Source of the DNA: Candidatus Dormiibacterota bacterium
GTDB taxonomy: Bacteria > Chloroflexota > Dormibacteria > Aeolococcales > Aeolococcaceae
Reading direction: 5' to 3'
NCBI GenBank assembly: GCA_036828955.1
Contig: DAISRJ010000001.1
Location: forward strand, 69,778 to 133,777
Length of the DNA stretch: 64,000 nt
Every line of letters begins with the position of its first letter. Within the stretch, counting starts at the first letter, position 1. A program made the translations under genes and the position numbers. Positions 1 through 64,000 of this stretch are shown one piece after another. A model generated the notes under the pieces. That model was not told where the DNA came from. It worked only from the letters and a program-made list of their open reading frames with translations, and searched no databases.

Positions 1-1944
1 GAGCTCAACCTCTACTGCCGGCAGTCGCTCCGTCGCTACCTGGACGACGCCGAGATCTTCGAGATCACCAAGCAGGGCCTCACACATTTCGCGCGCAGGT
101 TTAAGATGCCCTACCCCTTCGGTGCCAAGTACGACCAGCTCTTCGTCCCCGAGTTCAACGCCGGAGCGATGGAGAATGTCGCCTGCGTGACCTTCAACGA
201 GGAGAGCACGATCTACCGCGGCGCCGTGCCCGCGACCGTGTTGGCGTGGCGCGCCGGCACCATCCTCCACGAGATGGCGCACATGTGGTTCGGCGACCTC
301 GTGACCATGCGTTGGTGGGACGACCTCTGGCTCAACGAGAGCTTCGCGACCTACATGGGCAATGACGCGCAGGCGGAGGCGACCAAGTACACCAGCGCGT
401 GGGTGGACTTCGCCAACGGCGACAAGTCCTGGGCCGCGTCGCAGGACCAGCTGCCCACCACCCACCCCATCGCCGCGGACGTCCCTGACGTCAGCACAGG
501 GCGCCTCAACTTCGACGGCATCAGCTACGCGAAGGGCGCCTCCGTGCTGCGTCAACTGGTGGCGTGGGTCGGTGAGGACGCCTTCTTCGGGGGCGTGCGC
601 GACTACTTCGCCGAGCACCAGTGGGCCAACGCGTCGCTGCGCGACTTCCTCGCACCGCTGGAGCGCCATTCGGGGCGCGACCTGGCCGAATGGACGCGTG
701 AATGGCTCCAGACGGCGGGCATGAACGTGCTCCGCGCCGAGATCTCCACCACGGCCGACGGCATCATCGAGAGCTGCACGATCCTCCAGGAGGCGGCAAG
801 CCCCGCGTTCCCGACGCTGCGTTCGCACCGAGTCGGCGTCGGCCTCTACGACCTCGACGACGACGGCCGCCTGGTGCGCACCGAGCGCCTCGAGCTGGAC
901 GTCAGAGGCGCGCGCACCGAGGTCACCGCACTGCAGCGTCGGGTGCGTCCCGCGCTCCTCCTGCTCAACGACGGAGACCTGACCTTCGCCAAGATCCGTC
1001 TCGACGACGTCTCCACCCAGACGGTCATCGACCACCTCTGCGACCTCGATGACGCCCTCGCCCGCTCGCTGATCTGGGCGGCGGTGTGGGACATGACCCG
1101 CGACGGTGAGCTGCCCGCCAGCCGCTACCTCAGCCTCGTCGCCCGCCACGCCCCCAACGAGCCGCTGCCGACGATCGTCGACGACATCCTCGGCCAGGCG
1201 ATCAGCGCCGTCGAGCTGTACAGCCATCCCGAGAACCGCGCGGGCCTGCGCGCCATCCTCCATGCCACCGCCAAGCAGATCCTGAAGCAGTCGAAACCGG
1301 GAACGCCGCACCAGCTGACCGCCCTGCGCGCCACGGTCACGACCGCCGACAGCGACGCGGACCTCAACATCGCCGAGGGACTGCTCGCCGGCACGGACCT
1401 CCCCGAAGGCATCGTCGTCGACCAGGATCTGCGCTGGTTCCTGGTGCGCAGGCTCGCCGCCGCGGGCAGGCTCGACGAGGCCGCCATCGCCGCCGAGTCG
1501 GCAGGTGACAAGACCGACGTCGGCATGCGCAAGGCGGCGGCCGCCCGCGCCGCCCGGCCCGACGCGGCCGCCAAGGAAGCCGCATGGGAACGCCTCACAG
1601 ATCCCGAGACCCCGCTGGCCACGCAGAAGGCGCTCATCCGAGGTCTCCAGGACCGCGACCAGCAGGAGCTGTTCGCTGCCTTCCTCACCCGCTGGGCGGG
1701 GATGGTGCCGCGCTACTGGCGTGAGCGGAGCGCAGAGGAGGCCGAGTTCTTCACCGCGGGGATGTACCCGTTGTTCCGCGTCGACGACGCCGTGGTGGCC
1801 GCAGCCGATCTGCTTCTCGAGGGGACTGAGCTCAAGGACGCGGGGCGTCGCCTCGTCGTTGAGAGCCGCGACCAGACACTCCGTCTGCAGCGCGCCCAGG
1901 CAGCCGACCGCGCGTCCGAGGCCGAGGTCGGACTCCGAACCTAG
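1..1944 (+). CDS. pepN: Aminopeptidase N (M1 family); 5' end cut by the window edge
   Basis: Frame 1 is open from nt 1 into the 106..1944 ORF. GAMEN exopeptidase motif (NAGAMENV) and gluzincin motif HEMAHMWFGD...WLNESFATY are present. Confidence 0.9.
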   Translation, partial: ELNLYCRQSLRRYLDDAEIFEITKQGLTHFARRFKMPYPFGAKYDQLFVPEFNAGAMENVACVTFNEESTIYRGAVPATVLAWRAGTILHEMAHMWFGDLVTMRWWDDLWLNESFATYMGNDAQAEATKYTSAWVDFANGDKSWAASQDQLPTTHPIAADVPDVSTGRLNFDGISYAKGASVLRQLVAWVGEDAFFGGVRDYFAEHQWANASLRDFLAPLERHSGRDLAEWTREWLQTAGMNVLRAEISTTADGIIESCTILQEAASPAFPTLRSHRVGVGLYDLDDDGRLVRTERLELDVRGARTEVTALQRRVRPALLLLNDGDLTFAKIRLDDVSTQTVIDHLCDLDDALARSLIWAAVWDMTRDGELPASRYLSLVARHAPNEPLPTIVDDILGQAISAVELYSHPENRAGLRAILHATAKQILKQSKPGTPHQLTALRATVTTADSDADLNIAEGLLAGTDLPEGIVVDQDLRWFLVRRLAAAGRLDEAAIAAESAGDKTDVGMRKAAAARAARPDAAAKEAAWERLTDPETPLATQKALIRGLQDRDQQELFAAFLTRWAGMVPRYWRERSAEEAEFFTAGMYPLFRVDDAVVAAADLLLEGTELKDAGRRLVVESRDQTLRLQRAQAADRASEAEVGLRT

Positions 1945-1974
1945 CGCGGTACGCTCCCATTTGCCTTCAGGTCG

Positions 1975-4671
1975 ATGCCACAAACGGATGACATGACTTC
2001 CGACGCCTTCCTGCAACAACTCCCCGACAGCGACCCGGACGAGACCGGGGAATGGCTGGAGTCGCTGGACAACCTGGTGGCCACCGAGGGTGTGTCGCGG
2101 GCGCGCTTCGTCCTCGGCAAGCTCACTGAGCGCGCCCGCACGCTGCAGGTCGGCGTCCCGGCGATGGTGTCGACCCCATACATCAACACCATCCCGCCCG
2201 AGGAGGAACCCTGGTTCCCCGGCGACGAGGAGATGGAGCGGCGCATCCGCCGCATCGTGCGCTGGAACGCGGCGGTCATGGTCACCCGCGCCAACAAGCG
2301 CACCGACGGCATCGGCGGCCACCTCAGCACCTACGCGTCGTCGGCATCGCTGTACGAGGTCGGCTTCAACCACTTCTTCCGTGGCAAGGACGACGGCAGG
2401 TCGGGCGACCAGATCTACTACCAGGGCCACGCCGCACCAGGCATGTACTCACGCGCATTCCTGGAGGGACGGCTGACCGAGGAGAACCTCGACAACTTCC
2501 GCCACGAGGTTGCCGGAAAGGGGCTCAGCTCCTATCCCCACCCCCGGCTCATGCCGGACTTCTGGGAGTTCCCGACGGTGTCGATGGGCCTCGGCCCGCT
2601 CAACGCCGTCTACCAGGCGCGTTTCAACCGCTACCTGTACCAGCGCAAGATCGCCGACACCAGCGAGTCGCGCGTGTGGGCGTTCCTCGGCGACGGCGAG
2701 ATGGACGAGCCCGAGGCGAGTGCCGCACTGCCACTGGCGGCGCGTGAACAGCTCGACAACCTCATCTTCGTGGTCAGCTGCAACCTCCAGCGCCTCGACG
2801 GCCCGGTGCGCGGCAACAGCAAGATCGTCCAGGAGTTGGAGTCGCTCTACCGCGGCGCTGGCTGGAACGTCATCAAGGTGATCTGGGCGCGCGAGTGGGA
2901 CCCGCTGCTCGCCCGCGACGTCGACGGCGTGCTTGTCGACAAGATGAACAGCACCAACGACGGCCAGTTCCAGAAGTTCTCGACAGAAACCGGTGCGTAC
3001 ATCCGCGAGAACTTCTTCGGACCCGATCCCCGCTTGCGCAAGCTCGTCCAGCACCTCAGCGACGACGACCTGCGCCACCTCCGTCGCGGCGGCCACGACT
3101 ACCGCAAGGTCTACAGCGCGTTTCGCCTCGCCGTCGAGCAGAAGGGCGCGCCGACGGTGATCCTCGCCCACACCGTCAAGGGGTGGACCCTGGGGTCGCT
3201 GTTCGAGGGGCGCAACGCCACCCACCAGATCAAGAAGATCGGCGATACCGAGATGAAGGCCTTCCGCGACAAGCTGCAGCTGCCCATCAGCGACAAGCAG
3301 CTGGACCACGGCGTCGTGCCGTACTACCACCCCGGCACCAAGTCCGACGAGATCGATTACCTGATGAGCCGGCGTCTTGCGCTGGGCGGGATGCTTCCCA
3401 AGCGGGTGGTGCGCAACCGTCCCCTGCCCGCCCCCGGCGACTCGGTGTGGGCCGATTCCATCACCGGCAGCGGCGGTCGCGCGGTGTCGACGACGGCGGC
3501 GTTCGGGGCCATCCTGCGCAACCTGCTCCGTGAGCCCGAGGTGGGCCGAAGGGTCGTGCCGATCATCCCCGACGAGGCGCGCACCTTCGGCATGGACGCG
3601 CTCTTCCGCGAGGTGAAGATCTACGCGCCGTTCGGACAGCGGTACGAGCCCGTCGACGCAAGCATGGTGCTCAGCTACCAGGAAGCTCGCGACGGTCAGC
3701 TGCTCGAGGAGGGGATCACCGAGGCAGGCGCCATGGGCAGCTTCACGGCAGCGGGCACGGCCTACGCGACCCACGCCGAGGCCATGATCCCGTTCTACAT
3801 CTACTACTCGATGTTCGGCTACCAGCGCGTCGGGGACCTCGTCTGGGCGTTCGGTGACGCACGTGGCCGCGGCTTCATGCTGGGCGGCACGGCCGGTCGC
3901 ACCACCCTCAACGGCGAGGGGCTGCAGCACCAGGACGGCCATTCCCCGCTGCTGTTTTCCGCGGTGCCCAACTGTCAGGTGTACGACGCCGCATATGCCT
4001 TCGAGGTGGCGGTGATCATCCGCGAGGGGATGCGCCGCATGTTCGAGCGCGGTGAGGACATCTTCTACTACCTGACGCTCTACAACGAGAACTATGCGAT
4101 GCCCCCGATGCCCGAGGGCGCCGAGGACGGCATCCTGCGTGGGCTGTACCTGTTCCAGCGCGCTCCCGAGGACAGGCCTCACCGCCTCCAGCTCTTCGCC
4201 AGCGGTACGGCGATGCAGGCGGCGGTCGAGGCGCAGGCGATGCTCGCCGAGCACGACGTGGCCGCCGACATCTGGGGCGTCACCAGCTACCTGGCGTTGC
4301 GCAACGACGCACTCGCCGCGGAGCGCTGGAACCGGCTCCATCCCGAGGGCCCGCACCACACCTCGTACCTCCAGGAGCAGCTCGGACTGCTGCCCGGCCC
4401 GGTGATTGCGGTGAGCGACTACCAGAAGACGGTCGCAGAGCAGGTGGCGCGCTTCGTCCCCCAGCGATTCGTGCCCCTCGGCACCGACGGCTACGGGCGC
4501 AGCGACACACGCGCCGCGCTCCGCAGCCACTTCGAGATCGACGCCCCCAGCATCGTCATCGCCGCCCTCGATGCGCTGGCCGACGAGGAGCGGGTGCCGC
4601 GGCACGTGGTCACCGCAGCCCTGGAGGAGTACGGCGTCCGCACCGAGGGTGCCGAGCCGCGCCTGCTCTAG
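1975..4671 (+). CDS. aceE: Pyruvate dehydrogenase E1 component, homodimeric type
   Basis: 898-aa ORF. ThDP-binding region FLGDGEMDEPE...SCNLQRLDGPVRGN. Length and N-terminus are typical of AceE. Confidence 0.93.
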   Translation: MPQTDDMTSDAFLQQLPDSDPDETGEWLESLDNLVATEGVSRARFVLGKLTERARTLQVGVPAMVSTPYINTIPPEEEPWFPGDEEMERRIRRIVRWNAAVMVTRANKRTDGIGGHLSTYASSASLYEVGFNHFFRGKDDGRSGDQIYYQGHAAPGMYSRAFLEGRLTEENLDNFRHEVAGKGLSSYPHPRLMPDFWEFPTVSMGLGPLNAVYQARFNRYLYQRKIADTSESRVWAFLGDGEMDEPEASAALPLAAREQLDNLIFVVSCNLQRLDGPVRGNSKIVQELESLYRGAGWNVIKVIWAREWDPLLARDVDGVLVDKMNSTNDGQFQKFSTETGAYIRENFFGPDPRLRKLVQHLSDDDLRHLRRGGHDYRKVYSAFRLAVEQKGAPTVILAHTVKGWTLGSLFEGRNATHQIKKIGDTEMKAFRDKLQLPISDKQLDHGVVPYYHPGTKSDEIDYLMSRRLALGGMLPKRVVRNRPLPAPGDSVWADSITGSGGRAVSTTAAFGAILRNLLREPEVGRRVVPIIPDEARTFGMDALFREVKIYAPFGQRYEPVDASMVLSYQEARDGQLLEEGITEAGAMGSFTAAGTAYATHAEAMIPFYIYYSMFGYQRVGDLVWAFGDARGRGFMLGGTAGRTTLNGEGLQHQDGHSPLLFSAVPNCQVYDAAYAFEVAVIIREGMRRMFERGEDIFYYLTLYNENYAMPPMPEGAEDGILRGLYLFQRAPEDRPHRLQLFASGTAMQAAVEAQAMLAEHDVAADIWGVTSYLALRNDALAAERWNRLHPEGPHHTSYLQEQLGLLPGPVIAVSDYQKTVAEQVARFVPQRFVPLGTDGYGRSDTRAALRSHFEIDAPSIVIAALDALADEERVPRHVVTAALEEYGVRTEGAEPRLL

Positions 4672-5870
4672 TGGGTCGCGCCCGGCGCCCGATGGGCTCG
4701 TCGGGGGCCGTCATCCTGGCCGCCCTCCTCGCCCTGGTGTGCGGCGCCTGCGCAGACGCCACCGGGGCGCCGGTGAAGGGCAGGGGCCAGCCCCTCGCGT
4801 CATTGCTCGCCGGGCCGGCGCCGGGCGGCCCCCTGCTGGGGGTGACCTGCGCCGGCGACGCGGAGTGCTGGGCCGTGGGCGGGAGCGCGCCGGGCACCCT
4901 GCACTCCCACGCCCTCGTGGAGCGCTACAGCGGGACGGGCTGGGCGCTTGGTTCAAGCCCGGTCGCGGCCTCCGGCCGGGGCAGCGTGCTCTTTGGGGTG
5001 AGCTGTGCCGGTGTCTCCGAATGCTGGGCGGTGGGCGCCAACCGGGACGGGCCAGGAGGCGACCAGCAGCCGCTCATCGAAGGATACGGGGCTTTGGGCT
5101 GGTCGGTTGTGACAAACAGGATTCCCGGCAACACGGCCCTGTACGGCGTGGCCTGCCCGGCACACGACGACTGTTGGGCGGTAGGCGCGACGGGACCATC
5201 GTCCGCGCAGACCGGCCTCGTGCTCCACGACGACGGCACCGGCTGGTCGACCGCCGCCTCCCCAGCGAGCCCGGGGCCGAGCTCGCTGGACGCGGTGGCA
5301 TGCGCCGCTGTCGACAACTGCTGGGCGGTGGGCTCGGCGGGCGCTCAACACACCCTGGTCGAGCGCTTCGACGGCACGTCATGGTCGGTCGTGACCTCGC
5401 CGGACACGGGCGCCGGCGCGGCCACGCTGAGCGGCGTCACCTGCACCGCGGCCTCGGACTGCTGGGCGGTGGGTGGCGACACCGCAGGTGCCATGAGCGC
5501 GCCGCTCATCGAGCACGACACCGGGAGCGGCTGGACCATCGTCCACAGCGCGGTGCCGCTCTTCAGCACCGGCAGCTCTCTCCAGGCGGTGGCGTGCATC
5601 AGTAAGTCCAACTGCTGGGCGGTGGGCGTGTCCCGGTCCGCCGGAGGTGGTGCCCAGGGTCTGTCTGAGCAGTTCAAGGGGACGGCATGGGCGGTGATCC
5701 GCGGGCCCGCGGCGGCGCAGAACCACGTCGCCAGCTTCAGCGGGGTGACCTGCCCGGACAGCGACGACTGCTGGGTGGTGGGCAGCTGCGGCACCGCCGG
5801 GAGCCCCGGGTGCGGTGGCTCGGCCTCGCTGATCGCGCTCTATGACATGGTCCTGCCGGACGGCCACTGA
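4671..5870 (+). CDS. Secreted repeat protein with seven C-x5-CWAVG units (beta-propeller-like), function unknown
   Basis: GTG start shares one nt with the aceE TAG stop (TAGTG). N-terminal hydrophobic signal-like segment (AVILAALLALVCGACA). Seven ~50-aa repeats each carry G(V/A)xC-x5-CW(A/V)VG and a D/G-G-T-x-W motif. Confidence 0.7.
   Translation: MGRARRPMGSSGAVILAALLALVCGACADATGAPVKGRGQPLASLLAGPAPGGPLLGVTCAGDAECWAVGGSAPGTLHSHALVERYSGTGWALGSSPVAASGRGSVLFGVSCAGVSECWAVGANRDGPGGDQQPLIEGYGALGWSVVTNRIPGNTALYGVACPAHDDCWAVGATGPSSAQTGLVLHDDGTGWSTAASPASPGPSSLDAVACAAVDNCWAVGSAGAQHTLVERFDGTSWSVVTSPDTGAGAATLSGVTCTAASDCWAVGGDTAGAMSAPLIEHDTGSGWTIVHSAVPLFSTGSSLQAVACISKSNCWAVGVSRSAGGGAQGLSEQFKGTAWAVIRGPAAAQNHVASFSGVTCPDSDDCWVVGSCGTAGSPGCGGSASLIALYDMVLPDGH
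4833..5846 (+). repeat. Seven tandem ~150-nt coding repeats (C-x5-CWAVG units) inside the 4671..5870 CDS
   Basis: The second Cys of each pair falls at residues 66, 118, 168, 217, 264, 315 and 367 (spacing 47-52 aa). The DNA core gaNtgctgggcggtggg recurs about every 150 nt. Confidence 0.7.
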
Positions 5871-5888
5871 ACGAGCTGAGCTGCGGCC

Positions 5889-6827
5889 TCAGGGGCTCGG
5901 CGCCGGCGCAGGGGTCGGCAGGCCGGCGCCGGACGGCGACGGGCTCGGCGACGCCGCGGCGCAGGGGTCGTCGCCAACGTTGCTCACGAAGATGTGGATC
6001 TGCCCGGCGGCGCAATCCTGGGCGAGCGACTCGAAGATCGCCTCAGAGAACCACTTCGGGCGCTGGTTGACGGTGTAGGGCTGGGGCGCGTTCACGATGA
6101 TGTGCACCAGGGTGAGCGTGGTGGCGTCGGACGACTGAAGCTGGATGATGTCGTACCCCTGGGCGTCGTGGACCGGCGGGTTGGTGTAGGCGCCGGCGTG
6201 GAGCGCGAGCACCGCTGCTGCGTACGCCGGGTCGTCGCCCTGGACCTGGGTGCGCGGCACCGCGCCGAGCTCACCGCCCTTTGACGAGGTGGCGCTGTCG
6301 TCGGAGAACTGTGATGCCAGGCTTGCAAAACCCGTGCCGGCAGCCAGGCTCTGCTCAATCTCCGTGGCCCGCTGCTGGGCGAAGGTGTCCTCGAGCTTCT
6401 GCTCGTTCAGCGAGGAGCGGATCTCGTCGCGCAGCTGCGCCAGCGAGCCGCCCAGTGAGGCGAGCTGGCTGACCAGCTGCGACAGTCCGCCGGCCGCCTG
6501 GGTGTCGGCGGAGAGCTGCGTCTGCACCTCGCCGGCCGTCGCGGCCACTCCGGACGCCGTCGCCTCCTGGGCGATGACTGTGTCGATGAGCAGGCTGCGC
6601 AGCACGGAGGCGCGCACCTGGGAGGTCATCGCCGCGTTCCCGGTCGGCCCGCCAGCCTGGGCGACGCCGGTGAGCGCGCTCTGCAGGCGGATGTTGAAGA
6701 GGTCGGCGGTGATCGCCGTCGGGCCCACGCGCGCGATCACCTGCGCCGTCGGCGAGGACGACGTCGACGTGCCCGAGCTGCACGAGCAGCAGAGCACAGC
6801 GAGGAGGACGACTGAGGCACGACCCAC
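5889..6827 (-). CDS. Putative lipoprotein with SurA-N-like and parvulin-like (PpiC) regions
   Basis: Signal/lipobox-like N-terminus (VVLLAVLCCSCSSG). Rotamase-like segment GFASLASQFSDDSATSSKGGELG. The parvulin N-terminal half was not seen, so activity is uncertain. Confidence 0.55.
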   Translation of the reverse strand: MGRASVVLLAVLCCSCSSGTSTSSSPTAQVIARVGPTAITADLFNIRLQSALTGVAQAGGPTGNAAMTSQVRASVLRSLLIDTVIAQEATASGVAATAGEVQTQLSADTQAAGGLSQLVSQLASLGGSLAQLRDEIRSSLNEQKLEDTFAQQRATEIEQSLAAGTGFASLASQFSDDSATSSKGGELGAVPRTQVQGDDPAYAAAVLALHAGAYTNPPVHDAQGYDIIQLQSSDATTLTLVHIIVNAPQPYTVNQRPKWFSEAIFESLAQDCAAGQIHIFVSNVGDDPCAAASPSPSPSGAGLPTPAPAPSP

Positions 6828-6838
6828 GTCGGCCCAGT

Positions 6839-8209
6839 CTAGTCAGCGCTCCGCACGGCACCACCGTCCACGCCAGCGGCGGCGCTGAAACGGGCTCGAA
6901 ATCCGGGCGACACCGCCACCGTGATGGCCACCACGCCCACCACCAGGGCGCCGATGCCGACGGCGTTGAAGAGACCGAAGAGGTGCTGCGCGCCGGCGTA
7001 CATGAAGGTGCCGAGCGGCTGAAGGCCGGCGAAGAGCATCGCGTAGATGCCCAGCAGCCGCCCGAGCACGGCGGGATCGGCCTCCGTCTGCAGCAGGGTC
7101 ATCATCGACGTGTTCATGGCCAGGAAGGCGAAGCTGATGCCCACCAGCGCCACCAGCGTGAGCGGCAGCAGCGACGAGTGCGCGACGGTGAACAGGCTCA
7201 CCGCGTACACGGCGCCGCCGACCACGAGGAGGCGGCGCCGCCCGCCGGTGTTGCCGACAGTGGCGATCACAACGCCGCCGACGACGCCGCCGATGCCCCC
7301 GATGGAGTACAGAAGTCCGAGCACGCCGGCGCCACCGTGCAGCTGGGTTCGTGCCAGGATCGGCAAGAACGGCATGTACGAGACACCGAAGAACGCGAGG
7401 GCGGCCGTGACCATGACGATGCCACGCACGAGAGGGTCACGACGCACGATGCGCACCCCGTCGAAGAGCTCGCGCAGCGCGGTTGTTCCCGCCGCGCGGG
7501 GCAGGGGCGTGACGTCGGGGATGACCGTGAGCAGTACCCCCAGCGGCGCAATGTAGGCCAGCGAGAGCACGGCGAAGCATGCGCCCGGCCCGGCGGTGGC
7601 GATGAGCACGCCCGCCAGCGAGGGCCCGATGATGCGGGTCGCGCTCATCGCGGTGGAACTGAGCGCGACCGCGTTGACGATGTCGCGGCGGCCGACGAGG
7701 TCGGAGACCATCGCCTGGCGGGTCGGCAGGTCCAGCGAGTCTGCCGAGCCGTACACCACCGCCACGGCCATGATCGCCCAGAAGGTGGCGTGCCCGGTGA
7801 GGGCGAGCGCGGCGAGCACCCCAGAGCTGATCCCGAGCACCGACTGGGTGCAGAGGAGGATGCGGCGCCGGGGCAGGCGGTCGGCGAGGAGCCCGCCGGC
7901 CAGCGACAGGATGACCGCCGGCAACCCGTCGGCAGCCGCGACGGCGGCCACGGCCGTGCTGCTGTGGGTGCGGTCGTACACCAGGTAGCCGAGCGCCACC
8001 ACCTGCATCCAGGTGCCGAGCAGGGTGGGCCACTGCGCGATCCAGTACCACCGGAAGGCGCGCACCGCCAGCGCCGGTGGAGGCCAGTGGCGCAGGGGCG
8101 GTGCCGCCACAGGCTCGCCGCCGAGGGCGGCCGGCAGCGGGCTCACCACCGGCCCTGGGGGCACCACCGCCTCGCTCTTGCGCACGGGTGCATCATCGCT
8201 GCCCGTCAC
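6839..8209 (-). CDS. MFS transporter
   Basis: 456-aa, about 12 hydrophobic segments. The N-terminal region RAFRWYWIAQWPTLLGTWMQ and loop motif GGLLADRLPRRR are typical of the MFS_3/EntS-like family. GTG start. Confidence 0.8.
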   Translation of the reverse strand: MTGSDDAPVRKSEAVVPPGPVVSPLPAALGGEPVAAPPLRHWPPPALAVRAFRWYWIAQWPTLLGTWMQVVALGYLVYDRTHSSTAVAAVAAADGLPAVILSLAGGLLADRLPRRRILLCTQSVLGISSGVLAALALTGHATFWAIMAVAVVYGSADSLDLPTRQAMVSDLVGRRDIVNAVALSSTAMSATRIIGPSLAGVLIATAGPGACFAVLSLAYIAPLGVLLTVIPDVTPLPRAAGTTALRELFDGVRIVRRDPLVRGIVMVTAALAFFGVSYMPFLPILARTQLHGGAGVLGLLYSIGGIGGVVGGVVIATVGNTGGRRRLLVVGGAVYAVSLFTVAHSSLLPLTLVALVGISFAFLAMNTSMMTLLQTEADPAVLGRLLGIYAMLFAGLQPLGTFMYAGAQHLFGLFNAVGIGALVVGVVAITVAVSPGFRARFSAAAGVDGGAVRSAD

Positions 8210-8256
8210 GCGGTCGTTCGGCTCGGAAGCGGGAATCGCTGATAGGCTCGGGCATC

Positions 8257-9114
8257 GTGAGCACCGCCCTGGTCATCTTCCTCGCCGCCCTGCAGGGGTC
8301 CACCGAGCTTTTCCCGGTCTCGTCGCTGGGCCACGCGGTGGTGGTCCCCGCCATCTTCAACCTCGGGGTCGACCCAGCCGCTCCCAGCTTCGTGCCCTTC
8401 CTCGCCCTCCTGCACGTCGGCACCGGTGTCGCGCTGCTGGTCCTCTACCGCGAGCAGTGGTGGCGGATCATCCGGGGCTTCATCCGTGCCTCCATTCGTG
8501 GGCGCATCGAGACCGGCGACGAGCGCCTCGCCTTCCTGCTCGTGGTCGGTACCATCCCGGCCGGGGTCATCGGGTTCCTGCTCGAGAACCCGCTGAAGTC
8601 CCTCTTCGCGCACCCCCGAACTGCTGCCGCGTTCCTGGTCGTCAACGGCGCCATCCTGCTGGCGGCGGAGCTTCTGCGCCGCCGTGAGGAGCGCCGTCGC
8701 GGCTCGACAGAGCGAGCGCAGCGCGAGCAGCGCTTCGGCACCGTCGAGGAGCTCACCTACACCCGCGCCGGGTTGGTGGGGCTCTTCCAGGTGGCGGCGC
8801 TACTTCCCGGCATCTCCCGCTCCGGGGTGACCATGGCCGGCGCCCTGGTCGCCGGCCTGAGCCACGGCGAGGCGGTGCGCTTCGCGTTTCTCCTGGCGAC
8901 CCCGATCATCCTGGCGGCCGGCCTGCTCGAGGTCCCCCAGCTCCCCGGCAGCGGAGCGCCGCTTGGCCTTTACACTGTGGGAGCGGTCGTCGCCGGGGTG
9001 ATCGCCTATGCCAGCGCGCGGTTCCTCGTCCGCTACTTCGAGATCGGACGGCTCGACCCGTTCGCTGGCTACTGCGCGGCCCTCGGCGTGACCGGGCTGA
9101 TCGTCCTTCGCTGA
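8257..9114 (+). CDS. uppP: Undecaprenyl-diphosphate phosphatase
   Basis: In-frame GTG at 8257 gives VSTALVIFLAALQGSTELFPVSSLGHAVV (the BacA/UppP signature). The longer track ORF from 8077 overlaps the divergent MFS gene. Confidence 0.88.
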   Translation: MSTALVIFLAALQGSTELFPVSSLGHAVVVPAIFNLGVDPAAPSFVPFLALLHVGTGVALLVLYREQWWRIIRGFIRASIRGRIETGDERLAFLLVVGTIPAGVIGFLLENPLKSLFAHPRTAAAFLVVNGAILLAAELLRRREERRRGSTERAQREQRFGTVEELTYTRAGLVGLFQVAALLPGISRSGVTMAGALVAGLSHGEAVRFAFLLATPIILAAGLLEVPQLPGSGAPLGLYTVGAVVAGVIAYASARFLVRYFEIGRLDPFAGYCAALGVTGLIVLR

Positions 9115-9129
9115 ACACACTGGAGTTCC

Positions 9130-9333
9130 ATGAACCCTCGGACCTCGCTCCCCGCCATCCTGCTCGCCCTCCTCGGGGTGCTCTTCATCGCCTTCGCGAT
9201 CTTCTACGCGACCACCGACACCGGGCTGTTCGCGAGCGCCGTCGCCCGCCACTACAAGCACGCCACCGTCGCCGCGGTGCTGGGTGTCCTCTGCTTCGTC
9301 GGCGCCAACTTCGCGAGGCGTCGCACCGCCTGA
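9130..9333 (+). CDS. Small membrane protein (2 predicted TM), hypothetical
   Basis: 67-aa ORF with high third-position GC, TGGAG 5 nt upstream of the ATG, and two hydrophobic helices. Confidence 0.55.
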   Translation: MNPRTSLPAILLALLGVLFIAFAIFYATTDTGLFASAVARHYKHATVAAVLGVLCFVGANFARRRTA

Positions 9334-9348
9334 TCAGGCCACCCGGCC

Positions 9349-10203
9349 TCAGGCGGCCACGGCCGACGGCCTGGGCAGCGGGCGATCCTCGAGGAAGGCG
9401 ACGATCACCTCAAGCTGGTGGCGGACGTACGCCTCCGTCCACCCGTGGCCGGCGTCGGCAACCTCGGCGAGCTGCACCTGTCGCATGCCCGCGACCGCGC
9501 GACGCAGCAGGGGGACGTCGACGATGCGGTCATCGGAGGCGGCGATCATGAGCACCGGCTTGGCGGATGCACGGAGCAACGCCACGTCGTCGCGGGCCAG
9601 GCCGTCGAGGATCCACTCGCGGAGCGCGCGCGGGTCAGCGCGCAGCTGGTTGCGGAAGTTCATCTCGGCGGCCGCGCTGTCGACGTTGTCACCCTCGACG
9701 AGCAGGCGCTTGTAGAGGTCGCTGACGACGCGCTGCCTGCTCAACCAGGTGATCGCCGGGAACACGCCCGGCGCCGTGAAGCCCCGCACCTGGACGTGGA
9801 AGCGGCGGCGCACCAGGGCGGGCGCGACCAGGGGAGTGTGCAGCACCAGGCGGGTGACATCGGCGGGACGACGCCGCCACAGGCTCGTGGCCACCGAGGC
9901 GCCGAGGCACAGACCGCCGACGTCGAAGCGCTTCACGCCGGCGTCGGCGCACACCGCGTCCACCGCCTCGGCCAGCCGTGCGGCGGTGTGGCGCGCCCCT
10001 TGGAGCGCGGAGGACGCCCCACACCCGGGCAGGTCCGGGATCACAAGGGTGCGGATACGAGCGAGCTCTTCGAACCAGGTCTCGAAGTTCTCCGCGGAGC
10101 CGAGGAAGCCATGGCAAAGCACGAGTGCAGGGCCGCTGCCGCCGACGAGATAGCGAACCCGTCCGCCCCCGTGGCTGACGAACCTCTCCTCGAGCTGGGC
10201 CAT
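9349..10203 (-). CDS. Alpha/beta-fold hydrolase
   Basis: Start moved to the internal ATG (MAQLEERFVSHGGGRVRYLVGGSGPALVLCHGFLGS). Nucleophile elbow GGLCLG. The upstream part of the track ORF is Arg/Ser-rich and lies in the ALDH gene tail region. Confidence 0.75.
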   Translation of the reverse strand: MAQLEERFVSHGGGRVRYLVGGSGPALVLCHGFLGSAENFETWFEELARIRTLVIPDLPGCGASSALQGARHTAARLAEAVDAVCADAGVKRFDVGGLCLGASVATSLWRRRPADVTRLVLHTPLVAPALVRRRFHVQVRGFTAPGVFPAITWLSRQRVVSDLYKRLLVEGDNVDSAAAEMNFRNQLRADPRALREWILDGLARDDVALLRASAKPVLMIAASDDRIVDVPLLRRAVAGMRQVQLAEVADAGHGWTEAYVRHQLEVIVAFLEDRPLPRPSAVAA

Positions 10204-10210
10204 GCTGTGG

Positions 10211-11716
10211 CTACGGGGCGTTGGTGTCGATCTGGGCGCGCTGCAGGCGACCGCTGTAGTCGATGTAGATCGACTTCCACTCGCTGAACTCGTCGAGCAC
10301 GTGGCCGCCGGCCTCGCGGTGCCCATTGCCGGTGTTCTTGGTGCCACCGAAGGGCAGCTGGATCTCCGCGCCGATGGTGGGTGCGTTGACGTAGACGATG
10401 CCCGATTCCAGCTCGTGGATGGCGCGGAATGCATGGCGCAGGTCGTTGGTGTACAGGCTCAGGCTGAGGCCGAACTGCGTTGAGTTGGCCGTGGCCAATG
10501 CCTCGTCCACCGAGTCGACGGCAAGGATGGCCACGGTGGGACCGAAGATCTCCTCCTGGGCGATGCGCATCGACGGCTTGACCCCGGCGAAGACGGTGGG
10601 TGTGTAGAAGAAGCCCCGCGCCAGCTCACCCTCGCCGGCCACCGTTCCCCCGGTGAGCAGCTCGGCGCCCTCGTCGATACCGATCTCCGTGTAGCCGTGG
10701 ATGCGGCGCAGCTGCGTCTCATTGATGACCGGTCCGACGTCGACGCCGTCAACGAGCCCGTCGCCGAGACGCAGTGCCCGGGTGCGAGCCACGAAGGCGT
10801 CGGTGAAGTCGGCGAGCACGCTGCGTTCGACGATGAGCCGCGACGACGCCGTGCAGCGCTGGCCGGCGGTGCCGAAGGCGCCCCAGAGAGCCCCCTCGAC
10901 GGCCAGCTCGAGGTCGGCGTCCGCCAACACCACGATGCCGTTCTTGCCGCCGAGCTCCAGTGACACCTTCTTGAGCATGGAGCCGCAGGTGGCCGCGATC
11001 AGGCGGCCCGTGTCGGCGCTGCCGGTGAAGAAGATCGCCGTGGTGCCGGGGTGATGCACCACCGCGTCACCCGCCTCCTCGGCGCCGAAGACGACGTTGA
11101 TGACTCCGCCGGGAAGGCCGGCCTCCTCGAGGATCTCCACGAAGCGGAGCGCGCAGAGTGGGGTGTCCTCGGCCGGCTTGAACACGACCGTGTTGCCCGC
11201 CATCACCGCCGGGAAGATCTTCCAGGACGGGATCGCGATCGGGAAGTTCCAGGGGGTGACGCAGCCGACCACGCCGAGTGGCTGGCGCATGGTCATCGCC
11301 CACTTGTTGCGCAGCTCGCTGGGCACCGTCTCACCGAAGGCGCGACGGCCCTCGCCGGCGATGAACTTGCCCATGTCGATCGCTTCCTGCACGTCGCCGC
11401 GCGCCTCGGTGAGCACCTTGCCCATCTCGCGCGTCATGAGCTGGGCGAGCTCCTCTTTGCGCTGCTCCATGATGGTCGCTGCCGCAAGGATGATCTCGCC
11501 GCGGCGCGGCCAGGGGGTGGACCGCCAGCCGGGCAGGGCGCGCTGCGCCGCTGCGACCGCAGCGTCGACATCGGCGGCCGAGCTCTCCGGGAACACGCCG
11601 ACGACCTCGTCATGGCGGGCCGGGTTGCGCGACTCGAAGGTGCGGCCGCTGGCTGCCCGGCGGTGCTCGCCGGCGATGAGGTTGAAGGGCTCGGCCAGCG
11701 AGCTGGTCACCGTCAT
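10211..11716 (-). CDS. NAD(P)-dependent aldehyde dehydrogenase
   Basis: Start at ATG 11716 ([18 protein letters not shown]). Motifs [15 protein letters not shown] and catalytic-Cys region GQRCTA. ATGA overlap with the upstream aminotransferase stop. Confidence 0.9.
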
Positions 11717-13026
11717 CGTTCCGCCTCCTCGCGGACGGCGGTCTCGAGGATGCTGATGCCTGCGTCGAGGTCGTCGTCGCCGATGGTGAGAGGGGGCAGC
11801 AGGCGGATCACGTTGTCGTCGATACCGCAGGTGAGCACGAGAAGGTCGCGCTCCAGGCAGCGGCGCTGCACCCGCCGCACGATGTCGGCGTCGGGCTTGT
11901 CGCCACGCATGAACTCGATGCCGATCATCAGCCCAAGCCCGCGCACATCCCCGACCGCGGCGAACTCGGTCACCCAGCCGTTGAGCCGGTCGATGACGCG
12001 CCTGCCGAGGGCGTCGGCGCGCTCCGGGAGGTGCTCGCTCCGCAGGGTCTCGATGACGGCCACCGCGGCGGCGCACGCCACCGCGTTGCCACCGAAGGTG
12101 GTGCCATGCTCGCCCGCGTGGAAGGCCGACATCACCCGGTGCGTGGCGATGACGCCGGCGATGGGCAGGCCGTTGCCGAACGCCTTGGCGACACACATGA
12201 TGTCGGGTCGCACCCCGGTGTGCTCCACGCAGAAGAAGCGGCCGGTGCGACCGAACCCGCTCTGCACCTCGTCGCAGATGAGCAGGATGCCATGCTCGTC
12301 GCAGATCTCACGCAGGCGGGGCAGGAAGTTCTTCGGTGGCACGACGAAGCCGCCCTCGCCCTGCAGCGGCTCGACGATGATCGCGGCCACCGAGTCGGCG
12401 GGGACCGTCGTCTTGAAGAGGTGCTCGATCTCGTCGCCGCGGGCGATCGGGCAGGGCGCGTCCGGCCCGTGGTCGCAGTAGCGGAAGCAGTGGGGGTAAC
12501 GCACGTGGTGGACGCCGGGCAGGAAGGGGCCCATCCCCTCGCGGTACTTGGCCTTGCTGGCGGTCAGCGTGATCGCCCCGTAGGTGCGACCGTGGAAGGC
12601 GCCGGTGAACGCGATGATCTCCGTCCTCGCCGTCGCGCGCCGCGCCAGCTTGATGCTCGTCTCCACGGCCTCGGCGCCGCTGTTGTTGAGGAAGACCTGG
12701 TCGAGGCCCTCGGGCGTGATCGACACCAGCGCTGCGGCGGCGTCGATCATGCGGGGGCTCAGGGTTGTCACCGAGGTGTGCCACAGCCTGTCGACCTGTT
12801 CGTGCACCGCCTGGACGACGGCGGGATGGAGGTGACCGAGGTTGGTCACGCCGATGCCGCAGCCGAAATCGAGCACGTCGCGCGAGTCGACCGTGTGCAG
12901 GTGCGCGCCGAGGGCGCGGTCAACCACGAGGTCGGAGTAGCGCGAGTAGGCGGGCGAGATCAGTTCGGCGTCTCGCTCTCGCCAGACGCCCGCGCTGTCC
13001 GCTCCCCGGACGGCAAGGTCGGTCAC
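11713..13026 (-). CDS. Class III (omega/GABA-type) PLP aminotransferase
   Basis: 437-aa. Motifs [17 protein letters not shown] and PLP-lysine region [16 protein letters not shown]-like RBS before the GTG start. Confidence 0.9.
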
Positions 13027-13118
13027 CGCGCTCCTCCTCGTTGATGGTCCGCGGTCACCTGGCGCGGTCAGCGACGAGCGTAGCGAGTCGTCCTGTTCGA
13101 TGGGAACAGCGTCGCCGC

Positions 13119-13799
13119 TCAGCGCGCCGCCGGCCGTCGCAGCCTGCCGAGGCTCAGGAAGCCGGCGAACATGACCGCGATGCCCACCGCCTCGTACACG
13201 CCGAGGGTGTCCAGCGAGCCGCCGGCCAGCTTGGCGGCGCTGAAGCCGGCCGCGATGACGAAGGCGCCGGCGGTGAGCAGGACATTGCAGACCACCCTGT
13301 CGACGCCACCGTGGTCGCGAATGAGCCGGTACGCAGACCAGGCGGATCCTCCAACCAGGATCAGGGTTCCGAGGACGTTGAGGATGACCGCGCCCAGTTG
13401 CAGGAGCGAGCCATGCGCGATCGCGTCACCGAGCACGCCCGCAGCCGTGTCGAGCCGCGACGTGTCCACGGGCACGAGCGCGGCGTCCACGGCCAGCACC
13501 ACGGTGACAATCGCGAGGATCGCGGTGGCGCGGGCCGCCAGGCGACGCGGAGCGAGGAGGAACAGCGTGCCCATGGACAGCCAGATCACGCCCAGCACGC
13601 CGCCGAGGAGGTAGAACGCGCGGAAGATCGGTGCGCTGAAACCGAAGTGCTCGCCCACCGCCTGGCACCCGGCGGCAGCGGCGAAGATCGCCAGCCCCAC
13701 TGTCCAGGCCGCGAACGCGGGGCGACCGGACATCCTGAAGCGGACGAAGACGACGGCGGCGAACGCCGCGCTGATCACCGATGCCGCGATTGCTGCCAC
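13119..13799 (-). CDS. Integral membrane protein, hypothetical
   Basis: 226-aa ORF that is hydrophobic throughout (about 6 TM). The competing + strand ORF (12765..13931) is Arg-rich and implausible. Confidence 0.6.
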   Translation of the reverse strand: MAAIAASVISAAFAAVVFVRFRMSGRPAFAAWTVGLAIFAAAAGCQAVGEHFGFSAPIFRAFYLLGGVLGVIWLSMGTLFLLAPRRLAARATAILAIVTVVLAVDAALVPVDTSRLDTAAGVLGDAIAHGSLLQLGAVILNVLGTLILVGGSAWSAYRLIRDHGGVDRVVCNVLLTAGAFVIAAGFSAAKLAGGSLDTLGVYEAVGIAVMFAGFLSLGRLRRPAAR

Positions 13800-13829
13800 C
13801 TCTCCCCCTCGTCGTCTTCATGTCAGGCA

Positions 13830-13849
13830 GACTGCTGTTCACAGCAGTC
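13830..13849. promoter_or_regulatory. Perfect 9-2-9 palindrome GACTGCTGT-TC-ACAGCAGTC (candidate operator)
   Basis: Read directly from the sequence. It lies 31 nt upstream of the 13799 GTG start, in the divergent region shared with livJ. Confidence 0.4.
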
Positions 13850-13927
13850 GTCGCCGACACGTTTTGCTACGTTTGACCCGTCCGGAACGATCTTGGCAGC
13901 TGCAACTCCGCCGGGGACCGTGCCGCG

Positions 13928-13957
13928 TTGACATTGATCCCCTGCGGCGTGTAGATA
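13928..13957 (+). promoter_or_regulatory. Candidate sigma-70-type promoter for the liv operon (TTGACA-18 nt-TAGATA)
   Basis: TTGACA at 13928..13933 and TAGATA at 13952..13957, about 47 nt upstream of the livJ ATG. Confidence 0.45.
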
Positions 13958-14003
13958 AGCACACCAATTGTTCACCAATCCTTCAACTCTCGTGGAGAAG
14001 TAC

Positions 14004-15305
14004 ATGATCCTGTCCAAACGGATGCTGCCAATCCTTGGCGTGGTGGGCATCGCCGCGCTGTCTGCGTGCGGCACGTCGACCACCACTACTTCGTCCTCAG
14101 GCGGAGGAGGCAGCAGCCTGGCTTCCTGCCAGGGCACGATCACCGTCGCCACCGACCTTCCACTGACCGGCGGTGACGCCACCGACGGGCCACCCGTCGA
14201 GAAGGCGGCTCACCTCGCCGTCACCCAGGCCAATACCAACAAGGTGCTCGGCGGCTGCACGCTCAAGTACGTGAGCAAGGACGACGCCACCGTTCTCAAG
14301 AACGGCCACGACCCGGCGCAGGGCGCGGCCAACATCACCGCCCTGTCCAGCGACCAGTCGGTGGTGGGCGTCGTCGGGCCGTTCAACTCCAGCGTCGCCG
14401 TGGCGGAGATCCCCGTCGCGAGCCAGAACCACCTCGCGATGATCAGCCCCTCGAACACCAACCCTGGGCTGACCCAGACGGGAACCAACCCTGACGTCAA
14501 CACCGCCTCGCTCTACCCGGGTCCGCACACCTATTTCCGGACCATCGGAACCGACATCACCCAGGGCCAGATCCTCTCCTTTGTCGGCACCACGGAGTTG
14601 AAGTTCACCAAGGCCTACGTCATCGATGACCAGGAGACGTACGGCAAGGGCCTCTCGACATTCTTCCAGAAGTACTTCGCGGCGGACGGTGGCACCATCG
14701 TGGGCACCGCCAGCCTGCCCGGGACCACCAAGGACTTCCACACCCAGGTCGCCGATGCGCAGTCCAAGGGCGCCCAGGTCATCTTCTTCGGCGGTACCTC
14801 GGGCAACGGTTGCGGCATCCTCCGCAGCCAGATGCCCGCCAGCCTCCCGGAGCTGGGTGGTGACGGCTGCCAGGACGACAAGTTCATCTCGGACGCCGGT
14901 ACCAACGCACTCGGCTCAGAGGTGACCAGCGCTCCCGACGCCAGCAAGCTCACGACCGCCACCAAGTTCTACACCGACTTCAAGTCAACGTACAACGAGG
15001 ACGGCACCGAGAGCCCGTACACGCCGTACGGGTTCGACTCCATGAACGCCCTCATCCAGGCGATCAAGGCGGTCATCGTGGCCAACAACGACCAGCCGCC
15101 GAGCGATTCGATGACCTTCCGCGACGCGGTCGTCGCCCAGCTGCATAAGATCAGCTACTCCGGTGCCACGGGCACGGTCGCGTTCGATGCCAACGGTGAC
15201 ACCACCCACGCCGGCTTCAGCCTCTACACGATCAACGGGACCAAGTGGGCCCCCAAGGAACTGCTCACGGCGGACGCCACGGGCAAAGTGACGGTCGCCG
15301 GCTGA
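14004..15305 (+). CDS. livJ: Branched-chain amino-acid ABC transporter substrate-binding lipoprotein
   Basis: ATG at 14004 with GGAGAA 6 nt upstream. Lipobox-like LSACG. Type I periplasmic-binding-fold features. Followed by livHMGF. Confidence 0.85.
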   Translation: MILSKRMLPILGVVGIAALSACGTSTTTTSSSGGGGSSLASCQGTITVATDLPLTGGDATDGPPVEKAAHLAVTQANTNKVLGGCTLKYVSKDDATVLKNGHDPAQGAANITALSSDQSVVGVVGPFNSSVAVAEIPVASQNHLAMISPSNTNPGLTQTGTNPDVNTASLYPGPHTYFRTIGTDITQGQILSFVGTTELKFTKAYVIDDQETYGKGLSTFFQKYFAADGGTIVGTASLPGTTKDFHTQVADAQSKGAQVIFFGGTSGNGCGILRSQMPASLPELGGDGCQDDKFISDAGTNALGSEVTSAPDASKLTTATKFYTDFKSTYNEDGTESPYTPYGFDSMNALIQAIKAVIVANNDQPPSDSMTFRDAVVAQLHKISYSGATGTVAFDANGDTTHAGFSLYTINGTKWAPKELLTADATGKVTVAG

Positions 15306-15320
15306 CCTGAGGTGCATCAG

Positions 15321-15360
15321 AGGGGAGAGCGCAGGGTGCGCTCTCCCCTTCTTTTTCTTT
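15321..15360 (+). terminator. Intrinsic terminator between livJ and livH
   Basis: 12-bp perfect stem AGGGGAGAGCGC/GCGCTCTCCCCT with a 5-nt loop, followed by TTCTTTTTCTTT. Confidence 0.75.
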
Positions 15361-15387
15361 CCGTAGGCCCACCTGAGGGGTGAGACC

Positions 15388-16530
15388 GTGAGCGACGAGA
15401 GCCCGGCGGCGGCCGATGGCATGCTGGTCGACCAGCGGGGGCTGACCTCACGTTCCCACCGCGGCACCGCCGCCAGTCCTGCCGTGGTGGCGACGAGCAC
15501 CGTGCTGCGACAGCTCTACTCGCTGGTGCAGAGGTACTTCCCGCAGATCCTCGTCGCCGGGATCGCGCTGTCGATCCTCTTCGTGTACACGAGTGGTGGG
15601 CTCACGCTCATGGGCGAGCAGATCAAGAACGCGCTGGTGCTCGGCGCCATCTACGCGCTGGTCGCGATCGGCTACACGATGGTCTACGGCATCATCGAGC
15701 TGATCAACTTCGCCCACGGCGACGTGTTCGCGCTGTCGAGCTTCTACGCGCTGATCATCGCCACCTCGTTCGGCGGCTTCGTCAACAGCCTGGCCACGGG
15801 AAGCGGCATCGGCCTGCTCGTGGCGCTGCTCATCCTGTTTGTGACAACCATGGCCGCAGCCGGTTTCACGGGGATGGCCATCGAGCGCGTCGCCTACCGG
15901 CGGCTTCGCGACGCGCCTCGGCTGGCGCCGCTGATCACCGCCATCGGGGTGTCCTTCCTGCTCGAGGGCTTCATGCTCGTCAAGTTCGGCGCGGACAACG
16001 TGCCCACCAAGAACAACCTGTGGATCACGGGCACGGCGCTGACCCTCGGCAAGGTATCCATCGCCTGGACCGACCTCTTTGTCTTCGCCACCGCCGTCGC
16101 GTTGATGTTCACGCTGGGGGCGTTCGTGCGCATCACCACGCTCGGCAAGGCCATGCGCGCCACCGCCCAGGACCGCAACGCGTCGCTGCTCTGCGGCATC
16201 AACGTCAACCGCACCATCTCGGCGACCTTCTTCATCGGGTCTGCGCTCGCCGCCGCCGGGGGGATCGTCTACAGCATCAACTATCACTCGATCCAGTGGA
16301 GCCTGGGCTACAGGCTGGGCATCATCGCCTTCACCGCGGCGGTCCTCGGCGGCATCGGCAACATCGTCGGAGCCGGCATCGGCGGCTTCGTGATCGGGAT
16401 CATCTACGTGTTCGGCGGTCAGCTGGCGGGCGGAGAGTGGAGCGACTCGCTGATCTTCGCGATCCTGGTGATCATCCTCACCTTCCGGCCCACCGGGCTC
16501 TTCGGCGTGGACGTCACCACCCGTGCCTAG
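15388..16530 (+). CDS. livH: Branched-chain amino-acid ABC transporter permease (LivH family)
   Basis: LGAIYALVAIGYTMVYGIIELINFAHGD signature. GTG start. The roughly 60-aa N-terminal extension makes the start uncertain. Confidence 0.85.
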   Translation: MSDESPAAADGMLVDQRGLTSRSHRGTAASPAVVATSTVLRQLYSLVQRYFPQILVAGIALSILFVYTSGGLTLMGEQIKNALVLGAIYALVAIGYTMVYGIIELINFAHGDVFALSSFYALIIATSFGGFVNSLATGSGIGLLVALLILFVTTMAAAGFTGMAIERVAYRRLRDAPRLAPLITAIGVSFLLEGFMLVKFGADNVPTKNNLWITGTALTLGKVSIAWTDLFVFATAVALMFTLGAFVRITTLGKAMRATAQDRNASLLCGINVNRTISATFFIGSALAAAGGIVYSINYHSIQWSLGYRLGIIAFTAAVLGGIGNIVGAGIGGFVIGIIYVFGGQLAGGEWSDSLIFAILVIILTFRPTGLFGVDVTTRA

Positions 16531-18118
16531 CCTCAGCCTCGGTCGCCTGCTGACCTGGGAGCGCGTCGACCCCACCGCGCGCCGCCCCCGGGGAGCCGGC
16601 ACCAGCACCTTCTGGATCTTCAGCATCGGCTCGGCAACGCTGCTCTTCATGGGCTGGCTGCTGCCCTGGTTCGTGAGGCCGACGTCGAGCGGCATCGGCT
16701 TCAGCCCGATGGACGTGGTCAGCTCGGCGCCGACCGGCATCGGCACCTTCCTCGTCTACCTGCTCGGCATCGGCCTGCTCGTGATGGTGCTCTCACCGTT
16801 CGCGGAGTTGTTCTACCGCGCCCGCAAGAGGGCGGTGCCGGCGCGCATAGACCAGGTGAGGGTGCTGATCGCACTGTTCGGCCTGGTCTGCACAGTGGTC
16901 GTCTTCCTGCTCACCAGGGTGATCCAGGAAGAGCAGCTCTTCGGGCCCATTGATACCTTCACGATCACCGACTCCGCGGTGTGGCTGACCATGGTCGGGT
17001 ACATCCTTGCGGCCACCGCGTACGGGTTGCGCGGATGGGTGATCCGGCGGCCGACCACGGCCTTCGCGGCGATCGCCCTGCCGGTCGGGATCCTGCTCCC
17101 ACTGATGTTCCACCAGGCACCGGTGTTCATCCTCTGGGCGGCGGGCTCGCTCGGCATCTACACCCTGCTCGCCCTCGGGCTCAACGTGGTCGTCGGTTTC
17201 GCGGGACTGCTCGACCTCGGCTACGCCGCCTTCTTCGCGATCGGGGCGTACACCTGTGGCTCACTGGCCTCGCCGAAGCACTCGATCCACCTTCCCCTCT
17301 GGGTGCTGATCTTCCTTGGGGCCGCGGTGGCGTCGATGTTCGGCGCCGTCCTCGGCGCCCCCACCCTGCGCCTCCGCGGCGACTACCTGGCCATCGTCAC
17401 GCTGGGCTTCGGCGAGATCATCCCAGACCTCGCCACCAACAACGTCGGCAAGCTCACCGGAGGCCCTGACGGGATCTCGTCGATCGACCAGCCGATCGTC
17501 CATCTTCCCTTTGCCACCATCAATTTCGGCATCAACAAGGAGTGGTATTACTGGTCGGTGTTACTGGTGGTGATCATCGTGATCGTCCTCTTACGCAACC
17601 TCGAGCACTCGCGCGTCGGGCGCGCCTGGGTGGCATTGCGCGAGGACGAGGTGGCCGCGGCGGCCACGGGCATCAACACCACGTCGACCAAGCTGCTCGC
17701 CTTCGCCATCGGGGCATCCGTGAGCGGCCTGGCCGGTGCGTTCTACGGTTCCATCGTCACCATCGTCTCCCCGGACGACTTCAGCTTCTCGGTGTCGGTG
17801 TCGATCCTCAGCATCATCGTGCTGGGCGGAATCGGCAACATCACGGGCGTCATCGTGGGCAGCTTCGTGCTGACGTTCGTGATCTTCTGGATGCTGCAGT
17901 ACCTCAACGAATGGTCGGCGACATTGGGTCAGACGATCAATGTGCCCAGCCTCGGGAACATCGACTACAGCCAGTACACGTACATGATCTACGGGGTCGC
18001 ACTGATCCTCATGATGCTCTTACGGCCTGGCGGGCTGATCCCAAGTCGCGCGCGCCAGATCGAGCTGACGTCGGGAGGCGAGGAGGAATCGCTGGCCGCG
18101 GTGCAGGGAATCGCCTGA
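16523..18118 (+). CDS. livM: Branched-chain amino-acid ABC transporter permease (LivM family) with a long N-terminal membrane extension
   Basis: C-terminal two thirds carry LivM features (GLNVVVGFAGLLDLGYAAFFAIGAY). Overlaps the livH stop. The stop overlaps the livG start (TGATG). Confidence 0.85.
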   Translation: MPSLSLGRLLTWERVDPTARRPRGAGTSTFWIFSIGSATLLFMGWLLPWFVRPTSSGIGFSPMDVVSSAPTGIGTFLVYLLGIGLLVMVLSPFAELFYRARKRAVPARIDQVRVLIALFGLVCTVVVFLLTRVIQEEQLFGPIDTFTITDSAVWLTMVGYILAATAYGLRGWVIRRPTTAFAAIALPVGILLPLMFHQAPVFILWAAGSLGIYTLLALGLNVVVGFAGLLDLGYAAFFAIGAYTCGSLASPKHSIHLPLWVLIFLGAAVASMFGAVLGAPTLRLRGDYLAIVTLGFGEIIPDLATNNVGKLTGGPDGISSIDQPIVHLPFATINFGINKEWYYWSVLLVVIIVIVLLRNLEHSRVGRAWVALREDEVAAAATGINTTSTKLLAFAIGASVSGLAGAFYGSIVTIVSPDDFSFSVSVSILSIIVLGGIGNITGVIVGSFVLTFVIFWMLQYLNEWSATLGQTINVPSLGNIDYSQYTYMIYGVALILMMLLRPGGLIPSRARQIELTSGGEEESLAAVQGIA

Positions 18119-18900
18119 TGGCGCTCATCGAAGTCGAGTCGCTGGTCAAGCGCTTCGGCGGACTGATGGCTGTCAACGACGTGTCCTTCGTGATCGACGC
18201 CCGCGAGATCGTGTCGATGATCGGGCCCAACGGCGCGGGCAAGACGACAGCTTTCAACTGCGTCACCGGCCTCTACCCGATCACCAGCGGCGCGGTGCGC
18301 TTCGACGGTCACAGCATCACCGGCCAGCCACCGCATCGGATCACACGACTGGGGATCGCGCGCACCTTCCAGAACATCCGCCTGTTCTCGTTCATGACGG
18401 CGCTCGACAACGTCATGGTCGGCGCCCACTGGTGGATGTCGGCACGTGTCTGGGACAGCGTGGTCAAGTCGCCGCGAGCCCGCGCTGACGAGAAGCGCGT
18501 GGAGGCGCGGGCGCGGGACCTGCTCGAGCAGCTGGGCCTCACGCGCTACGCCGGCTCCTACGCGCGCGAGCTGCCGTACGGCCTGCAGCGCCGCCTCGAG
18601 ATCGCCCGGGCGCTGGCCACGCAGCCGCGCGTGCTGCTGCTCGACGAGCCGGCGGCCGGCCTCAATCCCCAGGAGAAGAAGGAGTTGATGGCGCTCATCT
18701 CGCGCCTCCGCGACGAGGGCCTGACCATCTTCCTGATCGAGCACGACATGCGTGTGGTCATGGAGATCAGCGACCGCATCGTGGTTCTCGACCACGGCGT
18801 CAAGATCACCGAGGGCAAGCCGGCGGAGGTGCGCAGCAACCCGCAGGTCATCGAGGCGTACCTCGGGCAGGGCGCCGCCGAGCGGATGGTCGACGCGTGA
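18118..18900 (+). CDS. livG: ABC transporter ATP-binding protein (LivG family)
   Basis: Start MALIEVESLVKRFGG. Walker A GPNGAGKTT, signature-region LPYGLQRRLEIARAL, Walker B LLLDEPAAG. Confidence 0.9.
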   Translation: MALIEVESLVKRFGGLMAVNDVSFVIDAREIVSMIGPNGAGKTTAFNCVTGLYPITSGAVRFDGHSITGQPPHRITRLGIARTFQNIRLFSFMTALDNVMVGAHWWMSARVWDSVVKSPRARADEKRVEARARDLLEQLGLTRYAGSYARELPYGLQRRLEIARALATQPRVLLLDEPAAGLNPQEKKELMALISRLRDEGLTIFLIEHDMRVVMEISDRIVVLDHGVKITEGKPAEVRSNPQVIEAYLGQGAAERMVDA

Positions 18901-19655
18901 CCGACACCGCCGCCGCGCCGCGGCAGGCGCCGGCTCCGAGTGGGGTGCCGGTTCTCGAGCTGCGCGACGTCGACGTCTCGTACGGGCGCGTGCAGGCATT
19001 GCGCGGCGTCTCGCTCACCGTCGGTGAGGGCGAGATCGTCGCGCTGATCGGCAGCAATGGCGCGGGCAAGACGACAACGCTGCGCACCATCAGCGGCCTG
19101 GTGCGCCCGTCCACGGGCGAGGTCCTGCTCCGCGGCCAGCCAATCCAGGGGATGGGCGCGGAGGCCATCGCGAGGCTGGGCGTCGGCCACGCACCCGAGG
19201 GTCGCCGCCTCTTCAGCCGCATGACGGTGCGTGAGAACCTCGACATGGGCGCCTACTCGCGCAAGGACCGCGCCGGCATCCGTGACGACTTCGAACGTGT
19301 CTTCGCCCTCTTCCCGCGCGTCAAGGAGCGTTCCAGCCAGCTCGCCGGCAGCCTCTCCGGAGGCGAGCAACAGATGGTCGCCATCGGTCGGGCGCTGATG
19401 GCGCGGCCCACCGTCCTTCTCCTCGACGAGCCCTCGCTCGGTCTCGCGCCGATCGTCGTCGACTCCGTTTTCGAGGTCATCCGCGAGATCAACCAGGGAG
19501 GCACCACTGTCCTGCTCATCGAGCAGAACGCGCTCCTTGCGCTCAACACCGCGCGCCGCGGCTACGTGCTCGAGACAGGGGAGGTGGCCACCCAGGGGCC
19601 CTCGCAGGAGCTCCTGCACTCGCCTGACGTGCAGCGCGCCTACCTCGGTATGTAG
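18897..19655 (+). CDS. livF: ABC transporter ATP-binding protein (LivF family)
   Basis: GTGA overlap with livG. Walker A GSNGAGKTT, signature LSGGEQQ, Walker B LLLDEPSLG. Confidence 0.9.
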   Translation: MTDTAAAPRQAPAPSGVPVLELRDVDVSYGRVQALRGVSLTVGEGEIVALIGSNGAGKTTTLRTISGLVRPSTGEVLLRGQPIQGMGAEAIARLGVGHAPEGRRLFSRMTVRENLDMGAYSRKDRAGIRDDFERVFALFPRVKERSSQLAGSLSGGEQQMVAIGRALMARPTVLLLDEPSLGLAPIVVDSVFEVIREINQGGTTVLLIEQNALLALNTARRGYVLETGEVATQGPSQELLHSPDVQRAYLGM

Positions 19656-19725
19656 GCGACGCACCGCACAGACCCCTGCGTCGTGTCACCATTGAGGCGA
19701 GTGAGAGCCACTGAGGGGTGACCGG

Positions 19726-20490
19726 GTGCCGCGCCAGGACGAGATCGTGGAGACGCAGCCCGCCCACCCGGCCGACCCGTCCGCAGAGACGCACAGGCGC
19801 AGTCGCGAAGCCCTGACGGCCGCCCTCCCGGACATCGGCGAGGTCTCCGCTGAATTGATCGGTCACGGGGATGTGCCCCGGCCACGCTCACGACAGGTTC
19901 TCGCCGCTGTGCTCGGCATATCGCCGGCGTCGCTGACACAGATGGACGACACGGATGTCGGCCGCGCTGTGGACCGTTTGCGGGCTCTCATCGACCAGTG
20001 CGCCCGCCTCGCCGACCAGGCGACGGTGGACGAGCTGACGGGCGCGATGCGCCGCGGTTCGGGCATGGCCGCCCTGCAAAGGGAGATCGACCGCAACCGC
20101 CGCTCGCCCGGCAAAGGCCTGGTGGCGATCTTCATCGACCTCGACGGCCTCAAGGCGGTCAACGACCGCGACGGACACGCCGCCGGCGACGAGAGGCTGC
20201 GGGCCACGGTCAAGGCCATCCGCGAACGTCTGCGCTCCTACGACCTCGTCATCCGCTACGGAGGCGACGAGTTCGTCTGCGTGCTCACCAACAGCGACGC
20301 GGCCGAGGCGGAGCGCACCGCCGCAGCCCTTCGTGAGAACGTCCTCCTCGGCGCCCAAGGGTCGATCAGCGTCGGTGTGGCAGAACTTGAGCCCGACGAT
20401 GACGCCGAGGTGCTGGTGGCACGCGCCGACCTGGCCCTCTACACGGGCCGCCGCGTCCGCGACGGCACCGCCTCGCCGGCGGCACCCTAG
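19726..20490 (+). CDS. Diguanylate cyclase (GGDEF domain) with an uncharacterised N-terminal region
   Basis: Active site RYGGDEF with an RxxD I-site (RSYD) 5 residues upstream. DLDGLKAVND metal site. Confidence 0.85.
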   Translation: MPRQDEIVETQPAHPADPSAETHRRSREALTAALPDIGEVSAELIGHGDVPRPRSRQVLAAVLGISPASLTQMDDTDVGRAVDRLRALIDQCARLADQATVDELTGAMRRGSGMAALQREIDRNRRSPGKGLVAIFIDLDGLKAVNDRDGHAAGDERLRATVKAIRERLRSYDLVIRYGGDEFVCVLTNSDAAEAERTAAALRENVLLGAQGSISVGVAELEPDDDAEVLVARADLALYTGRRVRDGTASPAAP

Positions 20491-20510
20491 GGCGACCCTC
20501 GCGGGACCGG

Positions 20511-21389
20511 TCAGGAGCGCAGCACGCGCACCGCGATGACAGCGGCCGCGCCCACCACGAACGAGCCGTACTCGAGGAGCAGCGATCTCCGCCGTCCCCG
20601 GCTGAGGAGCTCGGCGACGATCCCGCGCAGGCCATACCAGATCACCAGCACCAGCGCCGCGCGCACGGTGTCGCGGTGGGCTGCGGGGAGTACGAAGACG
20701 AGGCCGGACATGATCGCGGCGATGACCAACGCCCCGGCCACGGCGACCCGCCCCTGGAGTGCCTCGGTGAGCAGCGCGTCGGCGGAGACCAGCAGCACGC
20801 CAGCCCCGCACAGCCCGGCCGCTGCCCCGATCGGCAGCGGCCCGTCGAACGCGGCCAGGAGCAGCGGGGCGAGAACCACGACGCCGGCGCCGTCGCGGAG
20901 GAGGCGCGCCGCCGTCCCCTCGCGACCGGCCGCCCGCAGGCCACCGAGGTGAGGGATGCCGCCGATCGTGAGCGCCGCGATGATCGCAGCCGGCACGCGT
21001 ACCACGAGGTCGCCCGTCCCGCCCAGCACCACCACGAACGCCGCTATGGCTGCCACCGGGAGAGCCGTGGCCGCCGCCGCGTGACGCACGTCGCGCCCGT
21101 AGACGAGCCTGTCGTAGGCGGTGAGCGTCAGCGCCGTGGCGATGGCGAGCGAGCCACACGCGATGACGCTGCTTCGCACTCCGAGCACCTGGGGACGGAG
21201 GGCAGCGACCACCGCGCAGACCGCAATGCCGAGGGCGGTGTGCACCAGCGGCAGCGGCACGTCGGCGAGCGTGTGCACCTCGGTGCCGATGCCCAGGGCC
21301 GCCCGCGCACTCTCGGCATAGAAGGCGTTGCCGCGGCCGCGACGGGGCGGCCGGTCATCCACGGCGCTCTCTCGCCCCACCCGGTGCAC
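20511..21389 (-). CDS. Integral membrane protein, hypothetical
   Basis: 292-aa Ala/Leu/Val-rich ORF with multiple TM segments. Overlapping ORFs in other frames are Arg/Pro-rich. Confidence 0.55.
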   Translation of the reverse strand: MHRVGRESAVDDRPPRRGRGNAFYAESARAALGIGTEVHTLADVPLPLVHTALGIAVCAVVAALRPQVLGVRSSVIACGSLAIATALTLTAYDRLVYGRDVRHAAAATALPVAAIAAFVVVLGGTGDLVVRVPAAIIAALTIGGIPHLGGLRAAGREGTAARLLRDGAGVVVLAPLLLAAFDGPLPIGAAAGLCGAGVLLVSADALLTEALQGRVAVAGALVIAAIMSGLVFVLPAAHRDTVRAALVLVIWYGLRGIVAELLSRGRRRSLLLEYGSFVVGAAAVIAVRVLRS

Positions 21390-21406
21390 CCGGGGTCAGC
21401 GCCGGG

Positions 21407-21805
21407 TCACGCCGTGCTGCTGCCCGCACGTCCGTAGCTGTCCTCCAGCCGCACCACGTCGTCGACCTCGGGAGAGGAGACCTCGACGAGGTCGGTGTCC
21501 TCGACGCCGATGAAACGATGACGGCGCCCCGGCCGGACGCGGGCGGTCATGCCCGGTGTCATGCGGTGCACGTTCAGCTCGCCGGCGGCGTCCTCGAGGA
21601 CCAGGTCGAGAAGGCCAGAGACGATGAAGATCGACTCATCCTTCTGCACGTGGTACTGCAGGCTGAGCTGGTGGCCCTTCTTGACGTGGATGAGCTTGCC
21701 GATGTACCGGTCGGTGACCGCCCAGCGCAGCTCGTGACCCCAGGGCTTGTCGACGCGTTCTCCCGGTGCCGCACGGACCTCGTCGGCGCCGCCAGACTCA
21801 CTCAT
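21407..21805 (-). CDS. Stand-alone cupin, type II phosphomannose-isomerase-like
   Basis: KPWGHELRW...GHQLSLQYHVQKDESIFIVSG resembles the C-terminal cupin of bifunctional ManC/AlgA-type enzymes. Confidence 0.75.
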   Translation of the reverse strand: MSESGGADEVRAAPGERVDKPWGHELRWAVTDRYIGKLIHVKKGHQLSLQYHVQKDESIFIVSGLLDLVLEDAAGELNVHRMTPGMTARVRPGRRHRFIGVEDTDLVEVSSPEVDDVVRLEDSYGRAGSSTA

Positions 21806-21823
21806 CCGCTGCTTTCGAGCTGG

Positions 21824-23263
21824 TCACGTGGCCTCGACACCGACGTGGTCCTCGAGCGCGCTGATCAGCTCGTCGACCCGCGCCGGCGTGGCCGCCTCGC
21901 TGTAGACGCGCATCAGGGGCTCCGTTCCGCTCATGCGCATCAGCGCCCATGAGCCGTCGCCGAGGTAGAACTTGAAGCCGTCATCCGTGCGGGTGCGCAC
22001 CACCGGCTCGCCGGCGAGCTCCTGCGGCGTGTCCTTTTCCATGCGCTCGTAGACAGCCGCCTTGCGCTGCGGGTAGCCCTCGCGCTCGAAGCGGATGTCG
22101 TGGCGCTTGTACGCGTGCGGACCGACCAGGGAGAAGAGCCGCTCGACGATCTGCGAGAGGGGCTGCCCGTACTCGACGATCATGTCGGCAACCATGAGCC
22201 CGGCGAGGACGCCGTCGCGCTCCGGGATGTGCCCGCGGAAGGCGAATCCGCCGGACTCCTCGCCACCGAGGATGGCGTCGGTCTCACGCATGGTGGCGCC
22301 GATGTACTTGAAGCCCACAGGGAGCTCGTGGACGGTCACGCCGAAGCGCTCGCCGAGCGCGTCGACCATGTTGGTCGTGGTCAGCGAGCGCACGATGTCG
22401 CCGCGCAGACCGCGCTTCTCGAGCAGGTACATGCTGAAGAGCGCCATCACCTCCAACTGGTTCACGTAGCGGCCCTTCTCGTCGATGATGCCGACCCGGT
22501 CGGCGTCGCCGTCGTTGGCGATGGCCATGTCGTAGCCACCCCCGGCCATCAGCGCCATCGCCTCCGGCATGTAACGGTCGATGGGCTCCGGGTGCATGCC
22601 ACCGAAGCCGGGATTGCGATCGCAATGGAGCTCGGTGACGGTCGTGCTCCCGCCACCCAGCGCGTGAGCGATCAGGCCCGCGCCCGCCCCGTACATGGCC
22701 TCGTGGACCACCTTCAACCCGGCGCCGCGCAGGCGCGGGAGGTCGACCATGCGGCCCAGCTGCGCTGTATACGAGGGCAGCGGGTCGAACAGCTCGACCC
22801 TCCCCGAAGACAGGGCGTCGTCGAAGGACATGGCGGTGACGCCCTGGGCGAGCGCACGCGCGGTGTTCTTCTCCAGCTCGGCGACCACCTCAGGCGAGGC
22901 CGAACCGCCGAAGTCGGGCTTGTATTTGAGCCCGTTGAACTCCATGGGGTTGTGGCTGGCGGTGACCATGATCCCCCCGGCAGCCTTCCTGTCCACCACC
23001 GTCCAGGACACCGCCGGAGTGGGCACGACGCGGTCGAGGAGGATGACCGTGCGGCCGTTGGCGGCGAGGACGCGGGCGACCTCGCGGGCGAACAGCTCCG
23101 CGCAGTAGCGGGCGTCGTGGCCGACCACGACCGGGCGTGTCTCGCCCTCGAGGTAGGTGGCCGCCCCCTGCGCCACGGCGCGGACGTTGGCGTAGGTGAA
23201 GTCGTCGCCGACGATCGCTCGCCAGCCGTCGGTACCAAACAGAATCTCATCCACAGCGGGCAT
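21824..23263 (-). CDS. Phosphomannomutase/phosphoglucomutase
   Basis: Active-site TASHNP (VTASHNPMEFNG) and Mg site ANDGDADRVG. 479 aa. Confidence 0.9.
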   Translation of the reverse strand: MPAVDEILFGTDGWRAIVGDDFTYANVRAVAQGAATYLEGETRPVVVGHDARYCAELFAREVARVLAANGRTVILLDRVVPTPAVSWTVVDRKAAGGIMVTASHNPMEFNGLKYKPDFGGSASPEVVAELEKNTARALAQGVTAMSFDDALSSGRVELFDPLPSYTAQLGRMVDLPRLRGAGLKVVHEAMYGAGAGLIAHALGGGSTTVTELHCDRNPGFGGMHPEPIDRYMPEAMALMAGGGYDMAIANDGDADRVGIIDEKGRYVNQLEVMALFSMYLLEKRGLRGDIVRSLTTTNMVDALGERFGVTVHELPVGFKYIGATMRETDAILGGEESGGFAFRGHIPERDGVLAGLMVADMIVEYGQPLSQIVERLFSLVGPHAYKRHDIRFEREGYPQRKAAVYERMEKDTPQELAGEPVVRTRTDDGFKFYLGDGSWALMRMSGTEPLMRVYSEAATPARVDELISALEDHVGVEAT

Positions 23264-23295
23264 TCTGCCCGATGCGAGATAGCTGGGGGAGACCC

Positions 23296-24435
23296 CTAGA
23301 GAAGGTGATCCCGTCCCTGCGCTCGGAGCCGCTCGACGACCTTCCTGACATCCTGCGACGCCGTCGCCGGCATGACCATGACGCTGTCGCCGGAGTCCAC
23401 CACAACGAGCCCGTCGACGCCCATCAGCACCACGGTACGGCCCCCGTGGGACTCGACGAGGCAGTCGTGGCTGTCGATGAGCACTGCCTGGCCATCTGAG
23501 ACGTTGCCGTCAGCGTCGGCGCGCCCGGCCCGGGCGTCCATGAGGTCCGACCATGACCCGAGGTCGGACCACGCGAACGCTGCTCGCACCACCGTCAGGC
23601 GCGAGCTGCGTTCCAGGAGCAGTGGCTCGACCGCCGTCGAGGGCAACGCCGCGTAGACCTCGGCGGCGCGCTCCTCGCGACCGGCGGCGCGTTCCTCGAC
23701 GACGTGGCGAAGCGCAGCGTCCAGGGCGGGCTCCACGGCGGCGAGCTCCTCCAGGAAGCCGCGGGCGGTCCAGGCGAACAGCCCCAGGTTCCAGAGGTGG
23801 CTCCCGTCGGCCACGAATGTCGTGGCCCGGTCGAGTGGCGGCTTCTCCACGAAGGCGGCCGCGTGCGCGGCGGGGAGCGCGGCGGCGGCCGCGAGGAGGA
23901 CCGCGTCCGCGACCACGCCGGCCGGGGGTGTCCATGCATCCGGCTGCTGCGCCTCCCCCACCTCGATGTAGCCCAGCCCGGTGGCCGCGAAGGTGGGGAT
24001 CAGCCCGACGGTGGCGAGCCCCCCCGTGCTCTGCGCCCACCCGGCAGCGGCCAGGATGGCCACGCGGTACGCCTCGGTGTCCGTGACGTGATGATCGGCA
24101 TGCACCGACACGATGAGCGCGTCAGGATCATCGCGCGCGACCTGGTGCACCGCCAGGCCGAGCGCCGGACCGGTGCCGCGAGGGCGCGGCTCGGGGATCG
24201 CCGAGACGTCGCCGGCCGCGCTGCCCTCAAGGGCGGCGGCGCACGCTGCCACCTGCGCGCTCGCCGTGACCACGTGGATGGCGCCGCCCAGCGGCGCCAC
24301 GCGGTCGACGGTGGCACGGAGCAGCGCCTGGCCGTCGGGCCCGAGAGGAAGGAGGTGCTTGGGCATCGACTCGCGGCTGAGCGGCCACAGACGTGTGCCG
24401 AAGCCTCCGGCCAGAACGAGGATGTGGAATGCCAC
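23296..24435 (-). CDS. manC: Mannose-1-phosphate guanylyltransferase (no fused cupin)
   Basis: N-terminal VLAGGFGTRLWPLS nucleotidyltransferase motif. GTG start. Confidence 0.85.
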   Translation of the reverse strand: MAFHILVLAGGFGTRLWPLSRESMPKHLLPLGPDGQALLRATVDRVAPLGGAIHVVTASAQVAACAAALEGSAAGDVSAIPEPRPRGTGPALGLAVHQVARDDPDALIVSVHADHHVTDTEAYRVAILAAAGWAQSTGGLATVGLIPTFAATGLGYIEVGEAQQPDAWTPPAGVVADAVLLAAAAALPAAHAAAFVEKPPLDRATTFVADGSHLWNLGLFAWTARGFLEELAAVEPALDAALRHVVEERAAGREERAAEVYAALPSTAVEPLLLERSSRLTVVRAAFAWSDLGSWSDLMDARAGRADADGNVSDGQAVLIDSHDCLVESHGGRTVVLMGVDGLVVVDSGDSVMVMPATASQDVRKVVERLRAQGRDHLL

Positions 24436-24471
24436 GGCCGCGATGATGCCCGAGGAGTGGCAGTGGCGGGG

Positions 24472-25656
24472 TCAGCCGGCCGCGGCGAGGGCGAGCATCG
24501 GCTCTGTGCCGGCGTCCTCGGCGAGGTCGAGGGCGCGGTCGGTGCGCTCCCAGGGGAGGTCGAGGTCACTCCGTCCGAAGTGGCCGAAAGCCGCGACCTG
24601 GCGGTAGATGGGACGGCGCAACTCGAGAGCGGAGATGATCCCGAACGGCGAGAGATCGAAATGCTTGGCGACGAGCTCCTCGATGCGCTCGAGGGGAATT
24701 GTCTCGGTGCCGAACGTCTCCACCAGCGTGGACACCGGCTTGACGACACCGATGGCGTAGGCCACCTGGATCTCGCACTTGCTGGCCATCCCTGCGGCGA
24801 CGATGTTCTTGGCCACCCACCGTGCCCCGTAGGCAGCACTGCGATCGACCTTGGTCGGGTCCTTGCCACTGAAGGCGCCGCCGCCGTGGCGCGCGTAGCC
24901 GCCGTAGGTGTCGACGATGATCTTGCGGCCGGTGAGGCCGGCATCGCCCTGGGGGCCGCCGATGACGAAGCGGCCGGTCGGGTTGACGTGACGGATGGTG
25001 GCGTCGTCCATCCACTCGGCCGGGATCACCTCGTTGACGACGTGGCGCTGGACCTCCTCGTAGATCTGCTCATGCGAGGCGTCCTCGGAGTGCTGGATGC
25101 TCACCAGCACGTTGTCGACACGGCGCGGACGTCCCAGCTCGTCGTACTCGACGGTGACCTGGGTCTTGCCGTCGGGGCGCGCCCAGCGCAGGGTGCCGTC
25201 GCGGCGCTTCTCGCTGACACGACGGGCGAGGCGGTGGGCCAGCTGGATGGGCGCCGGCATCAGCTCGGGGGTCTCGTCGCAGGCGAAGCCGAACATCATC
25301 CCCTGGTCACCGGCGCCGCCGGTGTTGACGCCCTGGGCGATGTCCGGTGACTGCTCGTCGATGCAGACGAGCACGCCGCAGGTCTCGTAGTCGAACCCGT
25401 ACTTGGCGCGGACGTAGCCGATGTCCTTGATGGTGCGGCGCACGATCCCGGCGATGTCGACATACGCGTTGGTGGATATCTCACCGAAGACCAGGGCGGT
25501 GCCCGTGGTCAGGGCGGTCTCACAGGCCACACGGCCCATCGGGTCCTTCTCCAGGACCGCGTCGAGGACGGCGTCACTGACCTGGTCAGCGATCTTGTCA
25601 GGATGACCCTCGGTCACAGACTCGGAGGTGAAGAGACGCCGGCGGCTGTGAGTCAT
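24472..25656 (-). CDS. metK: S-adenosylmethionine synthetase
   Basis: Start at ATG 25656 (GGAGA RBS). Motifs [26 protein letters not shown] and GGGAFSGKD. Confidence 0.93.
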
Positions 25657-25871
25657 AGGTCTCCTTCGACCCCACCGGTGGCCACCCCGGCGCCCAGGTG
25701 CGCCAGCGCCCGCTCCTGTCCGGGATCGGCGCGATGGTACCAGCGAAGGCCTTCCTGAGATCGAAACGTGTTCGAGGCGGCGGTGGTCATCGAACCCGTG
25801 ACCGTGTACTGTTACCTGCACGTATCACTTATGACCGGGCGCCCAAACGTCCCGGCGGAGGACCTTGGCGC

Positions 25872-26213
25872 GTGCCGGTAGACCAGACCCTGCGTTGCCG
25901 CGAGTGCGGCGTTGACTTCATTTGGACCGAGGGGGAACAGGAGTTCTTCGCTTCCCGCGGTCTGACCAATCCCCCTTCCCGCTGCCCGAGCTGTCGCGCC
26001 GCGAGACGGGCCGCAGCCGGTGGGTCCGGCGGCGGAGGCGGCTACGGTGGTGGTGGCGGCGGAGGCGGCGGGTACGGTGCCCGCTCCAGCGGACCGCGCC
26101 AGATGTACGAGGTGACCTGCGCCGGCTGCGGCGGCATCGCGCGCGTGCCCTTCCAGCCACGAGGTGACAAGCCCGTCTACTGCAGCGACTGCTTCCGGCC
26201 AACCGGCCGTTGA
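25872..26213 (+). CDS. Double zinc-ribbon protein with a Gly/Tyr-rich linker
   Basis: GTG start. CRECG...CPSCR, then GGSGGGGGYGGGGGGGGGYG, then CAGCG...CSDCF. Resembles the zf-trcl type of zinc ribbon, identified from memory. Confidence 0.7.
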   Translation: MPVDQTLRCRECGVDFIWTEGEQEFFASRGLTNPPSRCPSCRAARRAAAGGSGGGGGYGGGGGGGGGYGARSSGPRQMYEVTCAGCGGIARVPFQPRGDKPVYCSDCFRPTGR

Positions 26214-26491
26214 GCGATGCCGCGCCGGACGGCGCCATTGCGATCGGCAGCAGAGTGACCTTCCCGTACGGCGGCAGCCGCCGTACGGGGACGGTCGCCG
26301 ACGTGTCGGTCCTCCCCGACGCGTCCGGTAGCCGCCTGGTGTCCTACCTGATCGACGTCGGCACCCGCAAGGTGTTCGTCCAGGGCGATGGCATCCAGCT
26401 CGCCAGCAATGCACCCGTTGCCGCGTTCGACGCGGTGGCGGAGGGCGTCGCCTACGGGCGCAAGCGGCCGCGCAACCCGCGCCGCCGCTGA
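26210..26491 (+). CDS. Small hypothetical protein, possibly Tudor/SH3-like (DUF2945-like)
   Basis: High third-position GC. The TTG start overlaps the upstream stop. G-x-x-V-x-F-x-Y-G-G...G-x-V pattern. The start codon is uncertain. Confidence 0.5.
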   Translation: MSDAAPDGAIAIGSRVTFPYGGSRRTGTVADVSVLPDASGSRLVSYLIDVGTRKVFVQGDGIQLASNAPVAAFDAVAEGVAYGRKRPRNPRRR

Positions 26492-26572
26492 GGGACGCCA
26501 CCAGCCTGTCAGAAGCGTAGCGAGGAGGTCACGACGGCTGTCGTCGCCGCCTCTGCACGTATTCTCGACACG

Positions 26573-27226
26573 ATGCACATTCCCGCCCTACATCCCGTAC
26601 GCGTCAAACGCGGTCCGGCGAGGCGCGCCCTGATCGCTCTCGGGCTGATCGCCATCCTCGCCGGCATCGGCCTGTTGGCGGTACCGCTCCTGGGCGTCTG
26701 GCAACGCGGCCAGGCGGACCAGACCGCCCTCAGTTCGTGGCAGAAGGGAGGCTCCAACGCCCTCGCCGGCGCTCCGGCGACCAGCACAGCGGCGCCTCGC
26801 ACCGTGGCTTGCGGCTCGGGGTCACCGTCCGACTACGCCCTGGTGAGCTTCAGCGCGCCCACGGCCGATCACTACGCCGGTGTTGCCACAGACGGCACCT
26901 GGGACTCGCTGCACAATCGCTCGATGGTCCATTACACGGGCACGCCGGCCCCGGGCGCCCAGGGCAACTCCATCATCGCCTTCCACCGCGAGCCCGACTA
27001 CGAGCACATCGACCAGCTCGTCGTCGGAGACACGGTCAGCGTCCAGGACCAGTCCTGCCATACGTTCGTCTACAAGATCACCGGCCGCTGGGTGCTCGAC
27101 CCCAACAAGGTCACCCAGCTTCAACCGACGAGCGGTCACGACCTGACGTTGATCACCTGCACACCCTTCTGGGTGGACAGCCAGCGCATCGTCTGGCGCG
27201 CCAGCCTGGTTCCCAGCACAAGCTGA
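26573..27226 (+). CDS. Sortase (class E-like)
   Basis: N-terminal TM anchor, catalytic His region (IIAFHRE), TLITCTP catalytic Cys motif, conserved Arg near the C-terminus. Confidence 0.85.
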   Translation: MHIPALHPVRVKRGPARRALIALGLIAILAGIGLLAVPLLGVWQRGQADQTALSSWQKGGSNALAGAPATSTAAPRTVACGSGSPSDYALVSFSAPTADHYAGVATDGTWDSLHNRSMVHYTGTPAPGAQGNSIIAFHREPDYEHIDQLVVGDTVSVQDQSCHTFVYKITGRWVLDPNKVTQLQPTSGHDLTLITCTPFWVDSQRIVWRASLVPSTS

Positions 27227-27239
27227 GGATCGCGCAGCT

Positions 27240-28805
27240 CTACGTCGGGTAGTTGCCGTGGTGACGGGCGACGTCGTCGCGCGTGCGCGTCGAGTACGCC
27301 GCGAAGCGGCGCACCAGCTCGCCACGCAGTTCGGCGGGATCGACAACGGCGTCGACGATCAGCTCGTCGGCGAGCCGGTAGATGTCGATGTCCGCGCGGT
27401 ACTCCTCCTGCAGCGTCTGCACGAAGGCCGAGCGCTCCTCCTCCGGTAGTTCCTGGATGCGGTTGTAGTACACCGCGTTGACCGCTGCCTCGGGGCCCAT
27501 CACCGCGATCTGCGCGGACGGCAGGGCCAGCGTGCAGTCGGGGTCGAACGCGGGGCCACACATCGCGTAGAGCCCGGCGCCGTACGCCTTGCGCATGACC
27601 ACGCACACCTTGGGCACGCCCGCCTGGCTGAGCGCGGCGATCATCTTGGCGCCGTGGCGGATGATTCCCTGACGCTCGACGGCGGTGCCGATCATGAAAC
27701 CCGGAACGTCGGCGAGGAAGAGCAGCGGGATGTTGAAGGCGTCGCAGCAGGTGATGAACCGCGCTGCCTTGTCGGCCGAGTCGACGAAGAGCACACCCCC
27801 CTTGAAGCGAGGCTGCGAGGCGAGGATGCCGACGGCGCGGCCGTCGAGCCGTGCGAAGCCGGTGACCAGCTCGCGCGCGAAGAGCCTCTTGATCTCGAAG
27901 AAGGAGCCGGCGTCGACAAGCGCCCTGATCACCTCTTGCACGTCGTAGCCACGCCCCGGCTCCAGCGGGATGATCGACTCGATCGCGGCGGCGTCCTCGA
28001 TGGGCGCGGCCGGCTCCGCCGGCGCCACCGTATCGTGCCACGACGACGGCATGTACGAGAGGTAACGCCGCGCCGCCGCGATGGCGTCGTCCTCGGTGGC
28101 GGCGAGGATGTCACCGCAACCGCTGACGCTGCAGTGCATGCGCGCGCCACCCATCTCCTCGAGCGACACCTTCTCCCCCACCACCACCTCGGCCATGCGC
28201 GGTGAGCCCAGGTACATGGACGCGTTGCCCTCGACCATGATCACCGTGTCGCAGAACGCGGGAATGTACGCGCCGCCCGCGGCCGAGGGCCCGAACAGGA
28301 CGCACACCTGCGGCACCTGACCGGAGAGGCGCACCTGCATGCGGAAGATGCGTCCCGCGTGGCGCCGGCCCGGGAACATGGCGACCTGGTCGGTGATGCG
28401 TGCCCCGGCGGAATCCACAAGGTATGCCATGGGGATCTGCAGGCGCTCGGCGGTCTCGAGGACACGCACGATCTTCTCGACGGTGCGCGCTCCCCAACTG
28501 CCGGCCTTCACCGAGGGGTCGTTGGCCATGACCGCGCACGCACGACGGCCGAGCGTGCCGATGCCTGTGATGACGCCGTCGGCGGGCAGGTCGGCGGCGA
28601 GGTTGTTGGCCAGCAGGCCATCCTCGACGAAGTCGCTACCCGGGTCGAGCAGCCTGGCGATGCGCTCGCGCGGCATGAGCTTGTTCTGCTCCTCGAGCTT
28701 GGCCCTTGCCTTCTCCGATCCACCGCTGCGCGCGCGCTGCAGGCGGGCTGCGAGGTCGGTGGCGTCGTGCACCGCCGGCTCGCCGGGCCGGGCCGTGTCG
28801 GTCAC
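27240..28805 (-). CDS. Acyl-CoA carboxylase carboxyltransferase (beta) subunit, probably methylcrotonyl-CoA carboxylase
   Basis: 521-aa carboxyl_trans-type sequence. GTGA-coupled to the upstream HMG-CoA lyase gene (leucine catabolism context). Confidence 0.88.
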   Translation of the reverse strand: MTDTARPGEPAVHDATDLAARLQRARSGGSEKARAKLEEQNKLMPRERIARLLDPGSDFVEDGLLANNLAADLPADGVITGIGTLGRRACAVMANDPSVKAGSWGARTVEKIVRVLETAERLQIPMAYLVDSAGARITDQVAMFPGRRHAGRIFRMQVRLSGQVPQVCVLFGPSAAGGAYIPAFCDTVIMVEGNASMYLGSPRMAEVVVGEKVSLEEMGGARMHCSVSGCGDILAATEDDAIAAARRYLSYMPSSWHDTVAPAEPAAPIEDAAAIESIIPLEPGRGYDVQEVIRALVDAGSFFEIKRLFARELVTGFARLDGRAVGILASQPRFKGGVLFVDSADKAARFITCCDAFNIPLLFLADVPGFMIGTAVERQGIIRHGAKMIAALSQAGVPKVCVVMRKAYGAGLYAMCGPAFDPDCTLALPSAQIAVMGPEAAVNAVYYNRIQELPEEERSAFVQTLQEEYRADIDIYRLADELIVDAVVDPAELRGELVRRFAAYSTRTRDDVARHHGNYPT

Positions 28806-29734
28806 GCCGTCGACGCCGCCATCGTCGCCGGCGACCAGACCCCGGCGCGATACAGCTTGCCGGGCAGCTCCATGCCCAGGTCGACGCCGAGAGCCTCGCT
28901 GACGGCGCAGTAGGCGACGAGGTCACAACCGTGCGTGGCGCCGGCACTGGCCACCGCCTGGAGCGCGTCCTCGCTGCAGACGTTGCCCGTCGAGCGCGGT
29001 GCGAATGGGCAGCCGCCGAGTCCGCCGGCGCTGCCGTCGAAGTGGGTCACGCCGGCCTCGTAGGCGACGAGCACGTTGGCGACGCCGAGTCCCCGTGTGT
29101 CGTGGACGTGCAGCGAGAGCTGTTCTCCCGGGACGACGGCGCCGGCCCGCGTGCAGAGGTCGCGCACCGCCGCGGGGTGGGCGACACCGATCGTGTCGGC
29201 GATACCCACCTCGTCAGCGCCACGACGCACAAGCTCGGCGCACAGGTCCACGACCCGCTGCGGGTCGACCTCGCCCTCGAATGGGCACCCGAAGCTCACC
29301 GACACGGCGACGTCCACCGTGCAGCCCGCAGCGCGCGCATCGGCCACGACGGTGTCGAGGTCGTCAAGCGACTCGGCGACACTGCGGTTGACGTTACGAC
29401 GGTTGAACGATTCGGTGGCGCCGATCGTGTACAGAACGTTGTGCACACCGTGGCCGAGGGCAAGCTCGAGGCCGCGCCGGTTGGGGATGAGCACGCGCAC
29501 CCGCGGCAGCGAATCCGCGCCGAGATCGCGGAGCACCTCGGCGGCATCGGCCAGTTGCGGCACCCACGCCGGCGACACGAAGGACGTGGCCTCGACGCGC
29601 GGTACGCCGGCCGCGAGCAGGCCCTCGATGAGCCGGACCTTCACCTCTGTGGAAACCGCGGCGGCGACGTTCTGCAGGCCGTCGCGCGGCGCAACGTCCG
29701 TCCACGTGACCTCAGCCATCGCCGCTGTCCTCAC
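28802..29734 (-). CDS. Hydroxymethylglutaryl-CoA lyase
   Basis: DVAPRDGLQN and LHVHDTRGLGVANV motifs. Confidence 0.9.
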   Translation of the reverse strand: MRTAAMAEVTWTDVAPRDGLQNVAAAVSTEVKVRLIEGLLAAGVPRVEATSFVSPAWVPQLADAAEVLRDLGADSLPRVRVLIPNRRGLELALGHGVHNVLYTIGATESFNRRNVNRSVAESLDDLDTVVADARAAGCTVDVAVSVSFGCPFEGEVDPQRVVDLCAELVRRGADEVGIADTIGVAHPAAVRDLCTRAGAVVPGEQLSLHVHDTRGLGVANVLVAYEAGVTHFDGSAGGLGGCPFAPRSTGNVCSEDALQAVASAGATHGCDLVAYCAVSEALGVDLGMELPGKLYRAGVWSPATMAASTA

Positions 29735-29822
29735 TGCGTCGCATCTGCGGTCACCCTAGCAGAGGCGTCGTCGCCTGACCCGGCCTCCACCACCACCCCG
29801 CGTTCTAGACTGAGCGCGCGCG

Positions 29823-30488
29823 ATGCCCCGCTTCCGTCTCACCACCTACCTGCGCGACACCTTCGGGGTCGAAGACCTGAGGAGCTTTCGGCTGTGTGGC
29901 ATGGACGAGGTGGGCCGTGGCTCCTACGCCGGTCCCCTGGTCGCCGCGGCTGTTGTGCTTCCACCTCGCTTCCGTCACCCGCTTCTGCGTGACAGCAAGC
30001 TGCTCAGCGCCCGTCAGCGCGAGCTGGTCGGCGAGGTGATCCGGCGACGCGCGCTCGCCTGGGTGGTGGCCGAGATCTCGGCAGCCGACATCAACCACCG
30101 CGGCCTCGGCTGGGCCAACGTGGAGATCTTCCGCCGCCTCGTCGACCTCGTCGTGGCCGACGGCTATTGCTGCGACGGCAGGCTGCGTATCAACGCGTCG
30201 CACACCGTCCACTGCCTCGTCAAGGGAGACAACCTCGTGCCGGCGATCTCGGCGGCCTCGATCGTCGCCAAGGTGCACCGTGACGCGATCATGACCGCGA
30301 TGCACGCCCACGCCCCCCATTACAACTGGGCGAGCAACAAGGGATACGGTGCGCGCGAGCACCGCGAAGCCATCCTCAGTCACGGTCCGCACCCGCAGCA
30401 TCGCACCGTTTTCATCGACAACCTGATGCAGCTGGACCTCACCTTCGACGCGCCGATGGCGTCGGCTCTCGAAGCCGCCCAGGCCTGA
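29823..30488 (+). CDS. rnhB: Ribonuclease HII
   Basis: GMDEVGRGSYAGPLVAAAVVL active-site region; SKLLS; DSK-type motifs. Confidence 0.88.
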   Translation: MPRFRLTTYLRDTFGVEDLRSFRLCGMDEVGRGSYAGPLVAAAVVLPPRFRHPLLRDSKLLSARQRELVGEVIRRRALAWVVAEISAADINHRGLGWANVEIFRRLVDLVVADGYCCDGRLRINASHTVHCLVKGDNLVPAISAASIVAKVHRDAIMTAMHAHAPHYNWASNKGYGAREHREAILSHGPHPQHRTVFIDNLMQLDLTFDAPMASALEAAQA

Positions 30489-30528
30489 GGGGAGCTCGTC
30501 GGCAGCGCTGGCCGCCTATGCTCGAACA

Positions 30529-31056
30529 GTGAAGGCGACGCCGCAACCCTCGGTCGACGTCACGGCTTTCCGCGACGCCGCAGCCAGGTTCGCCAGTGGG
30601 GTCACCGTCGCCGCCGCGGCCCACAATGGCGTGCAGCACGTGATCACGGCGACGGCCTTCGCGTCGCTGTCCATCGAACCACCCCTGGTCCTGCTCGCCC
30701 TCGACCGCGCTGGCCAGTTGATCGGACTGGTGCGCGCCAGCGGCCACGTCGGGCTGAGCATCCTGTCCGCAGAGCAGGAGGACATCGGACGTACCGCGTC
30801 GGTACGCGGACGCGCTCCGCGGGCGTCGGTCGACGAGGCACCCACCACGGTTGCCGTGACCGGGGCGCCGCTGCTCCTCGGCGCGCTCGCCTGGTTCGAC
30901 TGCGAGGTGGAGTCGATCTCCGAGCACGGTGACCACGCGATCATCGTCGGCCGCGTGGTCGCCGCTGCATGCACGGACGGGAACCCACTGCTGTATTTCG
31001 CCCGCCACTACCACCGCCTGGGCATGCAACTGGGCGAGGTCGGCGCGAATCGCTAG
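30529..31056 (+). CDS. Flavin reductase-like (FMN-binding split barrel) protein
   Basis: FRDAAARFASGVTVAAA...ITATAFASLSIEPPLVLLAL pattern typical of HpaC-type flavin reductases. Confidence 0.8.
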   Translation: MKATPQPSVDVTAFRDAAARFASGVTVAAAAHNGVQHVITATAFASLSIEPPLVLLALDRAGQLIGLVRASGHVGLSILSAEQEDIGRTASVRGRAPRASVDEAPTTVAVTGAPLLLGALAWFDCEVESISEHGDHAIIVGRVVAAACTDGNPLLYFARHYHRLGMQLGEVGANR

Positions 31057-31111
31057 CGCTGACGCGCCAGCCGTCCTTGCGCTACGAACATCCGTTCGCT
31101 ATACTTGGGCC

Positions 31112-31402
31112 ATGAGCGCGAATCTGAGGGAACTGCTCCTGCCCCTGGGGGATGCGGCCGCTCCCAACGAGCTCACCACCCGCCGCTGGCAGCACCTGAT
31201 GACGGTCTCGGGGATCGATCCCGCTTCCGCGCAGCGGCTGGCACGGGCGTTTCCGTCCCTGTCGGCGGTCTATGGGGCCGATGAGGAACAGCTCGTGAAG
31301 GTGGTCGATCCTGTGGTGGCGTCACGTATCCGCTGGTTCCTCGACGCCCCTCTTGACACCGGGCTCTCCCTGACTGCGGTCGCCCGCGCCAAGGCTGCCT
31401 GA
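31112..31402 (+). CDS. Small helix-hairpin-helix-like protein, hypothetical
   Basis: ATG at 31112. LMTVSGIDPASAQRLARAF resembles an HhH motif. Coding-like third-position GC. Confidence 0.5.
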   Translation: MSANLRELLLPLGDAAAPNELTTRRWQHLMTVSGIDPASAQRLARAFPSLSAVYGADEEQLVKVVDPVVASRIRWFLDAPLDTGLSLTAVARAKAA

Positions 31403-31496
31403 GCCGGCCAACGCGGCGTGGGCGTTTGTGCCCCGATCGGCCCCCCCACGTATGATCGACGTGCACAGTCGACCGGAGGGCTAACGGAGGACGTTC

Positions 31497-32135
31497 GTGA
31501 TGTTGGGACGCAAGTCGAAGACGGCACTGCTCGAACGTGAGATCCCCAGCGCCGGTATGCGCGCAGCCGAAGTGGTCGGCGACGCCGCATCGGATCTCGC
31601 CGAGCGCGCCGTCGCCGCCGCGCAGAACGCTCAGCGGGTCGCGACCCCGGTGCTTCGCTCGGCCGCGGAGAAATCGGCCGGCACGCTGAGCCACGCGGCA
31701 GAGCGCGCCGCCGTGGTTCTCGCTGACACCGCCGAGCGTCTCGCCGACACCGGTGAGGAGCGCGTCGGGCCGGCCGTCGTCGCCGCCCGGCACCGCCTCG
31801 CGGACGCTTCCGAGGCACTTGCGGTCGCGGTGCGGCCAAAGCGCCGCCACCGCCTTCGCCGCCTCGTCGTTTTCAGCGCGATCACCGGAGCGATCGTGGC
31901 GCTGGTCAAGTCGCCGCTGCGCTCCAAGCTGGCGGACCGCTTGTTCGGTGCTCCTCCTCAGTTCGAGGATGACATCCCGGAGTCGATCACGCTCCCCTCG
32001 TCCCACCAGGATGCCGGGGTGCACGAGGAGCAGGCCCCGCAAGCGGACACCGAGGATACCGCGGAAGCGGTCGGTGGTTCCAACGGCGTCGTGTCGGGCT
32101 CGGCGCCGACCAAGGGCGAAGGCGCCAAGAGTTGA
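31497..32135 (+). CDS. Ala-rich helical protein with one TM segment, hypothetical
   Basis: Repetitive Ala/Glu/Arg helices, TM LVVFSAITGAIVALV, acidic tail. GTG/ATG start at 31497/31500. Confidence 0.55.
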   Translation: MMLGRKSKTALLEREIPSAGMRAAEVVGDAASDLAERAVAAAQNAQRVATPVLRSAAEKSAGTLSHAAERAAVVLADTAERLADTGEERVGPAVVAARHRLADASEALAVAVRPKRRHRLRRLVVFSAITGAIVALVKSPLRSKLADRLFGAPPQFEDDIPESITLPSSHQDAGVHEEQAPQADTEDTAEAVGGSNGVVSGSAPTKGEGAKS

Positions 32136-32139
32136 ATCG

Positions 32140-32814
32140 GTGAGCCCGGACGATCGACGTCCGTTCCAGGGCGCACCGTACGACCGCAACCGCAACGACC
32201 GGCCGGCGGGTCCCGGAGCTGATCGCGGCGACCGGCCGCACATGGACCGCCCGGGCTTCGTGCCGCCGCGCCCGTTCGTCCGGCCGCCCACACGGGGCGG
32301 AGACATGGCACCACCGGAGCACGTCGTCCGCCTCCGCGACGGCGACCGGGAGATCGAGGTCAGCGGCAATCCCGCCTTCGTCCGCCAGGTCCTCGACGAC
32401 CTTCCCGCCCTGATGGCGCGCCTGCGCGGCGAGGCCGGCGGGCGCACCACCATCTCGATGCCCGCGCCTCCGGCACCGGGCACCGCGACCCTGGCGCCGA
32501 GCACCGCTGCGGTGGTCGTCGATGAGCTGTCCAGTGCGGACACCGTCGTCGCCGGTCGCCCCGGTCGGGTGGCCCGCGCCGACCGCAACGGGGCGCAGAA
32601 GGAGCTCAGAGGCGACGCTGCCGGCGCATCGAACCTCGAGGAGCGCGTTTTCGGGGTGCTTCGTTCCAGTGACCGGCCACTCGCCATCGCGGCGATCCGT
32701 CAGCGGCTCGATGGCCCAGAGGCCACCGGCCAGCAGGTCCGCCGTCTCCTCGAGCGAGCAGGGTCGCGCGTCACCGTGTCGGCCGACCGCCCCGCAACCT
32801 ACTCCCTCCGCTAA
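32140..32814 (+). CDS. Hypothetical protein with a disordered Arg/Pro/Asp-rich N-terminus and a wHTH-like C-terminus
   Basis: GTG at 32140, 4 nt after the upstream stop. Strong third-position GC bias, checked by hand over 32341..32421. Confidence 0.5.
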   Translation: MSPDDRRPFQGAPYDRNRNDRPAGPGADRGDRPHMDRPGFVPPRPFVRPPTRGGDMAPPEHVVRLRDGDREIEVSGNPAFVRQVLDDLPALMARLRGEAGGRTTISMPAPPAPGTATLAPSTAAVVVDELSSADTVVAGRPGRVARADRNGAQKELRGDAAGASNLEERVFGVLRSSDRPLAIAAIRQRLDGPEATGQQVRRLLERAGSRVTVSADRPATYSLR

Positions 32815-32936
32815 GCACCCCGCCCGTGGCCGGCCGCTCAGCACCGCGGCGGCGATGGATCGCACGGTGCAATCGCGTCGGTCAGTGCAAACGAACACGA
32901 CGAACGGTACAATGACGCGAGTCGTGGGAGGGGGGC

Positions 32937-33770
32937 GTGGAGCCGGGAATCATCGCGGCAATCGTCGGGGGCAGCTGCGCACTGGTCGCCGTGCTCCTCA
33001 GCGGTCTCCGCGTCGTCAGGGAGTACCAGCGAGGCGTGATCTTGCGCCTGGGACGGCACGGCCCGACGCTTGACCCCGGGCTCCGCTACATCCTCCCGCT
33101 CGGCATCGACCGACTCACCCGGGTCGACCTGCGCAGTGCGCCTCTCGACGTCCCCGCTCACGAGGTGATCACCCACGACGGGGTGCCCGTGGTGGTCGGT
33201 GCCACGGTGACCCTCCAGGTGCTCAACCCCCTCCTCGCCCTCACCCGCGTGGTCGACTACCGTCAGGCCACCGTGCAGCTCGTCCAGGCCGCGCTGCGTG
33301 ACGTCGTCGCCGCCACCGCACTGCGCGAGCTGCTCCTCGACCAGGAGGCGATGCGCGAGGCCCTGGCTCAGTTTGTCGATGCCCGCGCGGAGCCGTGGGG
33401 GATCCGGGTGACGTCGGTAGACCTCACGGACGTCGTGCTCCCCGACGCCATGCAGCGCGCCATGGCCCGTCAGGCCGAGCTGCGCGGCGGCCAGGCGACC
33501 GCGCGCGCCCCCTCTGAGCCCAACGCCGACGCGCGGCAGCTGGAGGCTGTGGCCAAGATCCTCGCCACGCAGCCCCGCGATGTTCAGGCACGCTTTCTGC
33601 AGGCGCTCAGCGACGCGCGCAGCGGCGGTTCCACGGTGGTGGTGGTGCCCCTTCCGGTGGACCTGGTACAGCCCTTCGTCGATCTCCAGGGGCACGCCTT
33701 TCCCGCCCTGCTGTCGCCCGAGGGTGAAGCGCCCGGCGGCGACTCACCGGCGCCGGGCCAGGGCCAGTAG
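32937..33770 (+). CDS. SPFH/band-7 (stomatin/prohibitin-like) protein
   Basis: N-terminal TM followed by VREYQRGVILRLGR...VPAHEVITHDGVPV, typical of stomatin-like SPFH domains. Confidence 0.85.
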   Translation: MEPGIIAAIVGGSCALVAVLLSGLRVVREYQRGVILRLGRHGPTLDPGLRYILPLGIDRLTRVDLRSAPLDVPAHEVITHDGVPVVVGATVTLQVLNPLLALTRVVDYRQATVQLVQAALRDVVAATALRELLLDQEAMREALAQFVDARAEPWGIRVTSVDLTDVVLPDAMQRAMARQAELRGGQATARAPSEPNADARQLEAVAKILATQPRDVQARFLQALSDARSGGSTVVVVPLPVDLVQPFVDLQGHAFPALLSPEGEAPGGDSPAPGQGQ

Positions 33771-33806
33771 CGCGGGGAGGCCCGTCACGCCGCGGGCAAG
33801 CGCCGC

Positions 33807-35069
33807 TCACCTGTCCTGCCCTGTCGTCAACACGAGGCAGGCATTGTGCCCCCCGAACCCGAAGGACGTCGACATCGACACGGTCGGCGATGCGGCGCGT
33901 CCCACCAGGGGAACGTAATCAAGGTCGCACTCCGGGTCGCGGTTCTCGAGGTTGATGGTGGGCGGGATGAACTGATCGCGCATGGCGAGCAGGCAGGCGA
34001 TCGCCTCGATGGCGCCGGCGGCGCCGAGCATGTGCCCGGTCATCGACTTGGTCGACGAGATCGGCGTCGTGTACGCACCGTCCCCGAACACGGCCTTGAA
34101 GGCCCGCGTCTCGGCCGCGTCATTGAGCCCCGTCCCCGTGCCGTGCGCATTGATGTAGCCGATGTCGCGCGGCTCGACCCCGGCGCGCTTCAGGGCCAGG
34201 CGGATACAGCGGGTGGCGCCGTCGCCACTCGGATCAGGCGCGGTCATGTGGTAGGCGTCGGACGTGGCGGCGTAACCGATCACCTCGCCGTGGATGGCGG
34301 CGCCGCGGGCAAGCGCATGCTCACGCTCCTCGAGCACGAGCAGCGCACAACCCTCCGCGGAGACGAAGCCGTCGCGGTCGCGGTCGAACGGCCGTGATGC
34401 GTGCTCGGGGTCGTCGTTGCGCGTGGACAGGGCGCGCGCTGCCGCGAACATGGTGATGCCGGTTGCCGTGATGGCGGCCTCTGTGCCCCCGGCGATGACC
34501 GCCACCGCGTCGCCGCGGCGGATCCACTCAGCCGCCTCGCCCACCGCATCGGCCCCGGTCGCGCACGCCGACACCACGGCCTGGTTTGGGCCACGAGCGC
34601 CGATGTCCATGGCCACCGACGCCGCCGCCATGTCGATGAGCGATGTGGCGGCCGCGAATGGCGAGACGCGGCGGGCGCCGGAGCGGTCGAGGGTGCGCGT
34701 GGCCATCTCCACCACCTCGAGACCGCCCACCCCCGAACCGATGCAGACCCCAACCTCGGTGCCGATCGACGCAAGGTCGAGCCCGCTTTCCGCCACCGCC
34801 TCGCGAGCCGCCACGATTGCCAGCTGGCTGTTGCGGCTGTTGCGCCGGGCGACCTTGGCCCCCAGCGCCGCTGTCGCATCAAAACCTCGCACCTCCCCGG
34901 CGATGCGGACGGGCAGGGCGGCGGCGTCGAAGAGCGTGATCGGGCCGACGCCGCTCGCCCCCGAACGCATCGCGCTCCACGTCGAGGCCACGTCGAGACC
35001 GAGGGGCGTGACCGCCCCCATGGCCGTGACCACGACGCGGGCGCGGCCCGGCTCAGCCACGTCGATCAC
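33807..35069 (-). CDS. fabF: Beta-ketoacyl-ACP synthase II
   Basis: Active-site Cys SACATG, His motifs NAHGTGT and GHMLGAAG. 420 aa. Confidence 0.9.
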   Translation of the reverse strand: MIDVAEPGRARVVVTAMGAVTPLGLDVASTWSAMRSGASGVGPITLFDAAALPVRIAGEVRGFDATAALGAKVARRNSRNSQLAIVAAREAVAESGLDLASIGTEVGVCIGSGVGGLEVVEMATRTLDRSGARRVSPFAAATSLIDMAAASVAMDIGARGPNQAVVSACATGADAVGEAAEWIRRGDAVAVIAGGTEAAITATGITMFAAARALSTRNDDPEHASRPFDRDRDGFVSAEGCALLVLEEREHALARGAAIHGEVIGYAATSDAYHMTAPDPSGDGATRCIRLALKRAGVEPRDIGYINAHGTGTGLNDAAETRAFKAVFGDGAYTTPISSTKSMTGHMLGAAGAIEAIACLLAMRDQFIPPTINLENRDPECDLDYVPLVGRAASPTVSMSTSFGFGGHNACLVLTTGQDR

Positions 35070-35238
35070 GGACGGCCGGCGGCAGCAGGCGGAGGCGGGC
35101 TGTGCTCATCCGCCTAATCCTGCATCGCCGCACCGCCCGCGCGACGTTCCACGGCGGCGGTGACGGTGCCATCGATGCGGCGGTGCGCTAGGGTGCGGCG
35201 GTGACGCCATCGAGTGCAGCGCGGCGGCGCGCCCGGGC

Positions 35239-35802
35239 GTGATCGATTCGTCGAGGGTGCCGGCCGGCGTGTCGCTGCGCGAGCTGCGCCAGTCGGATGC
35301 CGCCGAGGTCGCCGCGATGAATGCCCGCAACCGCGCCGACATCGAGCGCGTCAGCCCGCCGCAGACGGAGGCGACGTTCACCGTCCCGGGCCAGGCGCAG
35401 CGGATCACCGAGATCCTCGCGCAGTCGGCACTGGGCAGCCGCGCCTATTGGACGATCCGCGTCGACGGCGTGCTTGCCGGCGACATCTCACTGCACGCCA
35501 TCCAGCGCGGCCCGGTGCAGACCGCCAATGTCGGCTACATGGTCGACGCCGCGTTCCGCGGACGCGGCGTGGCCACGGCGGCTCTGCGCCTGGTGGTCGC
35601 GCGCGCTTTCGGCGACCTCGGGCTGCACCGCCTCGACGCCGGGGCGATGCCGAGCAATCTCGGTTCCCAACGGGTGCTGGAGAAGGCAGGGTTCACCAGG
35701 GTCGGCGTGCTCGAGCGCTTCCTCTTCGTGGCCGGCTCGTGGCAGGACCACGTCCTCTACGAGATGGTGGGCGCGGATTTCGTGCCTGACGTCTCCGGCT
35801 GA
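35239..35802 (+). CDS. GNAT N-acetyltransferase (RimJ/RimL-like)
   Basis: Acetyl-CoA site RGRGVATAALRLVV...GLHRLDAGAMPSNLGSQRVLEKAGF. Confidence 0.85.
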   Translation: MIDSSRVPAGVSLRELRQSDAAEVAAMNARNRADIERVSPPQTEATFTVPGQAQRITEILAQSALGSRAYWTIRVDGVLAGDISLHAIQRGPVQTANVGYMVDAAFRGRGVATAALRLVVARAFGDLGLHRLDAGAMPSNLGSQRVLEKAGFTRVGVLERFLFVAGSWQDHVLYEMVGADFVPDVSG

Positions 35803-37082
35803 GCGACGCCGGGGACGGCGCCCGCCGGCAGCGTGGCCGCGAGCAGCTCCTGCGTCGGCAGGGTCCGCATGCGCGGTAGCGGCGAGCGCAGCAGCCAGAG
35901 GACTCCGAGCAGCGCCCCAGTTGTGGACATCCACAGCGTCGAACGCAGCCCGAGCGTGGCCCCCAGGGTGCCGCCGGCGATCGCCCCCACAGGCCGCAGC
36001 CCGTAGTTGATCGTGCTGTAGGCGCCGGAGACTCGGGCTCGCAACACGTCAGGGACGGTCGCGGTGAGGATCGCCCCAATGGTGATGTCGAGCATCACCA
36101 CGCCCACCCCTGACCCGAACTCCGCCGCGAAGAGCAGCGTCAGGATGACCGGCTTGCTCATCCCGGCCGCGACGGGAAGCAGGATTGCCGGCGCCGGGAA
36201 GAGCACGCAGCTGAGAGTGAACGCGCCGCCGACGCCGAGGGCGCGACTCACGCGCGAGGTGAGCGCCGCGCCGATCACCGCCCCGATGGCGCCGACGCCG
36301 AGCACGAGGCCAAGCTCGCCGGGAGCGAGGCCGAGGGTGCGCGTCGCGTAGAGCACGAGCAGCGCGGAGGTCGCGAAGGAGAACACGTTGATGGTGGCGG
36401 TCGCGCCGAGCAGGGCGCGCACCGAGTGCGAGTGCCTGATGAACCTCGCACCCTCCGTGAGGTGACCGCGGCCTCCGCCGGCGGTGGGCGGCTCCTCCGG
36501 GTGGATGCGGGCGAGGAACAGGGCCGAACCGAGGTAGGACACGGCGTCGACGACGATCGCCCCGGGAGCCGTGGCCACCTGGACGAGAATGCCGCCCAGG
36601 CTCTGGCCGCCGACGAATGACAGCGCTCGGCTGCCGTGGACCAGGGAGTTGGCGTCGACGTAGGCGGGCGGCTCGACGATGGCCGCGAACACCGTGCTCT
36701 GGGCAACGCTGAACAGCACGCTGGCGCACCCGACGGCGAAGGCGACGGCATATAGCTGGGCGAAGGTGAGCACGCCGAGCAGGTACGCGAGGGGGATGGT
36801 CCCCAGGAACAGCGCCCGGACGAGGTCGGCCACGAGCATCACGACACGGCGGTGCCCGAATGTGTCCACCCAGCCGCCCGCGGCGATGGAGAACAGCAGG
36901 CTGGGGGCCAGCCCGGCGGCGGTGAGGTATCCCGCCTGCTCCGCTCCCGCGTGGAGCACGAGGATGGCGGTCAGCGGCAGCGCCAGGATGCTGACCTGGT
37001 CGCCGAACAGCGAGATCGTCTGGCCGGTCCAGTAACGGCGAAAGGTTCGCTCGCGCAGCAGCGGCGGGATCAGCCGGGTCAC
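35757..37082 (-). CDS. MFS transporter
   Basis: Start at GTG 37082 (VTRLIPPLLRERTFRRYWTGQTISLFGDQ), GTGA-overlapping the upstream SRPBCC stop. About 12 TM. Confidence 0.8.
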   Translation of the reverse strand: MTRLIPPLLRERTFRRYWTGQTISLFGDQVSILALPLTAILVLHAGAEQAGYLTAAGLAPSLLFSIAAGGWVDTFGHRRVVMLVADLVRALFLGTIPLAYLLGVLTFAQLYAVAFAVGCASVLFSVAQSTVFAAIVEPPAYVDANSLVHGSRALSFVGGQSLGGILVQVATAPGAIVVDAVSYLGSALFLARIHPEEPPTAGGGRGHLTEGARFIRHSHSVRALLGATATINVFSFATSALLVLYATRTLGLAPGELGLVLGVGAIGAVIGAALTSRVSRALGVGGAFTLSCVLFPAPAILLPVAAGMSKPVILTLLFAAEFGSGVGVVMLDITIGAILTATVPDVLRARVSGAYSTINYGLRPVGAIAGGTLGATLGLRSTLWMSTTGALLGVLWLLRSPLPRMRTLPTQELLAATLPAGAVPGVAQPETSGTKSAPTIS

Positions 37083-37525
37083 CGCGAGGCCTCGGCGGGC
37101 GGCGCCAGCACCGCACACAGGCGCTCCAGGCTGTCCAACTCCTCGACCATCTGGCGGAGGACGAAGCCGGTGAGCAGGCGCAAGGCGCCGCGCGGCGACA
37201 GCGTCACCGCCAGCGTCACGGTGGTTCGGGCGGGTGCGGCCTCGGCGAGCGTGTACTCGGCGGTGCCGCGGACGGGCCCCGCGGTGACCGTGTACGCGTA
37301 GAACTCCGGACGCCGCCACGCGGTGACCACGTAGTCGGCCTCGGCGACCTTGCCGGCCGGTCCGTACACCAGCTGGCGCCAGACGCTTCCCTCACCGCCA
37401 TCGCCGCTGCTCCGGCCCACCTCGATCACCCACGGACGCCAGCCACTGTTGCGGGACCCGTCGGCGATGTGGTCGAAGACGACCTCGGCGGGGCGGTGGA
37501 CGACGACCGTGTGTTCCCCGTGCAC
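37079..37525 (-). CDS. SRPBCC (START/cyclase-dehydrase-like) protein
   Basis: 148-aa. N-terminus HTVVVHRPAEVVFDHIADGSRNSGWRPWV is typical of the polyketide_cyc2/SRPBCC fold. Confidence 0.75.
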   Translation of the reverse strand: MHGEHTVVVHRPAEVVFDHIADGSRNSGWRPWVIEVGRSSGDGGEGSVWRQLVYGPAGKVAEADYVVTAWRRPEFYAYTVTAGPVRGTAEYTLAEAAPARTTVTLAVTLSPRGALRLLTGFVLRQMVEELDSLERLCAVLAPPAEASR

Positions 37526-37536
37526 GATTCCCCGCT

Positions 37537-37770
37537 CTAGGTGGTGGAGGTGGCGGCGAGCCGGCCGTCCTCCATGTTCACAACGCGGTCGGCGTATTCC
37601 ACCGCGACCCGGTCGTGTGTCGCCATCAGCACGGCCGTCCCTGTCGCCGCTACCTCGCGCAGCAATTGCATGATACCGGCGGCGGTCTCGCTGTCGAGCT
37701 GGGCGGTCGGCTCATCGGCGATGACCGCGATGGGCCGCTTGACGATGGCCCGGGCCGCGTCACCGCGCCC
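37537..37770 (-). pseudogene. Remnant of an ABC transporter ATP-binding gene (C-terminal ~77 codons only)
   Basis: My own translation gives GRGDAARAIVKRPIAVIADEPTAQLDSETAAGIMQLLREVAATGTAVLMATHDRVAVEYADRVVNMEDGRLAATSTT*. Walker B, D-loop and H-loop are present. Walker A, Q-loop and the LSGGQ signature are absent. The frame is closed by a stop at 37771..37773, where the GNAT gene ends. Confidence 0.7.
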
Positions 37771-38301
37771 TCAGCCGGCCCGGAGCGCTGCGACCGTTGT
37801 GGGGCCGCGGTGCAGTCTCATCTCGTGTTCCTCGATGGAGGGTTGAGACCGCACCGGCTTGTGTCGGCCCGTGACCCAGAATCCCAGCTCCGCATAGAGG
37901 CAGCGCGCGGCGGTGTTCCCCTCGGCGACCCAGAGGAGCACCGGGGACAGGCCGGCTGCGACGGCGAAGTCGACCGCGGCGGCGATGAGGACCCGCGCCA
38001 CGCCCTGACGCCTCTGCTCCGGCCGCACCCAGACGCTGATCACCTGGGCCGAGCCGTCGTCCTCCGCGTAGATCCCCGCCATTCCCGCCGGGTGGTCGTC
38101 GCGATAGGCCATGAACAGACGGGACGTCGTCGATCCTCGGGCGCGCTCACGCCAGCGTTGGTCACTCCAGGCAGCGGCGTCGGCGAACATGGTTTCGAAC
38201 GCGGCGGGCGACTCGGCGAGCGCCGTGAGGCGGATGCGGCGGAGCACCTCCCAGTCGTCCTCGGTGAGACCGCGGACGACGCAGGTCGGGGTGCCGCTCA
38301 C
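37771..38301 (-). CDS. GNAT N-acetyltransferase
   Basis: Start at GTG 38301 (GTGA overlap with the methyltransferase stop). RRQGVARVLIAAAVDFA...CLYAELGFWVTG. Confidence 0.8.
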   Translation of the reverse strand: MSGTPTCVVRGLTEDDWEVLRRIRLTALAESPAAFETMFADAAAWSDQRWRERARGSTTSRLFMAYRDDHPAGMAGIYAEDDGSAQVISVWVRPEQRRQGVARVLIAAAVDFAVAAGLSPVLLWVAEGNTAARCLYAELGFWVTGRHKPVRSQPSIEEHEMRLHRGPTTVAALRAG

Positions 38302-39047
38302 CTCAGGTCCGCACGAAAGCACTGGGTGAGGTACGGAAGCCCGAATCGCTCGGCCCCGGCCAGGTCGGCGTGGGTGTCCGTGAGGCGGCGCACGTCGGCC
38401 AGGACCGCATCGCGTTCCTCTCTGGGGAGCGTGATCACGTAACTCCTCGACGCAACCAGGTCGACCAGCGATGCCCGGGTCAGCCAGTGCGTCCACGCCA
38501 CCTCGCGATGCTCGATCGGCCCAAACGGAGGGCCAACCGCGGGCTTGGGGCCGTCCGAGTCCCGCTCCCCGTGCGCGTGCATGAGCCGGCCGAGGTCAAG
38601 CACCCAGCTCTCGCGCTCGTCACGGATGTTCCAGAGGAGGCCAAGCCTGCCCGCCGGGGCGAGGACGCGCGCCACCTCGGGAACGGCCAGCGTCGGGTTG
38701 ACCCAGTGCCACGCCTGCGCGACGAGGACGGCGTCGACGCCGCCATCGTCGAGGGGTATCGCCTCGGCGGTACCGGCGAGGAGGGTGACCTGGGGGAACG
38801 CCGCGGCGAGCCGGTCGCGCATCCCGCTCAGCGGCTCGACGGCGACGACGTCAAGGCCGCGCCGCTGGAGCAGCCCGGTCAGCTTCCCTGTGCCGGCCCC
38901 GAGGTCGAGGACGCGGCGCGCCGCGGACGGAAGCAGCCAGTCGACGGCCTCGTCGGGGTACTGCGGGCGACCCCGCTCGTAGGCGGCGGCAGCGACGCCG
39001 AACGACGCCGCGGCGCTGATCGGCGGCTCATCGACGGTGCCGGTCAC
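38298..39047 (-). CDS. Class I SAM-dependent methyltransferase
   Basis: Motif I VLDLGAGTGKLT. GTG start GTGA-overlapping the CGNR gene stop. Confidence 0.85.
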   Translation of the reverse strand: MTGTVDEPPISAAASFGVAAAAYERGRPQYPDEAVDWLLPSAARRVLDLGAGTGKLTGLLQRRGLDVVAVEPLSGMRDRLAAAFPQVTLLAGTAEAIPLDDGGVDAVLVAQAWHWVNPTLAVPEVARVLAPAGRLGLLWNIRDERESWVLDLGRLMHAHGERDSDGPKPAVGPPFGPIEHREVAWTHWLTRASLVDLVASRSYVITLPREERDAVLADVRRLTDTHADLAGAERFGLPYLTQCFRADLR

Positions 39048-39685
39048 TCAGCGAGACGACGCCTCAGCAGATGCGGGCGCCTGGCCCTGGCCACGACGGC
39101 GACGCCCGCAGCCCCGGCATCACCCCCGGAGGCGGCCTCGTGGCGGTGGCGCTCGCGATAGGCCTTCGCCTTGGCGCGGCTCCCGCACGAGCGCATGCTG
39201 CACCACGTCCCGCAGCCGTTCTTGGAGTTGTCGTAGAACGTCCACTGGCAGGTGTCGGAGTGGCACACCTTGAGACGGCGGAAGCTGCCGTCGATGCTGC
39301 CCTGCAGCAGCGCGGCCAGGAGGGCTGCGAGGAAGCCGTCCACGCCGCGTGCGGCGGAGGCGAGGCGGACGCCCCCGGCGCCCACGACGGGGTGTACCGA
39401 GGCCGCGTCGAGCAGCTTGCCTAGCCTGGTCGCGGCGTGGGCCGGCAGGCTCAGGCCGCTGTTGACGCCAATCAGCGTGCGGAGGTGTTCGCGTGTTTCC
39501 ACGAGGCGGCGGCGTTGGGACTCGTCCGGGTTGACCTCGAAGCCGTGGGCGTCGAGCCAGGTCACTGCGGCGGGGATGTCGGTCAGCTCGTCGTAGCCGC
39601 CGGGCAGCTCCGCAGTGTTCACGAAGTCCTGGACCAGCGCAAGCGGCCCTGGGGCCGGCTCCCGCGTGGTCGGGGTCTCATCCAT
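39044..39685 (-). CDS. CGNR zinc-finger (ABATE-type) putative regulator
   Basis: C-terminal C-x4-C...WCSMRSCGSRAKAKAYRERH (a CGSR variant of the CGNR motif). Confidence 0.85.
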   Translation of the reverse strand: MDETPTTREPAPGPLALVQDFVNTAELPGGYDELTDIPAAVTWLDAHGFEVNPDESQRRRLVETREHLRTLIGVNSGLSLPAHAATRLGKLLDAASVHPVVGAGGVRLASAARGVDGFLAALLAALLQGSIDGSFRRLKVCHSDTCQWTFYDNSKNGCGTWCSMRSCGSRAKAKAYRERHRHEAASGGDAGAAGVAVVARARRPHLLRRRLAE

Positions 39686-39721
39686 CGCCGCAATCCTCTC
39701 TACTCGTCACCGCTGTAATGG

Positions 39722-39768
39722 CTTGACAGGTGACGTGGTGTGGGGGTATAGTATCACCACTGACAAGG
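39722..39768 (+). promoter_or_regulatory. Near-consensus promoter (TTGACA-18 nt-TATAGT) bracketed by an imperfect inverted repeat
   Basis: TTGACA at 39723..39728 and TATAGT at 39747..39752. Arms CTTGACAGGTGACG (39722..39735) and ATCACCACTGACAAGG (39753..39768). Confidence 0.6.
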
Positions 39769-39796
39769 TTTCGTCGGTGATGCAAGGAGACTCCAG

Positions 39797-39952
39797 ATGA
39801 TGAACACACAGTTGTATGAGCTGGCTCAGGTTCGCGAGCAGGAACACATGATCGCAGCCACCACCCGCCGGGGTGGCTACCGCCGCGGCAACCGCATGAT
39901 CGTGGGTGTCGCGCGCCGCCTGCGCCGGCGCGGCCAGTCCGAGCAGAGCTGA
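39797..39952 (+). CDS. Unannotated 51-aa basic protein (below the track cutoff)
   Basis: AAGGAG 7 nt upstream of ATGATG. Product MMNTQLYELAQVREQEHMIAATTRRGGYRRGNRMIVGVARRLRRRGQSEQS. 43 of 51 codons end in G/C by my count. About 45 nt downstream of the promoter above. Confidence 0.5.
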   Translation: MMNTQLYELAQVREQEHMIAATTRRGGYRRGNRMIVGVARRLRRRGQSEQS

Positions 39953-40175
39953 ATCGCCGGGGCCGTTGACGAGCCGGGATCGGCGGAGCTGACACTCCAC
40001 CGTTTCCTGCTCGGCCGGCCCCGCGACAGCGGCGGGCGTGCCGGCACGGCACGGCCGGCGTGGTAGCCTGCGTGACGGCGGTGAGGCGTCGAAACGCGTT
40101 GTGGTGGAAAGCCCCTCGGCTTCGACTCCCATTCGCTTCCCCGGCGACTTTGAACGTGATGGCAAGGAGGAACCC

Positions 40176-41204
40176 ATGAGCGTGTTCCGGCGCTTCAGCA
40201 ACATTTTCCAGGAGAAGAGCAACGCCGCCCTCGATCGCATGGAGGACCCGTCCCAGGCAATCGACCTCTCTTACCAGCAGCTCCTCGAGCAGCAGCAGAA
40301 GCTCCGCACCGCGCTGGTCGAGGCCACCACCGGGCAGAAGCGGCTGGAGAACCAGGCCGCGGACATGGACAAGCGTATCGCCCAACTCAACACCTCGGCG
40401 CAGCAGGCGATGCAGGCCGGCAAGGAGGATCTCGCCACCCAGGCGCTCACCCAGGCAGAGGTGCTCGGCCAGCAGCGGCAGGCAATTGATCCCCAGATCC
40501 AGTCGATCAGGGCCCAGGTGGCCAAGCTGCAGCAGGCGATCCAGAAGTACCAGGCCAAGGTGACCGCTTTCGCCAACCAGCGCGAGTCGATGAAGGCGTC
40601 CTACGAGGCGTCGAAGGCGACCAGCAGCGCCGGGGACACGCTCGCCGGCATCGGGGAGCACACCTCCGACGCGGCGATGATGATGCAGCGCGCCCAGGAC
40701 AAGATCGCACGCACCCAGGCCCACGCTGACGCGGTGGACTCGCTGCTCGACAGCGGCGTCCTCGACGCGCCCCTGCTCGGCGGCGCCTCCACCCTCGACG
40801 ACCAGATCACCGCCACCGTGGTCGACAGCAACGTGCAGGCGAAGCTGGCGGCGATGAAGTCACAGCTCGGCCTGTCAGCGCCTGCACATGCGCCGCAGCT
40901 CGAGGCGTCCGGCATCGTGGTTCGCATCCACGGCGACGACCAGTACCGCCTGGACGCGTCCGCCCGGCCTGAGCTCGACGGCTTCGACCACCGCCTCATC
41001 GCAGCGGTGCGGGCCGACGACGACGCGGCGTACCACGCGGCACTGGGCGACGTCACCGCGTTCGTGAAGTCGAAGGGCATGGCCCTGCCGCACGGCGACC
41101 TCACGGCCAGCACCATCATCCTGCCCAGCGACGACATGTCCCTCGACGAGGTCACCTCGATGCTGCAGCAGGAGAACTGGATGGGCGAGCCGGCCGCGAC
41201 GTAG
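40176..41204 (+). CDS. pspA: PspA/IM30 family protein with a C-terminal PspAA-like extension
   Basis: AGGAGG RBS. MSVFRRFSNIFQEKSNAALDRMEDPSQAIDLSYQQL parallels the E. coli PspA N-terminus. Long coiled-coil region. The last 97 aa (40911..41201) begin GIVVRIHGDDQYRLD. Confidence 0.88.
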   Translation: MSVFRRFSNIFQEKSNAALDRMEDPSQAIDLSYQQLLEQQQKLRTALVEATTGQKRLENQAADMDKRIAQLNTSAQQAMQAGKEDLATQALTQAEVLGQQRQAIDPQIQSIRAQVAKLQQAIQKYQAKVTAFANQRESMKASYEASKATSSAGDTLAGIGEHTSDAAMMMQRAQDKIARTQAHADAVDSLLDSGVLDAPLLGGASTLDDQITATVVDSNVQAKLAAMKSQLGLSAPAHAPQLEASGIVVRIHGDDQYRLDASARPELDGFDHRLIAAVRADDDAAYHAALGDVTAFVKSKGMALPHGDLTASTIILPSDDMSLDEVTSMLQQENWMGEPAAT

Positions 41205-41216
41205 GCGCTGCCGGGC

Positions 41217-42071
41217 TCAATCCGCCTGCGGTGGCGTAGAAGCTCCCCCGGCGGCGCCGCCATGAGCACCGGGCGCATCGTTCAGCGGCAGCACCATCTT
41301 CGGGTTGATGCGGCGATGACCGTCGCCCGCCATGCGGACCGTGGTCCCGATGGCGAGGAACTCGATGACGTGGCTGCCCCAGAGGTGGGACTGCTGCTCG
41401 ATGCGCATGGCCACGACGCCGAGCGCGCCGGTGCCACGAACCTCCTCCTGCATGCGCGTCATGGCCAGCTCTCGCGCCTCGTAGAGAGCCGCCGTGTAGT
41501 TGCTCAGCTCGACGTTCTGTGTCGCCTGACCGACCCAGGTGCTCAGGCCCTGGTGAGCGATGTGGTACACGCACGCGCCGAACGCGAGGTCGACGGGTGT
41601 GTAGCCGGCGCGCACGAGCAGGTAGAGGTCCTGGCCGGAGAGGTCGCTGAGCCAGGGCCGTCCGGGGCGTTCCGAGGTGGTCGCCACGGCCGTGCCCAAC
41701 GCCACGAACTCCGCGAGGTGCTCGCTGCCGCGGTCGATGCGCACCTCGAGCTTGAGCCCGATGACGCCGTGGGCGCCGATCTTGGCGGCGTGCGTCTGCA
41801 TCCGCCGGATGGCGTCGGCGCGGGCGGCGTACATGACCTGGGTGAGGCCGGTCATCTCCTCGTTGTTGCTCCAGTTCTGGTACTGGATGCCGATGTGGTA
41901 GACGCCGCAGCCGATGACGAGACCGCGGGGCTCGTAGCCGACCTCTTTCAGCAACACCGCCTCGTCGACGGAGAGGTCGCTGCTGAAGCGACGGCCCTGG
42001 TGGCGCTCTCCCTGGCCGGTGGCGAGGCAGCGCAGTGCCGCGTCGGCGCGCGGATGCGGCATCACAGCCAT
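41217..42071 (-). CDS. Tandem double YbjQ/UPF0145-domain protein (paralogue C)
   Basis: Two modules: FSSDLSVDEA...HGVIGLKLEV...AEFVALGTAV and WLSDLSGQDL...LGVVAMRIEQ...IEFLAIGTTV. Pattern matches E. coli YbjQ (GADAVVGI...SGTAV). The ATG overlaps the upstream stop (TGATG). Confidence 0.8.
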   Translation of the reverse strand: MAVMPHPRADAALRCLATGQGERHQGRRFSSDLSVDEAVLLKEVGYEPRGLVIGCGVYHIGIQYQNWSNNEEMTGLTQVMYAARADAIRRMQTHAAKIGAHGVIGLKLEVRIDRGSEHLAEFVALGTAVATTSERPGRPWLSDLSGQDLYLLVRAGYTPVDLAFGACVYHIAHQGLSTWVGQATQNVELSNYTAALYEARELAMTRMQEEVRGTGALGVVAMRIEQQSHLWGSHVIEFLAIGTTVRMAGDGHRRINPKMVLPLNDAPGAHGGAAGGASTPPQAD

Positions 42072-43045
42072 CAGGACAGCCTCATGATCGGCAGCGGCAC
42101 CTCATCGAGCGCGTCCTTCGCATAGCGGCGCACGGCGGTGCCGACGCAGACCAGCTCGCTGAGCAGGGCGCCGGTGCCCACGGCATGGTTGACGAAGTCG
42201 ATGTCCACGCCCACCGCGCCGTCGGCGTCCACAGCTTCGATCTCCTCCTCGAGGCGTTGAATGCCGAGCAGGCGGGCGGCCTCGATGCCGTCGCTGACCT
42301 GGTCGATGCGAACGTTGTTCCAGGAGCGGAGCAACCACTCTGTGCCGCAGCCGGGGTCGATCTCCACCGCCCCGATGCCGACGACGAGGGCGACGGGCAC
42401 ATAGCCGCCGTGGAGCAGCTTGCTGAACGCAACGCCGTCGAGGTGCGACATGAACGGACGCGCCAGGGCAGGGCCGCCGGTGCGACGGATGGCGGTGCCG
42501 ATGACGGTGAATTCCAGCGAGCTCCCGACGCCCTCGAGGTGCCGTCGAATCAGCCTCACCCCGACGACACCGTGGGCGCCGAGGTCGCGTGCCTCCTCGA
42601 TGATGCGCGCCAGCGCAGCGTCGCGCGCAGCCACGAGGCCATCCTCGTAGGTGGTGTGCTCCCAGTTGAAGCCCCAGCGGTGGTCGGTGCCCATGCCGTA
42701 CCCGTGCGGGCACGGGTATCTCTGCAGGAATCCGACGCGCGCGGGGACGGCTCCTCCTCCGAAGGCCCCCTGGCCGACCGTCATGAAACCCGCATTGCCG
42801 AAGACGTTGTTGTACCCCCACTGCGCGGCGATGCGGTAGACGCTCGAGCCCATCACCATGCCGACCGCCTCAAAACCGGCGTGGCGGATCGCGGAGAGCT
42901 CGGCCACCGACAGGTCGCTCGTCCACGCCGCACCCGGCTGGCGCATCTCCTCGATGCGATCGCGGGCGGCAAGCGGTAGATCGCCTCGTTCGAGGGCGGC
43001 GATGCTCTCCAGCTGGCGTTGCTCGGCGGTGGCGTCGTCAGGCAT
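42071..43045 (-). CDS. Tandem double YbjQ/UPF0145-domain protein (paralogue B, with an insertion in domain 1)
   Basis: WTSDLSVAEL...HGVVGVRLIR...LEFTVIGTAI, plus a more divergent second module ending SELVCVGTAV. ATG at 43045 (the track uses TTG at 43048). TGATG overlap with the upstream stop. Confidence 0.75.
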   Translation of the reverse strand: MPDDATAEQRQLESIAALERGDLPLAARDRIEEMRQPGAAWTSDLSVAELSAIRHAGFEAVGMVMGSSVYRIAAQWGYNNVFGNAGFMTVGQGAFGGGAVPARVGFLQRYPCPHGYGMGTDHRWGFNWEHTTYEDGLVAARDAALARIIEEARDLGAHGVVGVRLIRRHLEGVGSSLEFTVIGTAIRRTGGPALARPFMSHLDGVAFSKLLHGGYVPVALVVGIGAVEIDPGCGTEWLLRSWNNVRIDQVSDGIEAARLLGIQRLEEEIEAVDADGAVGVDIDFVNHAVGTGALLSELVCVGTAVRRYAKDALDEVPLPIMRLS

Positions 43046-43908
43046 CAACGGTCCAGCGAGAGGACCATCTGCGGCTTCTCGATCTCGCGGTCGCCCAGCT
43101 TGCGCACGGCGGTGCCCATGGAGAAGAACTCGATCGTGTGGCTCCCCCAGACGTGCGACTTCTCCTGGATCTGCACGCCGACGATGCCCTCCGCCTTGAG
43201 CTTGCGGGCCTCATCCTGCATGCGTTCCATGGCCAGCTCGCGGGCCTCGTAGAGGGCCTGGGTGAAGTTGGCCATCTCCTTGTTCTGGCCGATGTTGCCG
43301 AGGGCCTGGAACATCCTCTGGTGGGCGACGTGGTACACACACGTGCCCATCACCAGTCCGAGCGGCGCGTGGCCGGATTGGATGAGCGTCCAGAAGTCCT
43401 GGCCGCTCAGGTCGGAGGTGAACGGCTTGCCCTCATTGGTCTTCCAGTTGCTGCCATCCTCGGCAGAGACAGCGGTGCCGAGAGCGATGAACTCGGCGGT
43501 GCCGCGACCCCACTCGTAGAAGCCGACGTCGAGCCGCACACCGACCACGCCGTCGGCGCCGAGGACGGTCGCCTCCTCCTCCATGCGCGCCATGGCCAGT
43601 TCGCGGGCGGCGTACATCGCCTGGGTGAGTGTCTTCACCTCCTGGCTGGAGCTCCAGCTCTTGGTGGTCAGGCCGATGTGGTAGATGCTGCTCCCCACAA
43701 CCAGGCCGCGCGGGTGGAACCCTGCCTCCTTGACGAGCAGGAACTCGTTCACCGACAGGTCGGACGTGAACAGGCCGTCCTTGCCCTGCAACTCGCTGAG
43801 GCGACGCAGCGCGTCCTTGGGGAGGCCTTCGAGGTCCGGCTGCAACGCGGCCGCGGGCTGCTCTGGAGCCGGCGGTGGCGGGGGTGGCGGCGGCGTCTGC
43901 TGGGTCAT
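43045..43908 (-). CDS. Tandem double YbjQ/UPF0145-domain protein (paralogue A) with an N-terminal poly-proline
   Basis: ATG at 43908 with GGAGG RBS. MTQQTPPPPPPPPAPE. Modules FTSDLSVNEF...ADGVVGVRLDV...AEFIALGTAV and FTSDLSGQDF...EGIVGVQIQE...IEFFSMGTAV. Confidence 0.8.
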   Translation of the reverse strand: MTQQTPPPPPPPPAPEQPAAALQPDLEGLPKDALRRLSELQGKDGLFTSDLSVNEFLLVKEAGFHPRGLVVGSSIYHIGLTTKSWSSSQEVKTLTQAMYAARELAMARMEEEATVLGADGVVGVRLDVGFYEWGRGTAEFIALGTAVSAEDGSNWKTNEGKPFTSDLSGQDFWTLIQSGHAPLGLVMGTCVYHVAHQRMFQALGNIGQNKEMANFTQALYEARELAMERMQDEARKLKAEGIVGVQIQEKSHVWGSHTIEFFSMGTAVRKLGDREIEKPQMVLSLDR

Positions 43909-43943
43909 GGGTGGGCAGCCTCCAAAGTCTGCGGTGAGCTCTC

Positions 43944-44336
43944 TCAGGTGACCAGGGAGCGCAGTGCGGCACTCGCCTGGGCGCTGCTCTGCGCTTGGCC
44001 GGCGAGGACGCCGACAAGGGCACGCAGCCATTGGTCGAGGCCGGTCTCCTCGGAGCGCAGGGTGATGCCTCGCACGGCATGAGCGTGGCGGCACATGACC
44101 GCGCCGTGGCGCCACTCGGCCTCGAAGATGTCGTCACCGGCGTGGACGACGATGCGCCTGATCGGGTGGTCCTTCTTGAACAGGCCACCCTCACGCTCCA
44201 ACTCGACGGCGCCCGGCATCGTGTCGACGAGCTTGCCACCCAGCACCTGGAAGAAGACGCCGATGTCGCTGGCGTCGGCGCGGAGAGAGGCGGTGAGCGC
44301 GTCGAGGTCGGGCTCCGACGATGGAACGTCGCTCAT
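43944..44336 (-). CDS. Hypothetical 130-aa protein, paralogue 1 (CRHAHAV motif)
   Basis: Start chosen at MSDVPSS by homology to the neighbouring paralogue. Shares MSDxP...DLDxLxASLxADA...VFFxVL...CRHxHAVxGI...WLRALV...AALRSLVT. Confidence 0.6.
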   Translation of the reverse strand: MSDVPSSEPDLDALTASLRADASDIGVFFQVLGGKLVDTMPGAVELEREGGLFKKDHPIRRIVVHAGDDIFEAEWRHGAVMCRHAHAVRGITLRSEETGLDQWLRALVGVLAGQAQSSAQASAALRSLVT

Positions 44337-44377
44337 CAGCGGTGCGAGTATAGGAGGTGGCCAAACACGGGCACGGC

Positions 44378-44779
44378 CTACGTGACCAGCGAGCGGAGAG
44401 CCGCCGCAGCGGCCGCCGTGGCCTCGACGTCCTGGGCGACGATCGCCACCAGGGCGCGGAGCCATTCGTCGACGCTCACCTCCTTGGACCAGGGAAGTCC
44501 GCCGCCGATGCCGTGCACGGCGTGGATGTGACGGCAGGTGACGCCGCCCGGCCCCTGCTCCGCGGCGAATGTCTCGTCGCCGAGGCGCACGGTCACCTTG
44601 CGGGGCATGCGATGGCTCTTGAGCAGCGCGTGATCACGCTCCACGACCGTGGCCGACGGGAAGGCGGCGAGGAGCTTTTCGCACAGGACACGGAAGAACA
44701 CCGTGGCGTCGCGGGCGTCCGCGTTGAGCGACGCAGCGAGCGTGTCGAGGTCGGTCCCCGGTGCAGGCATGTCGCTCAT
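44378..44779 (-). CDS. Hypothetical 133-aa protein, paralogue 2 (CRHIHAV motif)
   Basis: AGGAGG RBS overlapping the upstream TAG. Collinear similarity to 43944..44336, with an identical C-terminal AALRSLVT. Confidence 0.65.
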   Translation of the reverse strand: MSDMPAPGTDLDTLAASLNADARDATVFFRVLCEKLLAAFPSATVVERDHALLKSHRMPRKVTVRLGDETFAAEQGPGGVTCRHIHAVHGIGGGLPWSKEVSVDEWLRALVAIVAQDVEATAAAAAALRSLVT

Positions 44780-44799
44780 GTCGATGACCGGCCTGCCTC

Positions 44800-45273
44800 C
44801 TAGAGGCGGTACAACCGCTCGCCGCGCCGCATCACCACCTTGGCGCCGAGGCGCCGGGCGTGGCCGCGGATGCGGCGCCCGTCGATGACTGTGCTGCCTG
44901 CCGCGGTGTTGATGTGGGCGGCGATGGCCGCCGACGTGGCGGGCCCAAGCTGCTCCATGGCCGCGCCGACGATCTCATCGGTGACCGGACCGGTCGGTGA
45001 CGCCGACTCGGCGCTCTTGGCGCTGGGCTTCCGAGCCTTCGATGCCTTGCGGGCCGGCTTGGATCGCGGTGATCCGTCCTTCTGAGCGTTGGACGCCTCG
45101 AGGGACGACGCGACAGAGTTGATGAGCTTGGTCAGCTCGCTGACGACGTTGTTGAGGTTGTCGGCCACGACCCGCAGCGTTGCGGGCAGACCCTTGGGGC
45201 TGTTCACGCTGTCCACGGTAGCAGTCAACGAGAGCCGATAGCCGCGCGGCTCGGTAACCGCAAGCACCGTCAT
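44800..45273 (-). CDS. Hypothetical 157-aa protein with a Lys/Ser/Ala-rich linker and a possible wHTH C-terminus
   Basis: First gene of the minus-strand cluster. Linker SPRSKPARKASKARKPSAKSAES. C-terminal AAIAAHINTAAGSTVIDGRRIRGHARRLGAKVVMRRGERLYRL. Confidence 0.6.
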   Translation of the reverse strand: MTVLAVTEPRGYRLSLTATVDSVNSPKGLPATLRVVADNLNNVVSELTKLINSVASSLEASNAQKDGSPRSKPARKASKARKPSAKSAESASPTGPVTDEIVGAAMEQLGPATSAAIAAHINTAAGSTVIDGRRIRGHARRLGAKVVMRRGERLYRL

Positions 45274-45338
45274 CCGCTTTGGTCGCAGACCGGGAACGAC
45301 GCGGTTCAGCGGTGACGCCGGCCCCTATAACCCAAAGC

Positions 45339-46667
45339 ATGTCCCTGCTCCCGACGGACCCAGGTGCGCGCCGGGTACTACTCGCGGGCTGTGCCGGACT
45401 GCTGCTGACACTTCCTGTCCTGGCTCACGACAGCCTCAGTGGCCACCTCGAGCTTGGTTGGATGGCGGTTGCCGCCGGGGTGGCGTTATCCATCGTCGCC
45501 CTGAATCGGCGCAGCCTGCCCGGCCTCCGAACCACCCTGGTCGCGACGGCGATCTGCGTCGCGTTCGCCGTATGCAGCGTCGTGCTGCTCGCCCATACGC
45601 TGGCGTCACCACCGGGCGGCGACCTGCGCTGCCGTGACGACGTCGCCGTCGTCACCTTCGGAGGCGCCGACCAGCTGCGCAGTGGACACAATCCCTACAC
45701 GTCGTACGACGCCCTGCGCACCGCGCAAGCCTACGGCTGTGCCCACATCGCCGCCACTGCGCTGCGCCGTGGGCAGTTCGCCTCCGCGACCGCCGCGCCC
45801 TCCGGCCCTGCGGTGGCCGCAGCCGTGCAAGCCGCACTGCATGACCCGTCCCGGCCCGAAATCGAGCGAAACCTGAACTACCCGAGCGGGAGCTTCCTGC
45901 TCGGCCTGGTCGGTCCGGCCGCGTTTCCCTGGGTGATGGCGCTGCTGTTGGTGGGCGCGCTTGCCCTGACCGTTCGCCGAGCCACCACCGACCGCCGTGC
46001 CGTCGCCCTCGCCCTGGCCGCGCAGGTGGCGCTGCTGGCGCTCATCCCCGACGGGCACACGGATGCTGCTGTGGTGGCCATGCTGCTCATCGCCTGCGCC
46101 AGCCCGACGACCCTGCTGGGTGGCCTCGCGCTCGGCCTCGCCTGCGGCACCAAGCAAACCGCCTGGTTCCTGGTCCCCGCGTTGCTGGCCACCGCCTACG
46201 CGCGCGGCGGTCGTCGCGGTCTGCTGCGTGCCGGCGGCGGTGTCGCCATCGGCTTCGGCACACTCAACCTGCCCTTCGTGTTCATGGGCGCGAGCGCGTA
46301 CATCCACGGCGTCATGGGACCGCTGGTCGACGGGCTCTTCCCCTTGGGCGTCGGTCCGATCGGGCTGGTCACCTCCGGCGTGCTGCCCATCCAGGCGGCG
46401 CCGCTGTTCACCGCGCTGATGCTGTGCTGCGTCGTGGCCTCCGTGCCGGTGGCGCTGCGATGGGACCGCACCCACCCCGGCATCGGCGTGCTGCTCGGCT
46501 CCCTCGCCCTCTTCGTCGGCCCGCGCAGTCTGCTGGAGTACATCGCCGGCGCGGGCGTGCTGGTGGTCTGCGCAACCGCCACGGCGCCACGAGGCGTCGG
46601 GGCGCGGCAGCGTGCGCCAAAGAAGGTGGCCGGGCAGGATTTGAGCCTGCGACCCTTGGAGTCGTGA
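45339..46667 (+). CDS. Polytopic membrane protein, possibly a GT-C/DUF2029-type glycosyltransferase
   Basis: ATG at 45339. More than 10 hydrophobic segments. The family assignment is only an impression. The last ~13 codons run into a tRNA-like fragment. Confidence 0.55.
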   Translation: MSLLPTDPGARRVLLAGCAGLLLTLPVLAHDSLSGHLELGWMAVAAGVALSIVALNRRSLPGLRTTLVATAICVAFAVCSVVLLAHTLASPPGGDLRCRDDVAVVTFGGADQLRSGHNPYTSYDALRTAQAYGCAHIAATALRRGQFASATAAPSGPAVAAAVQAALHDPSRPEIERNLNYPSGSFLLGLVGPAAFPWVMALLLVGALALTVRRATTDRRAVALALAAQVALLALIPDGHTDAAVVAMLLIACASPTTLLGGLALGLACGTKQTAWFLVPALLATAYARGGRRGLLRAGGGVAIGFGTLNLPFVFMGASAYIHGVMGPLVDGLFPLGVGPIGLVTSGVLPIQAAPLFTALMLCCVVASVPVALRWDRTHPGIGVLLGSLALFVGPRSLLEYIAGAGVLVVCATATAPRGVGARQRAPKKVAGQDLSLRPLES

Positions 46668-46670
46668 GCC
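46627..46670 (-). pseudogene. tRNA-like 3' fragment (anticodon loop to acceptor end); not a complete tRNA
   Basis: Minus-sense GGCTCACGACTCCAAGGGTCGCAGGCTCAAATCCTGCCCGGCCA. T-arm GCAGG/CCTGC with an aberrant loop CTCAAAT. No matching 5' acceptor strand or D-arm upstream. Confidence 0.4.
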
Positions 46671-46804
46671 GTCGGAGCCTTGGTCCGGGCGCGATCGAGG
46701 TCGTGAGCCGCCTGCGAGAACGCGCTAAACGCGACCATCGGCGCGAACCTGCCGTACCCTAGCCGCTCAGGAGAGCTGGTCGGGCGTGGGGCTGATGGGG
46801 AACC

Positions 46805-47452
46805 TCAAGATGACCCGTCGAGTTCCGGCCTGCGCGCCGCCACCCGCTCGACGATGCCGAGCTTGAAGCACTCCACTTTCGCGATCTCGAAGCCTTGGGC
46901 ACGGACCCGTTCCACTGGTCGTCGGAGAAGGTGCTCACCGCCCTGTCGTACGGTGATGACCTCGAGCAGTCGCTGGATGCCTCGCACAAGCCACGCCGAC
47001 GAAGCGACGTGGTCTGCGAGGAGCAAGAGTCCACCGGGACGGAGGACTCGATACATCTCTGCGATCGCCAAGCGCTCCTCTGGTATCGCGCAGAGCGAAA
47101 AGGTGCAGACGACCGTATCGAAGGACGCGTCCGCGAAGGGCAGAGCGTGGGCATCGGCGTCGAGCAGCTGGACTGTGAGGTCCTGGCGGTTGGGTCGGCT
47201 TCGCGCGATTGCAAGCATCGCGGTGCTCAGATCGATGCCCGTGAGCCGGACGTTCGCCGAGTAGAAGGGTACGTTGAGTCCCGTACCAACGCCGACCTCG
47301 AGTGTTTCCCCTGCCGCCTGTGAGCAGACCCAGGTGCGGCTGTCCTTGAACAACACCCGGTCGAGGAAAGGCATCTGTCTGTCATATGACGCCGAATGCT
47401 TGTCCCAGTACCGACGCCAGCGGTCGCGGTAGTCGTCACTGTCACTTGTCAT
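46805..47452 (-). CDS. Class I SAM-dependent methyltransferase (lower-GC gene)
   Basis: ATG at 47452 with GGAG 7 nt upstream (the track TTG at 47479 is 7 nt from the tRNA). Motif I TLEVGVGTGLN. A hand count of 47041..47140 gives 61% GC versus 74% for 46441..46540. Confidence 0.8.
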   Translation of the reverse strand: MTSDSDDYRDRWRRYWDKHSASYDRQMPFLDRVLFKDSRTWVCSQAAGETLEVGVGTGLNVPFYSANVRLTGIDLSTAMLAIARSRPNRQDLTVQLLDADAHALPFADASFDTVVCTFSLCAIPEERLAIAEMYRVLRPGGLLLLADHVASSAWLVRGIQRLLEVITVRQGGEHLLRRPVERVRAQGFEIAKVECFKLGIVERVAARRPELDGSS

Positions 47453-47486
47453 CGGCGACTCCAGCGTAGCCTCACTCAAAACAGGG

Positions 47487-47560
47487 TGGGCGGGGCAGGA
47501 TTCGAACCTGCGACCCTGGGGTTATGAGCCCCGTGCTCTAACCGGCTGAGCTACCCGCCC
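47487..47560 (-). tRNA. tRNA-Met (anticodon CAT), elongator-like; tRNA-Ile2 not excluded
   Basis: GGGCGGG-TA-GCTC-AGCCGGTTA-GAGC-A-CGGGG-CTCATAA-CCCCA-GGGTC-GCAGG-TTCGAAT-CCTGC-CCCGCCC-A folds as a 74-nt cloverleaf. G1:C72 is paired, so it is not an initiator. No encoded CCA. Confidence 0.9.
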
Positions 47561-47616
47561 GCGGCTCGACAGCCTACCCGGTGCTGCCCTGTGCCGGGCG
47601 GAACGCGAAGACGCGA

Positions 47617-47622
47617 TAGTCT
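47617..47622 (+). promoter_or_regulatory. Candidate -10 box (TAGTCT) 6 nt before the deaminase ATG (leaderless-type arrangement)
   Basis: TAnnnT hexamer at 47617..47622 and ATG at 47629. No SD in between. Confidence 0.35.
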
Positions 47623-47628
47623 GGCCCC

Positions 47629-48201
47629 ATGATCGCCGACGCCACCGGGTCCCCGAATCCCGTCCGCCGCCCCGACAAGGATCACTACTTCCTGCTGATC
47701 GCCCTGGCGGCGCGGACTCGTGCCGACTGCCTTGGACGCCGGGTCGGCGCCGTGATCACGCGTGAGGGCCGTGTACTCAGCACGGGGTACAACGGCACCC
47801 CCTTCGGCATGCCCAACTGCAGCGAGGGCGGCTGCTACCGCTGCTCACAACGCATCGCCGACCCTCTCCTTCGAGGCGGCGCCTACGACGTGTGCATCTG
47901 CGTGCACGCTGAGCAGAACGCCATCCTCACCGCCGCTCGTTTCGGGCAGCAGGTGCTGGGCGCCTCGCTCACCTCCACCATGCAGCCCTGCTTCGGCTGT
48001 CTCAAGGAGATGCTCCAGGCCGGTATCAACGAGGTGCACTTCCTGCATCCGTGGGATCCCATGGAGGCGTATGGAGATCCGGCGCTGATCGCCCAGTACG
48101 CCGCCCTGCGCGCCCGCTTCACCAGCTTCGTCCAGGTCGGCGACCCGGCCACGGACACGCCCGAGCTCTTCGGGGATTTCGTAGGGCCGCGCCAGTCGTA
48201 G
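47629..48201 (+). CDS. dCMP/deoxycytidylate deaminase (ComEB-like)
   Basis: Zinc motifs CVHAEQNAI and PCFGCLKEM. Confidence 0.88.
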   Translation: MIADATGSPNPVRRPDKDHYFLLIALAARTRADCLGRRVGAVITREGRVLSTGYNGTPFGMPNCSEGGCYRCSQRIADPLLRGGAYDVCICVHAEQNAILTAARFGQQVLGASLTSTMQPCFGCLKEMLQAGINEVHFLHPWDPMEAYGDPALIAQYAALRARFTSFVQVGDPATDTPELFGDFVGPRQS

Positions 48202-48236
48202 GTCACAACGGAAACCCTCTGGCATAGTTCGCGGGG

Positions 48237-49709
48237 GTGACCCCTCCCCCGCGCCGCCGGTACGCAGACGGTCGACTGTGGCTGATCGCGGCGGCGCTGC
48301 TGGCGCTGCCGCTCTGCCTCGACGCCACCTCCGATCCCGACCTCTGGTGGCACCTGCGCACCGGCCAGTGGATCGTCGACCACGTGGCCGTGCCGCACAC
48401 CGAGCTCTTCTCCTACACCGCTCCCGGCGCGCCCTGGGTCGCCCACGAATGGCTGTCGGAGGTGATCCTCTGGGTGGTGTACCACGGCCTCGGCCTGACT
48501 GCGCTGGCGCTGCTCATGGGCCTGGTGACCTGGAGTGGGCTGCTCGGCCTTGCGTGGCTGGGGCGGCAGCGCGGCGCCGGCGGGTTTGCAGTGGGCGTGG
48601 TTCTCCTGCTCGGCGCCAAGGCGATGGAGCCTGTCACCGGGACGCGGGTGCAGATGTTCACCTTCGCGCTGCTCTGCTGGACGCTGGTGCTGCTGCACGG
48701 GCACATCTCACGCGGCGGCCGGCGGATCTGGCTGCTGGTCCCGATCTTCCTCGTGTGGGCGAACCTTCACGCCGGCTTTGCCCTCGGCCTCGGCTTTCTC
48801 GCCGCAGCGGTGGTCGGGACGGCGCTCGATGCCGCGTGGCAGAGGCGACTCGACCGCGAGACGGTCCGACGCCACACCACCGCCGCCATCGCTCTGCTGT
48901 TGAGCGCCCTGGTCGCGCTCGTCAACCCCAACGGCTTCGACCTCTACGGACGCGCCGTTCTCGCGGTCGGCGCCTCGGAACACCGCCTGATCCAGGAATG
49001 GCAGCCTCCTGACTTCACATCGTTGTCGATGTTGCCTCTCGCCCTGCTCATCATCGCCACGGCCGCGGCGCTGCTGGTCAACCGCCGCCGCGTTCGCCCC
49101 AGCCACCTTCTCCTCACCGCGGTCGGTGTCGCCGCCTCGCTGGTGGCGGTGCGCAATATTGCCCTCGGCGTCGCGCTGCTCTCGCCCACCCTCGCCGAGC
49201 TGTTCCCCATCCGATACCGGCTGCCCGCCCGTCCGATGGTGCTGTCGCTCATCGGCGTGGCCGCTGCCGGGGTCGTCCTGGCCACCTCCATCGCGTCAGT
49301 GGCGGCAACCACCGCACCGGCGGCGCTGGCCCGCGCGCTTCCCTCATGCCTGGTCGCCAACCTGGTGGCCGGGGGGAGCCCCGTCCGCCTGTGGGTGCCA
49401 TACGGGCAGAGTGGCTATGCCATCGATGCCGGTTGGCCGTCGGTACGCGTCTACGCCTACGGCGAGGAGACCACACTCGGGTCCACCGTCATCGACGACT
49501 ACGTCCGCATCGCGGCCGGCGATACCACCGCCCCTGGGGCACTCGGCCTCCTCTCGTCGAGCCACACCAATGCGGTGATCACCTCGCCGGGTGCGCTCGC
49601 CACGGAGCTTGCGGCTGCGGGCTGGCGCACCATCGCCGCGGCCAACGGCGAGACGCTGTTCGGCAGCGCCGACGGCATCAGCCGTGCGACGGTCGTTTGC
49701 GCGGGCTGA
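48237..49709 (+). CDS. Polytopic membrane protein, hypothetical (possible glycosyltransferase-like)
   Basis: 490-aa with many TM segments in the N-terminal 340 aa and a soluble C-terminal domain. GTG start uncertain. Confidence 0.55.
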   Translation: MTPPPRRRYADGRLWLIAAALLALPLCLDATSDPDLWWHLRTGQWIVDHVAVPHTELFSYTAPGAPWVAHEWLSEVILWVVYHGLGLTALALLMGLVTWSGLLGLAWLGRQRGAGGFAVGVVLLLGAKAMEPVTGTRVQMFTFALLCWTLVLLHGHISRGGRRIWLLVPIFLVWANLHAGFALGLGFLAAAVVGTALDAAWQRRLDRETVRRHTTAAIALLLSALVALVNPNGFDLYGRAVLAVGASEHRLIQEWQPPDFTSLSMLPLALLIIATAAALLVNRRRVRPSHLLLTAVGVAASLVAVRNIALGVALLSPTLAELFPIRYRLPARPMVLSLIGVAAAGVVLATSIASVAATTAPAALARALPSCLVANLVAGGSPVRLWVPYGQSGYAIDAGWPSVRVYAYGEETTLGSTVIDDYVRIAAGDTTAPGALGLLSSSHTNAVITSPGALATELAAAGWRTIAAANGETLFGSADGISRATVVCAG

Positions 49710-49718
49710 GATCCCCGC

Positions 49719-51392
49719 TCACCCGGCCGGGTCGACCAGCTGCTCGCGACCGCTGCCCTGGGCCTCGGCGATGGCGGCGACCCGCTCCATAGTGTCGATC
49801 TCCTCGAACGGCTTGTCGTGTCTCCACCGCGCGATGCGCGGGAATCGCAGCGCGTACCCCGACCCGTGCCGGGTCGAGCGCTGCACGGCGTCGAAGGCGA
49901 CCTCGAGCACGATCTGGGGCCGCACGGTTCGGTAATGACCGCCGTCGGCGACGGTGATGTCCTGGAGCAGAGCGGTCATCTCGGCGATCTCCGCGTCGGT
50001 GAGCCCGGTGTATGCCTTGCCGACGGTGAGCAGGTCGTCATCAGGCCCGCGCACGGCGAAGGTCACATCGCTGAGCACGCCGCGGCGTTTGCCGTGTCCC
50101 CATTCGGCTCCGACCACGACGACGTCGAGCGTGTCGAGGGGACGCTTCAACTTCAGCCACGCCAAGCCGCGGCGGCCGGGGGTGTATGCGGAGTCGGGAT
50201 CCTTGAGCATCAGGCCCTCGTTGCGCCGGACGCGGGCGGCAGCGAAGCGCTCGTCCACCTGCCCGGCGCCGACCGCGGGCTGAAGGTGCGCCAGCGCGAA
50301 TCCGTCGCCCAGCGCGAGGTCCTCCAATCGCCGCCGCCGCTCGCGCAGCGGCGTGTCGAGCGTCGACTCCTCGCCGTGAAGGAGCACGTCCCAGGCGACG
50401 TAGATGACCGGTATCTCCTGCAGTATCGCGGCGGAGGGCGCGCGGCGGCCCAGTCGTTTCTGGAGGTCGGCGAAGGGCAGCACCCGCCCCGCGGCGAAGG
50501 CCAGCACCTCGCCGTCGAGGATCACCTCGGGCACGTGCGACGCCGCGCCCACGATCTCGGGGAACTGCTCGGTGACGTCCTTGAGGTCGCGGCTGTACAG
50601 GGCCACCCGACCCCCGGCGTGGTGGAGCTGGCAGCGGATGCCGTCGTACTTGTCCTCGACCCACACCTCCTCCCCCATGCGGCGCACCGCTGCGGCGGAG
50701 TCGGCCACCGGGGAGGCGAGCATGAAGCGCATCGGGAAGAAGAACCTGGGGCGTTCGACGCTCTCGCCGCGGGCGACCAGGCAGGCAACCTCACCGAGGT
50801 CGCCGAGGAGCATCACCGAGCGGGCGACGTCCGCCGCGGGCCGGTCGAACGCCACACCGATCGCCTCTTCGACGAGCCCCTCGCGCAGGCCGATGCGCAT
50901 CTCACCGGTGATCAACTTCACCGCGTAGCGAGCCTCGCCCGGCGAGCAGCGGCGCAGCAGGTTCGCGAACGCCGCGTCGCGGCCCTTCGACGCGTTCAGC
51001 GTCGCGATGTCCGCGAAGGCCGCGTCGACGTCGAGCAGGTCGACCCCGCCAGCCTCCTCGGCGCCGCGCGCGGCCAGGACGTCCGCGGTGGTGTCACCTG
51101 CATCACCGTGCTCCCGGTACGCCGCGACAAGCACCGCATCGTCCACCCCCGCCACCTCGCGGAGCACCCGGAACAGCGCCGCACCGCCGACGTTGAGCGT
51201 GCGCGCGTCGCCGGGGGCGAAGACCCGGCCCGCGAAGTAGCGAGTGGCCAGGAGCAGGCGAGCGGGATCGAGCGCCACCATGTGCTCGGCGAGCAACCGC
51301 ACCTTGGCACGCTTGGACGTCGTGGCCGCGATGGCGTCCGCGGTGACGGCGAATCCGGCGAGGGTCTGCACTCTCTCCACGGCTCGCATCAT
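49719..51392 (-). CDS. ATP-dependent DNA ligase
   Basis: Adenylation motif I EDKYDGIRCQ (KxDG). 557 aa with an N-terminal DNA-binding domain and a C-terminal OB domain. Confidence 0.9.
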   Translation of the reverse strand: MMRAVERVQTLAGFAVTADAIAATTSKRAKVRLLAEHMVALDPARLLLATRYFAGRVFAPGDARTLNVGGAALFRVLREVAGVDDAVLVAAYREHGDAGDTTADVLAARGAEEAGGVDLLDVDAAFADIATLNASKGRDAAFANLLRRCSPGEARYAVKLITGEMRIGLREGLVEEAIGVAFDRPAADVARSVMLLGDLGEVACLVARGESVERPRFFFPMRFMLASPVADSAAAVRRMGEEVWVEDKYDGIRCQLHHAGGRVALYSRDLKDVTEQFPEIVGAASHVPEVILDGEVLAFAAGRVLPFADLQKRLGRRAPSAAILQEIPVIYVAWDVLLHGEESTLDTPLRERRRRLEDLALGDGFALAHLQPAVGAGQVDERFAAARVRRNEGLMLKDPDSAYTPGRRGLAWLKLKRPLDTLDVVVVGAEWGHGKRRGVLSDVTFAVRGPDDDLLTVGKAYTGLTDAEIAEMTALLQDITVADGGHYRTVRPQIVLEVAFDAVQRSTRHGSGYALRFPRIARWRHDKPFEEIDTMERVAAIAEAQGSGREQLVDPAG

Positions 51393-51491
51393 CGCCGACC
51401 GCGCGGCGTCCGCTTTGCGCTCCGATCTCCGCTGTGACGTATAAAGATCGCGTGAGCAGGCCGCCTGAGATCGTCACGATGCGGAGGGTCG

Positions 51492-52847
51492 GTGCCTAAC
51501 TCTTCGCTCCCGGCGGCTGACCGCTTCAGCGAGGTCAACCTGATCGCCGACCCGCTGTACGGCTACATCGAGATCACCAACGGCAACTCCACGTCTCCCG
51601 GGGAGCGCACCCTCCTGGACAGCCAATGGCTGCAACGCCTGCGGCGCGTGCACCAGTTGCAGTCGGCCTGGTGGGTGTTCCCCTCCGCCGAGCACTCGCG
51701 CTTTGTGCACCTGCTCGGCGCCATGCACCTGGCCAGCCTCTTCGCGCGCCGAGTCGACGCATCGCTGCGCGCCGCCTTCCCCGATGCTCCCTCACCGGCA
51801 TGCGTCGAGGAGACCCTGCGTCTCGCGGGCCTGCTCCACGACGTCGGTCACGGCCCCTTCGGTCACTTCTTCGACCAGGAGGTGCTGGCGCGCTGGCACA
51901 TCGACCACGAGGACATCGGGCGCTCACTGGTCGAGAACGAGTTGGCCGACGTGATCGGCTCGCAACGGTCCTCGCCATCGGGCGTGTTCGAGAAGGGCGA
52001 GTCTGTCGATCCCCGCTGGGTGGCGTGGGTGATGGCCGACGCCGACATCCCCGGCTACGAGCCCCCCGGCTGGCTGCGCGCCTGCAAGCCCATCCTCTGT
52101 GGCCCGGCCACGGTCGACAACCTCGATTACGTGCGTCGCGACGCCTACATGTGCGGCATCGCACTGGGTCCCGTCGACGTACAGAGACTGATCCACTACT
52201 CGTTCATCGCCGGCGACACCATGGTCATGCACATGCACGCCGCGGGCGCGCTGCAGATGTTCCTGGCGTCGCGGCTCTACATGTACACGCAGGTCTATCA
52301 CCACCGCACCGGGCGCCGATTCGACCTCTCCATGCACGAGATCTTTGCCGACACGATCGCGCTCCTCCTCCCCGGCAACCCGCTCGACAACCGCGACGCC
52401 TACCTGCGCCTCAACGACTGGGCCGTCCTCGAGGCCGCGCAGCGATGGATGCAGTCACCGCTGGGCAGTGAGGAGCGCCGCCTCGGCGAGGCGTGGGCAC
52501 GTCTGTTCAACCGCGACCTCCACTGGCATCTCGCCTACGAGACCATCGCCCACCGCGGCGTCGACCTCTCCACGCTACAGCACCGACTGCTCGACGCGGT
52601 GCCCGAGGTGTCGGCGCGCGCGCGTGTGCAGGTGGACGTCGTGTCGGCCAAGATCGCTCCCCACAACCCCATGGCGGACCACGGTTTTGTCGCCCTCTAC
52701 GACCCCATCAAGGGTGCCGTCGAACGCACTCACACGGCCGACATGATCGAGCGACTGCCGCAGCACAACCAGCTGGTGCGCGTCTTCACCGACGACGTCA
52801 GCGCCATCCCGGCGCTGCATCGCGCCATCGTGGAGCTGCTCAGCTAA
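51492..52847 (+). CDS. HD-domain phosphohydrolase (dNTP triphosphohydrolase-like)
   Basis: HSRFVHLLG...LLHDVGHGPFGH...DNLDYVRRD motifs. Confidence 0.85.
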   Translation: MPNSSLPAADRFSEVNLIADPLYGYIEITNGNSTSPGERTLLDSQWLQRLRRVHQLQSAWWVFPSAEHSRFVHLLGAMHLASLFARRVDASLRAAFPDAPSPACVEETLRLAGLLHDVGHGPFGHFFDQEVLARWHIDHEDIGRSLVENELADVIGSQRSSPSGVFEKGESVDPRWVAWVMADADIPGYEPPGWLRACKPILCGPATVDNLDYVRRDAYMCGIALGPVDVQRLIHYSFIAGDTMVMHMHAAGALQMFLASRLYMYTQVYHHRTGRRFDLSMHEIFADTIALLLPGNPLDNRDAYLRLNDWAVLEAAQRWMQSPLGSEERRLGEAWARLFNRDLHWHLAYETIAHRGVDLSTLQHRLLDAVPEVSARARVQVDVVSAKIAPHNPMADHGFVALYDPIKGAVERTHTADMIERLPQHNQLVRVFTDDVSAIPALHRAIVELLS

Positions 52848-54301
52848 CTGTCGCTTCGCTGCCTGTAGGCACGGGTGGTGAGCGCCGCAACGAACAGGCA
52901 AACAACCGCCGCCACCGCGAACACACCGGTGGCCACACCGTCGGCGCCGGCGGCCCCGTGGTGCACCGTCGACGTGTACACGGCACCGGTCACCGCAAGG
53001 CCGATGATCACGCCTGCATTGCGCGCTGTGGAGAGGAAACCGGCGGCGCTGCCCAGCGCATCGCGCGGAGCCACGCGGATGGCCGCGGACGTGTTCGGTG
53101 AGGAGAACAGCCCGTTGCCGAGCCCGAGCACCAGCATGCCGGCGAGCAGCAGCCACCAGGCGTCGAGGTGGGCGGCGAGGGCTGCGCCTGCGAAACCGGT
53201 TGACGCCAGGCCCATGCCGATCGCCGTGCTCACCCGGGTGCGCCCCGCGTCGCTGAGCATGCCGCCGCGGCGTGACGTCGCGCCGATGCCGAGGGCGATC
53301 GGCACGAAGGCGAGCCCGGCCACAATCGGGGCCGTGCCGTGGGCCTGCTCCAGCCAGTACGGCAGCAGCGCGAAGCAGGACATCAGTGTGCCCGTGCTGA
53401 GCAGGGTGGCCATGGTGGCTGCGGCAAAGCGCGAATCGCGCAGCAGGCGGCCGTCGATGATCGGGCGCTTGGCGATCAGCTCGGTGGGCACGAGCAGCAA
53501 CAGGCTCACCCAGGCGACCGAGAACCACACCTCCGGTCCGAAGCCGCCCACCACCGGCGCGCCGATGGACGCGATGCCGGCGCCGATGCCGAGGAGGAGC
53601 GTGGCAGTGAGGATCGAGCCGGCCACGTCGAGCTTCACCGGGCGGCGCGCGGCGCTGGCGGGGACGAAGCGGATCGCCAGCCCGGCCCCGATCGCGGCCA
53701 TCGGAAGTCCTGCCCAGAACATCGCCTGCCAGCCCCCGACCGCGACGAGGAGGCCTCCCAGCGGCGGCCCGGCGAGACCCGCGAACGCCTGGGTGATGAC
53801 CAGCACCGCCACGGAGTGCCCGGTGCGCCCCCGAGGGGCGTGCTCGGCGATCAGGGAGAGGCTCCCCGCGGTCAGCACGCCGCCACCGACGGCCTGCACG
53901 GCACGCGCCGCCAGGAGCATTCCGAACGAGGGCGCCAGTGCCGCGGCGACCGAGCCCAGGGCGAAGACACCGAAGCCGGCGAGGTAGACGCGGCGCCGCC
54001 CGAACCGGTCACCGAGCCGCCCCAGCGTTGGCAGCGTGGCCGTGATCGCCACCAGGTAGACGCTGAGCACCTCCTGGCCCGCGCTGAGCGGGACGCCGAA
54101 GTGGCGCACCAGGGGGTCGAGCCCGACGGCCACGATGGTGGCGTCGGCCATGCTGATGAAGGCGCCGACCGCGAGGGCTACGAGCAGCCAGCGGTGCAGC
54201 GGAGGAGCGGCGGCGGCCTCGGGTCGCACCCTTGTGGACACCGGCGACGCCGGGCCCGGCGGGCTCGCCACCGCGCGATGGGCCACCCGCGACGTCGCCA
54301 T
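52844..54301 (-). CDS. MFS transporter (14-TM DHA2-like)
   Basis: Start at ATG 54301 (MATSRVAH...). MADATIVAVGL and LGRLGDRFGRRR motifs. The stop overlaps the convergent HD gene stop (CTAA/TTAG). Confidence 0.8.
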   Translation of the reverse strand: MATSRVAHRAVASPPGPASPVSTRVRPEAAAAPPLHRWLLVALAVGAFISMADATIVAVGLDPLVRHFGVPLSAGQEVLSVYLVAITATLPTLGRLGDRFGRRRVYLAGFGVFALGSVAAALAPSFGMLLAARAVQAVGGGVLTAGSLSLIAEHAPRGRTGHSVAVLVITQAFAGLAGPPLGGLLVAVGGWQAMFWAGLPMAAIGAGLAIRFVPASAARRPVKLDVAGSILTATLLLGIGAGIASIGAPVVGGFGPEVWFSVAWVSLLLLVPTELIAKRPIIDGRLLRDSRFAAATMATLLSTGTLMSCFALLPYWLEQAHGTAPIVAGLAFVPIALGIGATSRRGGMLSDAGRTRVSTAIGMGLASTGFAGAALAAHLDAWWLLLAGMLVLGLGNGLFSSPNTSAAIRVAPRDALGSAAGFLSTARNAGVIIGLAVTGAVYTSTVHHGAAGADGVATGVFAVAAVVCLFVAALTTRAYRQRSDS

Positions 54302-54306
54302 GGGGA

Positions 54307-55446
54307 TTAGGGGCGCAGGGGGATGCGCGGGCCCGAGGGCATCACGGGCGCCGCCGTGCTGGCGAAGTTCTCCTGGCTCACCCGGCCCGCGATGTGGGCC
54401 GCGACATCGCGGAAGACGCCGCCGACCGCGCTGTCCGGGGCGGCCGCCATCAGCGGCTGGCCGTCGCCGCCGCCGAGGCGGATGCGCGGATCCAGGGGGA
54501 TCGATCCGAGGAAGGGGATGTCGTACGTCTCGGCCAGGCCACGTCCGCCGCCGCTGCCGAAGATGTCCGTCGTCTCCCCGCAGTGCGAGCACACGAAGCC
54601 GCTCATGTTCTCGACGATGCCCAGGACCGGCACCTTGACCTGCCGGAACATCTCGATGCCGCGGCTCACGTCGGCCAGCGAGACGTCCTGGGGCGTGGTG
54701 ACGATCACCGCGCCTGTCATGGGCACGCTCTGCGCAAGGCTCAGCTGGACGTCGCCGGTACCGGGCGGCAGGTCGACGACGAGGTAGTCGAGCTCGCCCC
54801 ATTCCACCTCGTAGAGGAATTCGCGCAGCCCCTTGGCGAGCATCGGCCCGCGCCAGATCACCGGCTGGCCCGGCTTGAGGATGGTCCCGAACGACATCAC
54901 CTTGATGCCGTACGCGCTCAGCGGCCGGATGCGCTGCGATTCACCTGGCTCCGGCTGCGCCGTGATGCCCATCATGATCGGCACGTTGGGGCCGTACACG
55001 TCGGCGTCGAGGAGGCCGACGCGAGCGCCGGTGAGGCTGAGCGCGATGGCCATGTTGACGCTGACCGTGGTCTTGCCCACGCCGCCCTTGCCCGCGCTGA
55101 CAGCGAGCACGTTGCGCACGCCCTCGATCTCCTGACGTCCGGGCAGGCCACGCGTCGAGGTGACATTCGAGTCCCAGCTGATCTCGACTGTCGCGACGCC
55201 GGCGACGGTGCCGATCACCGCTGCCTCGATGGCGCCGCGGATCTCGTCTTTCAACGGGCACGCCGGCGTGGTGAGGACGACGCGCATGAACGCGGTGGAG
55301 TCATCGACGCGGAGATCGCGGAGCATCCCCAGCTCGAGCATCGGCCGGCGCAACTCCGGATCGATGACTGCGGCGAGCGCCTGCTCGAGGGCAGCCGACG
55401 GCGAGGCGTCACTCATCGCCATCGAGTATGGCAGAGCCCCGAGCAC
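54307..55446 (-). CDS. Mrp/ApbC/NBP35 Fe-S cluster carrier ATPase with an N-terminal DUF59-like domain
   Basis: Deviant Walker A SAGKGGVGKTT. CxxC motif VCSHCG. Confidence 0.9.
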   Translation of the reverse strand: MLGALPYSMAMSDASPSAALEQALAAVIDPELRRPMLELGMLRDLRVDDSTAFMRVVLTTPACPLKDEIRGAIEAAVIGTVAGVATVEISWDSNVTSTRGLPGRQEIEGVRNVLAVSAGKGGVGKTTVSVNMAIALSLTGARVGLLDADVYGPNVPIMMGITAQPEPGESQRIRPLSAYGIKVMSFGTILKPGQPVIWRGPMLAKGLREFLYEVEWGELDYLVVDLPPGTGDVQLSLAQSVPMTGAVIVTTPQDVSLADVSRGIEMFRQVKVPVLGIVENMSGFVCSHCGETTDIFGSGGGRGLAETYDIPFLGSIPLDPRIRLGGGDGQPLMAAAPDSAVGGVFRDVAAHIAGRVSQENFASTAAPVMPSGPRIPLRP

Positions 55447-55462
55447 GGCCGACCGGCAACAC

Positions 55463-55468
55463 TAGAAT
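55463..55468 (+). promoter_or_regulatory. Candidate -10 box (TAGAAT) 8 nt before the GlcD-like ATG
   Basis: TAGAAT at 55463..55468 and ATG at 55477. No SD in between. Confidence 0.35.
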
Positions 55469-55476
55469 GGCGCGTC

Positions 55477-56907
55477 ATGCTGACCCGCGACGTTCTGCGT
55501 GACCTCGAGAGGCAGGTTGGGACCTCACACGTGTACACGCGTCCGGCCGACCTCGCGGCCTACGCCTACGACGCGTACGGGGCCTCAGGTCTGCGCCGGG
55601 TCGCCGAGGCGGTCGTCTTCCCGGGGTCGACCGACGAGGTCGCCGGCGTCGTGGCGGTCTGCGCCCGGCATGGCGTTGCCGTGGTTCCCCGTGGCGCCGG
55701 CACCGGCTACGCCGGCGGGGCGGCTGCCGACGGCGGCGTGATCCTCAACCTCTGCCGCATGACCCGCGCCGGCGCGCTCGAGCTCGAGGCGCAGCGCCTC
55801 GCCGTGGAGGCCGGGGTGGTCACCGCCGAGGTCCATGCGCGGGCGTCGGCGGCCGGCCTCTACTACCCACCCGACCCCGGGTCGTCGAGCACGTCCACCA
55901 TCGGCGGCAACGTCGCCTGCAATGCCGCCGGGCCCCACGCCCTGCGCTACGGGCCCACCAGCGACTACGTCGTGGGGCTCACCGCCGTGCTCGCCGACGG
56001 GCGGGTCCTGCGTCTCGGCGAAGGAGCAGACGCGCCGCAGCTGATCCCCCTCCTGTGCGGGTCCGAGGGCACCCTGGCGGTGATCACCGAGGTGCTGCTC
56101 CGTCTCATCCCCGCGCCGGAGGCACGGGCCACGCTCGCCGCCACCTTCAGCGACATCGGCGGGGCCGCCGCGGCGGTCGCCGCCATCGCCGGCGCAGGAA
56201 TCGTGCCCGCGGCCCTGGAGTTTCTCGACCGTGCCGCCCTCGACGCAATCGCCGCCACCGGAGCCGGAGCGGTTGCGCCGGGCGCCGGCGCGCTGCTCAT
56301 CGTCGAGGTCGAGGGCGCCGCCGCGGACGTCAATGCCCAGGGTGAGGCCGTGCGCGGCGCGCTCAGCTCGGCCGCCGCGCTGACGATCGACCATGCCACC
56401 AGCGCCGTCGAGGCGGCCAGGTTGTGGAAGCTGCGCAAGTCGGTCAGCGCGGCGGTCGCCAAGGTGCGGATCGGCAAGGTCAACGAGGACGTCGTGGTGC
56501 CGCGCGACCGCGTCGCCGAGCTCGTCGAGCGAAGCCGCCAGATCGGGGCCGCCAACGAGCTCGGCGTGGTGACCTTCGGACACCTCGGGGACGGCACCAT
56601 CCACGCCACGTTCCTCATCGACCCGCGCGTGCCCGGGGACCGCCTCAGCGCGGCCGCCGCCGCCGAGCAGCTCTTCGACACGGTGCTGGCGATGGGCGGA
56701 TCACTCAGCGGCGAGCACGGGGTGGGCACTGCCAAGCTCGCGTTTGTCGAGCGCCAGCTCGGCAGCGAGCAGGTGGCGCTGATGCGACGCATCAAGTTCG
56801 CTTTCGACCCGGCCGGAATCCTCAACCCCGGCAAGAAGATTCCCGCGGACACCGGGGCGACGGTCGCGCTCGAGAGGCCGCAGGTGGAGGCGGTCGCTGC
56901 GTCCTGA
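55477..56907 (+). CDS. FAD-linked oxidase (glycolate oxidase GlcD-like)
   Basis: Start MLTRDVLRDLERQVG. FAD-binding VVPRGAGTGYAGGA. C-terminal GSLSGEHGVG. The track ORF from 54232 is an antisense-overlap artefact. Confidence 0.88.
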   Translation: MLTRDVLRDLERQVGTSHVYTRPADLAAYAYDAYGASGLRRVAEAVVFPGSTDEVAGVVAVCARHGVAVVPRGAGTGYAGGAAADGGVILNLCRMTRAGALELEAQRLAVEAGVVTAEVHARASAAGLYYPPDPGSSSTSTIGGNVACNAAGPHALRYGPTSDYVVGLTAVLADGRVLRLGEGADAPQLIPLLCGSEGTLAVITEVLLRLIPAPEARATLAATFSDIGGAAAAVAAIAGAGIVPAALEFLDRAALDAIAATGAGAVAPGAGALLIVEVEGAAADVNAQGEAVRGALSSAAALTIDHATSAVEAARLWKLRKSVSAAVAKVRIGKVNEDVVVPRDRVAELVERSRQIGAANELGVVTFGHLGDGTIHATFLIDPRVPGDRLSAAAAAEQLFDTVLAMGGSLSGEHGVGTAKLAFVERQLGSEQVALMRRIKFAFDPAGILNPGKKIPADTGATVALERPQVEAVAAS

Positions 56908-56912
56908 CGGGG

Positions 56913-58124
56913 ATGCCGCCGTCCGGCTCCCACCTGAGGCGCGAGGGCACGAGCGTCGCGCTCGCCCTGGTGGCCTTCGCCTTCGCCGTGGCGGCCCTTG
57001 GAGCAACGCTGCCGACGCCGATCTTCCCGCTGTACGAGCGCCAGTTCGGCCTCTCGACCGCCGCTGTCACCGTCGTCTTCTCGACGTATGCGATCGCCGT
57101 GGTCGTGACCCTGCTGGTGGCGGGCGGGGTCTCGGACAGGGTCGGCCGAAAGCCGGTTCTCATCCCCGGGCTGCTCCTCTCGGGGGCCAGCGCGGTGGTG
57201 CTCTTGACGGCGCAGGGCACGGCGGCGCTGTACATCGGTCGAGTCCTGTCCGGGCTGTCGGTTGGCCTGTTCGCCGGCACCGCCACGGCCATGCTCGTCG
57301 ACCTGGCACCGCGTGGTCGTCGTGAGGTCGCCACCTCCATCGCGGTGGCCGCGAACATCGGTGGCCTCGGCCTCGGCAACCTTGTCAGCGGGTCACTCGA
57401 TGAGTGGGTCCCGCACCCGACCCGCACGCCCTTCGCCGTCGACCTCGGGCTGCTTGCCCTGGCGTTGGCAGCCCTGATGATCGCCCCCGAGACCGTGCGT
57501 CGCAGGCCGTCAGGCGTGATCCTGAGGCTGGCTCGGCTGCGCGTGCCCTCGGAGATCCGGGGGCTCTTCTGGCAGGCGGCCATCGCGGGCTTCTGCGGCT
57601 TCGCCGTGTCCGGGCTCTTCGGCGCCGTGGCGCCATCGGTGATGGCGCAGCTGCTCGGTGTGCAGAGCCACGTCCTGGCGGGACTTGTCGTGGCGCTGCT
57701 GTTCTTCGCGTCCGCAGCCGGTCAGGTCACCACCCCGCGATTGAACAACCACACCGCGCTCATGGCAGGTTGCATCTGCCTGATCGGCGGACTTGCGCTG
57801 CTGGCGGCGGCATTCCTGCTCCACTCCTTTGCCATCCTGGTGCTCTCGGCGGTCGTCGCCGGTGCCGGACAGGGACTGACGGTCGGCGGCGGCCTCGCGG
57901 CAGTGGTCGCGCGTGCCGCCCCAGGGCTTCGTGGGGAGGTTGCCTCGACCTATTTCGTCGTGACCTACGTCGGCCTGGTCATCCCCGTCATCGGCGATGG
58001 CTTGGCCACCGGCGCGCTCGGTCTCGAGAACGCCGGGCTGGCGTTCACAGCTGTCCTCGGGGCGCTCGTCATCGCGGTGGCGGCAACGCTGCGCCGCTGG
58101 CGAGGAGTCGCGACGGCAGCGTGA
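56913..58124 (+). CDS. MFS transporter
   Basis: ATG at 56913, 6 nt after the GlcD stop. GGVSDRVGRKP loop motif. About 12 TM. Confidence 0.8.
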   Translation: MPPSGSHLRREGTSVALALVAFAFAVAALGATLPTPIFPLYERQFGLSTAAVTVVFSTYAIAVVVTLLVAGGVSDRVGRKPVLIPGLLLSGASAVVLLTAQGTAALYIGRVLSGLSVGLFAGTATAMLVDLAPRGRREVATSIAVAANIGGLGLGNLVSGSLDEWVPHPTRTPFAVDLGLLALALAALMIAPETVRRRPSGVILRLARLRVPSEIRGLFWQAAIAGFCGFAVSGLFGAVAPSVMAQLLGVQSHVLAGLVVALLFFASAAGQVTTPRLNNHTALMAGCICLIGGLALLAAAFLLHSFAILVLSAVVAGAGQGLTVGGGLAAVVARAAPGLRGEVASTYFVVTYVGLVIPVIGDGLATGALGLENAGLAFTAVLGALVIAVAATLRRWRGVATAA

Positions 58125-58139
58125 CCGGCCGGCCCGCGG

Positions 58140-58472
58140 CTACTCAGCGCTGAGCAGCGCGCCCACGAAATCGGTCTGTCCCACCCGCGCCGCGAGGTCG
58201 TGCCCCGATTCGTCCATGTCGAGGGCAGCGTCGTAGACGAACGAGTACACGCTCTCCATGTCCCACCCCCCGAAGCCCAGCTCGGCAAGGACGGCACCCA
58301 GCCGCGCGTCGGTGCGCCCCGCCTCCAGCGTCTCGGCCGCTGCCGTGTACAGGGCGACCAGGATGCGCAGCTGGGCCTCGTAGTCCTCGATCAGCTCGGG
58401 GTCGGCCTGGCCGGCACGCAGCTTGCCCAGGGTCGCGCGGATCGCTTGGATCTCGAGCTGGTACTCGTCCAC
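58140..58472 (-). CDS. Small acidic helical protein, hypothetical
   Basis: 110-aa ORF downstream of hppA on the same strand. No recognisable motif. Confidence 0.5.
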   Translation of the reverse strand: MDEYQLEIQAIRATLGKLRAGQADPELIEDYEAQLRILVALYTAAAETLEAGRTDARLGAVLAELGFGGWDMESVYSFVYDAALDMDESGHDLAARVGQTDFVGALLSAE

Positions 58473-58508
58473 GTCGCCCCTCCCCGCAGCGGCCGACGCC
58501 GCCCCGCC

Positions 58509-60566
<2,058 letters not shown>

Positions 60567-60675
60567 GCGGTCCTTAGGAATAGGCGGCACTGCAGTGCGC
60601 GGCCGCCACTAGACGAGCCGATGGATTGTACCGGCCGGCGACCTCGCCGCGATTCTGGCGTGTACGCTCGAAGCC

Positions 60676-61485
60676 ATGCCCGAGCCCCCCGCGACCGTGA
60701 TCATCGCGGTCGGCGACGAACTGCTGTCCGGGCACACCCAGGACACCAACTCGGCCTTCCTGGCGGCGCGGGCCTTCGCGTCGGGGTTCCCCGTCCGCCA
60801 CATGGAGGTGGTCCCCGACCGAGTCGAGGACGTCGTCAGCGCCATCCACCGCGCACTCGCCACGCCCGCGGTCTATCGCATCGCCGTCTGCGGCGGGATC
60901 GGCCCCACCCCCGACGACCGCACCTTCGAGGCGGTCGCCCACGCCCTCGACCGGCCGATGGAGGAGAACCCCGTCGCCCTGGCCGGGATCGCCGCCATGG
61001 TCTCGCGGATGCACGCCGCCGGGTGGATTGCCGACAACGTCATCAGCGAGGGCAACCGCCGCTGCGCGATGGTCCCGGCAGGCGGGATCGTCGTGCCCAA
61101 CCGCCGCGGCATGGCGCCGCCCATGGCCTACGAGGTGGAGCCGGGGCGCTGGCTCTTCATCCTGCCGGGCGTGCCCCGCGAGTTCACCACCATCGTCGAC
61201 GAGGAGTTGATCCCGCGCTTCTTCACCGGGGGCACCGCGTCGCGCGTGGTCGAGGTGCGCTACCGAGCGGTGCCCGAGTCCGAGCTGTACGCACCGCTGC
61301 GCCGCCTTGGGGAGGAGTACCAGGACGTGTCCGTGGGCTCATACCCGCAGACCGAGGCGCGGCAGGTGATCGTCCGCCTCACCGGGCTCGAGCGGGCCCG
61401 CGTGGACGCCGCCGCCCGCCGGATGGTGGAGCTCGACGGGCGCGGCGAACCGCTGGGCGCGACGGCGCCCCAGGTCATCCTCTAG
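60676..61485 (+). CDS. CinA-like / MoCF-biosynthesis (molybdopterin-binding) domain protein
   Basis: N-terminus VIIAVGDELLSGHTQDTNSAFLA is typical of the CinA N-terminal domain. Confidence 0.8.
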   Translation: MPEPPATVIIAVGDELLSGHTQDTNSAFLAARAFASGFPVRHMEVVPDRVEDVVSAIHRALATPAVYRIAVCGGIGPTPDDRTFEAVAHALDRPMEENPVALAGIAAMVSRMHAAGWIADNVISEGNRRCAMVPAGGIVVPNRRGMAPPMAYEVEPGRWLFILPGVPREFTTIVDEELIPRFFTGGTASRVVEVRYRAVPESELYAPLRRLGEEYQDVSVGSYPQTEARQVIVRLTGLERARVDAAARRMVELDGRGEPLGATAPQVIL

Positions 61486-61495
61486 ACGAGAGGAG

Positions 61496-61699
61496 TCAGC
61501 CGACCTTTTGGAGGTTGCGGGCCCGCGGCCCCTTGGGGCTGTCGACCACCTCGAAGGTCACCGACTCGCCCTCCTCGAGGCTGTCGAAATCGACGGTGGT
61601 GAGCTCGGTGCGATGGAAGAATGCTTCCGAGCCGTCGTCACCGCGGACAAAACCGAAACCGCGGTCGGGAGAGATCATCTTGATACGGCCAGCCGGCAT
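61496..61699 (-). CDS. Cold-shock protein (CSD)
   Basis: 67 aa. RNP1-like RGFGFV and RNP2-like AFFH. About 154-nt upstream untranslated gap. Confidence 0.92.
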   Translation of the reverse strand: MPAGRIKMISPDRGFGFVRGDDGSEAFFHRTELTTVDFDSLEEGESVTFEVVDSPKGPRARNLQKVG

Positions 61700-61853
61700 G
61701 TGCGCTCCTCCATACGAATCGAGCTGACGTCGAACAATCGGACACGTTCGCGCTGCCGACCCACACGGGGACTGCCCGGGTCAGCACCGGGAACCTGCGG
61801 TCAGCGCGAGCGAGAGCGTGACCGCAAGCGGTGGATCCGTTCCGAGTCGACGC

Positions 61854-63080
61854 TCAGTCGAGAATAGCAGGAGCGTCGCCGCGCTCGGCGTTCCATGATG
61901 CGTGCACGTCGAGCAGCGAGTCGGGAAGGCTCGCGTAGTACGACTCGACGTCGACCGACACCGGGTACGGGGCCGACTCGCCGAGCGCGTGCTCGCGGGC
62001 GACGACAGCATCCCACGCCTCTGCGATCGGCTTGGAAACACCTGTGCTGTCAACAAGTCCCCGCCGTGACAGCCACGGCCTCCGGTCCGCCGGAGCGGCG
62101 TCGGCGAGGCGTTCTCCCCAGTCACACCACGCGCCCGCACACAGGCCGGCGACCCCGGACGCGATGAGCCGCTGCAGCACCTGGTCGGCGGCGCGGAACG
62201 CACCGTGCGGCGATGCGGTGACATGGTCCTGCACCGCTGTGTCACCGGCCTCGGCCTCGACGACGTCGCCGGATGCGATGTCGACCTCCACGGTGAGTGG
62301 TGTCTGCGCGCCGGCGAGGGCCTGGGCGAGCTCGACGGTGAACACCGCGCGGCCGGGGTCGAGCGGGTCACCGGGCAGGGGAAGGCGCTGCGGTTGGAGG
62401 ACCAGGCCGAGCGCGTCAACGTGCGCCGCCATCGCGGCGAGCCTGACCCCGCGGCCGCCGACGACGTCGCCCTGCCCAAGCGTCAGCCGGGACTTCTCAT
62501 CGGCAGCGTGGACGCGTTCGCTGAGCAGGGCCGCCCACGCCGTCATGTCGGCGATCCGGCGGGGGCGGATGGTCGTCGCCGGGTCGTATCCCAGGTCCCA
62601 CGCGGCGATGGCCGGATGGCCGGCGAAGGCCGCCAGCATGGCATCGAGCCAGCGCACCTGCACCTCGAGCATGAGCGGGTCCGTGTAGATGTCGCGCGGC
62701 CCGCCGTCGGCGACGCGCGCATCGGTGACGCAGCGCACACCGCGTCGTGGCGATCGACGCTCGATGGCATACGTGGGCAGCATCACGCAATCGCCGACCG
62801 ACTGCGCAAACAGGGTCAACACCACGCTCAGGTCGAGGTCGCGTGCCGCGCCGAGCAATGTCTCCAACTCGCGCATGCGCCGCGGATTGGGCCCGCGGTC
62901 GGTCGGCATGAACGCGTCCCAGCTGAGCAGGACTCGCACAACCGGCACACGTCGCGCCGCGATGGCGGCGAGGTCGCGCATCACGGTGTCGGCTGGGAAC
63001 TCGTGCCACATGTACGGTCCCACGGCCGCCGGCCAGTAGGTGACCCCGATCTCGACGTGGTCAGAACTGCGACGCTTCAT
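61854..63080 (-). CDS. Putative TIM-barrel glycoside hydrolase-like protein
   Basis: 408 aa. VRVLLSWDAF...VVLTLF pattern resembles GH5/cellulase-like barrels. The assignment is weak. Confidence 0.5.
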   Translation of the reverse strand: MKRRSSDHVEIGVTYWPAAVGPYMWHEFPADTVMRDLAAIAARRVPVVRVLLSWDAFMPTDRGPNPRRMRELETLLGAARDLDLSVVLTLFAQSVGDCVMLPTYAIERRSPRRGVRCVTDARVADGGPRDIYTDPLMLEVQVRWLDAMLAAFAGHPAIAAWDLGYDPATTIRPRRIADMTAWAALLSERVHAADEKSRLTLGQGDVVGGRGVRLAAMAAHVDALGLVLQPQRLPLPGDPLDPGRAVFTVELAQALAGAQTPLTVEVDIASGDVVEAEAGDTAVQDHVTASPHGAFRAADQVLQRLIASGVAGLCAGAWCDWGERLADAAPADRRPWLSRRGLVDSTGVSKPIAEAWDAVVAREHALGESAPYPVSVDVESYYASLPDSLLDVHASWNAERGDAPAILD

Positions 63081-63090
63081 GCGCGCGTCC

Positions 63091-63924
63091 CTAATAGACG
63101 AACAGGTCGATGCCCCCGGCTACGGTGAGCACCTGACCTGTGACGTACCGGGCCTCAGGTGACACCAGGAAGCAGATGGCATGGGCGATGTCCTCCGGCT
63201 CGCCCGCCGTGCGCAGCGCGGTGCGCAACACCATGCGGTCATTCATCTTGGGACTGCCGGCCCTGAACGCCTCGGTGCCGATGATCCCGGGAGCGATGAT
63301 GTTGGCGGTGATACCGAAGCGCGCGCCCTCGAGCGCCATCGACTTGCCGAGGCCGATCAGCCCGGCCTTGGTGGTGGCGTACGACGCCTGCCCGAAGCCC
63401 CCCAGCGTCCCGGCGACCGACGCCATGTAGATGACCCGGCCCCACATCTGCTCGCGCATGTAGGGCCATGCCGCCTTGGTGCAGTGCATCGCGCCGCTCA
63501 GGTTGACGCGCAGGTCGCGCTCCCAGAGGTCCTCGCTCTGGCTCTCGATCTGGCCGACGTGGTCGAGCGTCCCGGCGTTGTTGACGAGGATGTCGATGGA
63601 GCCGAAGTCCTTCTTCACCTGCGCGAAAACCTCGCCCACCTGGTCGCGATCGGTGACATCCATCTTCATGGCGACGGAGCGCCGTCCCATCGCGCGGATC
63701 TCCTCGCTGGTCTGCTCGGAGTAGACGGAGTGCTGCGACGTGAACAGTTGCGCCAGCGCGGAGTTGGCGCCATCAGCCACCCGCTGGATGTCGGGGTCGG
63801 ACTCGAGGAGGATGTCGGTGACGACCACGTCGGCGCCGGCCCGAGCCAGCGCGAGGCAGTCTGCACGGCCGAGGCCGCGCGACCCCCCGGTGACGACGGC
63901 GACCTTGCCGCTGAGGTCGAACAT
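63091..63924 (-). CDS. SDR-family oxidoreductase (FabG-like)
   Basis: Start taken at MFDLSGKVAVVTGGSRGLG (TGxxxGxG). Catalytic YxxxK (YATTKAG). NNAG motif. TTG at 63978 is an alternative start. Confidence 0.85.
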   Translation of the reverse strand: MFDLSGKVAVVTGGSRGLGRADCLALARAGADVVVTDILLESDPDIQRVADGANSALAQLFTSQHSVYSEQTSEEIRAMGRRSVAMKMDVTDRDQVGEVFAQVKKDFGSIDILVNNAGTLDHVGQIESQSEDLWERDLRVNLSGAMHCTKAAWPYMREQMWGRVIYMASVAGTLGGFGQASYATTKAGLIGLGKSMALEGARFGITANIIAPGIIGTEAFRAGSPKMNDRMVLRTALRTAGEPEDIAHAICFLVSPEARYVTGQVLTVAGGIDLFVY

Positions 63925-64000
63925 CTCCCGCACTCCCAGTGGTCTCGAGGTGGTGGGACGGCTGCCGATTATCGCCAAGGGCCTCGCTGTCCCGTCGTCG

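Follow-up and report, generated by a model that had tools for sequence, protein, structure and literature searches.

Positions 41217-45273 of the window, the 64,000-nucleotide stretch of DNA analysed here, carry six genes on the minus strand, the last of which converges with a plus-strand gene for a PspA fusion protein:

44800-45273, minus strand: G1, 157 aa as called
44378-44779, minus strand: G2, 133 aa
44347-44352, minus strand: TATACT, a -10-like hexamer that ends 10 nt upstream of the G3 ATG
43944-44336, minus strand: G3, 130 aa
43045-43908, minus strand: G4 (A-type), 287 aa
42071-43045, minus strand: G5 (B-type), 324 aa
41217-42071, minus strand: G6 (C-type), 284 aa
40173-41204, plus strand: PspA_IM30 + PspAA fusion gene, 343 aa, convergent with G6

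The ORF calls reproduced the six minus-strand genes and the spacing given in a preliminary description of this DNA: from G1 to G6 the intergenic gaps are 20, 41, 35, -1 and -1 nt, the last two being 1-nt TGATG overlaps that join the G4 stop to the G5 start and the G5 stop to the G6 start. The identical six-gene set was called on independent metagenome contigs, and GC3 lies between 0.87 and 0.92 across all six genes. The host, which had been taken for a member of the Actinomycetota, is instead Candidatus Dormibacterota, the module itself being found in Actinomycetota as well. An Rfam scan of positions 39000-46500 returned nothing, and the scan for intrinsic terminators left the operon (minus) strand without a terminator-like site; the one weak site, at 44155-44168 on the plus strand and antisense within G3, is about what is expected of shuffled sequence. 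When the six products were compared with Pfam, NCBIfam, PADLOC and PHROGs, the only matches were to YbjQ and to a YbjQ-like PHROG of unknown function.

G4, G5 and G6 each contain two stretches matched by the Pfam HMM of YbjQ_1 (PF01906), with scores of 87 bits (E = 1.5e-24), 55.7 bits (E = 8e-15) and 69.2 bits (E = 5e-19), respectively, all of them above the gathering cut-off of 23 bits, and repeats at the DNA level, spaced by 348-363 nt, mirror these domain repeats. This bears out the earlier claim of six YbjQ-fold domains in three coupled paralogues. Of the signature proposed for them, all six domains keep the glycine-rich motifs GxxGVVGV and GTAV, whereas the SDLS motif deviates in the second domain of G5, a protein whose first domain has an insert of ~38 aa. 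G6 is the paralogue nearest to A, with 50% identity to G4. The AF2 model of G4, the sole YbjQ protein modelled (pLDDT 89.5, pTM 0.84), matched the solved YbjQ pentamer subunits 1vr4, 1y2i and 3qkb with a Foldseek probability of 1.0, and it also matched the envelope-stress sensor RcsF (2y1b and 6t1w) with a probability of ~0.99. The second match is in keeping with published work that relates the folds of YbjQ, RcsF and DUF1471 (YhcN) to one another (PMC4092069). RcsF and DUF1471 are, however, periplasmic or outer-membrane lipoproteins and monomers, whereas G4-G6 are tandem proteins and cytoplasmic, no signal peptide or lipobox being seen in the module proteins by inspection; the resemblance of the predicted G4 structure to RcsF is at fold level only.

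Upstream of these genes, G2 and G3 form a pair of paralogues (49% identity, E = 3e-35) which have no Pfam match and belong to no family that can be named, in agreement with what had been noted before. The family of G3, with 87 homologous clusters, is absent from Pfam, and profile searches against PDB gave nothing significant. Its AF2 model (pLDDT 82) predicts a fold of two helices, a five-stranded meander and two helices, for which Foldseek searches of PDB and BFVD gave no match with E under 0.02 and did not converge on one fold. The motif CRHxHAV, by which the pair had been named, does not serve as a family signature, since it is kept only in close relatives; for the same reason it was dropped as a metal motif. 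Three further assignments were rejected. A YbjQ-like small protein was ruled out by hhalign, and a PspAA (PF22743)-like one had an hhalign probability of 0.1% and no Pfam match. The likeness to DUF5073 (PF16817) is confined to two remote relatives within the small family, whose matches are weak and sub-threshold (E = 1.3e-5 and 3e-4, the best reaching 25.6 bits against a gathering score of 27); G2 and G3 have no Pfam match to it, and with 1 of 34 diverse members at E < 0.01 membership is not supported. The second small copy, G2, occurs only in window-like Dormibacteria (loci L001-L006 and L013 of the set described below) and is a local duplicate of G3, added in that lineage; what lies ahead of it is a GGAGG Shine-Dalgarno sequence rather than a -10 box.

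The product of the first gene, G1, has an N-terminal helix, then a basic linker rich in Lys, Ala, Pro and Ser, and at its C-terminus a conserved domain of ~60 aa, which on visual inspection resembles an HTH. Since most of its homologues begin ~25 residues further in when aligned, the start of G1 is uncertain and may lie ~25 codons downstream of the one called. Profile searches gave no significant match for it in Pfam, PADLOC or PDB, the weak PDC-S70 matches in PADLOC-DB v2 (E = 0.006 and 0.03) being the only ones there. Its homologues comprise only 19 protein clusters, all from Dormibacteria, and it is missing from L011, L016, L018 and other distant loci; G1 is lineage-specific and lies outside the conserved core.

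That core emerged from the wider distribution of the module. Relatives of G4 are encoded at no fewer than 559 genome loci, and 80 species-level loci, including Acidimicrobiales, Streptomyces, Catenulispora and Streptacidiphilus, were fetched and examined. The small protein adjoins the tandem-YbjQ genes in ~74 of the 80, and in 59 of them, from Dormibacterota and Acidimicrobiales, the order is A-B-C, with B in the middle and C third; C (G6) is the gene missing from two-gene variants. The conserved core of this chromosomal module is one small protein together with two or three tandem-YbjQ genes, smaller than the six-gene unit first proposed, in which G1 and G2 are additions of close relatives.

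YbjQ/UPF0145 proteins (PF01906, formerly DUF74) are widespread, and E. coli has a member. Those studied are single-domain proteins of ~105 aa, and the solved ones are homopentamers (PMC2954204, PMC4092069), whereas the module has two tandem domains in proteins of 284-324 aa, three paralogue lines (A, B and C), a fixed gene order and the company of an unrelated small protein, a partner not previously described. A literature search on YbjQ, UPF0145, DUF74, PF01906 and 'heavy metal-binding domain-containing' found no functional study. The view that no characterised system has this composition was upheld. The searches gave no assignment to defence or metal resistance, and none from the literature.

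The three paralogue lines are conserved to very different degrees. The A subunit (G4) is the most conserved, with 63-75% identity across phyla, unusually high for a hypothetical protein, where PspA reaches 39-43% and the small and B subunits reach 30-49% in the same loci; 99 of its 287 positions are conserved at >=97% among 84 A-type orthologues, while the fast-evolving G5 has only 15 such positions. Among the 99 are C190, H193, H252 and H257, all in the C-terminal domain of G4. As potential ligands, and given that Pfam and RefSeq label such proteins 'heavy metal-binding domain-containing protein', they would suit a metal-binding or metal-homeostasis system in which A coordinates a metal through these four residues. 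We consider such a system improbable, because the Pfam label is itself merely 'putative', the YbjQ papers retrieved give structures and fold comparisons and no tested function, and the surroundings of the module show no recurrent metal transporter, MerR/ArsR regulator or chaperone; moreover, the Cys/His3 set is absent from the B and C subunits and from the N-terminal domains, and the alignment of the small family contains no conserved Cys or His.

The strong conservation of A, together with a gene order that is stable over two phyla, is also unlike what is typical of defence islands, and bears on the idea that the module serves in anti-phage defence or as some other mobile accessory system. 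Copies are indeed carried by a linear plasmid of Streptomyces and, as more distant relatives, by a cyanobacterial conjugative plasmid, and a YbjQ-like phage family, phrog_15412, exists. Against this, G2-G6 have no match in PADLOC-DB v2, tblastn against a phage collection gave no match, and nuclease, ATPase or other effector domains are absent, so that we attach very little weight to a role of this kind.

A candidate promoter lies in front of the core rather than in front of all six genes. Of 79 loci, 52 have a TAnnnT hexamer at the equivalent position upstream of the small gene, a hexamer found at 0.7% of random positions. It is missing precisely where the small gene follows another gene of the operon, in loci with PspA co-directionally upstream and in those that end with the small gene. 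Judged from this pattern of sequence, TATACT would be the promoter from which the core G3-G6 is transcribed as a leaderless or very short-leader mRNA, and the 1-nt stop/start overlaps would then couple the translation of A, B and C.

The neighbouring PspA gene, whose product matches PspA_IM30 at E = 1.5e-26 and PspAA at E = 6e-21, had been read as a hint of a membrane or envelope-stress role. Its stop codon is 12 nt from that of G6, and this convergent order in the window alone does not imply co-regulation. In the fetched loci, PspA, confirmed by Pfam, adjoins the module convergently (L011-13 and L016), divergently with ~60 nt of shared intergenic DNA (L008, L018 and L019), or co-directionally upstream (L049-51, L075 and L078), the last including a PspA-small-A-B-C string, and these arrangements occur in Dormibacterota and in Acidimicrobiales/Actinomycetota. 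Because PspA adjoins the module in three different arrangements, we argue for a functional link between the two, which retains the adjacency part of the original hint; the adjacency is not universal, since PspA lies within 8 kb in only 10 of the 80 species-level loci, which would suit a link that is facultative or restricted to certain lineages. Most Acidimicrobiaceae loci and all sampled Streptomyces-type loci are without PspA. The loci are phylogenetically non-independent, and the arrangement events that support the link independently of one another number only some three or four.

These figures leave room for a different account, in which the module is an autonomous cytoplasmic complex with a housekeeping or stress function and its adjacency to pspA is incidental, arising from inherited synteny and chance rearrangements. 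In 70 of the 80 species-level loci there is no PspA in the fetched flanks, and the remaining neighbours are metabolic genes that differ between lineages (F420/nitroreductase-like, SnoaL-like, AIM24, GH65 and deacetylase genes), none other than PspA being recurrent in the fetched loci; in addition, a survey of PSP neighbourhoods and its supplement do not include YbjQ/UPF0145 among the partners of PspA (PMC11237479). Coincidence would nevertheless have to explain direct adjacency in three orientations over two phyla, as well as the PspA-small-A-B-C string on one strand, in which the small gene is without its usual -10 box, when by our own estimate the chance of finding pspA within 8 kb is ~1% per genome. 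We therefore see an incidental neighbourhood as possible but doubtful.

The same survey (Ravi et al. 2024, PMC11237479) names PspBC, LiaIGF, PspM/N, PspAA, PspAB, Band-7/flotillin and Toastrack, among others, as partners of PspA, and describes the PspA-PspAA fusion for Actinobacteria and Chloroflexi. The module resembles these partners in that its neighbour is a PspA-PspAA fusion and in that the evidence is an apparently recurrent neighbourhood in several arrangements; unlike them, it has no membrane-anchoring component, and a minority of the genomes that bear it show the association.

PspA is an ESCRT-III-like membrane-repair protein. Returning to a functional link, we would give an even chance to a soluble hetero-oligomeric YbjQ complex, with G3 and A-B-C as its core, that works with PspA. 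Only paralogy, the order of the genes and their overlapping codons lead us to infer the hetero-oligomer; these features of the sequence suggest that the products assemble on the ring-forming YbjQ fold. Functional constraint would act on A, which may bind a metal or another ligand through the predicted Cys/His3 cluster, B and C would be diverged structural or regulatory paralogues, and the small protein would be an obligate accessory subunit. Going by gene neighbourhood, the complex may act as a cytoplasmic partner, regulator or client of PspA(-PspAA) during membrane stress. Rather less probable, and offered only tentatively, is the more specific proposal that the small-protein/tandem-YbjQ complex is a previously unrecognised cytoplasmic partner of PspA that serves as a ring-shaped scaffold, a sensor or a regulator of PspA polymerisation.

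If this were true, the orphan YbjQ/UPF0145 family would receive its first functional assignment, in the membrane-stress response, a new family of small proteins would be defined as the adaptor of a YbjQ complex, and the PspA/ESCRT-III field would gain a soluble partner of a kind absent from its present lists. The adjacency to pspA provides a concrete membrane-stress hypothesis, and with it the first testable functional context for YbjQ, and cultured carriers of the module exist in Streptomyces, Streptacidiphilus and Catenulispora.

The window carries a conserved operon in which a small-protein gene is joined to two or three tandem paralogues of YbjQ fold, in fixed order and with stop/start overlaps, and which is marked by very strong constraint on the A-type paralogue, a conserved -10 element and recurrent adjacency to PspA. 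As the preliminary description had it, the ORF listing gives six minus-strand genes, which follow one another at gaps of 20, 41, 35, -1 and -1 nt, the -1 nt gaps being TGATG overlaps. All six begin with ATG.

Genes of the operon region
41217-45273, minus strand: G1 to G6 in operon order; G2 and G3 encode small-protein paralogues, and G4, G5 and G6 the tandem-YbjQ types A, B and C
44800-45273, minus strand: G1
45279-46667, plus strand (callers' start near 45462): gene divergent from G1, product about 400-460 aa

Since GC3 is 0.87-0.92 across G1-G6 in a genome of about 70% G+C, these are real coding frames, and the identical six-gene set was called in independent assemblies (loci L001-L006). The taxon had been wrongly given as Actinomycetota, the source names of the homologues being Candidatus Dormibacterota. 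The gene divergent from G1 codes for a strongly hydrophobic protein that, by inspection, seems polytopic; no Pfam family is on record for it, and its adjacency to the module (small protein plus tandem-YbjQ paralogues) is not conserved in other lineages.

The YbjQ domains ascribed to G4, G5 and G6 were confirmed, with PF01906 (YbjQ_1) matching two stretches of each protein well above the gathering score and the single-domain YbjQ equivalogs of NCBIfam matching below threshold only. The domain repeats are mirrored in the DNA by repeat families spaced 348-363 nt apart within each gene. An AlphaFold2 model of G4, computed from a 27-sequence alignment (pLDDT 89.5, pTM 0.84), contains two helix/three-strand units, and Foldseek, run on this model, upheld the fold assignment by matching the solved YbjQ subunits 1vr4, 1y2i and 3qkb with a probability of 1.0. 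When G4 was searched against 1.84 billion representative proteins, 374 clusters were retrieved at E < 1e-30, mostly of 250-330 aa, indicating that tandem YbjQ is a sizeable family. RcsF is an envelope-stress sensor. The G4 model also resembles it at fold level by Foldseek, a relationship already reported (PMC4092069); the likeness is suggestive and gives no evidence of homologous function.

The module recurs in other genomes: when one genome per GTDB species was scanned, at least 559 loci proved to encode a G4 relative. The best 80 of these loci belong to Dormibacterota, many Acidimicrobiales and cultured Actinomycetes (Streptomyces montanisoli, Catenulispora pinistramenti, Streptacidiphilus melanogenes, Trebonia, Pseudonocardiaceae and Acidothermaceae). 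All ORFs of these 80 loci were scanned with self-built small-family and tandem-YbjQ HMMs, and the tandem-YbjQ genes were typed by their best match among G4, G5 and G6. The small-protein gene adjoins the tandem-YbjQ genes in about 74 of the 80, and the order A-B-C is found in 59, the variants being small-B-A (some Dormibacterota, Acidothermaceae) and B-A-small (Streptomyces, Streptacidiphilus, Pseudonocardiaceae). The conserved unit is thus not the six genes first proposed; its core is one small protein with two or three tandem-YbjQ paralogues. Flanking genes vary by lineage, and among those of the fetched loci no recurrent partner besides PspA was found.

Constraint on the subunits is unequal, as seen when the window genes were compared with actinomycetotal loci.

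Cross-phylum amino acid identity
A (G4): 63-75%
C (G6): 44-53%
B (G5): 30-49%
Small protein: 30-47%
PspA: 39-43%

Since 99 of the 287 A-type positions are at least 97% conserved in 84 orthologues, versus only 15 in B and 29 in C, A is the constrained core; B evolves fast and carries an insert of about 38 aa. The conserved A-type positions include the (F)TSDLS motif, repeated at both domain starts, and Cys190/His193/His252/His257 in the second domain. This Cys/His3 set keeps alive a metal-binding role for the module, which we consider unlikely; the Pfam label that names such a role is only putative.

The small proteins G2 and G3 are paralogues with 49% identity and have no family assignment in Pfam, NCBIfam, PADLOC or PHROG. 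The CRHxHAV sequence proposed as their motif occurs in close relatives only, and the residues invariant among 34 diverse members are D24, W103, L107 and L125. An AF2 model (pLDDT 82) shows a five-stranded meander with two helices before it and two after it, for which Foldseek found no convincing match in PDB or BFVD; PDB profile searches with the family were empty. The small protein is an undescribed family. A relationship with PspAA or YbjQ was rejected by hhalign, and DUF5073 was discarded as a weak sub-threshold signal in two distant members, with 1 of the 34 diverse members at E < 0.01. A family member 45% identical to G3 lies without a tandem-YbjQ gene on short contigs (L009 1743-2129, L010 676-1062), flanked by Peptidase_A4-like and IMPDH/GMP-reductase-like genes, so the small protein is not strictly confined to the module. 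That the module is a defence or mobile accessory system is highly improbable, since it lacks PADLOC or phage support and its conservation is too high.

G1 is a lineage-specific addition: its homologues form only 19 protein clusters, all from Dormibacteria, and most of them begin about 25 residues further in. No significant match was obtained in Pfam, PADLOC or PDB, the sole PDB similarity, non-significant, being to the CAP-like domain of topoisomerase III (E = 1.5). Its C-terminal 60 residues, preceded by a basic Lys/Ala/Pro/Ser linker, are nearly invariant among the few homologues and have the appearance of a winged helix-turn-helix; the protein may be a DNA-binding regulator particular to this lineage.

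Signals at the small-protein gene G3
44347-44352, minus strand: TATACT hexamer ending 10 nt upstream of the G3 ATG
44155-44168, plus strand: one weak terminator-like site, antisense within G3

A TAnnnT element ending 6-13 nt before the small-gene start occurs in 52 of 79 loci, against 0.7% at random positions within the same loci. Loci lack it when PspA lies ahead of the small gene on the same strand (L049, L051, L075, L078) and when the small gene stands last (L080, L082, L090). This placement fits a leaderless or very short-leader transcript from the small gene, and a transcript starting there would make G3-G6 the ancestral operon here and G1-G2 upstream additions. The Rfam scan found no family in the operon region and the terminator scan no site on the operon strand; the antisense site is at about the shuffled-sequence expectation.

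The pspA side of the operon
About 32937-33770, plus strand: Band_7/SPFH gene (converted from L001 19276-20109)
39723-39752, plus strand: near-consensus sigma-70-type promoter, TTGACA-18-TATAGT (11/12 matches)
39797-39952, plus strand: 51-aa arginine-rich ORF
40173-41204, plus strand: PspA_IM30 + PspAA fusion gene, stop 12 nt from the G6 stop

The fusion gene lies tail-to-tail with the operon, as had been noted. Adjacency takes three forms.

Arrangements of PspA and the module
Convergent PspA-PspAA downstream of C: the window, L011/L012, L013, L016
Divergent PspA-PspAA upstream of the small gene, with about 60 nt of shared intergenic DNA: L008, L018, L019
PspA without PspAA, on the strand of the module and just upstream of the small gene: L049, L050, L051, L075, L078

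At L014 a convergent PspA-PspAA lies about 5 kb off after an insertion. Since genomes carry few pspA genes, one would fall within 8 kb by chance with a probability that we put at about 1%; that PspA is still an immediate neighbour in three rearranged forms, and in two phyla, argues well, though not conclusively, for a functional link. PspA accompanies 10 of the 80 species-level loci, an iterated PspA HMM adding none, and the link may be facultative because most Acidimicrobiaceae loci, and the Streptomyces-type loci, have no PspA nearby.

The YbjQ proteins of known structure form homopentameric rings (PMC2954204, PMC4092069). Because of this, and because the paralogues are co-translated, we propose that A, B and C would assemble into a soluble hetero-oligomer in which A provides the functional core, B and C serve as specialised structural subunits and the small protein has an accessory role. 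This complex may join PspA in responding to membrane stress, either as its cytoplasmic partner or as its regulator; that it is instead autonomous, its PspA adjacency incidental, is a possibility we hold to be real although the less probable.

The YbjQ family itself is known, and public annotation labels these genes YbjQ or heavy-metal-binding. In the literature searched, we found no description of the tandem architecture with three paralogues, of the new small protein as obligate partner, of the conservation pattern across phyla or of the recurrent PspA adjacency. The PspA-PspAA fusion is described in the most comprehensive study of PSP neighbourhoods (PMC11237479); neither its text nor the supplement searched mentions YbjQ/UPF0145. 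The module is a solid, testable lead, not a demonstrated new system.

The 51-aa ORF follows the sigma-70-type promoter and is called upstream of pspA in all related contigs; its product may be a small peptide that serves the PspA-PspAA gene as leader or partner. In other bacteria, SPFH proteins are known to neighbour PspA; the Band_7/SPFH gene here is about 6.4 kb from pspA, with unrelated genes between.

A B-A-small copy of the module lies on the 287-kb linear plasmid NZ_CP108424 of Streptomyces sp. NBC_01294 (L093 5112-7213), where RefSeq gives two 'heavy metal-binding domain-containing' proteins and one hypothetical protein. A tandem-YbjQ sequence that is less close (42%) and seems to be annotated only in part is carried by the conjugative plasmid AP018309 of the cyanobacterium Aulosira laxa (L094 6001-6708). 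The family is thus not limited to Actinomycetota and Dormibacterota, and plasmids can carry it. Finally, a gene of the AIM24 family, which is poorly understood in bacteria, recurs near the module in Acidimicrobiia (PF01987, E = 9e-40 at L076 10573-11364), directly downstream of C on the same strand at L076, L081, L086 and L088 and upstream of the module in many Acidimicrobiaceae loci.
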